In this document: in pieces, positions 1 to 56,826 of the stretch
How positions within the stretch are numbered: the stretch's first letter is position 1
How the letters are laid out: each line of letters begins with the position of its first letter
IMG/VR virus record: IMGVR_UViG_3300042569_001383
Coordinates: 88,125-144,950 of that record
Source of the DNA: a virus
Taxonomy: Duplodnaviria; Heunggongvirae; Uroviricota; Caudoviricetes
Length of the DNA: 56,826 nt
Direction: 5' to 3' (one strand)
Notes under the pieces: generated by a model
What the model was told of the DNA's origin: nothing
Databases searched by the model: none
What the model saw: the letters and a program-made list of their open reading frames with translations, nothing else
Translations under genes and position numbers: made by a program

Positions 1-258
1 ATCATATACTTTAGCAATTGCATTGATACCAGACTGTAAAGCCAGATTTTCTTTGTTTAATGCCGTTACAACGTTAAAATAATTTTGACCAAAGTTTGAT
101 AGTGCCTCCGCATTATTTTTTAATGTCTCCATCATTCGTTGTAACTCAGCTTCTGTAGCTTGATTTGACGTTACATATTGATTTTGAGGAGGAGTTTGTC
201 CATGTCTAGCCTGTTGTTTTAACAATGCAATGCGATAATATGCGGTATCTTGTTTCAT
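1..258 (-). CDS. N-terminus of a long ORF running off the window, probably the tape measure protein
   Basis: Manually translated: MKQDTAYYRIALLKQQARHGQTPPQNQYVTSNQATEAELQRMMETLKNNAEALSNFGQNYFNVVTALNKENLALQSGINAIAKVYD..., open to base 1 and helical in character. It follows sheath, tube and chaperone, where tape measure genes usually lie. Confidence 0.5.
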   Translation of the reverse strand, partial: MKQDTAYYRIALLKQQARHGQTPPQNQYVTSNQATEAELQRMMETLKNNAEALSNFGQNYFNVVTALNKENLALQSGINAIAKVYD

Positions 259-263
259 ATACG

Positions 264-272
264 TATAAATAT
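264..272 (-). promoter_or_regulatory. Late promoter motif ATATTTATA
   Basis: 5 nt upstream of ATG 258. Confidence 0.6.
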
Positions 273-275
273 TAG

Positions 276-545
276 TTATTTGAATTTACCGGGGAGTTTG
301 GTTTTGGATGTAGTCGTAGTTTCTGCCGGTGTGTTACGCATTGCTATTATTTGATTGACGCGTCTAGTCCACAATGCACGTATATGTACTGGCATATGAT
401 ACACGGTGTTCCAATCCCATCGGCCTTCGCCGAACCAAATCAAATTGAATAAATTTTCATGAAGTGTTAGTTGATGTTCAGGTTTAAACCCAAAAAAGGT
501 CGCCTCCAATTTGAAACCCGGCAGTAAAGGTGCCTCCTGTTTCAC
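276..545 (-). CDS. Small tail/hub assembly chaperone segment (cyanophage gp51-like); possible frameshift extension of the upstream gene
   Basis: FFGFKPEHQLTLHENLFNLIWFGEGRWDWNTVYHMPVHIRALW resembles the short ORF found after gp26-like genes. The only upstream start is a GTG at 545 without an RBS, inside the preceding gene. Confidence 0.6.
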   Translation of the reverse strand: MKQEAPLLPGFKLEATFFGFKPEHQLTLHENLFNLIWFGEGRWDWNTVYHMPVHIRALWTRRVNQIIAMRNTPAETTTTSKTKLPGKFK

Positions 546-1257
546 CCGGGAATTCAGCTTCGAGTTTTATACTTGGCAAATTATCTGCAATGTATTTGCG
601 AAACGTTTTTGATTCCGTTGGAGTCATTTGATAACGTATAAAATGTTCGATATCATGCATGTCTCTTTTGCCGTTAACTTCTTTGATTGTTAATTTTAAA
701 AAATCTGATACAGCATGTTCATCGGATATAGTTTCAATGTCGCGACGTGAAATGTATTTGAATTTAATTGCAATTCCTTCTGCTATGTAATCAAACTCGC
801 CAGCGGCATTTGATTGTATGGTCATTGGATTAACTTGCAATTTAGATAAGTTCATGTTTCGTTGAACTAGCTTTGGTGGATTAACTGTAGAATCCGTTAC
901 AGTAACTGGATATTCTGGTCCGTAACCATGTACTCGTGCTGCAATTATCATTGCCTCTTTATCAGCAACAATCAATTCATTGATATCAATTGGGTCTAAA
1001 ACCAATGAAGCTATCAATTTATCTAATACTACGCCTTGTTTAATATAAGTAGAATTAGTTAAAATATCTTCATCATATGCAGTCATGTACCGCATTTCAA
1101 CAACACCTTTTCTTAATGGACTTGTTTCTGGATATACTTGTCCGTTGCTAGGTAATGGTACCATAACAGATGGCACGACGCTACGTTGTTTGTTTTCGTA
1201 TTGTTGTTTTGCTAATTCAATTAGATTTTTATCGGTTACACGATTTGTTACTGGCAT
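484..1257 (-). CDS. T4 gp26-like baseplate hub / tail assembly chaperone
   Basis: VPLPSNGQVYP..SPLRKGVVEMRYMTAYDEDILT, DKEAMIIAARVHGYGPEY; located directly after the tail tube gene. Confidence 0.75.
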   Translation of the reverse strand: MPVTNRVTDKNLIELAKQQYENKQRSVVPSVMVPLPSNGQVYPETSPLRKGVVEMRYMTAYDEDILTNSTYIKQGVVLDKLIASLVLDPIDINELIVADKEAMIIAARVHGYGPEYPVTVTDSTVNPPKLVQRNMNLSKLQVNPMTIQSNAAGEFDYIAEGIAIKFKYISRRDIETISDEHAVSDFLKLTIKEVNGKRDMHDIEHFIRYQMTPTESKTFRKYIADNLPSIKLEAEFPGETGGTFTAGFQIGGDLFWV

Positions 1258-1284
1258 AAACTTCCTTTTCTTTTATAACTTTTA

Positions 1285-1293
1285 TATAAATAT
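1285..1293 (-). promoter_or_regulatory. Late promoter motif ATATTTATA
   Basis: Between terminator and chaperone gene. Confidence 0.7.
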
Positions 1294-1302
1294 TGCGGAC
1301 AT

Positions 1303-1331
1303 GAAAAATGGGTGAAATTTCTTCCACCCAT
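1303..1331 (-). terminator. Intrinsic terminator after tail tube gene
   Basis: Minus strand ATGGGTG-gaagaaattt-CACCCAT followed by TTTT. Confidence 0.7.
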
Positions 1332-1342
1332 CGCTTAATTTA

Positions 1343-1951
1343 TTAGTAGCTTAACAATGCCCAATCATAATTCAATGTAGCGTCAATCATTACTACATCT
1401 TCAGCTGACCAATCCAATGAACCGAAATTAACTTCCGATAAATAAGCTCCGTATATTTTCCATTCTTCAATAATTTCACCTAATGGAGATAATTGGTTCA
1501 ATGTAATATCTTTTTTATATATCGATGCATACCCATCTCTACCGGTAGCAGATTCATGATGTAAACGAACCCATTCCATGACAGTTTGTGCTCCAGATGG
1601 CATTATTGCATCATACATTGTGATTGCAATGCTATTCCATGAACTTTTACCTTTAAGTTTTCTTTTAACATTGATGTGGTCTAAAACAACTTCTCCATTA
1701 GTTAATGAAGGTTTTGCTGATGTTTTAACTAAAAATGCTGGAATTCCGTCAATATCTAAAACAAATTTATGTTGATATTTTGGTTCCCATGAAAATGCTT
1801 TATCATAAAAATTAGTGTCTAAACCGTAATCGGTTAATGTTGTTGGGTAATCTCCAGTACCATTTGGTGATCCTGCACCTGGAAGATTTGACGGTGTATT
1901 TGTGAACGTACTTAAACCGGTACTGTTTGCGGTCTCTACATTGTATGGCAT
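1343..1951 (-). CDS. Tail tube protein (T4 gp19-like)
   Basis: WEPKYQHKFVLDIDGIP..LVKTSAKP, LDHINVKRKLKGKSSWNSIAITMYD, VMEW, GEIIEEWKIYGAY, FGSLDWS; follows the sheath gene. Confidence 0.92.
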   Translation of the reverse strand: MPYNVETANSTGLSTFTNTPSNLPGAGSPNGTGDYPTTLTDYGLDTNFYDKAFSWEPKYQHKFVLDIDGIPAFLVKTSAKPSLTNGEVVLDHINVKRKLKGKSSWNSIAITMYDAIMPSGAQTVMEWVRLHHESATGRDGYASIYKKDITLNQLSPLGEIIEEWKIYGAYLSEVNFGSLDWSAEDVVMIDATLNYDWALLSY

Positions 1952-1975
1952 AATTATATCCTCAATATTTTTACA

Positions 1976-1984
1976 TATAAATAT
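1976..1984 (-). promoter_or_regulatory. Late promoter motif ATATTTATA
   Basis: Between terminator and tube gene. Confidence 0.7.
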
Positions 1985-1993
1985 ACGTAAAGT

Positions 1994-2021
1994 AAAAAAG
2001 GCAGAACCGAAGTTCCACCTT
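1994..2021 (-). terminator. Intrinsic terminator after sheath gene (cUUCGg loop)
   Basis: Minus strand AAGGTGGAAC-TTCG-GTTCTGCCTT followed by a T run. Confidence 0.85.
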
Positions 2022-2046
2022 AATTACATGATTGGTTTAAATTTTA

Positions 2047-4482
2047 TTATTCAGGAAACGCTGCACCCGTTGGTTGAATATTGAAATCTAAAATAATAAA
2101 CTCAGCCGTTCTAGTTGGTTGCAAAAATAATTGTCCATACAATATATTTCTATCAACTAAATCCGGTGTATTATTTGTTGAATCCATTACAACTTTAAAT
2201 GCAGATAAACCTTGATTTTGTTTTACTCCACCTAAATACGGATTAACAATGTTAAGGAACTTGTTACGAGTAGCTTCTGTGTTTTGGTCAAATACTAAAT
2301 AACGAGTTGATGATGCAATAAATTTCTTAACTTCAATCAATAAACGACGAACATTAACACGATCTAATGCACTTGGTCTTGCTTGTAAGGTCTTTTGACC
2401 CCAAATTACAATCGTATTGTTAGGGAATGTCGCAATAGGGTTAACGCGGTTTTCATACAACGTATCTCGTTGAGTTTGTGACAAGTTAACTGCAGTACCT
2501 ACCGCACGTAAACCTCCTCGATTCAAACCAGCTGGGGCATACCATTGTGCAGCTAATCTATCATTGTTTGCTAATGCTCCACCTACTACAACTGATGGTG
2601 GTACCCATAATAATCCACCATTTCCTGCTGGATTGTTAACCGATACCCATGGCCAATATGTTGCTGTATAATTGTTATCAATTGTTCTAACTTGAGTAAC
2701 AACGGTTTGCAAAGAATCACCTTTTGCGTTAGAATCCATAACATAGAATACATCTTGACGTGCTCTACATAAATTTCTAGCTTCAGACGTAACTGCGCTA
2801 TGTAAACTGTCAACTACACCTGGCGTTAACAATACATTCATATCATAATAATCTGTATTGCTTAACAACGTAAATGCTTTGATATATGATTTAGTACCAG
2901 TTGCTGATGTAGAACTACAATCAAATCCAAATGTATTTGCAGCAGTTATATTTGCTCCGGAAAATTTAGGTAAATTTGGACGTGCTCCATCAAACCCACC
3001 TTGCATTGGTACAATGAATTTTCTCGTATTAATTGATACATTTGTTGCAAATGTTCCTGCCGTAATTGCTGCTGACAATGAGCCAGAATATGCAGTTGCT
3101 GCTGTTGGATAATTGTAATTTGCTGATTGAGATACATCTCCTAAATAAAAATCAACATTGTTTCCTACTGTTGCACCTGTTGTTGGAATTGGAGCTAGGT
3201 AGTTCATGTTAGATGCTGCGGTAAAATCAAATCCATGATATACAAATGGACTAAATGCACCACCTACTATTTGATTTAATTTGTAAGTAGATGCTGGCAA
3301 ATTAACATTTCCAGCTACCATTGGTATTGGCGAATTAACTGCACGGAATCCGAATGGGAACAATGTTTTATCAATAGCTTTGTTTGGTACTGCTGCATCT
3401 ACTTCTATTCTTACGAATGGATTTGTATTTGCATAATCTCCGTACAACGAAATTACGTTGTTATCATCTATTGTTTGATATCTATCACCAATTTTCTTAA
3501 CAATGTAATCTGCTGAATCTGGATTCAAACAACAGTTAGTAAATGAAATTACTTCTGATGTTGATGTGTTAATATCGCTGTCTGATACAGATCCGAACAC
3601 TGAATTAGGAATATTTGTAGTATCAACTCGACGAATGATAACATCAAAACGTGCATATCCGTCCGGGTCGCTAACTTCAGTTGATGATTTAATGTTAGCA
3701 ATTGCAACTTTCAATTCATAGTTTGTTGCGTTACCATGTGATAATGAATGCAATTTAAACAAGTTAGTTGCAATCGAACCAATTTTTTGTGAAGTAATCC
3801 ACGGAGTTGCTGCTGCTTGATAGTCTTGTGCAAATGCATACGTTGAAATTGTTTCCAATGACATTGACACTGCTGATAAATCGGCTAACAATGAAGATGT
3901 AAATGCCGCTTCGTATTGTACATAAGCAGGATATGTTTGTCCTTTTGGAGATTTTCCAAAAATTGTTGTTACATAATCAGAATCAGTTGCATTGATTGAT
4001 GCCGAAATTGATGCGCCTTCTGCGTATGATACCGTACCACTATATGAACCAGATAATTTTAAATTAAATCTACCATTTACGTCTGTAGTTAATACCGAAT
4101 CAGCAAAATAAGATGATGTAACATTAACCGGTACCGTTGGATGCAATAAATGTGTCACGTATTTTTGTGAACCTGATTGTGCTACAATTGCTAATGCTCC
4201 GCTGTTTAAAGAATATCCATCTTCATACATTAAACGCGTTACTGTGATTACATTGCCTGATTGCAAATATTCATTTACTGCTACAGGTACATATGATTCA
4301 TCCGTAAAACCTCCAAATACATTTTGGAAATCGCCAATACTTGTAATTTGTATTGGTGTGTATGCAGGTCCTTTTACGGTTGGACCTACAATTGCTGCAC
4401 CGATTTGTGCAATTGCTCCTGGTAAAAACGATTGATCAACTTCATTCGTAAATACACCAGGCGAAACTATTCGTTCTGCCAT
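2047..4482 (-). CDS. Tail sheath protein (T4 gp18-like)
   Basis: N-term SPGVFTNEVDQS, IVGPTVKGPAY; C-term YWPWV, WYAPAGLNRG, RDTLYENRVNPI, IWGQKTLQ, RVNVRRLL, LQPTRTAEFI. Confidence 0.96.
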   Translation of the reverse strand: MAERIVSPGVFTNEVDQSFLPGAIAQIGAAIVGPTVKGPAYTPIQITSIGDFQNVFGGFTDESYVPVAVNEYLQSGNVITVTRLMYEDGYSLNSGALAIVAQSGSQKYVTHLLHPTVPVNVTSSYFADSVLTTDVNGRFNLKLSGSYSGTVSYAEGASISASINATDSDYVTTIFGKSPKGQTYPAYVQYEAAFTSSLLADLSAVSMSLETISTYAFAQDYQAAATPWITSQKIGSIATNLFKLHSLSHGNATNYELKVAIANIKSSTEVSDPDGYARFDVIIRRVDTTNIPNSVFGSVSDSDINTSTSEVISFTNCCLNPDSADYIVKKIGDRYQTIDDNNVISLYGDYANTNPFVRIEVDAAVPNKAIDKTLFPFGFRAVNSPIPMVAGNVNLPASTYKLNQIVGGAFSPFVYHGFDFTAASNMNYLAPIPTTGATVGNNVDFYLGDVSQSANYNYPTAATAYSGSLSAAITAGTFATNVSINTRKFIVPMQGGFDGARPNLPKFSGANITAANTFGFDCSSTSATGTKSYIKAFTLLSNTDYYDMNVLLTPGVVDSLHSAVTSEARNLCRARQDVFYVMDSNAKGDSLQTVVTQVRTIDNNYTATYWPWVSVNNPAGNGGLLWVPPSVVVGGALANNDRLAAQWYAPAGLNRGGLRAVGTAVNLSQTQRDTLYENRVNPIATFPNNTIVIWGQKTLQARPSALDRVNVRRLLIEVKKFIASSTRYLVFDQNTEATRNKFLNIVNPYLGGVKQNQGLSAFKVVMDSTNNTPDLVDRNILYGQLFLQPTRTAEFIILDFNIQPTGAAFPE

Positions 4483-4504
4483 TAGTTACTCCTATGATTT
4501 TTTA

Positions 4505-4513
4505 TATAAATAT
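4505..4513 (-). promoter_or_regulatory. Late promoter motif ATATTTATA
   Basis: Upstream of sheath gene. Confidence 0.7.
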
Positions 4514-4517
4514 GCGG

Positions 4518-4799
4518 TTATTTAGCTAAACCAACTGCCGGAGTAAATGTTCCATCTACTACGTTGATATGTCCTTCGCCGTAACGATCTCGCATTTTTT
4601 GTATCAATGTAGTTTCCGTTTCTTGCAAAGTTTCATATTCTTGCAAATAGTTGCGTTGTTCTTGTTGTAATTGTTCCGTTTGACGTTGTATTGCGTGAAG
4701 TTCAATTGCAATTTGTCCTAGTATGTTTGCATTTTTTGCAAATGATTCTCGAAGCGATTGAATTTCATCTAAATGTTCCTTGTCCAGTTTTCTGGTCAT
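4518..4799 (-). CDS. Small coiled-coil hypothetical protein (93 aa; start moved to 4799)
   Basis: MTRKLDKEHL... long heptad helix ending RYGEGHINVVDGTFTP. The track start at 4865 overlaps the upstream gene and a promoter. Confidence 0.7.
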   Translation of the reverse strand: MTRKLDKEHLDEIQSLRESFAKNANILGQIAIELHAIQRQTEQLQQEQRNYLQEYETLQETETTLIQKMRDRYGEGHINVVDGTFTPAVGLAK

Positions 4800-4821
4800 A
4801 ACTTGTTCTTTCTTTCCTTTT

Positions 4822-4850
4822 ATTATATGTAATTTTTTGGTATTATCCAA
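4822..4850 (-). promoter_or_regulatory. Sigma70-like early/middle promoter
   Basis: TTGGAT-N17-TATAAT, upstream of the ATG at 4799. Confidence 0.65.
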
Positions 4851-4851
4851 A

Positions 4852-6063
4852 TTATCCGAAAACATTTACAATTGCTGCATTTGATGCCGATGTTGCTGTA
4901 GATGCTAAACGTTGTCCAATGCTATTAGATGCAGTTAATGCAGTTACAGCATAGTTCCATAAATCTTCTGGTTTTGCAATTGCCGTTCCCGTTGTGTTTT
5001 CTATAGCAACACCCCACGATACTGAGTTTGGATGTGGTACAGCCATTGAACCTGTTAGTACATTGTCAGGTCCATAAATTGTTCCCGTACGTACATCAGA
5101 TCCTGACGGTACTCCTGTAACTTGATCTGGTGATACTATTGAAATTGTATCGGTTGAGCCGGATACTCCTATTACGTATTGAGTTGTAACATCATCATAC
5201 AATTGTACGTTATAGCAATATATTGCGTTACGCGAGCCTGAATTAAGAAATGGGCCTGAAAATACGTTGGTTGCTGTAGTTGATGTTGATGACACTGCAT
5301 TACCCGTTGTTGAGGCTTGTAATTGGCCTATTACGTTGAACGTACCAGCGGTATTTGATTGTAATCCAGGATCATCACCTGTTGTTGTGACGTTACCTGT
5401 TATGTTAACCGTTCCGGTACCATTATTAAATACGGCGGCAGCATTAACTGTTCCAACTAAATTTCCCGTAACATTAATTGTACCCGTTGAATTATTAAAT
5501 ATCCCAAATGGCCCAGTACCACTATTTCCGGCGATAACATTGCCAGTTATGTTAATAGTACCATTACTCGAGTTTAAAATGGCAAAGTTACTTGTCTGTG
5601 TACTAGTGGGGCAAGTAATATTTCCTATAATATTGATAACGCCATTTGAACTGTTAGTTACGGTTCGAGTATTAGGACTTGCACCAGGTATTCTAACTTC
5701 ACCGGTTATATTAATAGTACCATCGTTTACATTTTCTAGGGTATTTCTAGTTTGTAGAAATGTTGCATTTATTGTAATTGAACCGGTATTATAGTATTTT
5801 ATATATCCACCCGTTACTGTTGCTCCTGTACTACTCAATCCTGTTGTTGCTGTTATGTCATAATCACCATATATGTAGAATAACCCACCAGCAATTGCTG
5901 GGCTAGATGCATTATTGATTAGTTGATTAACTGTTATGTCTTGATCAATTATTACAGTAAATCCATTGGGTCTAACATCGTCATCACTTGCAGGTAATGT
6001 TCCACCATCCCAAGTTGCCGTATCAGACCAATTTCCGTTTGCTACTGCATATCTGTTTGCCAT
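4852..6063 (-). CDS. Beta-helix fibre/adhesin-like virion protein, paralog 4 of 4
   Basis: GNWSDTATW..P...DDV N-terminal motif, repeated INI.GN.. units, shared C-terminal VR.G..YG..TG.M..P / SIGQRLA motif. Confidence 0.7.
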   Translation of the reverse strand: MANRYAVANGNWSDTATWDGGTLPASDDDVRPNGFTVIIDQDITVNQLINNASSPAIAGGLFYIYGDYDITATTGLSSTGATVTGGYIKYYNTGSITINATFLQTRNTLENVNDGTINITGEVRIPGASPNTRTVTNSSNGVINIIGNITCPTSTQTSNFAILNSSNGTINITGNVIAGNSGTGPFGIFNNSTGTINVTGNLVGTVNAAAVFNNGTGTVNITGNVTTTGDDPGLQSNTAGTFNVIGQLQASTTGNAVSSTSTTATNVFSGPFLNSGSRNAIYCYNVQLYDDVTTQYVIGVSGSTDTISIVSPDQVTGVPSGSDVRTGTIYGPDNVLTGSMAVPHPNSVSWGVAIENTTGTAIAKPEDLWNYAVTALTASNSIGQRLASTATSASNAAIVNVFG

Positions 6064-6066
6064 ATG

Positions 6067-7176
6067 TTATTTTCCTTTAAAAGCAGCAACTATTGCTGCT
6101 GTGGTTTGTACTGTTGAAATTGATTTTAAACGTTCTCCAATTGTATTTGATCCGGTTAATGAAGTTATAACGTAATCAAATATTTCTTGATGTGTTATGT
6201 TTGTAGCAGAGCCAGTTGTTGTATCTACCGGGACTCCGTAACGTACATCTGATGCTGTTGGTATTATCATGGAACCGGAAAATTCGTTTGAACCGCCATA
6301 TATACTCCCGCTTCGTACATTGGATTGTGCAGGTAAACTTGATGTATATGATGCATCATATAAAAATATATCGCGACCAAAAGTATCAGATTGTATTTCG
6401 TAATACGGTGTTGAAGTTGAAAAAAGTTGAATTTTAGGTGAAAATACTGCGTTGATGTTGTTTTGAGAAATTAATGGACCTTTTACTCGTAATGTTGATG
6501 TAGTTAAGGTTGATGTTATAGCAGGTGCAATTATAGATGTACATGATCCTGTTATGTTCATAGTACACGCAGATGTTTGGTTTACAATTCCTGCGGCAAA
6601 TATAGTAGATGAACCACCCGTTACATTACCTAGTATATTTAAAATGCACGAAGAATTGGCAAGTATAGCAGCAGCAATTGCTGTTCCACTCGGAGCACTT
6701 CCACCAAAGCAGTTTCCTGTTATATTTACTGTTGCAGCAGCACCGATATTTAATGCGGCATTATTTCCACCATTATTAAATGGATTTGATAATTCTCCTA
6801 CAATATTTACTGTACATACACTGTTTACAGATACAGCATATGTAGATGATCCACCGGTAAGTGAACTTCTTAAATTTGAATTTATATTTACTGTTGTTCC
6901 GACTCCCGTTATTCTAACCAATCCTAATCCACCTGTAACAGATTTAGCTACTATACCATTTGTTGCAGTACATGTTAAGGTCCTACTAGTAGAAATAGTT
7001 ACGTTGCTGGTAGCATTTGCAGCTCCTGTTAATGATATAATTGTAGCATCCACATTCAATGTTACTGTATGATTAGCTGCAATTACAACGTCATCTGCAG
7101 CAGTAGGAACTACACTACCTACCCAAGTTCCTGTTGCTGACCAATTTCCTGTTGCTGCACTTGTTATAGTTGCCAT
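6067..7176 (-). CDS. Beta-helix fibre/adhesin-like virion protein, paralog 3 of 4
   Basis: [20 protein letters not shown] repeats, [32 protein letters not shown]. Confidence 0.7.
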
Positions 7177-7177
7177 G

Positions 7178-8470
7178 TTATATTGTTCCGTTTGAAGTTA
7201 TTAAATTGGCATCTGTTGAAACTGTCGCAGTATTGCTTAACCGTGCTCCAACACTATTAGATGACGTTAAACTGCTTGTTGCAACGCTCCATACACTTTG
7301 AGTATCAAATGATGCAGAACCCGTAGTATTGTTGATTGGGACTCCTTTAAATACGTCAGATGCGTTTGGCATTGCAATGGTACCTGAAAATTGTCCCGTA
7401 TCTCCAAATGTTACGCCTTGACGTACATTGTTTGTAGCAGGAAAATTACCGGGGTAATTTAGTGGGTAAAGTGTTCGTTGTTCTAATACCGTTTCCGTAT
7501 CAAATGTCCATGTTGGTGTTGAACCCGAGATAAGTTGAATGATTGGAGCATATACTGCATTGCGATTATTAGTATTGTAGAAAGGACCGGTTAAATATAT
7601 TGGAGAAGGATTTGCATTCGTTACAACTCCCGGTGCGACTTGTCCAGCTGTTATAGGTCCTATTATTTGTAAAATACCTGTTGTTGTTTTATATACCGCA
7701 CCGACAGTATCAGTTCGTCCTCCTACTACGCTTCCTGAAATGTAAATGGAACAACCTGCAGAATTGGCTTGTATAGCTGGTGCGACATTTGCAATTACGC
7801 TACCGGTTATATTTAATATTGAATTGGATCCAAATTGTGCTATACCATTCGCTCCGGATCCGATGCCACTTGATACGTTTCCTATTATAATAGTAGTACT
7901 GTTAGCCCCTACATTGTTAATACCTAGCGCCGTTAACGCCGAGCCTCCAGTTACTGAGCCTGTTACATATATAGATCCGGAACTAGTATTACTTATACCA
8001 TGGGTGTTTGTTCCCCTACCACCTCTTACACTTCCTGTAATAATTAAAATACCAGAAGATGCGTGGGTTATGGAATTAGCACCAGTACTAGTATTTCCTG
8101 TAACAGATCCTGATATTGTTATATTAGCAGATTGACTTATTAATAACGAAGTGCCAGCAAGATCACCGCCAATATTTCCATTAATTGTTGCTGAATCAGA
8201 TCCCGTTATTCTAGTTAATGTACCAGCTGCTGGGTTAAATCCTATATCAGCTGTTACCGTTACCATGATACCATTTGCTAAGGCAAATGTTCCGCCAGCA
8301 ACAATTGGAGATGATGCGCCATTTCGTAAGCTAAGTACGGTAATATTTTGATTAACCGTTACGGTAAAATTATTTGGATATACATCGTCTGCAGTAGTAG
8401 GTAGTGCTCCAGTATTCCATACCGTTGTATCAGACCAATTTCCATTTTTTACTGCGTATACGTTTGCCAT
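7178..8470 (-). CDS. Beta-helix fibre/adhesin-like virion protein, paralog 2 of 4
   Basis: [24 protein letters not shown] repeats, [18 protein letters not shown]. Confidence 0.7.
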
Positions 8471-8473
8471 ATT

Positions 8474-9739
8474 TTAAACTTTAAATGCAGATATAGTTGC
8501 AGCAGTAGTTTGTACAGTAGCAGCGTTTTTCAACGTTGATCCTAAACTTCCTGTTTGTGTTATATCTTGGGTTAATACGTTAAACATGTCTTGTGGTGTA
8601 AATATGGCAGAACCAGTAGTGTTATCTACTGCTACTCCCGATTTAACAACAGTTGGATCTGGCATCTTTAAAGATCCAGTTAATCCAAAATTATATTGTA
8701 TTCCTTGTCGTACATTGTTTTGTTGAGGTACTCCAGGTAATTGATTTGAAGTGTAAAGTATTTTTGAACCACCTGTATCTGTATCGAATCGCCATGTTGT
8801 TGAAGTGGGTTCTATAATTTGCATACGATATGCATATACTGCATTAAATGATCCGGTATTATAGAATGGTCCAGAAAATATGTTAGTTGCTGTAGTTGAT
8901 GTTGAGGAGACACCTACTGCAGTTGTACTAGAGGAGATTGGTCCTATTACTTGAAGGATTGAGTTTCCTGTTAGTGAGATTACGGGTGATGAAACTGCAG
9001 TTAAACTACCTGAGATTAATATTGTTCCGGTTGAAGTATGGCTAATTGCAGAGCCTGTTAAGGAAAGACAGTTTCCATTTACTTCAATATTTCCTGCCAC
9101 TGTTTTTAATATTCCATATGATGTTGCATTAAATGAACCAGTAATTGATCCATTAACAAATATATTTCCTGTACTAGTTGAACTAATTCCGCCGCCAACT
9201 CCAGCTGCAGTTGTTCTGCCGTATATACTTCCAGTTACATATATATTACCGGTGTTTATTTGCACTACTCCAGATGATTGTTGAGTAGTAGGTCCGATAA
9301 TACTTCCTGATATTATTAGGTTTCCTGTTGAGTTGTGGGATATTCCATTGAATGATGCTCCAGCACCTGCGGTTACGGTTCCTATTATGGAAATATTAGA
9401 ATTATCAGATAATGTTAATGCTCTACGTTGTCCGCCAGTTAAATTTCCTATTATAGTAGCTGAGTTAGATCCGGTAATTTGTATTGTATCAGTATTGATT
9501 CCAGTAGTAGGTAATATAACATTTGCGGTAACAATGACGTTATCATTCAAATAAAAAGTACCATTAGCTACAACACTTCCTGTTGATGAATTGCGAAGAC
9601 TTATAACGGTAATATTTGTATCTATATTAACCGTTTGCCCATTTGCAAATACATCATCAGATGCAGTAGGTATTATACTACCACTCCAAATTGAAGCTGT
9701 ACTCCAATTACCAGAAGATATGGGCCATCTATTTGGCAT
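8474..9739 (-). CDS. Beta-helix fibre/adhesin-like virion protein, paralog 1 of 4
   Basis: GNWSTASIW..IPTASDDV, GNI.V.GSI repeats, FSGPFYNTG, NNVRQG, SLGSTLKNAATV. Confidence 0.7.
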   Translation of the reverse strand: MPNRWPISSGNWSTASIWSGSIIPTASDDVFANGQTVNIDTNITVISLRNSSTGSVVANGTFYLNDNVIVTANVILPTTGINTDTIQITGSNSATIIGNLTGGQRRALTLSDNSNISIIGTVTAGAGASFNGISHNSTGNLIISGSIIGPTTQQSSGVVQINTGNIYVTGSIYGRTTAAGVGGGISSTSTGNIFVNGSITGSFNATSYGILKTVAGNIEVNGNCLSLTGSAISHTSTGTILISGSLTAVSSPVISLTGNSILQVIGPISSSTTAVGVSSTSTTATNIFSGPFYNTGSFNAVYAYRMQIIEPTSTTWRFDTDTGGSKILYTSNQLPGVPQQNNVRQGIQYNFGLTGSLKMPDPTVVKSGVAVDNTTGSAIFTPQDMFNVLTQDITQTGSLGSTLKNAATVQTTAATISAFKV

Positions 9740-10030
9740 TTATAGTCCTTTTTCTATTATGAATTGTTGTATAACTGTTAATATATTATATGCTGCCGTT
9801 TCAGCAGGCATATCTTCAGATGCAAATACATCTAAATAAACCACAGGACGATCATGACCCGATAACGTATCAGGTACTCCACCATCCAATTCTCGATATG
9901 GAGTTAGTCGCATTGCAACACTAGCTCCTATTTCCGTGGATTTGATTAAAGGAGATATCGATAAATTTACTGTATAGTATGGATATTCAATTCCATCTAC
10001 TACGATTGGGTTTACGGATTGTATTGGCAT
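9740..10030 (-). CDS. Hypothetical protein leading the four-paralog cassette (possible fibre adaptor or chaperone)
   Basis: Clean 96-aa ORF with an AAGGA RBS and its own late motif; its stop abuts the start of paralog 1. Confidence 0.7.
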   Translation of the reverse strand: MPIQSVNPIVVDGIEYPYYTVNLSISPLIKSTEIGASVAMRLTPYRELDGGVPDTLSGHDRPVVYLDVFASEDMPAETAAYNILTVIQQFIIEKGL

Positions 10031-10044
10031 AACGTGTTCCTTTA

Positions 10045-13000
10045 TTATAAATATGTAACAGTGTATCTATCCGTCCAAGCTGCACTTGAGGTTGTTTGAG
10101 TTAAAGTTGCGCCCGATGATGAAATTGATAATCGCGAAATATCCCAAACGTTGGCAGATTCTGATGATCCAGCTTCAGCATCTCCTAGATATAGGTAATT
10201 TACATTTGGATCTAATGATGATGTATAATCACTTCTACGAATGTAAGTTGTTCCTGCTCCGCCGCCGCCGTTCATTGCATATGATGCCGTTAATGCATAT
10301 GATGCCGACACCACCGTTCCTACCACATTTGATGCTGTAACAAATGATGCAGTGTTTGCAAATGATGCACTTAACACCGTCATTGAAGCCGTTTGCGAAG
10401 TTAATACATATGGAGCTAACATTGATGCAGTGGCACTTGTTAACATGTAGCTTGAAGTTGCTGCAGTTAATGAATTGACTTGTCCTTGTATCGAACTAGT
10501 AAATGAATTGAATGATGACGTTGTAGTGTATAATCCTAAATCCAATCCTTGCAAAAAGCTAGCAGAGACTGCATATGATGCAGATGTTACCGTTCCAACA
10601 ACGTTTGATGCAGTTACGAATGATGCAGTTTCTGCGGTTTTTGGAGTTCCATTTTTCCAAATATCGTCATCATATATTAATGCTTGTCCATTTGTAGGAC
10701 TTACAATAGAAACATCCGTTAAGTCATCTAAATTACTTAATGCTATTCCACCTCCACTACCTTGTCCACTACCTCTAAATAAACCTCCGTTTAATATAGA
10801 ATTAGCGGCAGTGTCAGTTATATCAGATGCATTTCCTTTTAATACTAGATAACCTACAAATGTTGTAAAATCAAAAGTATCGCCTTCTGTAAATGGATCT
10901 GTTGGTAAATATTGAAGTGCATTTAATAAAGATGTATATTTGGCTTGACCATAGTAAACATATAATACTCCAGTTTTTGGATCCGTAAATACCCGTTGAA
11001 TTGACCAGTTACCAGCACCCATATTAGCTAATGTACCATCGCCAGTTTCATCATATTTTGTAGGATCAACAACTGTGTATAAATTTCCGTTATTCGTATC
11101 AAAGGTAATAACAGAACCAGATCTTTGAACCCGGACCATGCTAGCAGTTGCTTGTGTTGATGTTGTTGTTTGAGATGGAAACTCTGGATTGTTTTGATAA
11201 AATCCTCCATGGATAAAAGAAGTACCAGATCCTACTGATAATCTTAAACTACCCGGTTGACCGGTTAATCCATATCCTGACATCTTTAATGGACCAAATG
11301 CATCTAAGAAATTTGATATTTGTGATATTTGATCATATGCTGTTTTTACAGATCCGCCAAATGCAGATACATGTGTGTAGTCAAAATGACCTACTGCCCC
11401 TAATGGTATATAATCGTGGTATTGTTGTGATGTAAATCTAGTTGATTGTTGTTGTAAAGTTCCGGTATTATCAATGTATAAATAAGTTACTTGTTGGGTT
11501 GCAATGTTTGTTATACTTTGTGTAATTGCATTCCAGGTAACATATTCAATCATAGGAGAAACTTCTGAACCTGTTGTTGCGTTGTGATCTGCTATGATAC
11601 CACTACCAGGGGAAACAAACACATCGCTTCCACTATATGTAACAACACCACCATACAATAATCCAGTTTCTAGAATACCTTCAATCCATTTCCATTTTAC
11701 AAGATTTCCATTTTGTCGAACATATAAATCATATCCTAATGCCGTATTGGAGCTACTTTGAAATAAAACAGTTGAATCTAAATCTAAGCCGGTTGGGTCC
11801 GGGTCTTGTGTTGGGTCTAGTTTTAAGCTACCCGATAGTATAATTTGTTGAGATAATGGGGTTACATAAGATGCGGTGTTTGCATATGATGCACTGACAG
11901 CTTGTAAAACATATGACGCAGTTTGAGCATTTTGTACATATGATGCCGTTTCTGCATATGATGCACTTGCAACTATTCCATATACATTTGATGCGGTTAC
12001 GAATGAAGCAGTTACCGAATTTGTTGCCCATGATGCAGTTCCATTTAATGTTCCTGTAAACGATCCTGTAAAACTACCCGTTGTATATGATGCAGTAAAT
12101 GCATTGAATGATGCGGTAGTAACAAATGAACCAGTACCACCAATTAAATGTGATGCTGACTCGGCATATGAAGCACTAGTTACGGTACCTACTACGTTTG
12201 ATGCAGTTACAAATGATGCCGTATCTGCGGTTCCCGAAAATGTACCTAGTCCCCAATCTACAATTACATTACTGTTAGAATTTAGTAACTGTCTATTATT
12301 CCAATCAATTGAAGTAAGTTCACCGGTATCTTTTAAATATCTAGTATGCCAATCAGCTGATTGTTTTCCATTATAATCTTTTAATAATTGAGTCTCCCAA
12401 TCTAATACCGTACCGTTAGTTGAGTTTAAAGTTCTTTGAGTATCCCATAATATAGCAGAACTTCCATTTTCATCTGATAACTGTCTATTTTCAGCATCGA
12501 TTGATTCAACATCAGATGTATCCGAGATTGTAACGCCTTTGGTATTACTAGCTGCTAATAAATTTGTATTTACTGCAGGACTATGAATAGTAAATGAATC
12601 TGTTTCTAAATTTACTCCAGATCCTGTTACTGTTACTGAACCTGAAATAGTTTGATCGCCAATGAATATATTAGATCCGGTGGTCGCAAATGAACCGGTG
12701 TCAATTGTTACACCTCCTATTAGATGTGATGCTGATATAGCATATGAAGCACTAGTTACAGTACCTATTACGTTTGATGCAGTTATGAATGAAGCAGTTA
12801 CTGAATTTGTTGCCCACGATGCGGTGCCATTTAATGTTCCCGTAAAACTTCCGGTAAACGAACCCGTTGTATAACTACTAGTAAAGCTATTGTAACTGCT
12901 TGTAAGTGTGTTGATACTACCCGTTAGGGAATTTATCCTAGAATCAAATGATTGGCTTACAAGTGATTGACTAGCAGTATACGCGAAGAATGATGCAGTG

Positions 13001-13122
13001 GTAACAAGAGAGCCAGTATCGATACTTACGCTTCCAGAAACATATGAAGCCGTTAACGCATAACTAGCGCTTATCGGATAAATAGATCCTGTTTGTAATT
13101 GTCCCGGTTTAAATTGTCTCAT
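10045..13122 (-). CDS. Long Ser/Thr-rich fibre protein (neck or tail appendage); start probably 13122
   Basis: Many TASY/SASF/TGSF repeats, a DW.nR.L repeat module and a central globular domain. The ATG at 13122 overlaps the upstream TAA (TAATG). Confidence 0.75.
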   Translation of the reverse strand: MRQFKPGQLQTGSIYPISASYALTASYVSGSVSIDTGSLVTTASFFAYTASQSLVSQSFDSRINSLTGSINTLTSSYNSFTSSYTTGSFTGSFTGTLNGTASWATNSVTASFITASNVIGTVTSASYAISASHLIGGVTIDTGSFATTGSNIFIGDQTISGSVTVTGSGVNLETDSFTIHSPAVNTNLLAASNTKGVTISDTSDVESIDAENRQLSDENGSSAILWDTQRTLNSTNGTVLDWETQLLKDYNGKQSADWHTRYLKDTGELTSIDWNNRQLLNSNSNVIVDWGLGTFSGTADTASFVTASNVVGTVTSASYAESASHLIGGTGSFVTTASFNAFTASYTTGSFTGSFTGTLNGTASWATNSVTASFVTASNVYGIVASASYAETASYVQNAQTASYVLQAVSASYANTASYVTPLSQQIILSGSLKLDPTQDPDPTGLDLDSTVLFQSSSNTALGYDLYVRQNGNLVKWKWIEGILETGLLYGGVVTYSGSDVFVSPGSGIIADHNATTGSEVSPMIEYVTWNAITQSITNIATQQVTYLYIDNTGTLQQQSTRFTSQQYHDYIPLGAVGHFDYTHVSAFGGSVKTAYDQISQISNFLDAFGPLKMSGYGLTGQPGSLRLSVGSGTSFIHGGFYQNNPEFPSQTTTSTQATASMVRVQRSGSVITFDTNNGNLYTVVDPTKYDETGDGTLANMGAGNWSIQRVFTDPKTGVLYVYYGQAKYTSLLNALQYLPTDPFTEGDTFDFTTFVGYLVLKGNASDITDTAANSILNGGLFRGSGQGSGGGIALSNLDDLTDVSIVSPTNGQALIYDDDIWKNGTPKTAETASFVTASNVVGTVTSASYAVSASFLQGLDLGLYTTTSSFNSFTSSIQGQVNSLTAATSSYMLTSATASMLAPYVLTSQTASMTVLSASFANTASFVTASNVVGTVVSASYALTASYAMNGGGGAGTTYIRRSDYTSSLDPNVNYLYLGDAEAGSSESANVWDISRLSISSSGATLTQTTSSAAWTDRYTVTYL
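10046..10054 (-). promoter_or_regulatory. Late promoter motif ATATTTATA
   Basis: Overlaps the fibre stop codon; upstream of the paralog cassette. Confidence 0.7.
11984..12872 (-). repeat. Internal duplications within the fibre gene
   Basis: YTTGSFTGSFTGTLNGTASWATNSVTASF.TASNV is encoded at ~12770-12872 and again at ~11984-12087. TASNV.GTV.SASYA recurs near 12740, 12170, 10580 and 10300. Confidence 0.85.
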
Positions 13123-14324
13123 TATGCCCATCTTCCTTTAATAATTATTACATCGGTAGATTCTATATTATATCCCAATGCACTGGTATTAAACGTAATT
13201 GTTTGTGATGCTGCATCGCTAGGCGTCCAAGTATATACTGCTTTATCGATATATTGTCCGTTTATATAAACATCAAATTCATTTTTTGTTGCAACTACAT
13301 ATGTAACTGGATTAATTGCGGCAGTAGCTGTTACCGTAATCGTTGTTGCATTTGAATATGTAGCTTGTTTTTCTGTTAAATTTATTAAATAATTCATAAT
13401 TTCCGGAGTTATTTGTATTACGGTATTACCTGTTACGATATTTCCAACATTACTTTGTAATAGTTCATATGGAACGCGTGTAGTATTAAATATTTCTTCG
13501 GTAACTGTAACATCAAATGAAACTTTTTTAATGGAATACATTTTACGTATCGTATCTTTTCTAGTTTCTTGTGCAGCTAACAATGTACCTAATACAGTAA
13601 GCGGTATCGTTGCACGAACAAGTCGATCTTCTCCAACAGTATTCACAGTTTCAAATGCAACGCTTCCCATAGAAACATGAAATTTATTTCCTTCATTTCC
13701 CCAACCGTAACGATTGTATGGTAAAATTTGGTCAATTAAATCATTCATTTGTGTAGAAAAATCACACCATAACAACATTTCATATTCCAATGTTACATAT
13801 TTAGGAATATCAATTACAAATATTTCTTGAGAGCCAGCTGGTTCTGATTTTGGCATTGGAAATAATAAATCTTCATAACGATTGCGTTTATTGTAGTGTT
13901 GTTTATGAATAAAATGATTTCCTGGATATTGACGATTAACATCCAATGTTTTGTTGTTATCTCGTTCTTGAACTGAATTGCGTTTCAACATGATTAATGG
14001 AGATTGCAATTTGCCTTTTTCATCACGCAAATATCCTAAACGTCGTACGTTATCAGCTTTTTCTCCGTTAGCAAAAATTACCGGAACATTGATCAACGTT
14101 TGGTCTGTTCTAATTTGTGGTTGTATTTCCGAATCAATAAAATATTTTACAGCATAATCAATATCATATATAGTACGTTGTTTTGAACGAATGACATCGT
14201 CATCTCGTCGTACTTCGTTGGCTCTATTGAATGTAGGATCGTTGAATAATCCTCCTTCTGAATTGCGAGGATTTGGTTTATTCGTTCTACGATCTATATT
14301 ATTTTTATTTTCTTTAGGCATCAA
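13122..14324 (-). CDS. Tail terminator / sheath stabiliser (T4 gp15-like) with C-terminal extension
   Basis: VPVIFANGEK, LQSPLIMLKR, IPKYVTLEYEMLLW; third gene of the neck triplet. Confidence 0.7.
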   Translation of the reverse strand: MMPKENKNNIDRRTNKPNPRNSEGGLFNDPTFNRANEVRRDDDVIRSKQRTIYDIDYAVKYFIDSEIQPQIRTDQTLINVPVIFANGEKADNVRRLGYLRDEKGKLQSPLIMLKRNSVQERDNNKTLDVNRQYPGNHFIHKQHYNKRNRYEDLLFPMPKSEPAGSQEIFVIDIPKYVTLEYEMLLWCDFSTQMNDLIDQILPYNRYGWGNEGNKFHVSMGSVAFETVNTVGEDRLVRATIPLTVLGTLLAAQETRKDTIRKMYSIKKVSFDVTVTEEIFNTTRVPYELLQSNVGNIVTGNTVIQITPEIMNYLINLTEKQATYSNATTITVTATAAINPVTYVVATKNEFDVYINGQYIDKAVYTWTPSDAASQTITFNTSALGYNIESTDVIIIKGRWA

Positions 14325-14842
14325 AGTCCTTTATATGCTGGTAAATTGTTGTTTCCACCTCGACGAATGTCTCGTATGCCGGTTGGAGTTTGGCGCGTTA
14401 CATGCGCATCTACAACGATTGACACACTGTATCCGTGACTTGAACCATTTGGCCATGTTTCTGGATTTTTGCCCGTAAAATATTGATTTGCATCAACGTT
14501 GTCAATTTCAAAATATTCATTGTCCCACAATATAATATCTCCAACTTCCGGATACAATGTTATGGTTTCCAATAAATCTCGAGACAATGCAAATTTTGCT
14601 GTACGATTATAGGTATGTCCATAATCATCCATCGTCGAAGTTTTATCGTCTTTTGTAATTAAACATGGTATTAATATGGAATCGTAATATGCTTTGCGTT
14701 CCGATTCTCCATACAAATTAGCATTGCTTTGTTCAATTTGAATTTTAAAATATTCAATTTCCGTATCTACAATTGAATTAATTAATTCAGAATTAATTGC
14801 TGCTAAAAATTTTGCATCTCGTCTGCCTCCAAAAAGTGCCAT
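14321..14842 (-). CDS. Head closure / neck protein (T4 gp14-like)
   Basis: NLYGESERKAY, PEVGDIILWDNEYFEIDNV; follows the gp13-like gene; TAAGGAG RBS. Confidence 0.75.
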   Translation of the reverse strand: MALFGGRRDAKFLAAINSELINSIVDTEIEYFKIQIEQSNANLYGESERKAYYDSILIPCLITKDDKTSTMDDYGHTYNRTAKFALSRDLLETITLYPEVGDIILWDNEYFEIDNVDANQYFTGKNPETWPNGSSHGYSVSIVVDAHVTRQTPTGIRDIRRGGNNNLPAYKGL

Positions 14843-14853
14843 ATACTATCTCC

Positions 14854-16077
14854 TTATCCAACATATATTCTTAAAGGTGCTTTAGACAACAATTCATTCA
14901 TTTGTGTTGCTTCTGCATTTTGTCGAGTTAACATTTGTTCTTTGGTTAATTTATCTAGAAATTCGCGAAGCTGTGCAACCAATGATTCTTTTTCTGATTG
15001 ACCTTGCGATACTAAATCCGAACCATTCAATGTTACTTCTCCGTTTGGTATCGGTACAGATGAATATTTGTTTCGGACATATCCTAGCATTTCTTTAACC
15101 AATGCTACACCATATCGAAGAATCCAAGCACGACCCATATCATTGATTGTTCCGTACTGTTGATATGTATATGGTATATTTGATGAATCACTTACAACAT
15201 TTTCCATAACAGCAGAATTTCCAAAAAGCAACGCTTCCGTATTTTTTTGTTCTTCAAATAAAAATTCAAACCAAACCGTACCAAAATATGCAGTTGATAT
15301 TGTACCTTGCGTTCCTGGTACTGGATAAATGCGTAAATCATCGCCATGTATTTCAAATGAAAAATGTGATTTACGTATTTGATCGTTGAATTCAATAGCC
15401 TGTAATCTCATTAAATCTGCATGTAATGGCATCATCATGAAATTTACAGATGGCGAAAATCCACCAAAGTCGAATGCATCTAAAAGTCCTTGTGAACCTA
15501 AACCAGTTCCAACGAATGGGTCAAAATAACGTATTACTGCTGGAGGTGGATTATGTAACACTCGACGTATTTCAATTGAACTAGTATTGCTTAAAGGTAT
15601 TCCCAATGATGCAGATACTGCATCTCGAATGCTATAATTTTGACGTCCCGATTCCACAGTAAATGATGCGGAATGCCATTTTAATGTACCACCCGATTCT
15701 GCTTCAGTTCCGTATGCTTTGCTAAGTTTAACAATATACGATAATGAATTTCCTACTTGTTTACCCGTTAAACCTGCACTACCTAACAATGATGACGATG
15801 TTTGTAGTCCCATTGTATTAAGTAAATTGTTAACGATATTAACTTGATTAACTTGATTTGAATATTCAATTACCGCAGCTTCGAAAGCTGTATAAAAGTT
15901 TATGTCTTGAAGTTCAACATCCATAATTGGATATCCAACTGTCTGTGCTGCAAATTTTGCAAATTTATCTGCATGTTGTTGAAACATGGGATCGGCATCG
16001 AAATACCCAAATGGAGTAGATCCAGTTGTAAATGATGAACTCCCGGGCCAAATTGGTTTTTCTATGCTATAGTCCAT
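14854..16077 (-). CDS. Head-tail adaptor / neck protein (T4 gp13-like)
   Basis: GYPIMDVELQD..FYTAFEAAVIEYS, WILRYGVALVKEMLG.VRNKYSSVPIPNGEVTLNG..L..QG..E. Confidence 0.85.
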   Translation of the reverse strand: MDYSIEKPIWPGSSSFTTGSTPFGYFDADPMFQQHADKFAKFAAQTVGYPIMDVELQDINFYTAFEAAVIEYSNQVNQVNIVNNLLNTMGLQTSSSLLGSAGLTGKQVGNSLSYIVKLSKAYGTEAESGGTLKWHSASFTVESGRQNYSIRDAVSASLGIPLSNTSSIEIRRVLHNPPPAVIRYFDPFVGTGLGSQGLLDAFDFGGFSPSVNFMMMPLHADLMRLQAIEFNDQIRKSHFSFEIHGDDLRIYPVPGTQGTISTAYFGTVWFEFLFEEQKNTEALLFGNSAVMENVVSDSSNIPYTYQQYGTINDMGRAWILRYGVALVKEMLGYVRNKYSSVPIPNGEVTLNGSDLVSQGQSEKESLVAQLREFLDKLTKEQMLTRQNAEATQMNELLSKAPLRIYVG

Positions 16078-16092
16078 TCCGTTTCCTTTTTA

Positions 16093-16101
16093 TATAAATA
16101 T
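16093..16101 (-). promoter_or_regulatory. Late promoter motif ATATTTATA
   Basis: Upstream of neck genes. Confidence 0.7.
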
Positions 16102-16766
16102 CAATATGATTCGTTTAAGAGACGCAATATCTCCGTTAACGCTTCGTGTCGATGATTATCTTTTAAAATAATTTCATTCACAAAACGAGATTTCGTAATT
16201 TTAGGAATATCATGTATTGCCGAATCATTTTTAAATTTTAAATCAATCTGATGTTTATCACCAGTTAATATCATGATGCTATCTTTTCCTAAACGAGATA
16301 ATACCATTTGTAATTGTTGTTTTGTTAAGTTTTGACATTCATCCACAATACAAATTGCATTGTCAAATGTACGTCCGCGGAAGTGTGCCAATGAAACTAA
16401 TTCAATGTTTTCTTCCTTTTCCATTTTGTCTAATACTTCCGGTTTGTTGTAAACTTTACGCATATTGCTACGTAATGGAACTAACCATGGATCCATTTTT
16501 TCTGCTAATGATCCTGGTAAAAAACCGTTATCTTCATTTGATACGGTAGGTCTTGTTATGATTATTTTGTTAACTCTACGTTTAAAAAACATGTCCAACG
16601 CAATTTGAACTGCTAACAATGTTTTTCCTGATCCTGCTTGTCCTAATATAAAATTAAAAGGAGTTTCAATTATCCGAGCTTTTGCTTCTCGTTGTTCTTC
16701 CGACAATGATATTGAAAATTTAACATCATTCTTTGGTGGAGTTTTATCCTTGTTTGGAGTTGCCAT
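16101..16766 (-). CDS. phoH: PhoH-family ATPase
   Basis: GQAGSGKT, TRP, GFLPGSLAEK.DPW, RGRTF, IVDECQN, SRLG, GDKHQIDL. Confidence 0.95.
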   Translation of the reverse strand: MATPNKDKTPPKNDVKFSISLSEEQREAKARIIETPFNFILGQAGSGKTLLAVQIALDMFFKRRVNKIIITRPTVSNEDNGFLPGSLAEKMDPWLVPLRSNMRKVYNKPEVLDKMEKEENIELVSLAHFRGRTFDNAICIVDECQNLTKQQLQMVLSRLGKDSIMILTGDKHQIDLKFKNDSAIHDIPKITKSRFVNEIILKDNHRHEALTEILRLLNESY

Positions 16767-16785
16767 AACTAGTCCTAATTAAAAA

Positions 16786-17061
16786 TTAATGTAATTTTGT
16801 AAGAGTTGTTTCTTGCAATGTCATTTCGCGAAGGGTTTCAATTTTACCTATACACATTTTTCTTATTGCAAAAAACGTTTCACGTGGTGCATACGGCGTC
16901 ATTATCTTCAATGTAATGCGTTCGCGATCTGGACCTAAGTCTTGTTCAATATGAACCATTAACACCAATCTAACTGCGCGTATTCTATCTAGCACGTCGA
17001 TTAAACGACCATCATATCGAATAATCGCTTCCATGGAATATTTGTTTCTTTCTACTGCCAT
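16786..17061 (-). CDS. Hypothetical protein, 91 aa
   Basis: ORF between a terminator/late motif and phoH, with alternating beta/alpha pattern. Confidence 0.7.
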   Translation of the reverse strand: MAVERNKYSMEAIIRYDGRLIDVLDRIRAVRLVLMVHIEQDLGPDRERITLKIMTPYAPRETFFAIRKMCIGKIETLREMTLQETTLTKLH

Positions 17062-17073
17062 AATTTATTTTAT

Positions 17074-17082
17074 AATAAATAT
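17074..17082 (-). promoter_or_regulatory. Late promoter motif variant ATATTTATT
   Basis: After the capsid terminator, upstream of the 91-aa gene and phoH. Confidence 0.6.
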
Positions 17083-17106
17083 CAAGTAACAAGGTTTCGC
17101 GAACAT

Positions 17107-17137
17107 AAAAAAAGTGCTAACATTTCTGCTAGCACTT
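17107..17137 (-). terminator. Intrinsic terminator after major capsid gene
   Basis: Minus strand AAGTGCTAGCA-GAAA-TGTTAGCACTT then a T run. Confidence 0.85.
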
Positions 17138-17158
17138 AATTTTGACTAATTCAGCCGA

Positions 17159-18811
17159 TTAAAGAGTATTTAATCCGTGAACGTATACTTTTCCGTAGAA
17201 TTCTGGTCTAACCACTTTCTTCGCGTAACGTGTCATGACACCTTTACGTGGAGTGAAGTTGATTGGATCATATACTAATGGAGTCATAATCAACGGAATA
17301 TAAGGGCTAAATACAGCACCTGTTTCAAGGAATTGTGTTCCTCTGAATCCCATTAAGATTATGTTTTCTTTCATGTATGGGTTTTTGTATACAGTGTAAC
17401 GGTTATTGATAGCACCAATTTTTTGTACACCTGCTGCAAATTCCATTTTAGTTCCGTCAGTGTCTGCTGCAAATCCTGGGATAGACTCAAGAATTGTTGC
17501 TACTGCTGGACTAGTTACAAGGAAGTTAGCTCCACCACGCAATGTTTTTTGGTGAATTTTGTTAGATACTTTTTGAAGTTTAGTACCTAATGTTTGGAAC
17601 CATCCACCTTGAGTGTTGTAGAATCCGTCACCTGTCGCAGTTTGTTGAGTAAATCCTGTACCATTCCAGATGTTGTTGTTTTTAGCTGACCAATACTCAG
17701 TTGTTGGTGCTGCAGAAATTAACATATCTAAAATTTCCAAGTCAATTTCCATAGAAACATACTCAGATAACATTGAAGTTAATTCAGCTTCAGCATCAAT
17801 TGAATGGTAAGCGTTTAAATCTTGTGCAAACTCAGGTGTCCAAACTGCTTTCAACTTACGTGTTTTAGCAACGATTGGCTCTGATTGCATTTCCAAGTTC
17901 AATTCAGGGATATCAATGTCAGTACCTTGGTTGATTCCAGACGCACCTGATCCTTTAAATGGATTGGTATCTTCAAAATCACCTCTAGTAATATCATCTG
18001 GTTGTTTGCTATATGCTACAACGTATGCAGAAGTACCATTTAATCCTGCTGATGCAGATACAACAAATTCAATTCTACCCGTAGATGCATTGTATTTTGT
18101 AAATGCTGGCAAGTTCATTGCTGTAGTAATTGCAGATCCTGAAGTTAAAATAAATGAACGAACCGCGGTTGAATCAAAGTTAGTTAATGATGCAGTTGAT
18201 GCATATACTACTGTGTATCCTGTTAAATTTGAAGTATAATCACTATCAAAATTAACTGATCCAGATCCTGCAGATGCTGCAGATGCTGTTGTTGCAGCAA
18301 CCGATGCAGTTACCGAGTTAATTGAATATCCAAAACGTCCTGCTCCATATAAACCACCTGACGGGTCATTTGATGTACTTGTTACACCGAATAAAGAGTC
18401 ATCTGCGTCTGGAGAACCAAATGGATCGCCTGTTCTGTTAAGATTACCATTATCATCATCAAATCCTGGTTGCGCTGTACCATATTTAAAATCTAAATAA
18501 AAGATTAGACCTGATGGCAAATTCATTGGTTGAACTGAAACGAATTCTTTTGCTGCAAATTCAGCGAAAATTCTACGTACCAATGGAAGTGCTACACCTG
18601 CCCACTCTTCAGATCCATTTGCTGTACCTGTTTGTGATGATTCTTTTACTAATTGACGTGCTTGGTTTTCAAGCAATTGTGCCATACCTGCTTTTTCAGT
18701 CTCTGTACGAAGACCTTCTAGCAATCCAGTTTTTTCCCATTTTACAATCGTTGATTTAACGGCTGCTCTTTGTGAATTATCTGGACTTTGTAATAATGAA
18801 TTTAAACTCAT
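17159..18811 (-). CDS. Major capsid protein (T4 gp23-like)
   Basis: LPLVRR, VSVQPMNLPSGLIFYLDFKY, VAKTRKLKAVWTPEFAQDLNAYH..DAEAEL..MLSEY..EID.EI, FSPYIPL, PRKGVMTRY. Confidence 0.97.
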   Translation of the reverse strand: MSLNSLLQSPDNSQRAAVKSTIVKWEKTGLLEGLRTETEKAGMAQLLENQARQLVKESSQTGTANGSEEWAGVALPLVRRIFAEFAAKEFVSVQPMNLPSGLIFYLDFKYGTAQPGFDDDNGNLNRTGDPFGSPDADDSLFGVTSTSNDPSGGLYGAGRFGYSINSVTASVAATTASAASAGSGSVNFDSDYTSNLTGYTVVYASTASLTNFDSTAVRSFILTSGSAITTAMNLPAFTKYNASTGRIEFVVSASAGLNGTSAYVVAYSKQPDDITRGDFEDTNPFKGSGASGINQGTDIDIPELNLEMQSEPIVAKTRKLKAVWTPEFAQDLNAYHSIDAEAELTSMLSEYVSMEIDLEILDMLISAAPTTEYWSAKNNNIWNGTGFTQQTATGDGFYNTQGGWFQTLGTKLQKVSNKIHQKTLRGGANFLVTSPAVATILESIPGFAADTDGTKMEFAAGVQKIGAINNRYTVYKNPYMKENIILMGFRGTQFLETGAVFSPYIPLIMTPLVYDPINFTPRKGVMTRYAKKVVRPEFYGKVYVHGLNTL

Positions 18812-18842
18812 TTTTGTTTTCCTTTTTTTTTTGTTTTTTAAA

Positions 18843-19886
18843 TTAAATTAATCCTGCTAATTTTTTCCAACGATTTGCCATTTCAAATCCTTCAGATAAA
18901 ATTTGCGTTGTTTCTTTTGACGGTGCTGTCGTACGCGTTGGACGAGATGCTGCTGATTCTTTAACCATTGCACGTTTTTGTGTTGGCTTGTTAAAGCTTT
19001 CTGCTAACGTTGCAAATACTAATTTAGCTTCTCTTGGCGAAACGGCTCTATCAAAGTTTTCGATAACTTTCATTTTTTGACCTTCGTTTAAGTCAAAGTT
19101 ACGGAACAATTTGTTTGTGTAAAGAAGTTTTGCGTTAAGTAAATTTACTTCATTAATTACTGAATTCAAATGTTTAACTGTTCGATACGCTTCTTCTAAG
19201 TTTTTCTCTAATTCTTCATTTTCAGTTTTTAATGCGTCCATTGCTGCTGGATCTTCTGCTGGTGGTTCCATTCCCATGTCAGTTTCACGTAAGATTGCTT
19301 CGATAATTTCGTTGATGTCTTCTTCATTTTCATCGTAATCATCTACCTCAGAACCACTAGGTCGTCCTCCGTCCATTACTGGAAATCCGTCGTCATCTAC
19401 TTCTTCATCATCATAATCGTCAACTGGCTCTCTGTCTGCTGGCATTTCTAATTCTCTTAAAATTTCTTCAAGATTAAGATCATCTTCTGCCGGTGCGTCT
19501 GCGCCAAATTCATCTTCTACCGGAGCTTTTGCACCAAATTCATCACCTAAATCGTCTTCGTCTTCGCCAGCCATTCCAACTTGAAATGAATAGTCTTGAC
19601 CACCAACGTTTGCTGCTAATGTGTCATCTGTCCAATTGAAGTCTTCTTCAGCGCCCATTTCTCCGTCGATTGGTGCGTCTGCACTCATATCAGTATCTGC
19701 ATCTAAATCCATGTTAACATCTACATCATCTTCGCCTTCGATTTCTCCAATTAGCTTAGATTGTAACATGCTTTCAAGTCTAGGTGCAAATGCTTCTTGT
19801 AATGCAAGTTTTGCGTTTGCTAATGCTGTTTCTTTTACTGCTTTAGCATCGGCGATTGCTTGTTTTAGCAAATCTGATTTTGCCAT
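18843..19886 (-). CDS. Prohead core / scaffolding protein (T4 gp22-like)
   Basis: Highly acidic middle region; coiled-coil C-terminus LNEVNLLNAKLLY...IENFD.A....EAKLVF; ends RWKKLAGLI; directly upstream of the capsid gene. Confidence 0.8.
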   Translation of the reverse strand: MAKSDLLKQAIADAKAVKETALANAKLALQEAFAPRLESMLQSKLIGEIEGEDDVDVNMDLDADTDMSADAPIDGEMGAEEDFNWTDDTLAANVGGQDYSFQVGMAGEDEDDLGDEFGAKAPVEDEFGADAPAEDDLNLEEILRELEMPADREPVDDYDDEEVDDDGFPVMDGGRPSGSEVDDYDENEEDINEIIEAILRETDMGMEPPAEDPAAMDALKTENEELEKNLEEAYRTVKHLNSVINEVNLLNAKLLYTNKLFRNFDLNEGQKMKVIENFDRAVSPREAKLVFATLAESFNKPTQKRAMVKESAASRPTRTTAPSKETTQILSEGFEMANRWKKLAGLI

Positions 19887-19995
19887 ACTAGTTCCCCTTA
19901 AATTTTGTTTTTTTGGAAGTAAGATTATTTGTAAATCTTAATAAGAATAAATTGTTTTGTAACGCTATATAAAGAACAAAATAGCGTATTCTAAG

Positions 19996-20004
19996 AATAA
20001 ATAT
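19996..20004 (-). promoter_or_regulatory. Late promoter motif variant ATATTTATT
   Basis: After the bS21 terminator, ~110 nt upstream of the scaffold gene. Confidence 0.6.
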
Positions 20005-20025
20005 AAGCAAGTTTGAAAAAACAGT

Positions 20026-20055
20026 AAAAAAGTCCTAACTTTTTCAGCTAGGACC
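20026..20055 (-). terminator. Intrinsic terminator after bS21
   Basis: Minus strand GTCCTAGCT-GAAAA-AGTTAGGAC then TTTTT. Confidence 0.8.
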
Positions 20056-20077
20056 TTAAAAATAAAAAAATTGCAAT

Positions 20078-20323
20078 TTAATCTCTATGCATATCGCGGA
20101 TTTTCTGAATATATCGCGCTGCATTAAGTTCATCACGACGTTCAACGCAAGGTTTAGTAAAAGTACGAATATCTTTAACTTTTTCTAAAACGCCGGCAGA
20201 TTTCATTTTTCTTTTAAACGTTTTCAATGCGTGCGATAAATCTTCTCGGGTTGTACCTTGAACACTTACTGCTAATGAATTGCCTGGGACAATTGCTTTG
20301 TGTTGTTTTTGTTTTTTACTCAT
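20078..20323 (-). CDS. rpsU: Phage-encoded ribosomal protein bS21
   Basis: VSV.....EDLSHALKTFKRKMKSAGVL...K....FTKPCVERR...AARYIQ matches the bS21 pattern (ALxxFKRK, G, KP..RR). Confidence 0.85.
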   Translation of the reverse strand: MSKKQKQHKAIVPGNSLAVSVQGTTREDLSHALKTFKRKMKSAGVLEKVKDIRTFTKPCVERRDELNAARYIQKIRDMHRD

Positions 20324-20332
20324 ATAACTGTT

Positions 20333-20857
20333 TTAAATTTTACGTATAGGAACTTGTGGATTTGGTGTTGGTTTAGGTTTTGATTCTCCTCTTACTCGAA
20401 ATCTAAATGCTGATAATTCCATTCGTTGTGCAAAATATCCTTGAATGCGTTGTGCATCTTTTGCAGGATCATCGCTTAGTCTAAAATAAAAATATCCATT
20501 TTTACCGTTTTTAGATACAGTACGTTTAATTATTGTGAATCCTTTTTTCTCTGCCCATTGACGAATATCATCTGATACTTGTTTTGCTATAGTTGCATCT
20601 TTAATTGCATATTCTACTCCACCGCGGTATTCGTCGATTCCGTTAACTAGTTTAGCTTCATCAACTAATTCTTCTTCGATATGAATTCTGCCTTTTGTAG
20701 TTTTCAAAATATTTTGTGCTGCTTGAACTTTTTTTGGATCTTTCGCGTCAATTGGAGATAACACAACGTCTTTGCTAGGATCTGCTTTAGTCGACATTGC
20801 CGTTTGTTCAGTTAAACCAAAAAAATCGCGATATAATTTTTTAAATGTATTCATCAT
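20333..20857 (-). CDS. Hypothetical protein, possible internal head protein
   Basis: N-term M(M)NTFKKLYRDFFGLTEQ, a leader ending in L-x-E. Confidence 0.7.
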   Translation of the reverse strand: MMNTFKKLYRDFFGLTEQTAMSTKADPSKDVVLSPIDAKDPKKVQAAQNILKTTKGRIHIEEELVDEAKLVNGIDEYRGGVEYAIKDATIAKQVSDDIRQWAEKKGFTIIKRTVSKNGKNGYFYFRLSDDPAKDAQRIQGYFAQRMELSAFRFRVRGESKPKPTPNPQVPIRKI

Positions 20858-20867
20858 ACTTACCTTT

Positions 20868-20896
20868 ATAATATAAAATTATTTTTAAACATCCAA
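20868..20896 (-). promoter_or_regulatory. Sigma70-like early/middle promoter
   Basis: TTGGAT-N17-TATTAT upstream of the ATG at 20857; would also cover bS21. Confidence 0.65.
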
Positions 20897-20897
20897 A

Positions 20898-21314
20898 TTA
20901 TTGAACATCATAATATTTTTTCAATCCTTCGGAAATGTCTTGGTATGCAGCTTCCATTCTACGTTCGTGAATCATTACTTCGTTTGATGCTTTTTGAAAC
21001 GCTTTTAACGCTTCGTCAATCAATTTCATGTGACGTCCTGCAGCAACTTTTTCTACCATATCATCATCAGATTCACCGATTAATTTAGTAGCAGTCTCAA
21101 CCATTTTAGTTACGCGTTTAACTGTTTCTTGTAATCGTTCTCCACGTGACATAACTATTTCTGACAATTCAGAAAATGTTCGTAACGAGTTTGCAAACTC
21201 ACGTTTATCTTCAACTGTCAGTGGTGCATCTTTTTCACTGAATACTGTTTGCTTTGGTTGTGTTTGTTCACCTAACCAAAGATCTTTAACTATTTGTAAA
21301 TTGCTTTTTGCCAT
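20898..21314 (-). CDS. Hypothetical helical head-associated protein (start moved to 21314)
   Basis: MAKSNLQIVKDLWLGEQ...; the ATG at 21314 lies just after the protease stop; coiled-coil C-terminus. Confidence 0.7.
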   Translation of the reverse strand: MAKSNLQIVKDLWLGEQTQPKQTVFSEKDAPLTVEDKREFANSLRTFSELSEIVMSRGERLQETVKRVTKMVETATKLIGESDDDMVEKVAAGRHMKLIDEALKAFQKASNEVMIHERRMEAAYQDISEGLKKYYDVQ

Positions 21315-21318
21315 TTTG

Positions 21319-21948
21319 TTATATCCTACATTTTCCATCTTCGCATAATATCGAGGTAATGATACCGTTTACGTCTGCGTATTTATTTTTTGTTATATTG
21401 TTATTAACTGATTCTCTTAGGCCCGTAGGCTTCATAAAAGCACCTTGCGTTGAAGGATTTGATACAAAGTCCCAACATATTAATTCAAAATCTTCTTGTA
21501 CTTCAACTGTGCCTTCATTTCTTAATTCTTTGACAGAACCTAATCCGCGAGATGAAATACCTAAAGTAATTCCGGCTTTGAACAATGATTTTAAAATATT
21601 ACCTGATGGTGTATCTAATATTTGAACTGCTCCTAATAAATCATTGCCTTCCCACCATATTTTTAAAATATTATGAGATACATTGTTTAAATTTACCACC
21701 ATCGATTCTGGGTGATCTAATTCTCCTAATGCACGGTGTTGGTCAATATATTCTTGTTGATATTTTTGACATTCACGCATTAATATATGTTTAGGATATA
21801 CGCGTCCGTTTTGATTTTTAGCACCAGCTCGTTGCAATACACCTTTTACAACATATCCACCCGGAATTCCGTATGAATCTCCAGATTGTTCATTCAATGA
21901 CCCAATTGGACGAAATGGCATATATTCTACAATTAATTGTTTTGACAT
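21319..21948 (-). CDS. Prohead maturation protease (T4 gp21-like, peptidase S77)
   Basis: VKGVLQRAGAKNQNGRVYP, ALGELDHPE, VSHNI, GISSRGLGSV, WDFVSNPSTQGAF. Confidence 0.96.
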   Translation of the reverse strand: MSKQLIVEYMPFRPIGSLNEQSGDSYGIPGGYVVKGVLQRAGAKNQNGRVYPKHILMRECQKYQQEYIDQHRALGELDHPESMVVNLNNVSHNILKIWWEGNDLLGAVQILDTPSGNILKSLFKAGITLGISSRGLGSVKELRNEGTVEVQEDFELICWDFVSNPSTQGAFMKPTGLRESVNNNITKNKYADVNGIITSILCEDGKCRI

Positions 21949-21949
21949 A

Positions 21950-22681
21950 TTACTCCCCTAATGCTCTTACTCGTTCTGATATTTTAATTAATCGTTCTGA
22001 TATTTTGTTTAATGCACGTGTCGTCGATGGTCCGTAATTTGAAGATGTAACTCCCGATTCAGTTTTTAATTTAGAATTGTAACCTACCAACGTTTCGATT
22101 TCACGCAATTTCATTGCAATTTCTTGTATTGTACGTTTAACTTTGGTTGATGGTTTATCATCTCCTTGTTTAAAATTACGATATGATTCGATAAGTTGTT
22201 CGTATTTAGAATCCATTGCTTCGTGTATTTTGTTTGTTTTATTTTTAACGCCGGACCAATCATATTCAACATGAGTTGTTTCTTGTACATGTGCCGGACG
22301 ATCGTCGTATTTTTTATATGTTTTTAATAATGGTTGCGTCGGATAATTAAATTTTCCATGTTGCCATGCATTATCATTATCTGCAAATGGAAATTTATCT
22401 ACATATTCTTCTTCTGCAGATTCTGGACGTTGATATTTCCCATATTGATAAGTTGGTGGCGTATTAACTGATTCACGAACTCGTTTCATGCCTAATACTT
22501 CTACCGTATCATCATCTGCTTTAGAAAATGCATTTGGTGTCATGTAACCGGCAACTCCCGCAGATGTGGATGCCTCTTCCAATTCATCCTCTTGTTGATT
22601 GTTTGCAATATCATCTATGATGTCATTGGTTTGATCAACTGCTTCGAATGCTTCTTCTATTTGTTGCAAAAACGTTTTCAT
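21950..22681 (-). CDS. Putative internal head protein
   Basis: Starts MKTFLQQIEE (capsid-targeting-like), has several hydrophobic-x-E sites and a coiled-coil C-terminus; lies between portal and protease. Confidence 0.65.
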   Translation of the reverse strand: MKTFLQQIEEAFEAVDQTNDIIDDIANNQQEDELEEASTSAGVAGYMTPNAFSKADDDTVEVLGMKRVRESVNTPPTYQYGKYQRPESAEEEYVDKFPFADNDNAWQHGKFNYPTQPLLKTYKKYDDRPAHVQETTHVEYDWSGVKNKTNKIHEAMDSKYEQLIESYRNFKQGDDKPSTKVKRTIQEIAMKLREIETLVGYNSKLKTESGVTSSNYGPSTTRALNKISERLIKISERVRALGE

Positions 22682-23532
22682 TTATGTATCTCATTTAATT
22701 CGTCAACTAAATCCATGTATCGCATTAGATTCAATATATGTGATTCTTTTATTTTTTTTATCGTTTCCACATTACATAGCATTTCCGACAATTGTTCAAC
22801 TTTAATTTTAACAACTGCATCATCGATATGTTTAACATGTTCTGCTAAACGTTTTTTTATTTTAGGAATTACTTGTTGAACATATTCGCGAAGTGCCTCT
22901 GTGTCATTAACGTGTGTAATGTATTTGTTTAATAGTTGTTTTTGTGATTCTGATAAAACTTCGGAATACGTGCTATTAAATTTATCAACTAAAATTTTAT
23001 ATGTTAACAGTCTAACGTCTTTATCTTGTTTAGAAAACGATTCCATTACTAAATCTTTTGCTTCAACAACTTGTTTTTTCGGCAACGCATGTTCCAACAA
23101 AACGTTCTTGCATTGCATTAATTGTTTTGGATTATCAGTTTCCGTATATTCGAACAACATGTAAATTGATGCCAATTCTTTGTAATTATTAATATGTATT
23201 TTAGACATATTTTCAAAGACAAAATTTTCAGATATTTCTTTAACTAAATTGTATTTTTGGCGATTCAAAACAGTTTGATTTAATTTTGCATGTGCATCTT
23301 TAACAGTACGAATAAAGTCTAACGCACGTGCTTCAGATTTATGATGTTCTTTAATTAATGCATTGTACAATTGCAATTCTTTTGATAATTCAGTATTACG
23401 TCCGAAATATTTTTTAATAATATCAATTGTTACTGATTTATCAGATGTTAACGTTTCGGAAGTTAATTTTCTAACTAACATTTCAAATAGAATGCCGGTG
23501 TTTTTGTATTTTGAATGTTTTAATTTTTTCAT
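22678..23532 (-). CDS. Head-assembly-region hypothetical protein
   Basis: MKKLKHSKYKNTGILFEMLVR..., all-helical, directly downstream of the portal gene. Confidence 0.7.
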   Translation of the reverse strand: MKKLKHSKYKNTGILFEMLVRKLTSETLTSDKSVTIDIIKKYFGRNTELSKELQLYNALIKEHHKSEARALDFIRTVKDAHAKLNQTVLNRQKYNLVKEISENFVFENMSKIHINNYKELASIYMLFEYTETDNPKQLMQCKNVLLEHALPKKQVVEAKDLVMESFSKQDKDVRLLTYKILVDKFNSTYSEVLSESQKQLLNKYITHVNDTEALREYVQQVIPKIKKRLAEHVKHIDDAVVKIKVEQLSEMLCNVETIKKIKESHILNLMRYMDLVDELNEIHK

Positions 23533-23552
23533 ATCGATGTGATACTTTTTTA

Positions 23553-23561
23553 AATAAATAT
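23553..23561 (-). promoter_or_regulatory. Late promoter motif variant ATATTTATT
   Basis: Between portal stop and next ATG. Confidence 0.6.
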
Positions 23562-23562
23562 G

Positions 23563-25398
23563 TTATAAAATATTATTTTCATCTAATAATGTCCCAGAGT
23601 CATTATCAGTAGGTTTATTAGTTGTTATTGATTCTAATATCATTTTATTGGTTTTTTTGTATTTTGAACCATTCAATGTTTTTATAACATTTTCGTACGC
23701 AACATCTAATTTACGTTCACGTCTCGGATTAGGTAAAAATGCAGTTTTTTGATTTTCAGTATCAAATGCTTGGTCTATTTCTTTTTTACCGGTAGGATCC
23801 CATCCAAACGCGTTTTTGTGTTGTCCAAATTTAATTCCTTCTTTAGGACGTCCGCCTGGATCTTTTTGTTCAACATCATCCGAACTCATATGCATTGATG
23901 CTAAATCGTGAGGTGTTCCATATGACGTACCAGTTACTGCTGGATCATTTCCTTCTTGTTCAAGTTGATTTTGACGGAAACGAAGTTTTAAATCTTCAAT
24001 AACATTTGTACGTTCTGCTAACCATTGTTCTTCTGACATATTGAATATGAATTCATATATGTATTTGTCTGAAACTAGTTTTGAATCTTTCATTGCCGTT
24101 GCTAATGTCATTTTTTCTGTCATTAATGCAATTTTTTGTTGATCATAAACTATAGATGGCGCCGTTAATTGCAATTCAAATCCAATTAAATCTTCATCAT
24201 CAAATCCTTGTGCATATAAATGTATAATGGCTATTTTATACAATTCAGATGTAACAATTTTTTGTATGCGTTCAATTGTTCTTGCAAAACGAATATCCAT
24301 TGATGCTAATGTAGTTTTTCCTTCAACAGCTTCAGCATATCCTAAAAATGGTTTAGGAATCTTAAGTGCAGCCATCATTTTGTCTTTAACATAATTGATG
24401 TCATCAATTCCTGTAAATGTCATACCAGGAAGTGTATCAATTGCAGTTGAAGATTGTCCACCACGTACTGGCAAATAATAATCTTCTAACATGTTGTTCA
24501 AGTTAAATTTAAGATTATAATTTCCTGTATTTGGATCTACGTGTGGAATTTTTTTCATTTTATTGATAACTGCTTCCATGAATGAATCAACTTCATTAGG
24601 AGGTATATTACCAATATCAATTTTAAATATGCGTTTTTCTGGTGCACGCATTATACGATGTATAAGCATCGCATCCTCTAACATTGTTAATTTTTGAAAT
24701 TCTTTTCTTGCGCCTTCCAACATAGACTTACCGTACGGTAAAAAGTTTGAATCTGACAACATACGGAAATGTGCTACTTCAAACACATCATACATTAAAT
24801 TAGGACTAGATGCATGTCGAAATTTAATTTTATATTCGCCAGTTTCTTCATCAAATTCTTCCCAACGTTCAACTTCGTAACTAGAAAATGGACGTGCGTT
24901 AATAACTCCCAATTCGTTTGCAATGTCTAACTTTAAAAAGAAATCTCCGTATTTAGTTATGTTGCGAATCCATGGCCATAAATTAAATTCAATGTTCAAT
25001 ACATCGTAAAATAAATTGTAAAGAATTTTTTGTATGTTAGATTTGTTGGTTTTGATAGTTAAAATATCACCAAATTGGTCTTCCAATGTAGATTCATCTG
25101 CATATATATCTAATGCTGCACTGATAATAGGATCTTTATCCATCATTTCGTAATCAGTGTATAACTGCATACGATTTTGGTGCATATAATAATTAGAATC
25201 ATATCCACCCATTCCGCCAACACGATGGCGATTTGATCCATGCAATCTTGTATATCGGTCTGCTACTTTTGTTTGATTCAAGTTACCGGAAGATTGTAAA
25301 CGGTTTGTATCTACAATTTTAAGTTGATCTTTTCCAAACGTACGTACTATAACATTCGTAGCAAATAGATTCTGTAATCGTTTTCTTAATGATGCCAT
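23563..25398 (-). CDS. Portal protein (T4 gp20-like)
   Basis: YEMMDKDPIISAALDIYADE, LEDAMLIHRIMRAPEKRIFKIDIGNIP, EDYYLPVRGG...TAIDTLPG, ALKIPK. Confidence 0.97.
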   Translation of the reverse strand: MASLRKRLQNLFATNVIVRTFGKDQLKIVDTNRLQSSGNLNQTKVADRYTRLHGSNRHRVGGMGGYDSNYYMHQNRMQLYTDYEMMDKDPIISAALDIYADESTLEDQFGDILTIKTNKSNIQKILYNLFYDVLNIEFNLWPWIRNITKYGDFFLKLDIANELGVINARPFSSYEVERWEEFDEETGEYKIKFRHASSPNLMYDVFEVAHFRMLSDSNFLPYGKSMLEGARKEFQKLTMLEDAMLIHRIMRAPEKRIFKIDIGNIPPNEVDSFMEAVINKMKKIPHVDPNTGNYNLKFNLNNMLEDYYLPVRGGQSSTAIDTLPGMTFTGIDDINYVKDKMMAALKIPKPFLGYAEAVEGKTTLASMDIRFARTIERIQKIVTSELYKIAIIHLYAQGFDDEDLIGFELQLTAPSIVYDQQKIALMTEKMTLATAMKDSKLVSDKYIYEFIFNMSEEQWLAERTNVIEDLKLRFRQNQLEQEGNDPAVTGTSYGTPHDLASMHMSSDDVEQKDPGGRPKEGIKFGQHKNAFGWDPTGKKEIDQAFDTENQKTAFLPNPRRERKLDVAYENVIKTLNGSKYKKTNKMILESITTNKPTDNDSGTLLDENNIL

Positions 25399-25411
25399 AT
25401 ATTTTTTTTAA

Positions 25412-25420
25412 TATAAATAT
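25412..25420 (-). promoter_or_regulatory. Late promoter motif ATATTTATA
   Basis: Upstream of portal gene. Confidence 0.7.
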
Positions 25421-25444
25421 AGGTAAATACAGATCTACCATGGT

Positions 25445-27022
25445 TTACAACAACCAAGTTAAACTTTCATCAGTTGAACCATTATTCCAAGTCCAACCCG
25501 TATCTTGACGTCGTTGGTTGTTTGTGTATATAACTGGGTCTGTTTTCGTAAAATTTGAGATTGCTCGTTTATTCAACTCAATTCCTTGTTGTCGTAATTT
25601 TAATGTAGAATCGCGTAACCATAATCCAATACAAAATGACATTACTAAATCGTCATTATATCCTTGTTGTGATTGTGCTTTACCATTAAGCCAAATAAAT
25701 ACTAGCAATTCTTGTATTAATCGTTTACTGCGAATCACCGGAGTTTTTTCTCGCATATACATTTCTAAAGCTGATATCATTAATGGACGAGTACGTGTTG
25801 AAGTCGTAACACCGGGAACCATTTGTGTTTTATCTTTCATATCATAACCTTTTTTCAATTGCACATCTGCATCCGTATATCCATCGTCGCGGTATGTGTA
25901 ATGTAGGTTTTGATATCCTCGATCAATTGCTGGTTGAATTGCGGCCCAACCAATATTGGCATTTTCAATTGCTAGTAATGCATTGTTCCATTCCGTTGCA
26001 ACTGTAACTAACATGTTACCGTATTCATTTGGCGGAATTTTTCCCTTGTACTCAGCAACTTGTTTTACGTCTTGTACATCGAATACGTGGAATGCAGAAT
26101 AATCACCACCATCGCCGCGTGCGACGTCAGCCACTACTAAATAATCGCGTGAATAGTCTGGATATTCCCATACCCAATAATTTCCGTCGAAGCCGCGTCT
26201 TTCAATTGGATCGATGCATTTTGATTCATATTCTAGCAATAATGGACCATCGACAACAGTATGTCCTGAACTTACAAAGTCACAATCACATTCTTGTGCT
26301 GCTCCACGTTCTCCAAGCAAACGTGTTTGTTCGTCACGCCAATCTTGATCGCGTTCTGGATGAACTGTCCAATGCAATTTAATTGTATGGAATCCGTTTA
26401 TGTCAGCTTCAGCATCAGCCCATGTTTGATGAAACCAATTACCAACACCGTTTGGAGTTGATAATACAATTGCACCCCCACCCGTAGATAATGTTGCTTG
26501 CGATGCTATCCATATTTCTTCAATGTTACGAATAAATGCAGCCTCATCAACTATTAATAGTGACAATGCTTCTGAACGTGCTCCCGTACCAGCAGATGAA
26601 ACTGCTTTAATTTGCGAACCGTTTTTAAATTTTAAAGATAATTTATTATCAGCTTCAACCGTACCTTTCAGCCAAGTTGGCAAGTTATCGTGCATTACAC
26701 GAACTTTTGTTACCAAGTTTTTTGCTACCTCTTGTGTTGTAGCAATAACTAATACGTTGAAATCTTCATTGAATAACATGCTCCATAATGCAAATCCAGC
26801 TGCTAATGTTGATATACCTAACTGACGTGATTTCAATATAACATTGTATCGATTATCACGTAATTCCGTTAATGAATCTTCCTGGAATGGAAACAAATTA
26901 AACTTAATTTTTCCACGTTTAGGATGTTGGATATAACAATAATTTCGCATAAAAAATACAGGATCTTTAGCACACATCATGTACTGTTGCTGTATTATTT
27001 GTTTTATTGTTGGTTGAGACAT
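25445..27022 (-). CDS. Terminase large subunit (T4 gp17-like)
   Basis: Walker A LKSRQLGIST, Walker B LLIVDEAAF, STPNGVGNWF, nuclease DVARGDGGDYSA and DDLVMS. Confidence 0.97.
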   Translation of the reverse strand: MSQPTIKQIIQQQYMMCAKDPVFFMRNYCYIQHPKRGKIKFNLFPFQEDSLTELRDNRYNVILKSRQLGISTLAAGFALWSMLFNEDFNVLVIATTQEVAKNLVTKVRVMHDNLPTWLKGTVEADNKLSLKFKNGSQIKAVSSAGTGARSEALSLLIVDEAAFIRNIEEIWIASQATLSTGGGAIVLSTPNGVGNWFHQTWADAEADINGFHTIKLHWTVHPERDQDWRDEQTRLLGERGAAQECDCDFVSSGHTVVDGPLLLEYESKCIDPIERRGFDGNYWVWEYPDYSRDYLVVADVARGDGGDYSAFHVFDVQDVKQVAEYKGKIPPNEYGNMLVTVATEWNNALLAIENANIGWAAIQPAIDRGYQNLHYTYRDDGYTDADVQLKKGYDMKDKTQMVPGVTTSTRTRPLMISALEMYMREKTPVIRSKRLIQELLVFIWLNGKAQSQQGYNDDLVMSFCIGLWLRDSTLKLRQQGIELNKRAISNFTKTDPVIYTNNQRRQDTGWTWNNGSTDESLTWLL

Positions 27023-27023
27023 A

Positions 27024-27404
27024 TTATTTCGTTAGTTGATTGATTAATATTCCAGATCCAATTGTTGTTAATATTCCGGAAAAAAACCAAATATTTTTAT
27101 TATCGTACCACTTAGGCTGTAATCGTTTTTCTCGTTCAACATAAGTGTCAATATTTTTTTGTAGTAGTAAAACTTGTTGTTGTTGCAATGCAATTTGTAT
27201 CGAATCTAAATAAATAAGACTACGTTGTTTTTTTATTATTGATTCTTGTTGCGAAATTATTTTGTTGTTTATTGCATCAAGTTCCCATAGTGAATCAAGC
27301 GTAGTCGATATACTAAATAATTCTTGTGTAGTAAAACATGTATCTGGAATTGTTTGTGTTAAACTATAGAATGGAAACAACAATATTACGATTAAATGTT
27401 TCAT
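27024..27404 (-). CDS. Exported coiled-coil protein with C-terminal TM helix (spanin-like partner)
   Basis: Signal peptide MKHLIVILLFPFYSLT-Q, heptad helix, C-terminal IWFFSGILTTIGSGILI. Confidence 0.6.
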   Translation of the reverse strand: MKHLIVILLFPFYSLTQTIPDTCFTTQELFSISTTLDSLWELDAINNKIISQQESIIKKQRSLIYLDSIQIALQQQQVLLLQKNIDTYVEREKRLQPKWYDNKNIWFFSGILTTIGSGILINQLTK

Positions 27405-27405
27405 G

Positions 27406-27741
27406 TTATTTTTTATTCTTGTTTGTTTTACTTAGTATGTTTTGTTTAGCTTGTTTAGCCGTTTTAGGTTTTTCAGTTTTAATTGTTTCTTTTGCTGTTT
27501 CTAAAACTTCTAATTCTTTTTCTGATTGTTTAATATCAGTTTTAATATCTTGTTTTTGTTCTTCAATTGCTTCAACTTTACCTGTTATGATATCAACTTG
27601 TTGTTTGTTATTATCAATTTGTTTGTCTAAATTGTCAAGCTGTTTTTCATTGGATTTTTTATTGCTAGCAATTAATATGCCAACGAACGCAACAATTGCA
27701 CCGACAATAATTGCCCAATATTTTTTAACAAACTTCTTCAT
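27406..27741 (-). CDS. i-spanin-like protein (N-terminal TM plus coiled coil)
   Basis: KKFVKKY-WAIIVGAIVAFVGILIA followed by a long K/E/Q coiled coil. Confidence 0.6.
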   Translation of the reverse strand: MKKFVKKYWAIIVGAIVAFVGILIASNKKSNEKQLDNLDKQIDNNKQQVDIITGKVEAIEEQKQDIKTDIKQSEKELEVLETAKETIKTEKPKTAKQAKQNILSKTNKNKK

Positions 27742-28381
27742 CTTGTTTTCCTTCTAATCGTTTTAAAAAATTTTCTTTGAATATATCGAATTGTTTCTGT
27801 ACAGTTTCTTCAAATTCTTCCGGAGTCATTTTCGCAGTCCATGTTTCTTTTTCTCCTGCAGAATTAGTAACAAATTGTGCTGCGGTTGTATATGCTTCTT
27901 TTAACATTTCAACATCGCGTTCTGCAGTTGCTAACCACGCTAATGCATTTTCTCGAATTTTATTTTTTTCGTATGAATCATATTCACCGGATTTTTTTAG
28001 TTCATGTTCCATTTCAATAGTGCAATCTAAGCACATGCCATGAATCTTTTGCATTTTTTGGTCTATACGATTTTTGCCAGAACATGTACATGTTTCTTTG
28101 CGACAATTGGGAAATGATCTTAGATCATCTCGTACTGATTGCAATACGTCGGTACTTTTTGTTTTCTTGATACGGAAACCGTCGTGCTGTTCAATAATGT
28201 GAACGAATCCCGTTTTTGGATCAGTTTCTTCCCAAACGTCTCCGATTTCATGACGTTCTGATTTACGTGCCATATCAGCCGTATCAGAGAATCCAATCGT
28301 TTTTTTGGTTTGAAACTTGTGAGTGCCGTCTATCATTTGTTGTACGGCTTTTATGTTTTGTAACTTGTTAGAATTTGACAT
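27725..28381 (-). CDS. Hypothetical Cys-rich protein, possibly zinc-binding
   Basis: PNCRKETCTC...HGMCLDC. Confidence 0.7.
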   Translation of the reverse strand: MSNSNKLQNIKAVQQMIDGTHKFQTKKTIGFSDTADMARKSERHEIGDVWEETDPKTGFVHIIEQHDGFRIKKTKSTDVLQSVRDDLRSFPNCRKETCTCSGKNRIDQKMQKIHGMCLDCTIEMEHELKKSGEYDSYEKNKIRENALAWLATAERDVEMLKEAYTTAAQFVTNSAGEKETWTAKMTPEEFEETVQKQFDIFKENFLKRLEGKQDEEVC

Positions 28382-28384
28382 ATA

Positions 28385-29281
28385 TTATTCTGTTTCTGAT
28401 TCTGTTTCTTTTGGTTGAGTTGATTTTATTTTGCTTAAACGACGTAAAATCATAATTTTTGCAATTCTTAAATCTTTGCTATCTAAATTTCCTAATGCAT
28501 TAGCTAATGGCTCGAATCCAGTATCAACTAAACTGTTAGGTCCGGATTGATCTGACAATGTTTCTTGCCAATATTTCAATGCAATTTTTTGTTTTGCTAA
28601 TTTTTCTTTTGCTTTATCTTCAGGTGTTGCTGTATCTGTTTCATCGCTTGGTTCAGTAACAGTAGCATCTGTTGGTGTATCAGTTGCTGGAGCAGTTGCG
28701 TCTGTAGGTGGCGTTGCAGGTGCAGCAGTATCTACCGGTGGAGTTGCCGGTGCTGTCATATCTGGCGCTGCCGTTGGATCTGTTGGCATAGCTGGTGCTG
28801 CTGGATCTGGTGTAGTAGCATCCGGTGCCGGTTCTGCATTTGGGTCTTCTACTGCATTTGGATCTTCTTGTTCTTCTTGTTCTATTAAACGTTTAACAAT
28901 AGTACGACGTACATATTCTCTAATTAAACGAGTACGTTGTTCTAATGTAAGATTTTCAACTTTATCTTTAATAGAATCTTTAGATTTTTTTGTTTCAGCG
29001 TCTTCGCGTTTCTTTAAACGTTTTGCTGCAATTTTAGGATCATATTCACCGGCTTCTAAATCTTTATAAAGACGATCATCCGCATCATATTTTGGAAACA
29101 TTTTACCGTCATCTTGAACAGCTTTATCTGTTTTACGTAATACGTTAAGTTGTTTATCGCCAGTTGTTTTAGGATTCAATTTACCATCTTTATCATCGTG
29201 TGTATAATCTTTTAAATCTTTACGATAAGTTGGTTTTTTGTTTTCCGGTTTTTTGTATTTACTTTTGTGCTTTTCTGCCAT
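28385..29281 (-). CDS. Putative internal head protein with Pro/Ala/Thr-rich linker
   Basis: Basic N-terminus, RLIEQ junction, repeated PATP/DPTA low-complexity tract. Confidence 0.65.
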   Translation of the reverse strand: MAEKHKSKYKKPENKKPTYRKDLKDYTHDDKDGKLNPKTTGDKQLNVLRKTDKAVQDDGKMFPKYDADDRLYKDLEAGEYDPKIAAKRLKKREDAETKKSKDSIKDKVENLTLEQRTRLIREYVRRTIVKRLIEQEEQEDPNAVEDPNAEPAPDATTPDPAAPAMPTDPTAAPDMTAPATPPVDTAAPATPPTDATAPATDTPTDATVTEPSDETDTATPEDKAKEKLAKQKIALKYWQETLSDQSGPNSLVDTGFEPLANALGNLDSKDLRIAKIMILRRLSKIKSTQPKETESETE

Positions 29282-29301
29282 TGGATATTTCCTATATTTT
29301 A

Positions 29302-29310
29302 TATAAATAT
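29302..29310 (-). promoter_or_regulatory. Late promoter motif ATATTTATA
   Basis: Upstream of the 298-aa gene through terminase. Confidence 0.7.
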
Positions 29311-29311
29311 A

Positions 29312-31807
29312 TCATCGAGTGTATTTCAATACTCCTAGTATCTGATTAACTGGAGCAAATGCCCCTGTCATTTTATATGTATGCCCTCCGTATACAAATA
29401 CAACACCTTCCGAAGGTACAATTGTATCAAACCCTCCTAGTTTTTGTATACGACGAAGTTCTTGTTCTAATTTTTGTATTGTAGCAGGGTCGCCTTTTGT
29501 TTGTAATTCTCTGATAAGTTGTGCTAGTTCAGTTTTAATATCTTGAACTGTTTTGTTAGGATTTGCCGCTAAGTAATTAGATGCATTCTGTAATACAACT
29601 ACTCCTAATCTCAAAAATATATTTTCAAATGGCTCTAGGTTTTGTTTTTTGTATTGTTTGAAATCTTTTTTATCAAATGCATCAACCCAAGCTAAAAATT
29701 CTGGATTCGTAATTTGTTTTTTAAGTATAGATATGTTTGATGATTTATCGCCGAATGCCCAACGATACATTAATGTATTAACTAATTCGTCTGAAATTTC
29801 ATATCCTAATTGTTGTGCTTTTGTTTTGATAACATCACGCCACCACGCTTTGTGATATTCACTAATCAAATCAGTATCTTTTAAATTGTATTTTTGTTGC
29901 AATTGATTAATTTCATTGAAGAATGCCGCTTGTTGGTCTTCAAAATTATATACTCGTCCTAATTTAATACGTTGTGGCGGAATAAATGAAAATGTTTTTT
30001 GCATATGGGCATTTGCATCTTGAATAATTTGTTGCATTAATGCACCGCCGGCTAAATCAGTTAATACCGTAACACCTTTTTCATCATATTCAACTAAATT
30101 GTGAAATTGTAAATGTGCTTTATCATATGCAATTACATTTTTTGTAGCTGGATATATGATTTCCATGTTAGCAAATACTCGTCCATTTTTAAAAATTGCG
30201 TTTAATTTATCTGCTGGTATCATTCTAAACGATTCAGTTAAATCTTCAGCACATGCTCGATATGCTTCTACAACTTGTTTATAACCTTCCGCAGCTTCCG
30301 CTCCATTTTTAGCAACACTTTCTTGATATTTTCTTTCAAAGTCTGCAATAATTTCACTTGTTGTCATTGGATTAATTACAGTACCTTTATTACGAGCAAA
30401 ACCAATTTCACCATTTTTCCATGTTACTTGAATATTTTGGCCATCTGTTTTTTCAGTAACAGCAGCTTCGATATCCAATCGCCCGGCTAATGCTCGAGAT
30501 ACAATTTCTTTCATATCATTAAATGATAATCCGTGATCATCCCATGGGTGAGCCATATGTCCTGCAGCTCCTCCTTCGGTGATAAGTTCACCTTTACCCA
30601 TTGCTGATTCTATTTTATATACAATATCATCCGGATTATTTTTTTGCCATGGACGACGCTGTTTTTTAATTGTTCTAGGAATTAATTCAATCATTTTTTT
30701 GTTTGGATTCCATTGCAACATGAACGGCATATGAATTGGAACATCGAATTGGTAATCGGATCCAACACCGGTAGGACGTTCTAATCGCAGTTGCCTAGCA
30801 ATTTTATCGCCGTATTCTGTTGCTAAATCTTCGAAGAAATCACGAAGTTCATCCATGTATATAGGAGCTTCATTTCTAGGATCATTTAGTCGGTCAATAA
30901 AATGTGTAAACTTGCCTTGGAAATCTACATCAATTCCATACTCAGAAAAGAACCCATCAACTGCTTGTTCGATTGATGCTAATTCGTCACGTGTTATATA
31001 ATTTTCAGTCAATATAGATTCTATTAATTTTGCACCTGCAACTGTTTTTGTAAAATTATCAAAATCATATACAAAAGATTTGCCTCGATTTTTTTCTAGG
31101 AATGACCGTAATTGTTTTATTTTTGAACCATGTCTTGTTGTTTCTTTTGGATTCATTATTGCTTCAAATATATCGTCAACATCGCGATGTAATTCAGTTA
31201 CCCACCATGATTTTGAAAATAAAGATTCGCTTACTCCTCGCAACATGCTCCATATTTTTTTTACAACATCATCAGTTTGATTTGGATATGATGCACGAAA
31301 TGTTTCATAATCGCCATTTGCTAATGCAGCACGAATTGTTGATGCTGATATTGGTTCTCCGTTTGCATATAACAATGGATCGATATCAATGTTTAATTCA
31401 GTTGCATCAATTCCTGCAGGAATCGTACGTCCTTTTTTATCTCCAACTGTTTTATATTTATCTACATTAGGAACAAAATCCTTTGCTCGTACGTAGTCAT
31501 CTCCTTTAGTTGATGCTGCCATTGCAAATCTACCTTTTGCATCAGGTGGCAATGCAAATAGATATTCATATGCTGCCATGATAGGCGAATTAAATTCAGT
31601 TGGTTGAATTGTAATTTTTGGATTTTGATTTAGTAAATTGAATATTTTGATTGTATTTTCTCGAGTGATACCATCACGTTCTTTAGGTCCGATTAATAGT
31701 ATTACGCGTTCCGTTTCTGGAGATTCGGCATATCGTTCTGCTAATGCTAAATGTGCTCCGGTTAGCGGTTTAAACCCGCCAGGAAATAACGTTGTTATTT
31801 TATTCAT
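29312..31807 (-). CDS. Multidomain protein: HIGH-type nucleotidyltransferase + RNase-like domain + ligase-type (KxDG) nucleotidyltransferase
   Basis: PGGFKPLTGAH and ISASTIR (cytidylyltransferase-like); THFIDRLNDPRN domain; EKTDG, ARN, MEI, EGVVF, YKMTG ligase motifs. Confidence 0.75.
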   Translation of the reverse strand: MNKITTLFPGGFKPLTGAHLALAERYAESPETERVILLIGPKERDGITRENTIKIFNLLNQNPKITIQPTEFNSPIMAAYEYLFALPPDAKGRFAMAASTKGDDYVRAKDFVPNVDKYKTVGDKKGRTIPAGIDATELNIDIDPLLYANGEPISASTIRAALANGDYETFRASYPNQTDDVVKKIWSMLRGVSESLFSKSWWVTELHRDVDDIFEAIMNPKETTRHGSKIKQLRSFLEKNRGKSFVYDFDNFTKTVAGAKLIESILTENYITRDELASIEQAVDGFFSEYGIDVDFQGKFTHFIDRLNDPRNEAPIYMDELRDFFEDLATEYGDKIARQLRLERPTGVGSDYQFDVPIHMPFMLQWNPNKKMIELIPRTIKKQRRPWQKNNPDDIVYKIESAMGKGELITEGGAAGHMAHPWDDHGLSFNDMKEIVSRALAGRLDIEAAVTEKTDGQNIQVTWKNGEIGFARNKGTVINPMTTSEIIADFERKYQESVAKNGAEAAEGYKQVVEAYRACAEDLTESFRMIPADKLNAIFKNGRVFANMEIIYPATKNVIAYDKAHLQFHNLVEYDEKGVTVLTDLAGGALMQQIIQDANAHMQKTFSFIPPQRIKLGRVYNFEDQQAAFFNEINQLQQKYNLKDTDLISEYHKAWWRDVIKTKAQQLGYEISDELVNTLMYRWAFGDKSSNISILKKQITNPEFLAWVDAFDKKDFKQYKKQNLEPFENIFLRLGVVVLQNASNYLAANPNKTVQDIKTELAQLIRELQTKGDPATIQKLEQELRRIQKLGGFDTIVPSEGVVFVYGGHTYKMTGAFAPVNQILGVLKYTR

Positions 31808-31822
31808 TATGATTCCGTTTTA

Positions 31823-31831
31823 TATAAATAT
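31823..31831 (-). promoter_or_regulatory. Late promoter motif ATATTTATA
   Basis: Upstream of the 831-aa nucleotidyltransferase gene. Confidence 0.7.
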
Positions 31832-31839
31832 TTGATATG

Positions 31840-34560
31840 TTATTTTATAGGGAATGTAGGTGCGATTGTGCTACTACCAACTTCTCGACTAGTACGATAT
31901 ACAAATTGTTTCATTTTAAATACAGATAATGCACTACCTGGGCTGGCATGATCCACCATCATATATATTCTAACATATTTACCTTGACAGTTTGCAAAAT
32001 TATCTTGTCCAGTTGTTCCTACAGCTACATTACTAGTTAGAGATGTGCCTGTTGTTGCACCAGATAATGCAGTCAATATACTTATACCAGGTGCTGCATT
32101 TAAAGGTTCGGGTATACTCCATGTATCATATCCATTTACTCCGCTTGTGTTAGATGATATTACACTCGCAGATTGTATATACCAACGAGCTCGTAGTGTT
32201 CTGGAGCCAGCAGACGCATTGTAAAATTCAGTAGTCGATGTATATTGTAAACGAGTTTCGCCTGGAAGTATAAATGTTTCAAATATAGATGCAGTTACCG
32301 GTGTTCCATCACTACCAAAATTGGCGCCAGTATGTGTAAATTCATTGCGGTCAAAATATACTACGCGGCCTACGTTTAAGCCATCAACAAATTCATTGTT
32401 GGAATCAAACAATACATTACCGGTATTGTCAACTGCAATAAATGCAGATGCAGTTACGGTGCCATTAGTATTAAGAACAAAACCACTAGATGATATTTGA
32501 AGCAATCCGGTGCTACCACTAATAAATGTTCCATTTGGATTTCCAAAAAAGAAGTTGTTTGTAGCAACATAAATTTCATCATCTGTAGTTGAATAACGAA
32601 AATAGCTAGAAGTATTAAGATATAATTCTAAACCTACACCTGAATATAAATTACCGTATTTTGTTAACGAGCCAGTTAAGGCAGACCCGGACCACAATAA
32701 AAATCCTGGAAAGCCTGCATCAAATCCATCATATCCTAAAGATCGTATAAATCCGGAATTTTTATATCCGCTAATTGCGACTCCCGATTCCAATGAATCT
32801 GCTACATACAATGATCCAGTTAACATGGAATAATCGCCGTCGATATAACGGTTACCACCTTGCCATGATTTATCGTAAAGATATGAAACTTGTTTGCTAC
32901 GAACTCCGTCTACATTGTAATATTCAACTTTGAATGATATTTGATTGTTTGCTTTATGTGGCGTATTAATCAATGAACGTATTCTAGTATAATTCGGCGA
33001 ATATCCGGCATCATTATCTGTTGTAGTTCGTACATCAGCAATTTGCCATGTTCCCGATTCTATCACAAATATCAACGTTGCAGTGCCTTGGTAATCAGTT
33101 TCAAAATTAAATACCATGTCGTCGATGCGTTGTGAGTCAGATGATATTTCAATTTGTCCGATACGTTTGCCTAGTATTTTTGGTAATTCTTGATTGAAAT
33201 AATCAGTTGAATCATATGCAACAGCACTACCAGATACATATACAGATAATTTAGGATTAATTCCGGTGTTATCTCGTGTACCTAATGCATCTATTGTAAC
33301 TTTGTATGATGATGTTGCAATGAATATTCCAGAATATGCTGGTTTCGTTTGTACAATTGTTACAGCATTAAGTGCTGATATATTTGTTGCGTTTGCAATT
33401 TGCATTGCATTGTTAATTGATGCAGTTTCCCATGTTAGTGTAGGAGCAGTGCTGGTTGTTTTACCAACATATGTAAACCCTTCCCAATATGTATCAATAA
33501 CGCTTTGTGATGTAAATATTCCAATGCTAACATCTGGAAATAAAGATGCAGTACTTGATATGAATATTTCAGTTTCTTCTAATTCAACATCATTAACCAA
33601 TTCCCATGTGCCAACCGTACCTTTATTCGTAGTAAAAACTTTGATTCTAGATACGTCGCCAGTTGCTGGTTCTAAACCATTAACTTGTATCAATGCAAAT
33701 GATTGCGAATTTTGTGTAGCTACATATGTAGGAGTTGCTTCATATGTTAATGAAAATGTTGAATTTGCAAATTCCGTATAAACGTGTGGAAAAATACTTT
33801 GGCTACTATACACCGTATACGGCACATCTAACAATGCCGTAGTATCGGATAATATCTTTTTTATCGTTGAGATGTAAGGCGTTGTACTGATTGCGTAATT
33901 AGGCGTAGGCGTAGGATTTTGTGGAGTTGTAATTGTAACGGTTCCTGTTTTCATATCGCCGGTAAATTTACCGCCGGTTAATTCAATAGCAGGTGTTCCA
34001 TTCAATGAAAATAAACGAACTGCTCCTGTAGTGTATGTTGGAAATTGTTGGCTACCGGAATAGATTCGATCTAACTGAACTCCTACTTGTTCAGAAACTG
34101 TTATTTGTGGTATTTTGCTAAATATTATTTCAGATACATTTGATACATTCGGATTCACCGGGACTGTACGAGACCATTTAATGTTAGGACGACCTTGCCA
34201 TGATGTTGGCACTACACCGCCTTGAATTGTTTGTGCTTCCGCAACCAATGTTACAGTGCAATCGCCAGGCGATGTTTCCGAATAAATATAAATTGCAATT
34301 ACGCGAGATTTGTCTTCATCAATATAATCGACTACTTCCGTGTATATCGGATCGTCGTTGTAATCTAATACTTCAACGTTCAATACTCCACCTACTTTTA
34401 AATTAGTAGGATGTCCACGAAGTTTAAATAAATTTTTACCAGCAGTTAATCGAGTTGGAAATTCCGTTATTTGAAAATAATCCGGAGAAGTCAACGAAGT
34501 ATCTTCAAAATAAACTTGTGTAAATTGTAAACCTTTATATATTGCTTCTTTGCGTTTCAT
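31840..34560 (-). CDS. Large virion structural protein (tail/baseplate associated)
   Basis: Beta-rich, S/T-rich 906-aa ORF with its own late motif; no catalytic motif recognised. Confidence 0.65.
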   Translation of the reverse strand: MKRKEAIYKGLQFTQVYFEDTSLTSPDYFQITEFPTRLTAGKNLFKLRGHPTNLKVGGVLNVEVLDYNDDPIYTEVVDYIDEDKSRVIAIYIYSETSPGDCTVTLVAEAQTIQGGVVPTSWQGRPNIKWSRTVPVNPNVSNVSEIIFSKIPQITVSEQVGVQLDRIYSGSQQFPTYTTGAVRLFSLNGTPAIELTGGKFTGDMKTGTVTITTPQNPTPTPNYAISTTPYISTIKKILSDTTALLDVPYTVYSSQSIFPHVYTEFANSTFSLTYEATPTYVATQNSQSFALIQVNGLEPATGDVSRIKVFTTNKGTVGTWELVNDVELEETEIFISSTASLFPDVSIGIFTSQSVIDTYWEGFTYVGKTTSTAPTLTWETASINNAMQIANATNISALNAVTIVQTKPAYSGIFIATSSYKVTIDALGTRDNTGINPKLSVYVSGSAVAYDSTDYFNQELPKILGKRIGQIEISSDSQRIDDMVFNFETDYQGTATLIFVIESGTWQIADVRTTTDNDAGYSPNYTRIRSLINTPHKANNQISFKVEYYNVDGVRSKQVSYLYDKSWQGGNRYIDGDYSMLTGSLYVADSLESGVAISGYKNSGFIRSLGYDGFDAGFPGFLLWSGSALTGSLTKYGNLYSGVGLELYLNTSSYFRYSTTDDEIYVATNNFFFGNPNGTFISGSTGLLQISSSGFVLNTNGTVTASAFIAVDNTGNVLFDSNNEFVDGLNVGRVVYFDRNEFTHTGANFGSDGTPVTASIFETFILPGETRLQYTSTTEFYNASAGSRTLRARWYIQSASVISSNTSGVNGYDTWSIPEPLNAAPGISILTALSGATTGTSLTSNVAVGTTGQDNFANCQGKYVRIYMMVDHASPGSALSVFKMKQFVYRTSREVGSSTIAPTFPIK

Positions 34561-34578
34561 TGCGTTTGATATCTTTTA

Positions 34579-34587
34579 TATAAATAT
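34579..34587 (-). promoter_or_regulatory. Late promoter motif ATATTTATA
   Basis: Upstream of the 906-aa structural gene. Confidence 0.7.
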
Positions 34588-37500
34588 CAAACATGATTTA
34601 TTTGGCTGAAACCGTTATGTTTATCTACATTGATTAATGAATCAACCATATCTCGCATAGAATCTACGTGACTAATTATGATTGAAAAGTCAAATTTAGT
34701 ACGGAAATAATCAAACAAATTAACTACCGATGAAATATGTTCTGAATCTAACGAGCCCCATCCTTCGTCGATTGCAATAAAATTAGGTCTAGGCAATGCC
34801 GATACATTAATCAATGCAATTCTAATTGCCAATGAAGATATAAAACGTTCCATGCCGCTAGTTAATTCTAATGGCCAATAATTATCTTCATCATAAATAA
34901 TGTATCCGTTAATATTTTTACCATCAGTATTCATTACCATGTTGAAATCAACTATTTGGTTAAGTACATTGTTAATTTCAGCTTCAATTTTAGGTAATGC
35001 CTTTGTAACTAATTCATATGGAATTCCATCGCGTTTTACTGATTCTAAATAATATTCATATGCTTTGTATTCCGTTTCCAATGTTCGGTATCGTTCAAGT
35101 TGTTGCATTGCAGTTGATTTTTTTGTTTTTGCAACTTCAATCGCTCCATACATGTTTTTAATTTGAGTTTGAATCGTTTTGATTTCATTGCTAATGTCTG
35201 TAATGTTTTGTTTACATGTAGCAATTTGTTCATTAATTTGTATGTTGTGTTTAATTGCCGTTTCATTTTTCTTGAATGAATCTTGACGTTCAATCACAAT
35301 TTCCAATTCAGACTCGCGGGTTTGCAAATCGCTTTCTAATATTTGTAGTTGTAACTCATTGCGTTCTGCTGTAATATTTTCAGTTGCAAGTTTGTTACGT
35401 AATTCATTTAATTGTTCCGTTTTTTCAAAAACCGGTTTCAATTCTGTTATTTCTGAATTTAAACTTACAATTCGTTGTTTAGTGTTTTCTAATAAGTCTC
35501 TATCTTCTGTAATTGTGTTTTGTGCTTCAATTGCATTTTGTACGAAAACGTTAGATGTACAGTATTTACATTTCGGATCATATTCATGGTCGGAAAGATG
35601 ATTAATTTTTTCTTGTTTAGCATTTACTCGCTCCTGTTGTTGACGTAATTTTTGTAAAAGTATATTAACTGAATATTCTTTTTTCGAATATAATTCGGTT
35701 GCTGCATTAATAGCCGCAATATCATATTCTGCTAATTTTGTTTCACGTTCATCAATATTTGCATGTAACGTTTCTAAATCAAATTCCGCAGTTTCAATAT
35801 CCGTTTGTATTGATTCAATTAATTGAATTAAATCTTGTTCTTGTTTTTTTAATTCGTTGATATCTGGCCCATCATACGTTGTTGGCATTTTAGTTTCAAT
35901 CAATGAAACAATTCGTTCTTGTAAAACATTTCGCTGTTCTTGCAATACATCTTCTTTTGTTTCTAATGTATTAATGTTGTCTTGATTGTCAGAAATAATT
36001 GTGTCTGCAGTTATGATTATATCAGCAAAATCAGTTTTTTTATAATCTTTTAAACGTCCAGCTGTCTCTTTTATTTCATCGGCTGCCAATTGATACAATT
36101 GTTCAAACACCGTGATGTCTAAGAATTGTGAAAGTAAATCTTTGCGTTCTTTTTGCGATTTTTCAATGAAATTGTTATTGTCGGCTTGCAATGAAAATGC
36201 CGTTAAAATGAAATCATCATATGTTCCTAGATAACGACGAATGTTTTTATTTGTTTCACTACGTTCTTCTCCATTAAGATTATCAGCATCGGTATAAAAA
36301 TCCACATCAACTTTTACATGTGATTCTTTCTTTTTATTTTGAGTACCACGACGTTCGATAGTATAAATTGTGCCGTTCATTTCAAAACGAAATACACCTC
36401 GGAACCAAGTTTTTTTGTTGTTTAAAACTTCGTTTGCTTTTCCGGTTTTGCTACATTTATCAAATATCGTATAAGTTATTGCATCTAATAAACTAGATTT
36501 ACCTGAAGTGTTTGCCGCAAACAATCCGCAAACATTTGACAAATTTTCAAAATTAATTAAATTGCCTTCTCCATAAGAAAACATGTTGTCAAATTCAAAT
36601 GATACGGGATGCCATGTAGTATGGCGTATTGATTCTACTGCCGGCAGTTTTGAATTTATAGTTCTATTAATATGTCGTATAGCATCAACTTCTTCTGCAG
36701 TTGCTTGTGGAAAATTTGTATCAATATATTCTGTCAATAAAATATTTTGATATTCAACGTCACGTACATTTCCAATAGCCAAATTATTGCTAGTAGTTGC
36801 TGATGCATGTTCAATTGTGCGTTGAATTGTTATGTCTTGCACATCGTATTTTTTACGAATCGTTGCAATTAATTTTTTCATATCAGCCGCACTAGTGCCG
36901 TTAAACTTGATTCTAATTCTAGGTTTAACTGGCATACGATGTGGATGCGAAACAATTTTATCGCCTTGTGTTTCCAACGTCACATAACCGTAATCATTTT
37001 GTATTTGCGCAAATTCTGCTGTACGTGATTCTAAATCCCATACTAATATTCCATGGTCTAATGCTTCGCCATGATTTTGTTGTATCAAACTACCTGGATA
37101 TGCAATTGTTCTTGCATCATCTAAAAATTGAGCTGGTTTATGAATATCTCCTAACAAAGTAATATCATGTCCTGCAAACAATGCCGTTGTAACATGTTCA
37201 TTTGAAATTTGGTATCCAATATCAGTTTTCGCAGTATTTACAGCGCCATGATGCAATGCAATTTTATAACCTGCTTGAAAATCTTTAGCCATTACGTATT
37301 CAGCTGGCGTTTTATCTACTGCCATATGATTCCAAGTAACGCCTCCTAATTCAAACAATCCGTTCTCTTTAATAAAATAAATGTTTGGATTTCGTATAAC
37401 ATCTAAAACAGGACTAACTGCATCGACGCGATGCATATTATTCAAATTCATGTCATGATTACCAAGAATTACAATTGTAGGAATTGTAAATCCATTAAAA

Positions 37501-37733
37501 AAATCAACTAGCATTTGTACTAGTTCTGGCGACATATCCAATTTGCTATGAACTATATCCCCGGTAACTACTGCTATACTATTTCCGGTGCAATTCGCTT
37601 CAATGTAATCAAATAAATTTTGAAATACCGTACGATATTCGCCATGGCGTTTTAATGTTCTAATATGTATATCAGAAACATGAAATATTTTATCAATTTT
37701 ATCGATTCCGCAATCGATTTGTTTTATGTCCAT
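34587..37733 (-). CDS. Fused Mre11/SbcD nuclease + Rad50/SbcC ATPase (T4 gp47+gp46-like)
   Basis: DIH, TGDIVH, GNHD, HHG, GDIH phosphoesterase motifs; Walker A NTSGKSS; zinc hook CKYC within a coiled coil; TSGME signature; Walker B FIAIDEG; ISH. Confidence 0.93.
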   Translation of the reverse strand: MDIKQIDCGIDKIDKIFHVSDIHIRTLKRHGEYRTVFQNLFDYIEANCTGNSIAVVTGDIVHSKLDMSPELVQMLVDFFNGFTIPTIVILGNHDMNLNNMHRVDAVSPVLDVIRNPNIYFIKENGLFELGGVTWNHMAVDKTPAEYVMAKDFQAGYKIALHHGAVNTAKTDIGYQISNEHVTTALFAGHDITLLGDIHKPAQFLDDARTIAYPGSLIQQNHGEALDHGILVWDLESRTAEFAQIQNDYGYVTLETQGDKIVSHPHRMPVKPRIRIKFNGTSAADMKKLIATIRKKYDVQDITIQRTIEHASATTSNNLAIGNVRDVEYQNILLTEYIDTNFPQATAEEVDAIRHINRTINSKLPAVESIRHTTWHPVSFEFDNMFSYGEGNLINFENLSNVCGLFAANTSGKSSLLDAITYTIFDKCSKTGKANEVLNNKKTWFRGVFRFEMNGTIYTIERRGTQNKKKESHVKVDVDFYTDADNLNGEERSETNKNIRRYLGTYDDFILTAFSLQADNNNFIEKSQKERKDLLSQFLDITVFEQLYQLAADEIKETAGRLKDYKKTDFADIIITADTIISDNQDNINTLETKEDVLQEQRNVLQERIVSLIETKMPTTYDGPDINELKKQEQDLIQLIESIQTDIETAEFDLETLHANIDERETKLAEYDIAAINAATELYSKKEYSVNILLQKLRQQQERVNAKQEKINHLSDHEYDPKCKYCTSNVFVQNAIEAQNTITEDRDLLENTKQRIVSLNSEITELKPVFEKTEQLNELRNKLATENITAERNELQLQILESDLQTRESELEIVIERQDSFKKNETAIKHNIQINEQIATCKQNITDISNEIKTIQTQIKNMYGAIEVAKTKKSTAMQQLERYRTLETEYKAYEYYLESVKRDGIPYELVTKALPKIEAEINNVLNQIVDFNMVMNTDGKNINGYIIYDEDNYWPLELTSGMERFISSLAIRIALINVSALPRPNFIAIDEGWGSLDSEHISSVVNLFDYFRTKFDFSIIISHVDSMRDMVDSLINVDKHNGFSQINHV

Positions 37734-38668
37734 ATTAATCCCATTCTCAATTCCATAACTCGTTCAAAAGTTAAGATAGTTGTATTTTCTAAAATTTCTG
37801 TAATTTTTTCAAAACCTAATTCCGATGCATCTTCGTTTTTTAGTTCAACGAAATATACATTTAAGCCTTCACCCATAAACCGTTCAGCAATCGTTAACGC
37901 ATTTTTCAAAGCATCCGAATCTAAACAAATATAAATTTCTTTAACACGTTCTTGTATGATTTTCTTTTGCAATGCAGGTTGTATGATTTTTCCAAATAAT
38001 GGTATCGCATTGCGTTTAACGGCAATTGCATCAAATGATCCTTCACATAAAACAATTGGTTCAGACCAATTTATTAACATTTCAAAACCAATAATATCTT
38101 TAGAAATTTTAGGATTCTTATGTTTAAATTTATCTGCTTTATAATAAGCACGACTAACAAAATAATTTAATTGACCATCATTATCGTAACTAGGTATGAT
38201 TATTTTGCCGGAATATTCACCAGATTCGCAATATCCAATTCTGTATTTTAAAATATCAAATATTGTTATGCCTCGATTAGTTAAATAATGTATTGCATTA
38301 CGATAATCTGGTGTTGATTTTTTAATCCATAACGGAGAATATTCTGCTGGAATTTGTATGGATTGATTTGGCTTCGTGTCAGTTTCAGTAACGCGATATC
38401 GAGCCGATTCAATTATTCGATTTAATTGTTCGAATCGTTCTTTAGGTAAATTTAATTGTTTAAATAAAGACGCAATACTTCTACCTTTTTTATCTGAAAT
38501 CCAACAATGCCAAGCATTTTCTCCAGAACTAGTTGTATTGATATCAATTTCTAATTTTGGTTTGTAATGAGATTGAAACGGAGAAAAGAACGCAATATTA
38601 TTTCCGGAAGTAATTTTTCCTTTTCCTAATATTGATTCAAGTAATTGAAGTAATTTAAGATTCTTCAT
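37724..38668 (-). CDS. DNA primase (DnaG-like, TOPRIM)
   Basis: YL.NRGI, IIIPSYD..G.L.YFVSR, LCEGSFDAIAV, CLDSDA. Confidence 0.9.
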   Translation of the reverse strand: MKNLKLLQLLESILGKGKITSGNNIAFFSPFQSHYKPKLEIDINTTSSGENAWHCWISDKKGRSIASLFKQLNLPKERFEQLNRIIESARYRVTETDTKPNQSIQIPAEYSPLWIKKSTPDYRNAIHYLTNRGITIFDILKYRIGYCESGEYSGKIIIPSYDNDGQLNYFVSRAYYKADKFKHKNPKISKDIIGFEMLINWSEPIVLCEGSFDAIAVKRNAIPLFGKIIQPALQKKIIQERVKEIYICLDSDALKNALTIAERFMGEGLNVYFVELKNEDASELGFEKITEILENTTILTFERVMELRMGLIWT

Positions 38669-38674
38669 ATTAAT

Positions 38675-38703
38675 ATTATATTGAATTTCATAATGATATC
38701 CAA
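38675..38703 (-). promoter_or_regulatory. Sigma70-like early/middle promoter for primase and Mre11-Rad50
   Basis: TTGGAT-N17-TATAAT, 6 nt upstream of the primase ATG. Confidence 0.65.
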
Positions 38704-38869
38704 ATTAATAATATTAATAATATTAATAATATAAATAATATAATGTTTGACACATACATTAACATTCCTGATCAAACGATCGAATTAATAAATAATTCAA
38801 TCTATTAATTAAATAAATTTCATTAATATTTCATGAATATATTAAAAATATTTTTAATTTCAAACCTTT
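38704..38869. other. Very AT-rich non-coding interval with short repeats and a palindrome; candidate origin or regulatory region
   Basis: ATTAATAAT x3 at ~38704-38730; perfect 18-bp palindrome ATTAAAAATATTTTTAAT at 38841-38858; no ORF. Confidence 0.4.
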
Positions 38870-39349
38870 TCAGAAGAATTTTTTAATAACATGTGGAGAT
38901 TCGCCAGTTTTAACACATTCAGTTAACCATTCCGCAGGAATATCGCGTTTAGCAATATGTTTAATTCCTAATTTTTCAGCATAACTTTCATATGTAGTTT
39001 TGCTATTTTTTGAAATTTTTTGTGTAGGTGTTTGAAATACTAAACGAATATCGACGCCAGGATTTGATTGCAATACATGTTTCATTTTTAAACGATCAGC
39101 GCTAGTCCATCGTCCTTTAGTTTCAATATACATGAACGTGCCATCTTTTTTTGTAAATACAAAATCAGGTGTATATTTTGCTTTGCGTTCGGGTACAATA
39201 TAATTTATGATTTCCGTTTCATAATTCAAATCATATTCGGTACTTTTTATCCATTCCGCAACTGTATGTTCTAATCCGGATTTGTAACCGTATTTTAATG
39301 CCGCAGCACGTTTTGCGTTGCCGGCACTATGAAAGTGATTTTTTGCCAT
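38870..39349 (-). CDS. T7 endonuclease I-like Holliday junction resolvase
   Basis: YKSGLE, YE...I.Y.VP....KYTPDF, YIETKGRW...DR.KM. Confidence 0.92.
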   Translation of the reverse strand: MAKNHFHSAGNAKRAAALKYGYKSGLEHTVAEWIKSTEYDLNYETEIINYIVPERKAKYTPDFVFTKKDGTFMYIETKGRWTSADRLKMKHVLQSNPGVDIRLVFQTPTQKISKNSKTTYESYAEKLGIKHIAKRDIPAEWLTECVKTGESPHVIKKFF

Positions 39350-39380
39350 AACTTCTTTATATGTATTTATTTTTAATTTA

Positions 39381-39926
39381 TCACCAATCTACTAATACTA
39401 TTTTATTGTTCCACATCATTACGTTTTGTGAACTGAAATCTAAATCTAAATCAAATTCCGGAATGTTTAATTTGTCAACATCTCGTTGCAATGCACGTAA
39501 AAAATTAACTAATTCGACTGACGTATCTCTTGCACCATCCGCATCCAGAAAATCAAATATTGAAACTTCGCCTCCTTCACTTCTTGCAAATTGTTTGAAT
39601 CGATTTAAAAAGGAATCAATTTGATTGACCATGTTCGACGAAATAGGATTGGCATTTGCCATTATAAACATATGTTCTTGGTCATTAACATAATACACCG
39701 GTATAAACGTTGTAAATTCATCCCAACGTCCTACAATACGAGTTGCAACTTCAAATTCATCTCGTTCGGTAGTAACTTTAAAAACTTTGTCTGCTCCGTT
39801 AATTTCATATACTCGACCATTATCACCGCGTCCAAGAAATTGGAATTGTTTGTTTCGTATTTTATCTAATAATTGAGAAACCTCTGATTCAGCAATTTCT
39901 GTTAATAATTGTTTTAAACGTATCAT
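39381..39926 (-). CDS. Minimal protein-kinase-like protein with N-terminal leader
   Basis: Gly loop LGRGDNGRVY, VFKVT (beta3 Lys), alphaC Glu, catalytic D-x4-N (DFSSQN), terminal LVDW. Confidence 0.8.
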   Translation of the reverse strand: MIRLKQLLTEIAESEVSQLLDKIRNKQFQFLGRGDNGRVYEINGADKVFKVTTERDEFEVATRIVGRWDEFTTFIPVYYVNDQEHMFIMANANPISSNMVNQIDSFLNRFKQFARSEGGEVSIFDFLDADGARDTSVELVNFLRALQRDVDKLNIPEFDLDLDFSSQNVMMWNNKIVLVDW

Positions 39927-41551
39927 GCTATATTCTTATCTAAATCTATTCTAATTAAAAAATTCATATCAACATCATTGCGTTTACGTATTGGTTGTGC
40001 CATTTTTCCGATAGCAAGAAGTTGACCTGCATCATCATACAATCCAACCGTAGTTATATATGGAGCAAACGCACTGCCAGTAGCAAATGTTCTGTACGTG
40101 ATATCATTATCTGCGGTTAATGATAAATTGCTTGAAACATTGAAATCGCTTGAGTCTACATTCGCAATTACATTAAGTTCATTAATAGTTTTTGTGCTTC
40201 GATATGAAGCTGTATACGGTAAATTTAAAATATCATTGAAACGATAATCCGGGGTTGATATTACAACTTGTCCTTGTTTAGCAAATACATTTCCGATACA
40301 ATTGGTTTGTAAAAATGTACCACCCTCGGTTCTATCAGATAAATATCCAATTTCAGATACAGTTAATGCTTTGTTAAATATGCGTATTTCGTCTAGTTTA
40401 CCTTGCAAATTCATTGACGTGGTATCGAACCCACCAATAAATAAATCCGAGTAATTATCGATCCTAGCAGATGCAGTAAATGGCGATTCATGATATTGTA
40501 ATAACGTGCTAGATGCCGATGCGTGTAAAGCCCCATTAACGTACATATGTAATGCACTGCCAGACTTTTGACACAATATATGCGTCCATGTATTAACTGC
40601 GACGGACGATGTTATAGTTAGTTTAAACGTAGTGCTACCCGCAGCTGAGAAAATTAATTGATTGCTTCCGCTTAATTCTACTCGGAATGGATATTGCGGT
40701 TGCAAAGAACTAGATGCTTTCGATAATACCAATTCATTTGCAGATGTCGTATTTGCTCCGGATATAAAAAATGATATTGCATAATTTACATCTCGAGAAT
40801 AGTCTCCATCTAATTTTGTTTGAATATAGCCCGCGCCATCGAATTGTGCACTTTTACCAATACTTGCAACTGTTCCATTAGTTGTTGCAATTCCATCAAC
40901 ATATGTAACACCGGAGCTATTATACGTGATTCTAGATGTATCAAAATATTCATTGAATCCTTCATAATACGTAACGCCAGATACAATTGAACTAGTAAGA
41001 AATGCTGTATTGTATAAATTTCCGTAACGATCTGATTTTATATACAATGGCAATGGGGTTCCACTATAACTACTAGTACCATACGTGCCTAAACCGTATA
41101 CCGTATTATCATTATAACTAGCAGTTAAAGTAAATGATGCTGGTTTTATGCCTTCTCCAACTTTAACCATTGGAAATGATAATATGGATGCTGATTCGAA
41201 CAATAATTTATTTGTGCGATTCAAATCAGTTGGACCGAATGTGTTGTATGGCTCTGTTTTTCTTTTGTAGAATAAATGATTAATCGAAAAATACGTAATT
41301 GTCTGCAATGAATTATCAATATTTTTTGCATCATTGTATATTAATTCAGTACCTAATGCTGGTAAAATATTTGTATCAGAATAAATTGCAGTTAATGGCA
41401 TTACACTACTAGTAGAGCTACCCGAAATTACAGTCCATGATTTATATGTTTGAAATGGATTAACTTTTACATCAGACTCACCAATCTTTTTAAAGACAGT
41501 TGGAGTTGGGCCTGTGTAATTATCCTGTTGTTTTATTTTTGATTCTGACAT
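39923..41551 (-). CDS. Baseplate/tail protein with LamG (ConA-like) domain
   Basis: WTHILCQKSGSALHMYVNG, LFIGG, QGKLDEIRIFNKAL; C-term PYITTVGLYD..QLLAIGK. Confidence 0.8.
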   Translation of the reverse strand: MSESKIKQQDNYTGPTPTVFKKIGESDVKVNPFQTYKSWTVISGSSTSSVMPLTAIYSDTNILPALGTELIYNDAKNIDNSLQTITYFSINHLFYKRKTEPYNTFGPTDLNRTNKLLFESASILSFPMVKVGEGIKPASFTLTASYNDNTVYGLGTYGTSSYSGTPLPLYIKSDRYGNLYNTAFLTSSIVSGVTYYEGFNEYFDTSRITYNSSGVTYVDGIATTNGTVASIGKSAQFDGAGYIQTKLDGDYSRDVNYAISFFISGANTTSANELVLSKASSSLQPQYPFRVELSGSNQLIFSAAGSTTFKLTITSSVAVNTWTHILCQKSGSALHMYVNGALHASASSTLLQYHESPFTASARIDNYSDLFIGGFDTTSMNLQGKLDEIRIFNKALTVSEIGYLSDRTEGGTFLQTNCIGNVFAKQGQVVISTPDYRFNDILNLPYTASYRSTKTINELNVIANVDSSDFNVSSNLSLTADNDITYRTFATGSAFAPYITTVGLYDDAGQLLAIGKMAQPIRKRNDVDMNFLIRIDLDKNIA

Positions 41552-41563
41552 GGTTAGTAAAAT

Positions 41564-41591
41564 CCCCGTTATACATATAAATATAACGGGG
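41564..41591 (-). terminator. 10-bp hairpin (probable terminator) overlapping a late promoter motif
   Basis: CCCCGTTATA-8nt-TATAACGGGG followed by ATTTT on the minus strand. Confidence 0.6.
41576..41584 (-). promoter_or_regulatory. Late promoter motif ATATTTATA inside a hairpin
   Basis: Upstream of the LamG gene and kinase. Confidence 0.6.
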
Positions 41592-41609
41592 CTTAATTAC
41601 TGGTATTTT

Positions 41610-42908
41610 TTAATAATCTAACTTAACACGAATCAATGCTTCACGTTGGAAAGATTTTAATAATGGTTTTGATAGTTTAGCAACTGCTAATAATTCTTGT
41701 GAATCATTATACAATCCAACCGTAGTAATATATGTCTTAGGATCGCCTACAAATGTTGTTTGTGAAATTTGTCCGACACTACCTGTTACATACGATGGAT
41801 TATTTGAGAAATTATATTCTGCATTTTTAACACGAACAAAATAATGTGTACTAGTAATTTTTTCTGAATTACGTGCTAAGAAACCATATGGATCTAATGT
41901 TGCTGGATTTGTTTGTAAAGCCGAACCTGATACTGAATGGAACAATGCAAAATGATTGTTACCTTCTGAACTAGAACCGGTATTGGTTTGGAAATTTAAT
42001 TGTTGATCCAACATTTTTCCATCTAATATCAATGTACCATAATCTGGATATGCTAATCCGTAATAAATTGGCGCTGTTGGATTATGTACTCCTCCATTAA
42101 TCGAACCAGATACGATGTTGTATATTTTTCCAGAATCTCCAATTGTTGCAGATGTTAATGATGAATCATCAATCAATGTAATGACACGCGAGCCTGATAC
42201 ATTTACACTTCCGGTTGCATTAGTAGGACGAGAACCAGAAATTGTCATTAATGGCAATTCCCAATTACCAGCATCTAAACGTTCTTTTAAACGATTACGC
42301 TTAAAGTTAACTACATAAATATAATCAGTGCTACCAGATCCTGCAGTTGTAAAACGACTATCATTTGGATTCAATAAAAGTTGACGGTATTGTGAATAAA
42401 TTGCTTTGCTAGGAGAATCATTAAGTTGTCCTTGCGAATCAGAACCACTACCTAATGCATGTCCAAATGCCAATGAATATTGTACAGCTGAACCCGTTGC
42501 TAATGGTGTTTTATGATATACATCAACATAATAACGACGTTGCGATGTTGTTTGAACTGACGATGTAAAAAATGTAGTTAAACTTGCTACATTGTCGGAC
42601 CATAAACCAGCTGTAACAGTTTCGGTTTGATTTGATACTACATCATTAGCTACATCAAACTTAGTAAATGTTCTTCCGTTTCTGGAAATAATTTGACCTT
42701 GTTGTTGTTCAGCAATCATTTGATTTGCTAATTGTTGAGCCAATTGTTGTACTTGTTCGTTGATAATAGCCGTAGATTGAGTAGTAGTATTTAGTGCATC
42801 TACATTTATCGCAGATACATTTCCTATTTGCAAACCACTTCTATCAAAATTTCTAGGTACACCACCTTGTTTAGGTTGTTGTTTTAAATACTTAGCTAAG
42901 TTATACAT
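41610..42908 (-). CDS. Baseplate/tail structural protein
   Basis: C-term YFVRVKNAEYNFSNNPSY..PKTYITTVGLYND.QELLAVAKLSKP, shared with the LamG protein. Confidence 0.75.
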   Translation of the reverse strand: MYNLAKYLKQQPKQGGVPRNFDRSGLQIGNVSAINVDALNTTTQSTAIINEQVQQLAQQLANQMIAEQQQGQIISRNGRTFTKFDVANDVVSNQTETVTAGLWSDNVASLTTFFTSSVQTTSQRRYYVDVYHKTPLATGSAVQYSLAFGHALGSGSDSQGQLNDSPSKAIYSQYRQLLLNPNDSRFTTAGSGSTDYIYVVNFKRNRLKERLDAGNWELPLMTISGSRPTNATGSVNVSGSRVITLIDDSSLTSATIGDSGKIYNIVSGSINGGVHNPTAPIYYGLAYPDYGTLILDGKMLDQQLNFQTNTGSSSEGNNHFALFHSVSGSALQTNPATLDPYGFLARNSEKITSTHYFVRVKNAEYNFSNNPSYVTGSVGQISQTTFVGDPKTYITTVGLYNDSQELLAVAKLSKPLLKSFQREALIRVKLDY

Positions 42909-42922
42909 AATGTGTTTCTAAT

Positions 42923-43579
42923 TTATTTATTTGCGGTAGCAGTTGTTAGTTGTTTAACTGTCAATGTAATAGTAACACTACCACCAGTTTCATTTCCTAT
43001 AATAGTAATTGTAGCAGTTTTGTCTGATAACATTTGTGTTTTAGCAACAACTCGGAATTCAAATCCAGATACAGCTACACTTTGTGCGTCTTCATTATCT
43101 CCAATAAAACGTGGAGTCGTTGGCAATACTGTATTTTGTAAAGCACGAGTAACTTGTATATCAGCAACAGTAGAATCTGATAATATTGCTGTATAACCTA
43201 AATTTGAATTACCTGATTGGAAATTGCTTGTATTAGGTGCAATGATTGCATTATTACCTGGTGCTGCTAACGTAATCAAAGTGTTACCAACATTAATTAC
43301 TGGTATATTAGTTGTTTGTTTTGGTAATGTAATTAATTTGTATTTCAATGCCTGAGTTTCGTCCGGAATTGCTTCTGTGATTGGCATATTTTCTATGATA
43401 GTACCATAATAATCAGTTCCAAGTGGGTGATCTGGATTCCATAATGAATAATCAATTTCATCGTCTCCTAACGCAAATTGCGAAATTTTAAACGCGTTAC
43501 CACCTTTTGCTAGCAACTCACGTCCTTTTAATGTTAATATTGCGTCAATCGTAACGCTAGAATTATCTAAGTATCCCAT
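42923..43579 (-). CDS. Baseplate wedge / fibre-attachment-like protein
   Basis: MGYLDN..VTIDAILTLKGRELLA...FKISQFALGDDEIDY. Confidence 0.7.
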   Translation of the reverse strand: MGYLDNSSVTIDAILTLKGRELLAKGGNAFKISQFALGDDEIDYSLWNPDHPLGTDYYGTIIENMPITEAIPDETQALKYKLITLPKQTTNIPVINVGNTLITLAAPGNNAIIAPNTSNFQSGNSNLGYTAILSDSTVADIQVTRALQNTVLPTTPRFIGDNEDAQSVAVSGFEFRVVAKTQMLSDKTATITIIGNETGGSVTITLTVKQLTTATANK

Positions 43580-43599
43580 ATTGTTTAAACCTTATTTCA

Positions 43600-43608
43600 T
43601 ATAAATAT
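43600..43608 (-). promoter_or_regulatory. Late promoter motif ATATTTATA
   Basis: Upstream of ATG 43579. Confidence 0.7.
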
Positions 43609-43622
43609 ACATGATGTTATTT

Positions 43623-46600
43623 TTATACCAAAACAAAACTTCCTTGTTCTCCATTGTTTTGATATATTAATTGATTTGGATTTGCGGTTCTCCATTCCGC
43701 TACTGCTCCACCGTCAACAGTTTGAGTTGATACAATATTGAACCCAGGAGATGACATTTTAGTACCAGCATAACGTTGATTGTCGATACCTGTTGGTAAA
43801 TAATCGCTTGTTTCACTTGCTTGATAACTTGCCGTAGAATTTATAATAATTTTATATTGTGCAAACTCTGAAACTACTGATGAAGTAATTGCCGGACAAA
43901 CAGCTTCGCTACGCCAATATGGAGTTGATGCTGTTATGTATGTACTTCCTGACAATACTAAATAATCATATGAATATGTAGTTCCATCGTATTTTTTAGC
44001 TTGAGATGCAGTTAAATACATTTGCCATTGGTCATCATCTTGTGCGGATAATGATAAAATATTTCCGTCTATACTACCTAAATATTGTAAATAATCAGCT
44101 GATGCGGTAGGTTGCGTTTCTGTAATAGTTACCGAATAACTAGAATCAAAACGTTTTATTTTTGGTAATATCGTAGCTTTGCTTCGTTCTAACAAATTAG
44201 GTTGAATTAATATACCTGTTAATTTATCAGCACGTGCTGGCAATATTTGTTCCAATTGTTTGAAAAATGATAAGTCAAACAACGTAAATATTTTAATGTA
44301 TGAATTTATATCATTTTTATCAGAATATTTTTTCCAATAAGATTGTGCGGCTTGTATTAACTGCGGATAATCAGTTGCATCTAATTCTCCTGGATCGCCA
44401 ATATATTGATCTAAATCAGTGAATCCCAATTGTGCAATGATATCTTCATCAATCATTGTTTGTGGCGAAAAATATACACCTAATTTTTTACTGTCTAATG
44501 GAGCAGTATCAAATTGACTACGTTCAGCGCGAGTTTTAACATCTAACGTACCAATTAAATCGTTAGCTTCAATACGTACTTTGTTATCATCATAAGTTCC
44601 TGCACCTAATGACACCGCATCATAATAATACGTTTCTTCAATTGAATCATATGGTGTTGCATTTGTCCAAGCTGTAAATGATGCAGATATGCTAGACGAT
44701 TGTGGTTGTACTCCCGTCAAACTGCTAGTTGTTGCATGATTTATTTTTTGCGTTAATGGCAATCTAAATATCAATTCATCGTATGCATCAACGTTTCCGT
44801 CGTATGCGGCTGGTGCTTTAACATGATTATCGAATGCCGAATCTTGTAAACTTGAAGACCATAATCGCACTTCCTGCAACTGTCCTACAAATCTACTGCC
44901 ACCGGTAGTTCCACCTAACAATACATTGCCTGCTCCACTGAATGGTGATGTATCTGAAGACGAAACTGCTGCGACAATTTTTCCGTATTTTGATTTTTTA
45001 ACTAGTAAATCGCAATCAGCACCATTATTTCTTAATAATAAAGATACCCATTCATCGTTGTATATTTCTATCGGAGATGATGGATTTCCATTCAATGATA
45101 CAGTACCTTTATTTCCACTAACGAAATCTATCGTTACCGTATTAGTTCCAACCGTAACAAGATTCATTGTGTTTGGAATAAACGGGTTGGCTAGAACATC
45201 GTCTGTGCGAAATCTCAATTCAAACGCATTGATTGTATTCGGATAATTAATACTAACAGTTCCTGCAGCACTTCCACTTAAATCCAAAGCGTAATCAAAA
45301 TTTAATTTTTCATATATAGGTGCTCTGTCTAATCTAGGTCCACCATATTCGTTAATTGAAATTATTGATTGTGGAATTCCATAACAAGACAATAATGCTT
45401 GTACACTTCGTTTAGTTCCTTTACTTTTTAAAAGTAACGGTAAATTATTTACAATTCTACGCCATATAGTATACGTACGATCTCTAGCAGATAACGACAT
45501 TCCGTTAACTGAATTAGAACCTGTTTGAGGTGTTCCGGTTTCTGTCGTGCCTAATACATATGACCATAGTTCTTGTTGTTGATTTCCATTAGTTAGATTC
45601 CAACCAAACTGTTTTGCTACTGAATATAATAATTCATTTGCCATTCCTAGTTTTGGATTTTCTTCTCGTTTATGTATCAAATTCATATGATTTATATATG
45701 AATAAATGATGTCATAATGATGACCTAACATTCTTACGAACGTTAATAACTGTTCATTATTGGAATCGAATCTTAAAAATTCCGGAATATTGTATTCTAA
45801 TGCGTTTAAATTAAATGAATCATACAACGATGCAGATTCAAGCAAGGTATTGTACCATGTTGTGAATTGCGTGCTAGCTACGGGGTACAATGTATATGGA
45901 TACGTTGAATTAGACTTAGGTATTGGCTGCACATAACTGCCGGTCATATCAGCATACACTGCATTTTCTTTTGCAATGTCATGTGTCGTTAATTTCGATG
46001 AAGATTCAAAATACAAATATTTTTCAAAATTGTCAAAACCACTCAACAATGTTGTTCGATATGATTCATATTCAGTCGAATTGTTTGATGCATCCGAACC
46101 TGAAATTTGCGATATTACTACACTTTGTGATGCATAATATTCTAACAATTCTAATTTGTATTTAAAATTAATTAAACGTTCTGTAGCGGAACTATAGAAT
46201 ATAAAATTATTGAAATCCGAATAATCAATATTTAACGGTATCCCAGATAAACTGCCGGAAAAATATGTATCGACAATTTGTTGCGATGTTTGAGTCGAAG
46301 AACCTAATAAATCATTCCATGTTTTAAATCCAGTTTCCGATGATAAATTCAATGTATCAGATGCTTGCCAATTTGGATTTGATAATTTATTAAACTGCTT
46401 AATCAAAGACTTTGCAACTATAGATACTCTATCAACATATGGATCTTTTTGTTCTTCAACAATCCAACATTTGAAATCGACATCAATATCCGAAGCTAAA
46501 GGCTCTTGCAATTTAACATATAAATACTCGCCAATTACAACGCTATTAACGAAAAGTACACAATTATTTCTGCTGAAATTTAATAAATAGTTTTTATAAA

Positions 46601-47123
46601 ATGTACTTGAAGTTTGGTTAACTGTTTGGATATACGATGTAATTTGAGTTAAAAACTCAGGATCATCTGCATCTATAGCACGTAAACGTAACTCGGTACG
46701 ATCTGGTGATATTTCATCAATTCGTAAATGTTGTCGTTCGTAATTTCCAATTAAATTTTTAAAAAAATTAATAACAAATCTAAAATTGCCGGATGTTAAT
46801 TTTAATTTATCAAATTCTTCATATAAATTAATAGCTAATGGTTGAGCTAAAAATTGTATGATTTTATTGGTTTGCGAATCGCGATATTCTGGTATTTTAT
46901 TTTGTAATGTTATGCGATGATTACCAGTAATCCACGTATCATCTGCATAAACATGTAATTCAACTCGCTGTGTTTCTGTTTGCGTGTTTATTTCGGTATT
47001 AAAATAAACAGCTTCATCTGCATCAAAACTAACAAAATCAGTTTTACTACTAGATAAACGTTCCGCAGACAATGAACCAGACGCCAATTGTATTTGATTG
47101 ATATTTTTATATTGTGTTAACAT
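43623..47123 (-). CDS. Large baseplate structural protein with LamG-like domain
   Basis: GHHYD.IYSYI, LLKSKGTKRSVQALLSCYGIP wedge-like segment; FELRFRT...FVGQLQEVRLWS LamG-like segment. Confidence 0.7.
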   Translation of the reverse strand: MLTQYKNINQIQLASGSLSAERLSSSKTDFVSFDADEAVYFNTEINTQTETQRVELHVYADDTWITGNHRITLQNKIPEYRDSQTNKIIQFLAQPLAINLYEEFDKLKLTSGNFRFVINFFKNLIGNYERQHLRIDEISPDRTELRLRAIDADDPEFLTQITSYIQTVNQTSSTFYKNYLLNFSRNNCVLFVNSVVIGEYLYVKLQEPLASDIDVDFKCWIVEEQKDPYVDRVSIVAKSLIKQFNKLSNPNWQASDTLNLSSETGFKTWNDLLGSSTQTSQQIVDTYFSGSLSGIPLNIDYSDFNNFIFYSSATERLINFKYKLELLEYYASQSVVISQISGSDASNNSTEYESYRTTLLSGFDNFEKYLYFESSSKLTTHDIAKENAVYADMTGSYVQPIPKSNSTYPYTLYPVASTQFTTWYNTLLESASLYDSFNLNALEYNIPEFLRFDSNNEQLLTFVRMLGHHYDIIYSYINHMNLIHKREENPKLGMANELLYSVAKQFGWNLTNGNQQQELWSYVLGTTETGTPQTGSNSVNGMSLSARDRTYTIWRRIVNNLPLLLKSKGTKRSVQALLSCYGIPQSIISINEYGGPRLDRAPIYEKLNFDYALDLSGSAAGTVSINYPNTINAFELRFRTDDVLANPFIPNTMNLVTVGTNTVTIDFVSGNKGTVSLNGNPSSPIEIYNDEWVSLLLRNNGADCDLLVKKSKYGKIVAAVSSSDTSPFSGAGNVLLGGTTGGSRFVGQLQEVRLWSSSLQDSAFDNHVKAPAAYDGNVDAYDELIFRLPLTQKINHATTSSLTGVQPQSSSISASFTAWTNATPYDSIEETYYYDAVSLGAGTYDDNKVRIEANDLIGTLDVKTRAERSQFDTAPLDSKKLGVYFSPQTMIDEDIIAQLGFTDLDQYIGDPGELDATDYPQLIQAAQSYWKKYSDKNDINSYIKIFTLFDLSFFKQLEQILPARADKLTGILIQPNLLERSKATILPKIKRFDSSYSVTITETQPTASADYLQYLGSIDGNILSLSAQDDDQWQMYLTASQAKKYDGTTYSYDYLVLSGSTYITASTPYWRSEAVCPAITSSVVSEFAQYKIIINSTASYQASETSDYLPTGIDNQRYAGTKMSSPGFNIVSTQTVDGGAVAEWRTANPNQLIYQNNGEQGSFVLV

Positions 47124-47140
47124 TAATTCATCTTATCTTT

Positions 47141-48139
47141 TTAGTCAAATATAAATTCATCAGAGCCTGGAATTTTTGTTCCAACTTTAGTTGTTGTGCC
47201 GTCATATATAATTGCATTTAATGTAACAGTTTCACTGCTACCTTGTATGTCGTATACGCCGGACGTATTATTAATTCCATATAACGGGGTTTCAATTGGT
47301 ATATCTACAACTTCTACAGTCCAAAATGATTTGTCAGTTAATACATACGCCGGATTGCCAGCAACTGCATTAATAGTAAATACATCATCTTCTACTAAAT
47401 CATCAGAATTCAATATAAATTCCATACCTAATACCGGATATGCACTAGTTGGGGTTGCTGTGGTTTGCAATTCAATCGCCGGAAATAACCATGGTCGATA
47501 TGATTTAATGTTATCGCGAGTTAAACGAATTTTAACATCTGTATTCGAATTAGTTACTGTAGATACGAATTGCGTTTGTATGATAAACTTTAAAGTTTTA
47601 CCACGAGTACGTAACGTTTCAATTGTACTTTTTGTTAACGTATATGCATTGTCTCGTGTCTGCGTACCACCGGAAAACGGTAATTCTCTAAATCCAGATG
47701 ATTCAAAGCCAGTTGAATAAAACCAATTACTTTCATATGATGTATTAATTTTTTCTATTGTAATAGGTTGATTTTGCTCGTCATATGTAATTGGTAATCT
47801 TAATTCCGTGTTAATATCTTGTTCTAGTTCCGGTAATTCTAAATCGATGCTAGCAGTTGTTGTTTGTATAACTCGAGTAGTTGCTGGAAATTTAAAATAT
47901 TGAAATCGCGTATCTAAAACTTTAAGTACTGAAGCAAGTTGAATTTTTGTTGCAGTCGGCTCAATTATAAGTAACGGATTGGTTTCTGATTCTTCATTTA
48001 ATTGAATATTACCAGATCCGTCACGTGGCACGATATTGGTATTGTTAGATGTAACAGTTAAATTTCCAATATATTTTGTAAATTGAGCCAATTTAATTGG
48101 ATCAAATAGTTTACCGAAATTTCTTATTGGTGTTTTCAT
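47141..48139 (-). CDS. Virion structural hypothetical protein
   Basis: Beta-rich ORF coupled to both neighbours in the baseplate operon. Confidence 0.65.
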   Translation of the reverse strand: MKTPIRNFGKLFDPIKLAQFTKYIGNLTVTSNNTNIVPRDGSGNIQLNEESETNPLLIIEPTATKIQLASVLKVLDTRFQYFKFPATTRVIQTTTASIDLELPELEQDINTELRLPITYDEQNQPITIEKINTSYESNWFYSTGFESSGFRELPFSGGTQTRDNAYTLTKSTIETLRTRGKTLKFIIQTQFVSTVTNSNTDVKIRLTRDNIKSYRPWLFPAIELQTTATPTSAYPVLGMEFILNSDDLVEDDVFTINAVAGNPAYVLTDKSFWTVEVVDIPIETPLYGINNTSGVYDIQGSSETVTLNAIIYDGTTTKVGTKIPGSDEFIFD

Positions 48140-49272
48140 TATCTAACTACTTTAAAATATACATCATCATCTACAAATTGTTCTGTGAAACCATCAATGA
48201 TTTTAAATTGTAAACGATAGTAACGTTCTGGCATAAACCCATTCATATCTATATAAATGTAATTGCTGGTATTATCACAACTTACTTTAGTATAAATATT
48301 GTCATATGGAATAATGACCTCATCAGTTGCTGCATCTAGTACCGTATAATATGTAGTAGCCGGCAAACGTTTAACGGTTTGTGTTGGAAATAAATTAGTC
48401 GGAGATTTTTGTGGATATTTGTCTCTGGTATATATACGCATCTTAATTATTTCAGTATCACGATATTCTGGTTTTAACTTTGTATACACTGTATACGATT
48501 CTAAATCAACAGCAGACAAAGACGACGAATAATATGTATCATCCCAATACATTGTAAGTTTAGGAACATATATGGTATGTGTCTCTTTGCTAAAAAACTG
48601 CGTAAAACCAGTTACGGCATCATTTAATTCATCAGCATCTGAGAATTTCAATACGAAACCGTTATTATCTATAGATTGACTGTTACTGCCACTTATCCAT
48701 TTTAAAACTATATCGGATACATCAATTGATAAATCTGTAGTTTGATATGAAAATGATTGCGAACATGTAAACACAGAACTACCGGTACTATACAACCAAC
48801 TACCACCCGCGCCAGAACCTGATACAAATATACCAGATGAGCCTAATTCAATTTGTTGTGAACTAGATATCCACAAATTACCTACTTGTGAATCTAATGA
48901 CCAAGATGCATATGGAGTTGCCCATTGTACGCCGTTTGAAATGATTGGATCAGAAGATGCATATCCAGTTCCATTAATCCATGGTTGCCCTGCTAATTTT
49001 ACATCAATTGTATATTGTGATGGCAAGTTTTTTGCATAACTAGTATATAATTGCAATACAAATTTGGCGTTTGCTGGCGATACTGAATATTTTGATAATG
49101 ATGCTGAAACTTCAGTTTTATCAAATTTAATTAACGATCTCGATTTTTGCCATGTACTACCGTCGGTACCTAAACGTTTTCCAATCTCTAAGATTTCATC
49201 TAATCCAGTATTGGTTGTAGGTAAACCTGCGTAAACAGTAGCATCGGCTTCGGGATAAAATATTTTAAACAT
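48139..49272 (-). CDS. Virion protein with DNRLRE/CBM96-like N-terminal domain and Ig-like C-terminus
   Basis: EADATVYAG.P.TNTG.DEILEIGK...RSLIKFD, AKFVLQLY, NNGFVLK, FFSKET. Confidence 0.6.
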   Translation of the reverse strand: MFKIFYPEADATVYAGLPTTNTGLDEILEIGKRLGTDGSTWQKSRSLIKFDKTEVSASLSKYSVSPANAKFVLQLYTSYAKNLPSQYTIDVKLAGQPWINGTGYASSDPIISNGVQWATPYASWSLDSQVGNLWISSSQQIELGSSGIFVSGSGAGGSWLYSTGSSVFTCSQSFSYQTTDLSIDVSDIVLKWISGSNSQSIDNNGFVLKFSDADELNDAVTGFTQFFSKETHTIYVPKLTMYWDDTYYSSSLSAVDLESYTVYTKLKPEYRDTEIIKMRIYTRDKYPQKSPTNLFPTQTVKRLPATTYYTVLDAATDEVIIPYDNIYTKVSCDNTSNYIYIDMNGFMPERYYRLQFKIIDGFTEQFVDDDVYFKVVR

Positions 49273-49285
49273 AATATACTTTTAG

Positions 49286-49294
49286 TATAAATAT
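49286..49294 (-). promoter_or_regulatory. Late promoter motif ATATTTATA
   Basis: Upstream of ATG 49272. Confidence 0.7.
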
Positions 49295-49301
49295 TCAAAA
49301 C

Positions 49302-51185
49302 TTAATAACTTACCACACGTCCTCTGATATCTTGTTGAGGAAATTTCAATTCAAAAATGCTAGGATCTAACGACGGATAAATAATACCATTTTTTGTAGC
49401 AGTTGCTAAATCGTATACGTTTCCGGAATAATTAAAATCAGTATCATACAAATTAATAAAGTTAACCCCAACTACATTTTGAACACCTTTAACATTGGCA
49501 ATTGCAGTTAATACTTCAGATTTGTTGATAGGTTGATTTATTTGCCATTTATCGATATTAAACATGTCACGTACTACGGCATTACATTTCAACAAAGTTT
49601 CGTTTGAATTGTAATTTGGAAGCGTTGTAATTTCAAAATCAATACCAATATTAATAATAAATGCATCTTTAATATTTATCGCATCAGTTAACATTCGATA
49701 ATAACCAATGTATGTTTTTAAATTTTCTTTAATTGCTTGGTTACATGCTATTAATTTTTTATTTGCATCAAATCCGAGAATATACATGTTTAATGCTAAT
49801 GGATTTGCAAGTCTAGTTTGTGTGGCATCTGCTTGCGAAATTTGGTCATCTGGTACTATATATGCTTTAGCAACACTACCAAATTTTGCTGGCATTGAAT
49901 ATGCACGAATTACATAATCTTCTTTTGTAACTAAACGATTTTGTGTAGCAAAATTTGCCATCGCATTGTTTTTAATATCAACATCCGAGTCAGCACTTTT
50001 TGCACCTGTAGCTGGACCTGGATTTTGTACAGATACTGACTGTTTAACAAAATTCATCATAGCACCCGATGCTGTAGAGTTGATATCGGAATCATATGTA
50101 ATTGTATTGATTTTAGTCAATGTTTTTGCTGGTACATTTTCGCTAATTCCATTTGATACTACATATGTAATTGTTAACGTAGTGTTTGATGGGGCTTGGC
50201 CGTAAGTTCTTGTATATAAAAAGTTAGCAGGATCAATATCAATATCAATGGTACGACGAAATCCAGCTAATCCATTTCCTACATTGTCTGGGTTTGGAAT
50301 AATTTCTTCATCATTGTTATCAGATATTCCAGCTCCGAATTGTAATTCCATACGATTGTCACTTCGCAATCTCGTAACGAAACGCTTAGCAGTTTTCTTC
50401 ATTTTTAACAAACTTGGTGCATTTGCTCGATATTGCGATAAATCCGGATCATTTTCTAATAGATTAGGTACAGCTTCAAATATAGTATCTTGTGCTAAAT
50501 ATGGAACTTCATACCAATTATCTCCATCTGACTCTGTTACGGAAATTATTTCTATGATGTTCGTATCATTAAGTAAAACTTTGTCATATGGTAACGGCGT
50601 TCCAAAAGAAAATGTAACTGTCTTGGTTTCGCCTGAAACTGCTTTTGCTTTTTTCTTTAATAAAAAATAGGTTGGTGTCGACGTTGCTGCATCCACATCA
50701 TATATGGTTACTTCGGTAGTATCATATGACGAAGAATATGAAAAATTAATAGCATCCAACGTTCGAAATAGACTCGAGTTGTTAGAATCCGGTTTTACTT
50801 GCATTCCGGGTTGAATTGATAATGCGTAATTGTAATCCGGTTTTACATTTGCTCCAGAACCAATTGCCGGAACAATTTGATATACATCTAAATCAACAAA
50901 TGCTGGCGTAGCTGTTTTTGGTTTATATCCTAAAGATTTAGCTAAATCATAAATATTACCGCGTTCAACGGCTTGATCTAAAAATGATTCACGTAAATTA
51001 GTATCCGAATAAAAACTTAAAACGTCGCCTACATATGATGCAAGTTCAATAAACAACATACCAGGCGATGCATCTGAGAAATCAGTGTATGTATTTGGGA
51101 AATATTGTTTCGCAAAATCAATCAAATTTTGTTTGTATTGACCGAAATCTTTTCCTATATATGATATATCTTTTTTAGTTTCCAT
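49302..51185 (-). CDS. Baseplate wedge protein (T4 gp6 / baseplate J-like)
   Basis: KDFGQYKQNLIDFAKQYFP.TYTDF..ASPGM.FIELASYVGDVLSFY, QNRLVTKEDY..R. Confidence 0.92.
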   Translation of the reverse strand: METKKDISYIGKDFGQYKQNLIDFAKQYFPNTYTDFSDASPGMLFIELASYVGDVLSFYSDTNLRESFLDQAVERGNIYDLAKSLGYKPKTATPAFVDLDVYQIVPAIGSGANVKPDYNYALSIQPGMQVKPDSNNSSLFRTLDAINFSYSSSYDTTEVTIYDVDAATSTPTYFLLKKKAKAVSGETKTVTFSFGTPLPYDKVLLNDTNIIEIISVTESDGDNWYEVPYLAQDTIFEAVPNLLENDPDLSQYRANAPSLLKMKKTAKRFVTRLRSDNRMELQFGAGISDNNDEEIIPNPDNVGNGLAGFRRTIDIDIDPANFLYTRTYGQAPSNTTLTITYVVSNGISENVPAKTLTKINTITYDSDINSTASGAMMNFVKQSVSVQNPGPATGAKSADSDVDIKNNAMANFATQNRLVTKEDYVIRAYSMPAKFGSVAKAYIVPDDQISQADATQTRLANPLALNMYILGFDANKKLIACNQAIKENLKTYIGYYRMLTDAINIKDAFIINIGIDFEITTLPNYNSNETLLKCNAVVRDMFNIDKWQINQPINKSEVLTAIANVKGVQNVVGVNFINLYDTDFNYSGNVYDLATATKNGIIYPSLDPSIFELKFPQQDIRGRVVSY

Positions 51186-51190
51186 GTGAG

Positions 51191-51637
51191 TTATTCGATT
51201 GTAATATTACCTGTATTTGATGTGTTTAAAGTTATAGTTTGACCTAACAATGATGTTGATACTGTAAACTGAATTGAAATTGTAATTAAATAAATTAAAC
51301 TTGGATCATCTTCTGCAGTTTTAATATCAATGTTTTGTATATTAATATATGGCAACCAAGTAGATACTGCAGATTGTATTAAATCTACTATATCAGGTTT
51401 AATTTCATCTATGTTCGGTTCAAAAATAATTTCTTTTAAATTGCAACCAAATTTTATCCAATCACCGGTTCGTTCACCTGGATATGTTAATAGTAAATTT
51501 TTAAAATTATTCCTAGCTTGTTCTTCATACGTGTACGCTGTTTGAAATGTACCTGGTGCTGAATATAAAAGGGAAATACCAAACGGAGTTTGTGTATTTG
51601 TGTTTGCAACGTTACTAGGAATTATTACATATGACAT
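51191..51637 (-). CDS. Baseplate wedge / sheath initiator (T4 gp25-like)
   Basis: ARNNFKNLLLTYPGER....FGCNLKEIIFE, I.SAVSTWLPYINI. Confidence 0.9.
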   Translation of the reverse strand: MSYVIIPSNVANTNTQTPFGISLLYSAPGTFQTAYTYEEQARNNFKNLLLTYPGERTGDWIKFGCNLKEIIFEPNIDEIKPDIVDLIQSAVSTWLPYINIQNIDIKTAEDDPSLIYLITISIQFTVSTSLLGQTITLNTSNTGNITIE

Positions 51638-52134
51638 TAGTTACCTTTTTTCTTTTCAATTGCTTTCATTAACGCAGAATAATCTCGTGTCATAGCTTGT
51701 GCTACTTCCGGTGCTACGTCATATGTTTTACCAGTTTCTGGGTCTTCCATTATACTTGGCGCAGCATTAACAGTTCGAGACATACCAAACGTTTGTGCAT
51801 TAGATGAGTCGAAACGCAATTCATCCATTCCTTCTTGCAATAGTTCTTTAAACCCACTGATTCCTGCAGGATTAGTTTCAAGTAATGGGTCAGTCTGATT
51901 TAATACAGATGCCCATTTATTTTCAGAAAATTGAACTTTTGGTTTCTTACCAACTTCATTTGCCATTCTCGGAGCAATTGTTTGTCCTGTAATACGAGAA
52001 ACAGCTGATTTCTTCGGCTGTGCCATTTCATTAATAGTAGATTGTAATCCTTCTTTAAGAATTTCAGTTAATTCTTCTTTTATAACTTCACGTACGGCTA
52101 CTTTAAGTGCTTTTATTAATGTTTTTGAATCCAT
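51637..52134 (-). CDS. Hypothetical protein, possibly protease-processed
   Basis: VREVIKEELTEILKEG, several L/I-x-E sites, ends MTRDYSALMKA. Confidence 0.65.
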   Translation of the reverse strand: MDSKTLIKALKVAVREVIKEELTEILKEGLQSTINEMAQPKKSAVSRITGQTIAPRMANEVGKKPKVQFSENKWASVLNQTDPLLETNPAGISGFKELLQEGMDELRFDSSNAQTFGMSRTVNAAPSIMEDPETGKTYDVAPEVAQAMTRDYSALMKAIEKKKGN

Positions 52135-52148
52135 ATGATAATTTTATT

Positions 52149-52157
52149 AATAAATAT
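52149..52157 (-). promoter_or_regulatory. Late promoter motif variant ATATTTATT
   Basis: Upstream of ATG 52134. Confidence 0.6.
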
Positions 52158-52175
52158 TAGTAATTGTAAATTTGA

Positions 52176-52991
52176 TTATATATTTATGCCAGTACCCCAG
52201 CCTAACTGTGTTTTAGGCCCATATATAATATCAGTATCGGTATCAATATAATAATCGTCGATATCGCCTGCAGATATAGTTGGAGTAGCTGTTCCTGCAA
52301 TAACTTTGCTAGGTGCTTCTTTTAAATTTGTTAACACGTTGACTTGTTGATCTACCAAACTTTCTATCAACAATAATCTAGAATTAATATCAAAATCTGA
52401 TACATTAAGTTCCGTATAAAATTGTGTTGGTACGTTTAAATCATCGTTAAACAAATTTAAGTCATCAATTGCATCATTGATTTCAGCTGACACATTGAAT
52501 GTTTCTGTGTTACATATTGCTGATAATTTAGATATAGCTTTTGCTAATAATTGATTGATTCTCGCAAATGAAATATTGATAGCAGATACCATGCCTTGTA
52601 ACGATGATATTGATGATTTTGCATTCTTACCTAAATTATCGAACGTAGTTATTAATTTGGCAATCGGTCCAGATGGCACGCCTGGAACTGATGGTATTGC
52701 TAATTGTACTGTCGATAAAACAGTAGCAACAGTAGATATTGTAGTAATAACCGGTGTTATTCGATTAATTAAATTTAATCCGTTTTTAATGTTATCAATT
52801 AAACTGTATAATTGTTGCAATTTTAATTTAGCAGATTTAACGGCAGGATCATTGCAATCTAAATTTGGAGATAACTGAGAAACTTCATTAATAAACTTTT
52901 CGGCTTCCGTTGATAATGTATCAACTTGTTTCATTAAAACAGGTATTAACTGTTTAATTAATTTTGCCGGTATGTTAGTTCCTATTGCCAT
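52176..52991 (-). CDS. Helical baseplate-region protein
   Basis: Long amphipathic helices; C-term DYYIDTDTDIIYGPK motif of the kind seen in fibre proteins. Confidence 0.6.
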   Translation of the reverse strand: MAIGTNIPAKLIKQLIPVLMKQVDTLSTEAEKFINEVSQLSPNLDCNDPAVKSAKLKLQQLYSLIDNIKNGLNLINRITPVITTISTVATVLSTVQLAIPSVPGVPSGPIAKLITTFDNLGKNAKSSISSLQGMVSAINISFARINQLLAKAISKLSAICNTETFNVSAEINDAIDDLNLFNDDLNVPTQFYTELNVSDFDINSRLLLIESLVDQQVNVLTNLKEAPSKVIAGTATPTISAGDIDDYYIDTDTDIIYGPKTQLGWGTGINI

Positions 52992-54034
52992 TATATATTA
53001 ATATTAGTTTTTTTGTATTTATCTACTAAAACATTGTCATTGGTTAATTCAGCAAACAATTTAGCATAATCTGCGTCTGGAATAGAATATAACTCAGTAC
53101 AAATTGCACCACTTGAATCTGCAAAACCAATTTTAAGTACCGATACAATTTTTTGTAGTAAACTTACAACAGCTGTAGAATGTAAAAGTGGTTCTTTATC
53201 TGTTTTATCAGACGAACCAATATATACAGTAGGAGCATTTATTTCAATGCTACGTTTAGCATCTACGATAACAGAATCTGTTTTTGATTTCAATACAATT
53301 CTATCCGCAACACCTACTAGTTGTGATTTGTTAAAATTTGATACGCTATTTTCTGACGCTACTGGATTTGATGTTGTTAATGTATTAAGCTTCTGATCGC
53401 TTGTTAAATACAAACACGATGCATCGGTATCAAAATTCTCAACTACAAATTCAGAACCAGATTGTTTTCTGTTTGACAATATTATTATTGGAGAACCAAC
53501 GTTGCCTGAATAATTTGGATTAACATCTACACGTGCACGAGTTGTATCTATTGTACTTCCAAAACGTATACTATTGCCCCACCGACCTTCGATAGCCGAA
53601 TCTCCTTCGTACAATTGAAGCGCCGGTATACTGCGTTCTGTAAACGTATCTGCGGAGCCAGTTGCTGTATTATTATATTTGCTTAAGCCAGGCAACGCAT
53701 TGTTATTTGTATTAGATGATACCGACAATGTAGTTAAATAATACCATTGCGGAGATAAACGTTCGATATTCGAATCTTCCCCATATGCTTTAAATATCAA
53801 AACTTGTTCGCCAACGATTGGAATTCGTTTCGTGTTGTTGTCTGCCGGTTTAATATTGTATAATGTAGGTGAGTATGGATCTGGTGAAATTATTTTGCAA
53901 GTAATTTCATAAACATGATGTACGTTATCCGCAGATTCTCGTTGTTCTCGTAATGTGTATGTTTCTTTAGATGGTATTGCAAGTACCTCTGCTACATACA
54001 ATGATATGGGAGTTCCGTTATATTCGGCATTCAT
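52991..54034 (-). CDS. Baseplate hub / central spike (T4 gp5 OB-fold-like, no lysozyme domain)
   Basis: RIPIVGEQVLIF, EGDSAIEGRWGNSIRFGST, GVADRIVLKSK.D..I.A..SIEINAP.VYIG. Confidence 0.75.
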   Translation of the reverse strand: MNAEYNGTPISLYVAEVLAIPSKETYTLREQRESADNVHHVYEITCKIISPDPYSPTLYNIKPADNNTKRIPIVGEQVLIFKAYGEDSNIERLSPQWYYLTTLSVSSNTNNNALPGLSKYNNTATGSADTFTERSIPALQLYEGDSAIEGRWGNSIRFGSTIDTTRARVDVNPNYSGNVGSPIIILSNRKQSGSEFVVENFDTDASCLYLTSDQKLNTLTTSNPVASENSVSNFNKSQLVGVADRIVLKSKTDSVIVDAKRSIEINAPTVYIGSSDKTDKEPLLHSTAVVSLLQKIVSVLKIGFADSSGAICTELYSIPDADYAKLFAELTNDNVLVDKYKKTNINI

Positions 54035-54037
54035 TAA

Positions 54038-54472
54038 TTATGCCCCCGTTATTTTTTGTTTGGCGGAATCTATTTTGTTTTGCAAAACGCGTTCTTGTTG
54101 ATCCATTTTTCGCAGATCTTCAATTTCATCTGTTAATTCTGTTTCCAAAGTAGATTCTGCAATTTTAAGTAATTGTTGTTTTTCATCATCACTTAATAAC
54201 GAGTCGACTCCGGCAATAGTTTGTTGAGTTGAAATATAACGCTGAACAATTGCAGTTAATTTTACGAGGTGATCGTCATTTTTAACTGCAACGTCTAGGT
54301 ATTCTTTGATTAACGGAACAATTATCGTAGCATCAGACGCATTCTTAATTAATGGCTGTAATTGAGCTATTAACTGAGTTATTTGCCTGTCTTTCTTTTT
54401 GCTGTTATGATACACGTCAGACATTAAATCTGCAAATGATGTACCTTTAAATAATTCTTCGTTTTTATCCAT
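54038..54472 (-). CDS. Helical protein; candidate terminase small subunit (T4 gp16-like)
   Basis: N-x19-KNA-x19-N-x3-L spacing matches my recollection of the T4 gp16 core; tandem late motif upstream. Confidence 0.4.
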   Translation of the reverse strand: MDKNEELFKGTSFADLMSDVYHNSKKKDRQITQLIAQLQPLIKNASDATIIVPLIKEYLDVAVKNDDHLVKLTAIVQRYISTQQTIAGVDSLLSDDEKQQLLKIAESTLETELTDEIEDLRKMDQQERVLQNKIDSAKQKITGA

Positions 54473-54485
54473 AATGAAACATTTA

Positions 54486-54500
54486 TATAAATATAAATAT
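54486..54500 (-). promoter_or_regulatory. Tandem late promoter motif ATATTTATATTTATA
   Basis: Two overlapping copies upstream of ATG 54472. Confidence 0.7.
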
Positions 54501-55201
54501 CAAAACGGTAACTTTATGAAATCAGTTTGTTCGTAGGCTTTAAATTTCTCATCATATATTTGTTTCAACGTTTTAACTACACGTGTAATATTTGTAGTTT
54601 CTAATCCCGTACGTTCTCTAATAAAAATATACAAAGCTTTTTTGTTGAAGTCTTCTATGTTGTCGCGAGATTCAAATATATGCAACACTGAATCAGCAAC
54701 ATGTATATCAGTTGAATTTGAAAAAATTAAATTCAAATTATCATAGCAATATTCAATATACGCATCCATAAAATACCGCAATGTTTCTCGCATTTCATCG
54801 TTGTGAATTTCTGTAAGAATATTGCGTTGTTCGTCGATATCAATTGTTTGTGTATCGGCTTTAACTTTCGCATATCCTTTTTGATTTTCTCCAATTAAAT
54901 AATTGAACGATGTTCTTGTATAATATGAATATGCCTTGCCAGCATCAGGATTGAATTTATCCAATCTTGCAGTTAAAAATGTAACTAAATCAGTTTGTAA
55001 ATCAGCAAACGTTGAATCAATGTAATCTGGTTTCATCTTGTTGATAAGATTTTCTGCCATTTTCATGAAAGCTGGATAAATAAATCTACGATAAATTTTT
55101 TCACGCAAAGCTGGATTAGCTTCGCATTTATTGTAACCCAATATTGCTAATTCGGTTATTTTAGTAAAATATATATTACTTTTCTTCGCTCGCTTCGCCA
55201 T
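54500..55201 (-). CDS. Late-transcription sigma factor (T4 gp55-like); start moved to 55201
   Basis: IYFT...E.AI..YN, IY.AFMKMAENLI, DL......FL..RLDKFNPDAGKAYSYYTRT..NYLI (sigma region 2-like); no recognisable region 4. Confidence 0.75.
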   Translation of the reverse strand: MAKRAKKSNIYFTKITELAILGYNKCEANPALREKIYRRFIYPAFMKMAENLINKMKPDYIDSTFADLQTDLVTFLTARLDKFNPDAGKAYSYYTRTSFNYLIGENQKGYAKVKADTQTIDIDEQRNILTEIHNDEMRETLRYFMDAYIEYCYDNLNLIFSNSTDIHVADSVLHIFESRDNIEDFNKKALYIFIRERTGLETTNITRVVKTLKQIYDEKFKAYEQTDFIKLPF

Positions 55202-55475
55202 CAAACTCCTCTTTAAGATTATCAATTACTTCTTTTAACAAAGAAAATGTAGTACCAGCTTCGTCGTCTTTTTCAAAAGCACCGATACGGTCAAGTTCTT
55301 TCATTTTCATGTATGTTTCGCAAATCTTATCATACATATAAATGTTTGTCAATTCAACACTTTCATGATATTCGTCACTGTCTGCTAATAATCCAGCTAA
55401 AACATAAGCACGATAACCAAAATATACGCAGACTATTAGCAATGCGATACTTGTTAATGATAAAAATACTGTCAT
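55176..55475 (-). CDS. Small membrane-anchored hypothetical protein
   Basis: N-terminal TM helix VFLSLTSIALLIVCVYFGY; 3' end overlaps the sigma factor start. Confidence 0.7.
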   Translation of the reverse strand: MTVFLSLTSIALLIVCVYFGYRAYVLAGLLADSDEYHESVELTNIYMYDKICETYMKMKELDRIGAFEKDDEAGTTFSLLKEVIDNLKEEFDGEASEEK

Positions 55476-56245
55476 GAGTTAAATGCTTTAAAAATGTCAG
55501 TTAATGATTTTTCAACTTCTGGATTGTTTTCTGCTAGATTTTTTAATCCGTTGCTTTTAGTAACTTTGCTTTTTTCAACAACTGGTTTAGGAGTTGCATT
55601 GTTTCGATTTCTCCAACGTTCAAATTCAATGGTTGATGCCATATGATCTGCGTGATGCAAAATAATTGGAAGATTGGTTTTCAATTTAGCTTGTGGTGAT
55701 CTAGCAACAAAATACGGTTTATTTGCTTCGTCATACATTCCATCATGAATTTTGATTGCTTGATATTCTGTCCAAGACATTTTAACACCATATTCTTGCA
55801 ACAACCAAATTGATAAATCTGGTACCATTGTGAACGGAATGTTTGGATTTGCTTTGTACAATTTTCCTTGATTCTTACGATGCCAATCTGAAGTTTCTAT
55901 TTGATACACTTCATTGCCGTCACCTGGAAATCCTACTTTGCCTAAATCATGATGCATTGCAGCAAACATCATTTCTTCTTTAGTATAACCAGACATATCA
56001 GCACCCATCGCGGTCCAAGTAAAATGTAATGAATCAACGCAATCCATAACACGAAGTACGTGGTCTACATAACCTCCGGCAAATGCATTATGAAAATGTT
56101 CCATGGAAGATGCTGGCATCATTGCCATGCGATCTTCAAAATCATCATACATTCGATTTAATGCCGTTTTACGAGTAGGAAATAATGTATTAACTAGTTC
56201 TCGATATCGTTCCCAATTCGACTTAATTTTTTCTGCTTCTAACAT
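55472..56245 (-). CDS. HD-domain phosphohydrolase
   Basis: PAS...HFHNAFAGGY.DHVLRV, HHDLGK, IKIHDG, LHHAD. Confidence 0.9.
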   Translation of the reverse strand: MLEAEKIKSNWERYRELVNTLFPTRKTALNRMYDDFEDRMAMMPASSMEHFHNAFAGGYVDHVLRVMDCVDSLHFTWTAMGADMSGYTKEEMMFAAMHHDLGKVGFPGDGNEVYQIETSDWHRKNQGKLYKANPNIPFTMVPDLSIWLLQEYGVKMSWTEYQAIKIHDGMYDEANKPYFVARSPQAKLKTNLPIILHHADHMASTIEFERWRNRNNATPKPVVEKSKVTKSNGLKNLAENNPEVEKSLTDIFKAFNS

Positions 56246-56261
56246 AACTTTTTTTATTATT

Positions 56262-56290
56262 ATAATAAGTAATTATTTTCGCAATTCCAA
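56262..56290 (-). promoter_or_regulatory. Sigma70-like early/middle promoter
   Basis: TTGGAA-N17-TATTAT upstream of the HD gene; would also cover the late sigma gene. Confidence 0.6.
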
Positions 56291-56434
56291 AACATGACCA
56301 TTAACTAGTTTCGATGTGCATTCCCAACATGTAATTGCAGTGGCTTTTTCATCAACTCGTTCACAAACCGTATCGCAATATTTGCATTGCAACCTTTTAT
56401 ATCCTTTTGGTGGTTGTGTTGTTTTTTTCTTCAT
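56273..56434 (-). CDS. 53-aa zinc-ribbon protein (absent from ORF track)
   Basis: MKKKTTQPPKGYKRLQCKYCDTVCERVDEKATAITCWECTSKLVNGHVLELRK; two CxxC pairs; ATGA overlap with the upstream stop. Confidence 0.75.
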   Translation of the reverse strand: MKKKTTQPPKGYKRLQCKYCDTVCERVDEKATAITCWECTSKLVNGHVLELRK

Positions 56435-56610
56435 TCTCGGTCTATGTAATATTTTGCTGAATCTAATTTCGTAAGTGCTTTTGCTAGATTTGTCAATGCA
56501 GATGCCTTGTCGATTTTACCTTCTTTTAACATTAAACCCGTTGTACGGATAATTTCACGAGCATCTTCGATGTCGTCTGTCATTTTTGCTTTGTAACGGT
56601 ACTGTGCCAT
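56431..56610 (-). CDS. Small helical hypothetical protein (start moved to 56610)
   Basis: MAQYRYKAKMTDDIEDARE...; late motif 17 nt upstream. Confidence 0.65.
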   Translation of the reverse strand: MAQYRYKAKMTDDIEDAREIIRTTGLMLKEGKIDKASALTNLAKALTKLDSAKYYIDRE

Positions 56611-56627
56611 AATATAACTTTCTTTTA

Positions 56628-56636
56628 TATAAATAT
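56628..56636 (-). promoter_or_regulatory. Late promoter motif ATATTTATA
   Basis: Abuts the uvsE stop; upstream of ATG 56610. Confidence 0.65.
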
Positions 56637-56826
56637 TAATCAACTAAAATCGTCGATGTATTTTCTTGACAACATTGAACTCCAATTCGCATCAATGCTT
56701 GCTCTTTTGCTTTGGCTTCTACCATGATATCTACCGCATTAACACCATACGTATCAGGCGTAGACAAAATAAAGTCAGCATGAGCTTGTTCTTTTATTTT
56801 TGTGAATTCTTTGTATTGTTTGTGGA
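56636..56826 (-). CDS. uvsE: C-terminus of UV-damage endonuclease (UvsE/UvdE), partial
   Basis: Manual translation ...EQAHADFILSTPDTYGVNAVDIMVEAKAKEQAL...; AHAD and D(I/V)M(V/I)EAKAKE are the UvsE C-terminal motifs. Confidence 0.8.
   Translation of the reverse strand, partial: HKQYKEFTKIKEQAHADFILSTPDTYGVNAVDIMVEAKAKEQALMRIGVQCCQENTSTILVD

Follow-up and report, generated by a model that had tools for sequence, protein, structure and literature searches.

The minus-strand open reading frame 29312..31807 (stop codon included) encodes the 831-aa protein P0001, which we read with moderate confidence as three enzymes in one chain, all with predicted activities: an adenylyltransferase, a RegB-like domain for cutting RNA and an RNA-ligase-type module that had not been classified before. 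The window is the whole stretch of DNA that was analysed, 56,826 nucleotides of a viral record (IMG/VR IMGVR_UViG_3300042569_001383, positions 88,125 to 144,950), and all features of the protein given below lie on the minus strand. As a preliminary description had stated, the ORF is real, with at least 1892 homologues that are all annotated as 'hypothetical', and every motif quoted in that description is present in it at the expected place, including the codon of Lys453 at 30449-30451. The three domain assignments proposed there find support in predicted folds and in profile searches, and the motifs exceed chance, with catalytic residues near-invariant across 145 divergent C-modules, the M family and the N subfamily. 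Computation yields the folds, conserved catalytic motifs and junction sites, a modular family and synteny with the head genes, the protease gene among them; from sequence and predicted structure we infer the enzymatic activities, substrates, cleavage and packaging.

A constant ligase-type module with variable partners

The C-module (aa 412-831, 29315..30574) has a covalent nucleotidyltransferase fold of the RNA-ligase type and is the constant C-terminal part of its family. A structure search with the predicted model recovers solved members of the covalent nucleotidyltransferases, and its fold matches are ATP-dependent RNA ligases, which rank above DNA ligases in both structure searches. Structural similarity was seen with the Rnl5 enzyme NgrRnl (5cot), the fungal Trl1-LIG (6n0t, 9qw7), T4 Rnl2 (2hvq), T4 Rnl1 (9do4) and REL1 (1xdn), and is confined to the NTase core. 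Motif I (EKTDG, aa 452-456, 30440..30454) supplies Lys453 as the predicted AMP-accepting lysine and is followed by ARN (aa 471-473), MEI (aa 548-550), FH (aa 568-569), EGVVF (aa 800-804) and YK (aa 811-812), with motifs IV and V (EGVVF...YKMTG, aa 800-815, 29363..29410) on adjacent strands in the model. Motifs Ia, III, IIIa, IV and V occur in canonical order and all on predicted strands, so that KxDG, RN, E, FH, EG and K follow the order known from ATP-dependent RNA ligases. Among the 145 divergent C-modules D455, G456, R472, G801 and K812 are conserved in 100%, E549, T814 and G815 in 99%, K453, H569 and E800 in 98% and F568 in 87%. The earlier reading of aa 412-831 as carrying ligase-superfamily motifs is borne out by the fold match and by this conservation.

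Sequence searches return little. The Pfam RNA_ligase model PF09414 scored 14.2 bits, below its cut-off of 27 (E 3.6e-3), and covered motif I only, and a Pfam search of the whole protein gave no real match and PHROGs weak matches only. PDB sequences, searched by phmmer and by profile with the full-length protein, the C-module and the M domain, gave nothing beyond spurious matches (eS6, a GNAT, Hpr). The module differs from solved ligases in its conserved N-terminal GGAxGHMxHP motif, in the single lysine of motif V and in two helical inserts of ~60 aa and ~200 aa. The larger of these (aa ~587-789, 29441..30049) is all-helical, lies between motifs IIIa and IV, corresponds to helices at model residues 188-390 and is skipped by the ligase structural alignments. 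Judged from the model, the module seems to lack the accessory domains that define Rnl1-Rnl6, such as the C-terminal domains of Rnl1 and Rnl2, the N-terminal OB of Rnl5 and the dimerisation domain of Rnl3. Our reading, with moderate confidence, is that the C-module is a divergent and unclassified RNA-ligase-type covalent nucleotidyltransferase whose activity is predicted. It would represent an abundant virus-only branch of the ligase superfamily that no Pfam model or solved structure recognises by sequence and that databases label 'hypothetical' or 'cytidyltransferase-like', and given its unusual insert architecture, enzymologists may find new RNA ligases of interest in it.

The family is virus-only; grouping at 50% identity gives 2714 clusters, of which 572 reach E <= 1e-30. 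Its partner domains vary. An iterated search found a HIGH-NTase in 114 of 151 representatives (~75%), and the partners identified in 58 representatives were CTP_transf_like (34), Zeta_toxin and AAA_33 kinases (4+4), PolyA_pol of the CCA type with HD (2) and ART (1). A split version also exists in which the two modules are separate genes close to one another. Of the alignments A5 was used, and A3 and A4 were discarded, MAFFT having put distant N-domain fragments on M-domain columns.

A RegB-like domain with an invariant polar cluster

The M domain (aa 271-400, 30608..30997) has a RegB/RelE-type endoribonuclease-like fold. It shares the fold of the T4 endoribonuclease RegB (Foldseek E 9e-5, TM 0.67), likewise a phage protein (PF10715, RelE/YoeB-like fold), and the match extends over nearly the whole RegB chain; the structure searches used a two-domain model and most of their rows were filled by N-domain matches. 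Its candidate active site is an invariant polar cluster, HFIDRLNDPRN (aa 302-312, 30872..30904), within THFIDRLNDPRN (aa 301-312), in which H302, F303, R306, N308, D309, R311 and N312 are invariant across the M family. In RegB the catalytic residues are His48 and His68 (PMC3014915). Our alignment, which is marginally significant, places H302 of the HxxDR motif on His48 and leaves His68 without a conserved counterpart in the M family, where N308, D309, R311 and N312 are invariant instead. Comparison of the M profile by hhalign gave a probability of 31% (P 5e-4) against the RegB family profile and a non-significant E of 0.24 against the single T4 RegB sequence, and PF10715 (REGB_T4) matched nothing in the genome with the E limit raised to 10. 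The RNase-like call had been rated the weakest of the three, and it gains support from the RegB fold and the invariant cluster. The M domain further differs from RegB in that it occurs inside large fusion proteins, or as a standalone ORF of ~149 aa in marine phages, and in that it is probably expressed late whereas RegB is early.

A HIGH-signature adenylyltransferase fold at the N-terminus

The N domain (aa 1-192, 31232..31807) has the fold of a HIGH-signature adenylyltransferase of PPAT/NMNAT-like type, the Rossmann-like fold of the predicted model agreeing with solved HIGH-signature nucleotidyltransferases. Both signatures shared with PPAT and NMNAT (NadM, NadD; Pfam CTP_transf_like), (T/H)xGH and ISxTxxR, are present. 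The first, a nucleotide-binding signature, lies in PGGFKPLTGAH (aa 9-19, 31751..31783) as T16-G-A-H19, a T-x-G-H variant that alignment also finds in PPAT, and the second is ISASTIR (I153-S-A-S-T-I-R159, 31331..31351), for which the family consensus is SGTxxR. Within the N subfamily P9-G-G-F-K-P14, H19, S154 and R159 do not vary, and intermediate relatives carry PGGFKPPHGGH at the first signature. With a fold match of PPAT/NMNAT type and invariant signatures, the cytidylyltransferase/NadD-like assignment of aa 1-190 stands. The domain departs from PPAT and NMNAT in the GGFKP variant of the first strand, in an additional insertion of ~40 aa (aa ~105-145) and in its fusion to RNA-acting domains, and it scores 12.4 bits against PF01467 (CTP_transf_like), below the cut-off of 21. 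That cut-off is passed by 34 of 58 relatives linked through jackhmmer. No second HIGH-NTase was found in the contig.

Junction sites, head genes and possible packaging

The domains are joined by segments that carry (L/I)xE motifs. Linker 1 (aa 193-270, 30998..31231) is modelled with low confidence as helical or disordered (pLDDT <50 at aa 193-197, 213-218 and 244-267) and contains LIESILTE (aa 261-268, 31004..31027), two tandem (L/I)xE sites, while a further site directly precedes the C-module at the ITE|GG junction (aa 409-413, 30569..30583). In the predicted model all three junction sites sit in disordered segments with pLDDT <50, and close relatives keep LIE263 in 104, LTE268 in 103 and ITE411 in 105 of 112 sequences (92-94%). 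Of the protease-type junction sites proposed in the preliminary description LIESILTE and LITEGG survive, with LIE263, LTE268 and ITE411 at this level of conservation, and GVSES, which is not an (L/I)xE sequence and is not conserved, was rejected. Among 131 divergent representatives (L/I)xE stands ahead of GGAxGH in 101, and LxC or LxM in 26. Standalone modules begin with leaders of 10-29 aa that end in an (L/I)xE site, and the LIESILTE-type motif also makes up the N-terminal leaders of relatives (leader consensus MNELSKFLIESILGE). Leaders with (L/I)xE number 58 of 63 where background density leads us to estimate roughly 11, and a site upstream of the M domain was found in 13 of 23 against 3.5 expected.

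A candidate processing enzyme is encoded in the same phage. The prohead protease gene (Peptidase_S77, T4 gp21 family; 21319..21948, minus strand) is recognised at 112.9 bits by Pfam and at E 2e-56 by phrog_207, and Gp23 is present in this phage as well. The gene occupies a fixed slot upstream of TerL, Portal_T4, Peptidase_S77 and Gp23, which four of five divergent members have in common, and contigs of divergent members also contain Peptidase_S77. The gene has its own promoter motif, as had been noted: the promoter-like ATATTTATATAAAA (31818..31831, minus strand) lies 10 nt upstream of the ATG and is over-represented: at no more than one mismatch there are 11 copies where 0.62 would be expected, every one of them on the minus strand. 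Other copies stand ahead of the genes for the portal, the adaptor and the neighbouring 298-aa and 906-aa proteins. We infer its late character, and the gene is probably co-transcribed with the head genes from a phage late-type promoter.

In T4 a capsid targeting sequence (CTS) and processing by gp21 at L/I-x-E sites act on packaged enzymes such as Alt (PMC9026906). The arrangement described here resembles that of the capsid-targeted and gp21-processed IPI-III and Alt of T4 and of phage 'polyvalent proteins' in its T4-type head with Peptidase_S77, in its exposed L/I-x-E sites and CTS-like leaders (the latter here in relatives) and in the candidate enzymatic cargo encoded beside head genes. It differs from IPI-III and Alt in the putative cargo itself, RNA-acting enzymes and an adenylyltransferase, and in the position of the leader-like motif, which is internal here and N-terminal in T4 internal proteins. 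The T4 CTS is N-terminal, and the present protein, which begins with the strand of the NTase (MNKITTLFPGG), has no N-terminal CTS-like leader. The suggestion that it is packaged and cleaved gains real but circumstantial support: protease, junction sites, relatives' leaders and synteny speak for it and the missing leader against. A protein that is packaged and cut apart by the head protease would fit these sequence features, which do not prove it. A 'cytidylyltransferase' has been detected by mass spectrometry in virions of cyanophage S-CREM2, with a caution about co-purification (PMC10665884), and the virion proteins of that study are distant from the protein described here. Packaging, if true, would explain why 'cytidylyltransferases' recur in cyanophage virion proteomes.

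The same features can be read without packaging, with P0001 as an uncleaved multi-domain RNA repair or processing enzyme that is made late and stays in the cytoplasm. On this account, which we consider rather unlikely, (L/I)xE-GG would be an N-terminal motif of the ligase and the leaders ordinary amphipathic helices. RNA-repair fusions of several domains, Pnkp/Hen1 and Trl1 for example, normally act uncleaved, this protein lacks an N-terminal leader, and the LxC or LxM variants, 20% of representatives, mean that the motif may be structural rather than a cleavage site. Nor are sites enriched overall, the protein having 9 (L/I)xE against 8.8 expected and a genome-wide scan for the double-site motif finding 2 against 1.08 expected, which is not significant. 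Against an uncleaved enzyme stand the concentration of site conservation in linkers and leaders that are otherwise unconserved and disordered, the constant co-occurrence of a gp21-type protease with a gene that adjoins the head module, and the natural split-gene version, which indicates that the modules can function as separate proteins.

Proposed role of the protein

The reading that we prefer, and to which we give even chances, is that of a three-enzyme fusion transcribed late with the head genes, loaded into the prohead and cleaved by the gp21-family protease, whose parts would cut and reseal RNA in the next host. The protein would be loaded into a T4-type prohead, where the gp21-family protease would cut behind E263/E268 in one disordered linker and behind E411 in the other, and the freed enzymes would reach the next host cell together with the phage genome. 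RNA would be cut there by the RNase domain, the ligase module may mend breaks in RNA, for instance in tRNAs cleaved by anticodon nucleases of the host, and the adenylyltransferase could supply or process an adenylylated substrate. Cutting of the RegB type leaves 2',3'-cyclic-phosphate and 5'-OH ends. Such ends are unsealable by an ATP-type ligase without healing enzymes, none of which is found in the protein, and this counts against the proposal. A complete canonical RNA-repair cassette elsewhere in the phage likewise means that repair by this protein could be redundant.

A broader version of this proposal, which we offer tentatively and with some doubt, concerns aquatic phages of a large uncultured T4-type lineage ('far-T4'). 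These would pack their capsids with an RNA kit made as one polyprotein, from which a gp21-type protease cutting at (L/I)xE would release a PPAT/NMNAT-like adenylyltransferase, a RegB-like RNase and an RNA ligase belonging to a new clade, all of them injected and acting before phage gene expression in host mRNA shut-off and pre-emptive tRNA repair. The locus would be a cargo-swapping site in which kinases, CCA-adding enzymes and ARTs interchange before the constant ligase module. If true, enzymes of RNA repair and cleavage would join ARTs and anti-restriction proteins in the known capsid cargo of phages.

Other functions were weighed for individual domains. The N domain could be an NMN adenylyltransferase whose role is to restore NAD+ when host defences deplete it and possibly to feed an NAD-using ligase module, which we judge improbable. 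Canonical N domains of the family carry GRFQPFHxGH...SGTxxR, which resembles the NadM-type NMNAT signatures, and phages offer a precedent, with phage NMNATs known in NAD+ salvage (PMC9503650). The subtype found here has however lost the Arg and Gln of GRFQP and reads GGFKP, the ligase module has no LigA-type match and its fold matches are ATP-dependent, and the other fusion partners in the family are RNA-repair enzymes rather than NAD enzymes. NAD regeneration, one of the roles suggested in the preliminary description, loses further ground as no Nampt or NAPRTase gene was found in the contig, which is 86% complete.

For the C-module a role as the DNA ligase of the phage, in replication or the sealing of genomic nicks, seems very improbable. 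The gene lies just downstream of a primase and an SbcCD-like nuclease, and neither PF01068 nor PF01653 was found in the contig, although at 86% completeness this absence is no evidence of function and a host ligase could serve the phage. The model has no N-terminal OB and no domain after motif V, the protein ending 19 aa later, and the lack of an OB domain at this place is shared with RNA ligases; the higher rank of RNA ligases in both structure searches and the RNA-repair modules among the partners also argue against a DNA ligase. RNA capping by a guanylyl- or adenylyltransferase, likewise suggested earlier, is scarcely credible, since capping enzymes share the KxDG covalent nucleotidyltransferase superfamily with the C-module but none occurs in the best 50 matches of either structure search and an OB domain is absent.

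Possible relationship to DUF6267 and a cultured carrier

A language-model feature for Pfam DUF6267 scored 0.96 for this protein. DUF6267 occurs in T4-like cyanophages and pelagiphages, and its GG..H..H, KxDG and EG.V...K motifs are colinear by eye with those of P0001. PF19782 (DUF6267) had no match in this genome or in the 10 family representatives scanned, and hhalign was not significant with a single DUF6267 sequence or with the profile (E 0.23), though the latter was colinear. Literature searches on the fusion, DUF6267, 'cytitidyltransferase' and Mel-JY01 found nothing, and the fusion goes unmentioned in the Aravind-lab surveys on jumbo phages and on NAD+/ADPr systems. In S-CAM4 the DUF6267 gene adjoins and overlaps a 'cytitidyltransferase' gene. 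The HIGH adenylyltransferase and the ligase module recur together as a fusion, as a split pair and apparently as DUF6267 with 'cytitidyltransferase', which points to an uncharacterised biochemical coupling. In Microcystis phage Mel-JY01 the family member (WWT39297) has 639 aa and reads IAE|GG at the junction. The family thereby has a cultured carrier, which makes the question open to experiment.

Domain architecture of the 831-aa protein

The ORF at 29312-31807 (-) encodes a protein of 831 aa that is best described as a new clade of the RNA ligase superfamily fused to a HIGH adenylyltransferase and a RegB-like domain, and that is likely a head-delivered polyprotein. All of the motifs quoted in the preliminary description were found in this ORF, including the Lys453 codon at 30449-30451, and its reading of the gene as three joined enzymes largely held as far as folds and architecture are concerned. 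A Pfam scan of the whole protein gave no match and no earlier description was found in the searchable literature. A tblastn search of cultured phages matched three pieces of it separately. Lak megaphages match aa 1-193; Melnitz and Paraglaciecola phages match aa 229-384 with a free-standing ORF of ~149 aa; and two huge uncultured phages, together with Mel-JY01, match aa 400-831.

Among 1.84 billion cluster representatives searched exhaustively there are 2714 relatives, and 572 of these reach E 1e-30 or better. The C-terminal module (C-module, aa 412-831) is the conserved part in 147 of the 151 top representatives, where it nearly always forms the very C-terminus and is preceded by 0-1583 aa of N-terminal extension. 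Across 145 modules with ~40% identity to that of the window, conservation reaches 94-100% at G412, G413, G416, H417 and H420 in the N-terminal part, at E452, K453, D455 and G456, at A471, R472 and N473, at E549, N557, Y561 and H569, at E800, G801 and F804, and at K812, T814 and G815. In an AlphaFold2 model built on a 72-sequence alignment (pLDDT 92, pTM 0.89) motifs I, Ia, III, IIIa, IV and V fall on consecutive strands interrupted by helical inserts of ~60 and ~200 aa, with nothing after motif V. Foldseek searches of the PDB and BFVD were mutually consistent, with RNA ligases outranking DNA ligases. We accept the C-module as a predicted covalent nucleotidyltransferase of the RNA ligase type. 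Judged by sequence it appears to fall in no named RNA ligase clade, because the match to Pfam RNA_ligase is sub-threshold (14 bits, cut-off 27) and sequence and profile searches of the PDB found nothing. Language-model feature scores (Atlas) suggested that Pfam DUF6267 is related to the C-module, a relation not established by Pfam scans or hhalign comparisons. Two relatives of the protein (P0063 and P0105, 871-873 aa) have a ~40-aa CxxC...CxxC zinc-ribbon insert that separates the ligase module from the RegB-like domain.

The N domain (aa 1-192, model pLDDT ~95) shares with PPAT the TGAH variant of HxGH, which is replaced by HGGH in intermediate relatives, and its 20-sequence profile matches PPAT chains at E 2e-6. 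Iterated searching placed this domain in 114/151 representatives, and 34 of 58 N-extensions matched Pfam CTP_transf_like; the HIGH nucleotidyltransferase is therefore the usual partner of the ligase module. The two also occur as separate, closely spaced genes. In Synechococcus phage S-CAM4 (L015:3525-5236) a DUF6267 gene overlaps the start of a 'cytitidyltransferase' gene, and the two form a conserved pair that parallels the fusion in the 831-aa protein. T4-like cyanophages commonly carry DUF6267 genes (410 phage records). A Nampt gene was absent from the contig searched (86% complete).

The M domain (aa 271-400, model pLDDT ~90) quite probably has a RegB-like fold. Foldseek against viral models retrieved RegB, annotated as 'site-specific RNA endonuclease' (E 9.3e-5, prob 1.0, TM 0.67, 137/140 columns), and hhalign of the M family against the RegB family (P 5e-4, prob 31%) set H302-x-x-D305-R306 on RegB H48-x-x-D51-R52; a profile search of the genome with PF10715 (RegB) gave no match. 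RegB is a cyclizing RNase with a RelE/YoeB-like fold and catalytic His48 and His68 (PMC3014915). The position of His68 is not conserved in the M family, which has its own invariant residues N308, D309, R311 and N312, and we put the chances that the M domain is an active RNase at about even.

Fusion partners and RNA repair

Besides the HIGH nucleotidyltransferase, the ligase module is found fused to classic RNA-repair enzymes, comprising Zeta_toxin/AAA_33 P-loop kinases, PolyA_pol (CCA-type) with HD, an ART, DUF5661 and, from Atlas, a Pol-beta NTase. Outside the window, a separate and complete canonical RNA-repair cassette lies near the tRNA cluster of the same genome (contig G000:C1, ~23.9-27.4 kb, loci L003 and L005). 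It encodes a PHA02142-OB plus RNA_ligase protein of Rnl5-like architecture (385 aa), a PolyA_pol/CCA-type NTase (245 aa), a cREC cyclic-phosphate-processing domain (135 aa), an AAA_33 kinase (128 aa) and a HAD_PNKP phosphatase (149 aa), and is adjoined by a Cpn60-like fragment. The 831-aa protein is therefore a second ligase-type enzyme of the phage, and its gene is located next to the head genes and bears the late-type promoter motif.

Genome context and promoter-like motif

Covering 57 kb, the window forms the right-hand end of a 144,950-bp IMG/VR viral contig of 86% estimated completeness, with every gene on one strand. The contig's 23 tRNA genes form a minus-strand cluster outside the window, at G000:C1 12.8-17.3 kb, and none was found in the window itself. 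The capsid protein is of the Gp23 type, with Flavobacterium phage 'immuto' (57%) and Microcystis phage Mel-JY01 (55%) as its closest cultured relatives and Rhodothermus phage RM378 as a distant one, and the head protease is a Peptidase_S77 (T4 gp21 family); together these place the phage in a 'far-T4' lineage.

The promoter-like motif ATATTTATATAAAA recurs in 11 copies in the window against 0.62 expected, all on the minus strand (1280-1293, 4500-4513, 16088-16101, 23548-23561, 25407-25420, 29297-29310, 31818-31831, 34574-34587, 43595-43608, 54481-54494 and 56623-56636). Copies stand just upstream of gene starts, among them those of the 831-aa protein, portal and adaptor, and the motif probably marks the late promoters of the lineage. 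The family gene occupies the same slot in 4 of 5 divergent members, in the order primase, SbcCD-like, ~800-aa protein, family gene, small genes, terminase, Portal_T4, Peptidase_S77 and Gp23.

Upstream in the window lie a 1048-aa single-chain SbcD-plus-SbcC-like fusion (Metallophos plus SMC; 34587-37733 (-)) and a 906-aa protein that belongs to no known family (31840-34560 (-)) in the conserved ~800-aa slot also present in relatives. Directly downstream a 298-aa protein with its own promoter motif (28385-29281 (-)) matches no family; it combines high charge with a low-complexity centre rich in Pro, Thr and Ala, and may be head-internal or scaffold-like. A PhoH-like ATPase gene (16101-16766 (-)) is placed between the capsid and adaptor genes.

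Possible packaging and proteolytic processing

Of the protease-type sites noted at the domain junctions in the preliminary description, LIESILTE and LITEGG conform to (L/I)xE, the T4 gp21 site (PMC9026906), and GVSES does not. An (L/I)xE site directly precedes the GGAxGH motif opening the C-module in 101/131 representatives, and standalone C-modules have a leader of only 10-29 aa ending in (L/I)xE. In the 831-aa protein LIE263, LTE268 and ITE411 are conserved at 92-94% and located in its two disordered linkers. Sites are present in 58 of 63 N-terminal leaders of relatives, and the leader consensus MNELSKFLIESILGE occurs internally in the 831-aa protein at aa 260-268. A 'cytidylyltransferase' was found in purified S-CREM2 virions, and such proteins are, according to the authors, often detected in cyanophage virions, with a caution as to co-purification (PMC10665884). 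The promoter motif, the shared slot, the conserved sites and leaders and the S-CREM2 virion protein speak for cleavage and packaging of the 831-aa protein. Against these, the protein has no N-terminal leader and shows no overall (L/I)xE enrichment, C or M replaces the E in 20% of representatives, and a genome scan for the double motif was not significant. On balance we put the chances of cleavage and packaging at about even.

The sole other protein in the genome with a tandem (L/I)xE motif (IIEAILRE) is a 347-aa ORF (18843-19886 (-)) without a Pfam or PHROG match; it lies immediately upstream of the gene for the Gp23 capsid protein, in the T4 gp22 scaffold position. On the contig of a 1985-aa family member the 574-aa Peptidase_S77 gene (L011:24112-25836) seems to be interrupted by an intein, its Pfam order being Peptidase_S77, Intein_splicing (weak) and Peptidase_S77. 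On another related phage contig a ribosomal protein S21 homologue lies inside the head gene region (L013:15545-15772).

What the first reader, a model, noticed from the sequence alone, without database searches (positions are those of the whole stretch)
39381..39926. Stripped-down 181-aa kinase with a packaging-type leader, coupled to a baseplate gene
Seen: the N-lobe and catalytic motifs are complete (GxGxxG, Lys, Glu, D-x4-N, metal-binding Asp), but the chain stops one residue after that Asp (LVDW, then TGA TAA), so there is no activation loop or C-lobe tail. It begins MIRLKQLLTE and overlaps the LamG gene by ATGA. Established: phage kinases such as T7 gp0.7 phosphorylate host proteins and can blunt defences. 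Inference: an open, low-specificity kinase made late and delivered with the DNA.
Basis: partly seen in the sequence, partly recalled or inferred. Interest (0 to 1): 0.7.

Follow-up and report, generated by a model that had tools for sequence, protein, structure and literature searches.

The report
Minimal phage kinase with capsid-targeting leader
This 181-residue phage gene encodes a complete but extremely cut-down protein kinase that ends right after its last catalytic residue, and it carries the short N-terminal tag that T4-type phages use to load proteins into the virus head, so it is probably injected with the DNA to phosphorylate host proteins, though neither activity nor packaging has been tested.

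Summary
Window 39381..39926 (-) is a real 181-aa gene. It overlaps the upstream LamG structural gene by ATGA and ends LVDW-TGA-TAA.

- **Fold:** AlphaFold2 (pLDDT 90) gives a protein-kinase fold. Its last residue aligns with DFG+1 of BRAF, Mps1, PknB and CK2.
- **Conservation:** G34, G37, K50, E57, D163, N168 and D180 are invariant or nearly so down to about 25% identity.
- **Not a truncation:** 730 homologues were found. All 118 full-length close ones end [LM][VI]DW, and 12 of 18 distant ones stop one residue after the Asp.
- **Relatives:** T7 gp0.7 kinase is the nearest studied relative (hhalign 93.7%). Iyer et al. 2017 predicted C-lobe-less kinases in phage polyvalent proteins, but Pfam PF18762 does not detect this family.
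- **Leader:** MIRLKQLLTE matches the T4 capsid-targeting sequence MKTYQEFIAE at its functional positions 4, 7, 8 and 10. Six unrelated proteins of this 145-kb genome carry it, against 0.07 expected. A T4-type prohead protease is encoded in the window.

Best reading: an active minimal kinase that is packaged, cleaved and injected. I rate it a new variant of a known kind. First readers of this scan noted the same family on five other genomes. Activity, packaging and substrates are untested.

The parts
39381..39926 (-). CDS of the 181-aa minimal kinase (P0001), including the TGA stop at 39381..39383
   Evidence: 730 homologues; AF2 pLDDT 90.4; kinase-fold matches
39897..39926 (-). Codons 1-10, leader MIRLKQLLTE: putative capsid-targeting sequence with a prohead-protease site (LTE, followed by a second site IAE at residues 11-13)
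   Evidence: I2, L4, K5, L8 and E10 are invariant in A1. 112 of 118 close homologues carry it. Six unrelated proteins in the genome carry it, against 0.07 expected. T4 CTS and its functional positions:
39807..39833 (-). Gly-rich ATP loop, residues 32-40 (GRGDNGRVY)
   Evidence: G34 invariant and G37 at least 90% conserved in A2; aligns with the EGFR Gly loop and T7 gp0.7 LGNGHFSAAY
39756..39779 (-). Beta-3 Lys50 (VFKVT) to helix-C Glu57
   Evidence: K50, T52 and E57 invariant across 29 sequences at about 25% identity
39423..39440 (-). Catalytic loop D163-F-S-S-Q-N168 (D-x4-N)
   Evidence: D163 and N168 invariant in A2; aligns with T7 gp0.7 DMHSGN
39384..39389 (-). Metal-binding Asp180 and the terminal Trp181 (DFG-equivalent 'DW', then stop)
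   Evidence: D180 invariant. All 118 full-length close homologues end [LM][VI]DW. Equivalent to CK2alpha D175-W176 and DFG+1 of BRAF, Mps1, PknB
39923..39926 (-). ATGA overlap: start codon of the kinase and stop codon of the LamG gene (translational coupling)
   Evidence: the same 4-base overlap in L001 and L002
39923..41551 (-). Upstream 542-aa Laminin_G_3 structural gene, the last gene of the tail and baseplate block
   Evidence: Pfam PF13385 E 1.1e-17; baseplate-wedge genes upstream; synteny with immuto tail-fibre genes
41564..41591 (-). 11-bp GC-capped hairpin followed by ATTTT, 12 nt before the LamG ATG: a possible terminator that would set LamG plus kinase apart as one unit
   Evidence: It is the only such site in the region scanned, and the count is not above chance
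38870..39349 (-). Downstream neighbour, T7-type endonuclease I, 31 nt after the kinase stop; marks the start of the DNA-metabolism block (primase, SbcCD-like)
   Evidence: Pfam PF05367 E 1.9e-32
21319..21948 (-). T4-type prohead protease (Peptidase_S77), the enzyme expected to cut the leader
   Evidence: PF03420 E 1.2e-33, above the curated cut-off; phrog_207 E 2.2e-56
21950..22681 (-). 243-aa acidic protein next to the protease, starting MKTFLQQIEE (close to the T4 CTS MKTYQEFIAE); candidate prohead-core protein
   Evidence: position between portal and protease as in the T4 gene order

Best explanation
The gene encodes an active phosphotransferase with a protein-kinase fold that has lost everything after the metal-binding Asp. 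It keeps the ATP-binding N-lobe, the hinge, three helices, the catalytic loop (D163, N168) and the Mg-binding D180. It has no activation segment and no substrate-docking C-lobe, so the active site should be open and permanently 'on'. It is a distant relative of the T7 gp0.7 kinase. It is made as a precursor whose first 10 residues (MIRLKQLLTE) act like the T4 capsid-targeting sequence. That leader would take the protein into the scaffolding core of the prohead. The T4-type prohead protease would then cut after Glu10 (or Glu13), and the roughly 20-kDa mature kinase would leave the head with the DNA. In the newly infected cell it would phosphorylate host proteins before any phage gene is expressed, most likely for take-over or to blunt defences. 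Shown here: the fold, the conserved catalytic residues, the family-wide length, the reuse of the leader and the presence of the protease. Inferred: catalysis, packaging, cleavage, injection and substrates.
For: Fold and length:
- AF2 model with pLDDT 90.4 and pTM 0.84, with kinase secondary-structure order.
- All top PDB matches are kinase-like: APH(2''), Lpg2603, PRPK, CK2, RIO, JAK3. VIA Z reaches 8.7, with model residue 181 aligned to DFG+1.
- G34, K50, T52, E57, D163, N168 and D180 are invariant in 29 sequences at about 25% identity.
- 730 homologues were found. All 118 full-length close ones end [LM][VI]DW. 12 of 18 distant ones also end one residue after the Asp.

Relationship to known kinases:
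- hhalign to T7 gp0.7 residues 68-208 gives 93.7% probability, E 1.9e-7.
- Family members hit phrog_15752 (T7 kinase) and phrog_18305 'kinase'.
- T7 kinase is hyperpromiscuous and anti-defence (PMC13645617).

Leader:
- The T4 CTS is MKTYQEFIAE (PMC8442874). Targeting depends on residues 4 and 7, processing on residues 8 and 10 (PMC9026906). This gene has L4, L7, L8 and E10.
- Six proteins with no homology beyond the leader carry it, against 0.07 expected. One is a lysozyme-LysM protein and one is ParB/Srx-like.
- Phage immuto has 3 strict matches against 0.18 expected, including its syntenic mini-kinase gp093, which starts MISIYNILKE.
- Leaderless mini-kinases exist in phage CBB, so the leader is an add-on module.

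Head machinery and expression:
- A T4-type protease, portal and major capsid protein are in the window.
- The capsid-protein propeptide has LLE sites at residues 32 and 48.
- The gene is coupled by ATGA to a structural gene, and this is conserved in relatives.
Against: - There are no virion proteomics, activity data or expression data for any member.
- The mature protein is acidic (pI 4.5), whereas T4 internal proteins are basic.
- One leader-bearing protein is a lysozyme-LysM that could simply be the endolysin. That would fit head packaging poorly.
- The gene sits at the boundary with the DNA-metabolism block, 31 nt before endonuclease I, so late expression is not proven.
- The only cultured orthologue, immuto gp093, has Ser at the catalytic-Asp position.
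- No kinase that stops at DFG+1 has been shown to be active.
- Neither Pfam Pkinase, PF18762 nor any other Pfam model detects this protein.
Confidence: 0.45

Rival explanations
1. It is the same active minimal kinase, but it works in the cytoplasm of the infected cell and is not packaged. The shared leader would then have another role, for example a common N-terminal helix for regulation, oligomerisation or membrane contact.
For: The gene lies at the junction with endonuclease I, primase and SbcCD-like genes. Related mini-kinases of phage CBB lie among tRNAs and small accessory genes and have no leader. T7 gp0.7 is an expressed early protein, not a virion protein. The mature protein is acidic. 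A leader-bearing lysozyme-LysM could be the endolysin.
Against: The leader has the register of the T4 CTS at all four functional positions. Six unrelated proteins share it, against 0.07 expected. Its codons differ at synonymous sites, which points to selection on the peptide. The genome has the T4-type protease. The gene is coupled to a structural gene, and this is conserved in relatives.
Confidence: 0.25
2. It is a kinase, or an ATPase or nucleotidyltransferase, for a non-protein substrate such as a sugar, lipid, nucleotide, nucleic-acid end or antibiotic-like molecule, using the kinase-like ATP site.
For: The best Foldseek hits include small-molecule kinases APH(2''), APH(4) and PsiK, and the ATPase-like PRPK/Bud32. 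SAICAR synthetase scores Z 7.5. The lobe that docks protein substrates is missing. One family member weakly hits Choline_kinase. Distant multidomain relatives combine these units with a cytidylyltransferase-like domain. The genome has DNA-modification and glycan loci according to earlier notes (not tested here).
Against: Small-molecule kinases of this fold bind their substrate with a C-terminal helical subdomain, which is also absent here. The nearest characterised homologue by sequence is a protein kinase, T7 gp0.7. The profile's sequence matches in the PDB are protein kinases: EGFR, CK2 and MSK1.
Confidence: 0.15
3. It is a pseudokinase: an ATP-binding or purely structural head-core or cargo protein without catalysis.
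For: The cultured orthologue immuto gp093 has Ser at the catalytic-Asp position and a 40-residue deletion. The absence of helix F and the rest of the C-lobe could destabilise a catalytic spine.
Against: Every catalytic residue (K50, E57, D163, N168, D180) is invariant across the family down to about 25% identity. That pattern is expected for enzymes, not for pseudokinases.
Confidence: 0.08
4. It is a truncated remnant of a longer kinase gene, or a chance open frame.
For: None beyond the unusual stop right after the Asp.
Against: 730 homologues were found, the best 120 of 163-182 aa. All 118 full-length close ones end DW. Distant relatives and the internal units of tandem arrays end at the same place. 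The fold is predicted with high confidence.
Confidence: 0.01

Closest known systems
Phage T7 gp0.7 protein kinase (T7K; phrog_15752, Pfam PF27024)
   Same: It is homologous over the Gly loop, the beta-3 Lys and the catalytic D-x4-N (hhalign 93.7%, E 1.9e-7, T7 residues 68-208). Both are phage kinases with a very short region after the metal-binding Asp: the T7K kinase domain is taken as residues 1-242, with DPV at 213-215 (PMC13645617). T7K is hyperpromiscuous and counters host defences.
   Different: T7K is 359 aa, with a C-terminal DNA-binding shut-off domain. It has DPV instead of DW-stop and no CTS-like leader, and it is an early expressed protein. No Pfam model, PF27024 included, matches P0001 at E up to 1.
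Kinase-PolyVal (Pfam PF18762), the kinases of phage and plasmid polyvalent proteins (Iyer, Burroughs, Anand, de Souza, Aravind 2017, PMC5512222)
   Same: The family is described as kinases that lost the entire C-terminal subdomain but keep the active site. It is found in (pro)phages of Bacteroidetes, including stand-alone versions, and was proposed to be delivered with the DNA and to act like the T7 kinase. Distant relatives of the present family occur as 2-6 tandem units in multidomain phage proteins. One of them, P0179, passes the PF18762 cut-off.
   Different: PF18762 does not detect P0001, any of the 29 members of A2, or anything in this genome. The published signature residues (Glu before strand 2, Gln in the last N-lobe strand, a catalytic His) are not evident in P0001 when read by eye. 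The present family is stand-alone with a CTS-like leader, which that paper does not describe.
T4 internal proteins IPI, IPII, IPIII and Alt with the capsid-targeting sequence
   Same: All have a 10-residue N-terminal leader with hydrophobic residues at 4, 7 and 8 and Glu at 10. The leader is shared by otherwise unrelated proteins, and a T4-type (S77) prohead protease is encoded nearby. Alt is a precedent for an injected host-modifying enzyme.
   Different: The cargo here is a kinase, and it is acidic rather than basic. Packaging and cleavage are not shown. The phage is only distantly T4-like; its nearest cultured relative is Flavobacterium phage immuto.
Other minimal kinases: Bud32/PRPK, RIO kinases, Legionella Lpg2603
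   Same: They are structural neighbours with a reduced C-lobe, and the profile also hits Lpg2603 weakly.
   Different: All of them keep helices after the DFG Asp. None ends at DFG+1. TM-scores are only 0.33-0.44 by query.

Membership tests
Protein-kinase-like superfamily (fold level) | N-lobe of five strands plus helix C, a hinge, then helices leading to the catalytic loop and two short strands before the metal-binding Asp | tested here: met
   AF2 secondary-structure order. Foldseek probability 0.97-1.00 to APH, CK2, RIO, PRPK and JAK3. VIA Z 8.0-8.7, rmsd about 4 A over 123-133 residues.
Protein-kinase-like superfamily (fold level) | Catalytic residues: Gly-rich loop, beta-3 Lys, helix-C Glu, catalytic Asp and Asn (D-x4-N), metal-binding Asp | tested here: met
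   G34, K50, E57, D163, N168 and D180 are invariant, and G37 is at least 90% conserved, in A2.
Eukaryotic-type protein kinases (Pfam Pkinase PF00069) | Activation segment, APE motif, and helices F to I of the C-lobe | tested here: not met
   The chain ends at DFG+1. No Pfam hit for P0001 at E up to 1. Only 5 of 29 family members give sub-threshold Pkinase hits.
Kinase-PolyVal (PF18762) | Match to the Pfam model above its curated cut-off | tested here: not met
   No match for P0001 or any A2 member at E up to 10. No match in the six-frame search of the genome. Only the distant relative P0179 passes, at 34.4 bits against a cut-off of 27.
Kinase-PolyVal (PF18762) | Loss of the whole C-terminal subdomain with the active site intact; found in phage polyvalent proteins and as stand-alone forms in Bacteroidetes phages | tested here: met
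   for the architecture. Tandem and multidomain relatives. The nearest cultured phage infects Flavobacterium. The definition comes from PMC5512222.
Kinase-PolyVal (PF18762) | Signature residues: Glu before strand 2, Gln in the last N-lobe strand, an insert between the catalytic His and Asp | tested here: inconclusive
   They are not evident by eye in P0001 (D35-N36 before strand 2; MFIMA in strand 5; no His in LDLDFSSQN). The authors' alignment was not available for a proper mapping.
T7 gp0.7-type kinase | Sequence homology of the kinase core | tested here: met
   hhalign 93.7%, E 1.9e-7. Three A2 members hit phrog_15752 with a best E of 6e-6.
T7 gp0.7-type kinase | DPV motif and the C-terminal shut-off (DNA-binding) domain | tested here: not met
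   The protein ends with DW and then a stop, so there is no C-terminal domain. Motif and domain are as described in PMC13645617.
T4-type capsid-targeted internal proteins | N-terminal leader of about 10 residues with targeting residues at 4 and 7 and processing residues at 8 and 10 ([LI]-x-E) | tested here: met
   MIRLKQLLTE against MKTYQEFIAE. I2, L4, K5, L8 and E10 are invariant in A1.
T4-type capsid-targeted internal proteins | The same leader on unrelated proteins of one phage, and a T4-type prohead protease in the genome | tested here: met
   6 of 179 ORFs against 0.07 expected, with no homology beyond the leader. PF03420 E 1.2e-33.
T4-type capsid-targeted internal proteins | Presence in the mature virion with the leader removed, and ejection into the host | not testable with these tools
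   This needs virion mass spectrometry and infection experiments. No proteomics of immuto or relatives was found in the library.

The most novel reading that the evidence does not exclude
This lineage of abundant aquatic T4-like phages may load its head with a set of separately tagged enzymes: a minimal kinase, a lysozyme-LysM protein, a ParB/Srx-like protein and an HExxH protein. That is much the same domain repertoire that other phages string together in polyvalent proteins. The kinase, a DFG-terminated relative of the hyperpromiscuous T7 kinase, would then be delivered ready-made. It would phosphorylate and disable host defence or nucleic-acid-binding proteins before any phage gene is transcribed. 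It would also be the smallest catalytically competent protein kinase known.
Probability: 0.3. Interest if true: 0.8.

Novelty: new variant of a known kind. Interest (0 to 1): 0.58.

Why it matters
If the protein is active, it shows that about 170 residues ending at the metal-binding Asp are enough for phosphotransfer. That bears on what the kinase C-lobe is needed for. If it is packaged, it would be a pre-emptive version of the T7 kinase strategy, which was recently shown to disarm many defence systems: the enzyme would arrive with the DNA instead of being made afterwards. The family has at least 730 members at the 90%-identity cluster level and occurs on contigs of up to 161 kb. It has no Pfam model and no source annotation beyond 'hypothetical protein', so a large group of aquatic phage genes could be named. 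The shared leader also gives a simple sequence rule for predicting the injected proteome of these phages.

Tried and rejected
- **Sequence searches on the single protein:** Pfam gave nothing at E up to 1. phmmer against the PDB gave only a chance sugar-binding-protein hit. tblastn against 50,697 phage records gave no match. Relatives in cultured phages appeared only with the family profile.
- **PF18762:** the search of the own genome gave no match.
- **Homodimer test:** residues 11-181, two copies, with ATP and Mg riding along. The machine was busy twice. The run that completed returned 'no answer', which is not evidence either way. I had sent it because tandem arrays of the domain suggested that units might pair.
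- **Truncation or pseudogene reading:** rejected.
- **Leader as an RNA or DNA-level element:** rejected as the main explanation. The codons vary at synonymous positions (CGT/CGA/CGG, TTA/TTG, GAA/GAG). The upstream DNA is shared by only 3 of the 6 genes. The 15-mer atatttattaatATG is not enriched in the window.
- **Promoter scan:** the sigma-70 scan is uninformative here, with 28 sites found against 26.5 expected.
- **Virion-proteome check in RaK2 and CBB:** their mini-kinases lie in accessory tRNA-rich regions and lack the leader. They do not test packaging of this family, so I did not pursue it.
- **Literature:** searches for a published kinase that ends at DFG+1, or for a virion-borne phage kinase, found none in the library.

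Full report
**The observation**

Window 39381..39926 (minus strand) is an ATG-started ORF of 181 codons (P0001). It begins MIRLKQLLTE and ends LVDW, followed by TGA and then TAA. Its start codon overlaps the stop of the upstream 542-aa gene (39923..41551) by ATGA. That upstream gene carries a Laminin_G_3 domain (E 1.1e-17). Thirty-one bases downstream begins a T7-type endonuclease I gene (PF05367, E 1.9e-32). It is followed by a primase and an SbcCD-like fusion protein. Upstream lie baseplate-wedge genes. All genes run on the minus strand. The window is the last 56.8 kb of a single 144,950-bp phage contig. Its nearest cultured relative is Flavobacterium phage immuto, which is only weakly similar.

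**It is a real, conserved gene and not a truncation**

A word-indexed search found 730 homologues. The best 120 are 163-182 aa long and 60-97% identical. They come from metagenomes, on contigs of up to 161 kb, and carry no annotation beyond 'hypothetical protein'. All 118 full-length ones end [LM][VI]DW. An exhaustive profile search of 1.84 billion representatives added distant relatives of 160-230 aa. Twelve of the 18 full-length ones also stop exactly one residue after the same Asp. The gene order LamG, kinase, endonuclease I, primase, SbcCD and the 4-base overlap recur in a 134-kb relative (L001) and in L002.

**It has a kinase fold with a complete catalytic set**

AlphaFold2 on a 24-sequence alignment gave pLDDT 90.4 and pTM 0.84. 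The predicted order of elements is:
- an N-terminal helix (residues 2-24);
- three strands;
- helix C (55-64);
- two strands;
- three helices (97-153);
- two short strands (169-178).

Every high-ranking Foldseek match in the PDB is a kinase-like protein: APH(2''), Lpg2603, PRPK/Bud32, PsiK, CK2, RIO1/2 and JAK3. An independent all-against-all structural search gave Z up to 8.7. Model residue 181 aligned to DFG+1 of BRAF (595), Mps1 (665), PknB (157) and TBK1 (158). The Z-scores are middling. The consistency of the register is what carries weight.

In an alignment of 29 sequences that reaches about 25% identity, the only invariant residues are G34, K50, T52, E57, D163, N168 and D180, and G37 is at least 90% conserved. 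With the exception of T52, these are the Gly-loop, beta-3 Lys, helix-C Glu, catalytic Asp and Asn, and metal-binding Asp. The family profile aligns its last 57 positions to CK2alpha 119-175, whose DFG motif is DWG. The protein thus has everything needed to bind ATP-Mg and transfer phosphate. It has none of the activation segment or helices F to I.

**Relatives**

No Pfam model detects P0001. Family members hit phrog_4301 (unknown function), phrog_18305 ('kinase') and phrog_15752, the T7 gp0.7 kinase. A profile-profile comparison with T7 gp0.7 gives 93.7% probability (E 1.9e-7) over T7 residues 68-208, aligning the Gly loop, the Lys and DMHSGN with LDFSSQN. T7 kinase has recently been shown to be hyperpromiscuous and to disarm many defence systems. 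In that work its kinase domain is taken as residues 1-242, with DPV at 213-215 in place of DFG (PMC13645617).

Iyer et al. 2017 (PMC5512222) had already described, by computation, a clade of kinases in phage 'polyvalent proteins'. These have lost the entire C-terminal subdomain while keeping the active site, and stand-alone versions occur in Bacteroidetes phages. The kind is therefore known. The Pfam model built from that clade (PF18762) does not detect P0001, any of the 29 aligned members, or anything in this genome. Only one distant bridge protein, P0179, passes it. I therefore treat the present family as a sister or very divergent branch, not a demonstrated member.

Predicted viral structures show many other short phage kinases of 140-230 aa, from CBB, RaK2, Yaphecito, Lacusarx and Cellulophaga phi19:3, as well as T7-like kinases.

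**The leader**

The T4 capsid-targeting sequence is MKTYQEFIAE (PMC8442874). Targeting depends mainly on residues 4 and 7, and processing on residues 8 and 10 (PMC9026906). P0001 has L4, L7, L8 and E10, and a second site, IAE, follows directly. I2, L4, K5, L8 and E10 are invariant among close homologues, and 112 of 118 carry the leader.

In this genome six of 179 ORFs start with M-x(1,2)-L-x2-[LI]-[LIF]-x-E, against 0.07 expected from the internal frequency of the motif. The six share no similarity beyond the leader, apart from a short C-terminal tail common to two of them (noted under passing observations):
- a Phage_lysozyme plus LysM protein;
- a ParB/Srx-like protein (weak hits to SbnI and ParB PHROGs);
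- a protein with an HExxH motif (read by eye only);
- two small proteins of unknown function;
- the kinase.

The leader codons differ at synonymous sites, so selection acts on the peptide.

The window encodes a T4-type prohead protease (PF03420, E 1.2e-33), a portal, a large terminase and a major capsid protein. The capsid protein's propeptide holds LLE sites at residues 32 and 48. The protein next to the protease starts MKTFLQQIEE.

Phage immuto has three strict matches to the leader motif against 0.18 expected. One is gp093, a 146-aa syntenic orthologue of the kinase. It starts MISIYNILKE, ends IIDV, lies just before the primase, and scores 99.3% by hhalign. The two mini-kinases of phage CBB lie among tRNA genes and have no leader. 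The leader thus behaves as a separable module.

The leader-bearing set (a kinase, a muralytic enzyme, a ParB-like protein and a possible metallopeptidase) resembles the domain repertoire that Iyer et al. assign to polyvalent proteins and propose to be delivered with the DNA.

**Mechanism proposed, and its limits**

I propose the following sequence of events. The precursor is made from a unit coupled to a structural gene. It enters the prohead core through the leader. The protease cuts after Glu10 or Glu13. The roughly 20-kDa kinase leaves with the DNA and phosphorylates host proteins at once. It needs no activation loop and has an open substrate site.

None of these steps is shown. Several points count against the proposal:
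- the mature protein is acidic (pI 4.5);
- the leader-bearing lysozyme could be an ordinary endolysin;
- the gene lies at the border with DNA-metabolism genes;
- immuto gp093 has Ser at the catalytic-Asp position;
- no kinase that ends at DFG+1 has been assayed.

The rivals are a cytoplasmic kinase whose leader has another role, a non-protein substrate, and a pseudokinase.

**Passing observations**

Distant relatives form arrays of 2-6 mini-kinase units in proteins of 430-1440 aa. Each unit ends IDLGxS, followed about 12 residues later by P-[PV]-[VMI]-[LI]-E, which looks like a processing site. One such protein also holds a cytidylyltransferase-like domain. Two leader-bearing genes also share a C-terminal tail.

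**Earlier notes of this scan**

First readers flagged the same family on five other genomes. Follow-up agents described CTS-like leaders on enzyme sets in several other phages. These notes agree with my reading, but they are not independent evidence. I tested the leader enrichment, the family conservation and the fold here.

**Verdict**

This is a new variant of a known kind, C-lobe-less phage kinases related to the T7 kinase. It is distinguished by ending at DFG+1 and by a T4-type capsid-targeting leader.

Noticed in passing
Proteins P0207, P0202, P0201, P0223, P0166, P0179 (metagenomic; locus L008 8001-12320 for P0207): Phage proteins of 430-1440 aa hold 2-6 tandem mini-kinase units. Each unit ends IDLGxS, followed about 12 residues later by P-[PV]-[VMI]-[LI]-E, a possible protease site between units. 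P0202 also has a cytidylyltransferase-like domain. P0207 lies beside DNA polymerase A and RecA genes.
   Followed up: partly
Genome G000:C1 34644-35393, 36997-37713, 37713-38045, 71113-71565, 71572-71991 (all minus strand, outside the window; loci L015, L016): Five further proteins start with the same leader (MVSLKSLIIE, MIRLTTLLVE, MKLMNLLFE, MIRLRHILKE, MIRLKDILKE). They are an HExxH protein, a lysozyme-LysM protein, a 110-aa protein, a ParB/Srx-like protein and a 139-aa protein. The last two also share a C-terminal tail, YD[WA]SGIDTPG[DN]P[NI]M.
   Followed up: partly
window 21950..22681 (-): The acidic 243-aa protein next to the prohead protease starts MKTFLQQIEE, very close to the T4 CTS MKTYQEFIAE. 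It also contains YDWSG, which resembles the shared tail of the two leader-bearing genes above.
   Followed up: no
window 17159..18811 (-): The N-terminal region of the major capsid protein has LLE at residues 32 and 48, candidate T4-type maturation sites.
   Followed up: no
L014 2867-3307 (Flavobacterium phage immuto gp093, NC_055915 103366-103806): This is a cultured-phage orthologue of the mini-kinase, 146 aa, with the leader MISIYNILKE. It has a 40-residue deletion in the helical part and Ser where the family has the catalytic Asp, so it may be inactive. Neighbouring immuto genes start with other recurrent leaders (MKKSxLxxxIKE, MENFDLKKFLVEN).
   Followed up: partly
L031 5205-5789 and 5808-6314 (Pectobacterium phage CBB gp535, gp534): Two adjacent leaderless mini-kinases (194 and 168 aa; gp534 ends DFGIYG) lie in a tRNA-rich accessory region of a jumbo phage.
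   Followed up: partly
window 41564..41591 (-): A strong hairpin (11 bp, CCCCGTTATA...TATAACGGGG) followed by ATTTT lies 12 nt before the LamG start codon. It could be a terminator of the preceding 432-aa gene or a translational element.
   Followed up: no
window 37724..38668 (-): The primase begins MKNLKLLQLLES, which resembles the leader although it is shifted in register. A packaged primase would be odd. Unexplained, and possibly chance.
   Followed up: no
window 39923..41551 and 41610..42908 (-): The LamG protein and the preceding 432-aa protein share a C-terminal motif (YITTVGLY[DN]D..[QE]LLA.[GA]K...P). From memory this resembles tail-fibre and collar domains of other phages; I did not test it.
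   Followed up: no
Genome G000:C1, upstream of the starts at 35393, 38045 and 71991: Three of the six leader genes are preceded by the identical 12-mer atatttattaat directly before the ATG. It is not enriched in the window.
   Followed up: partly
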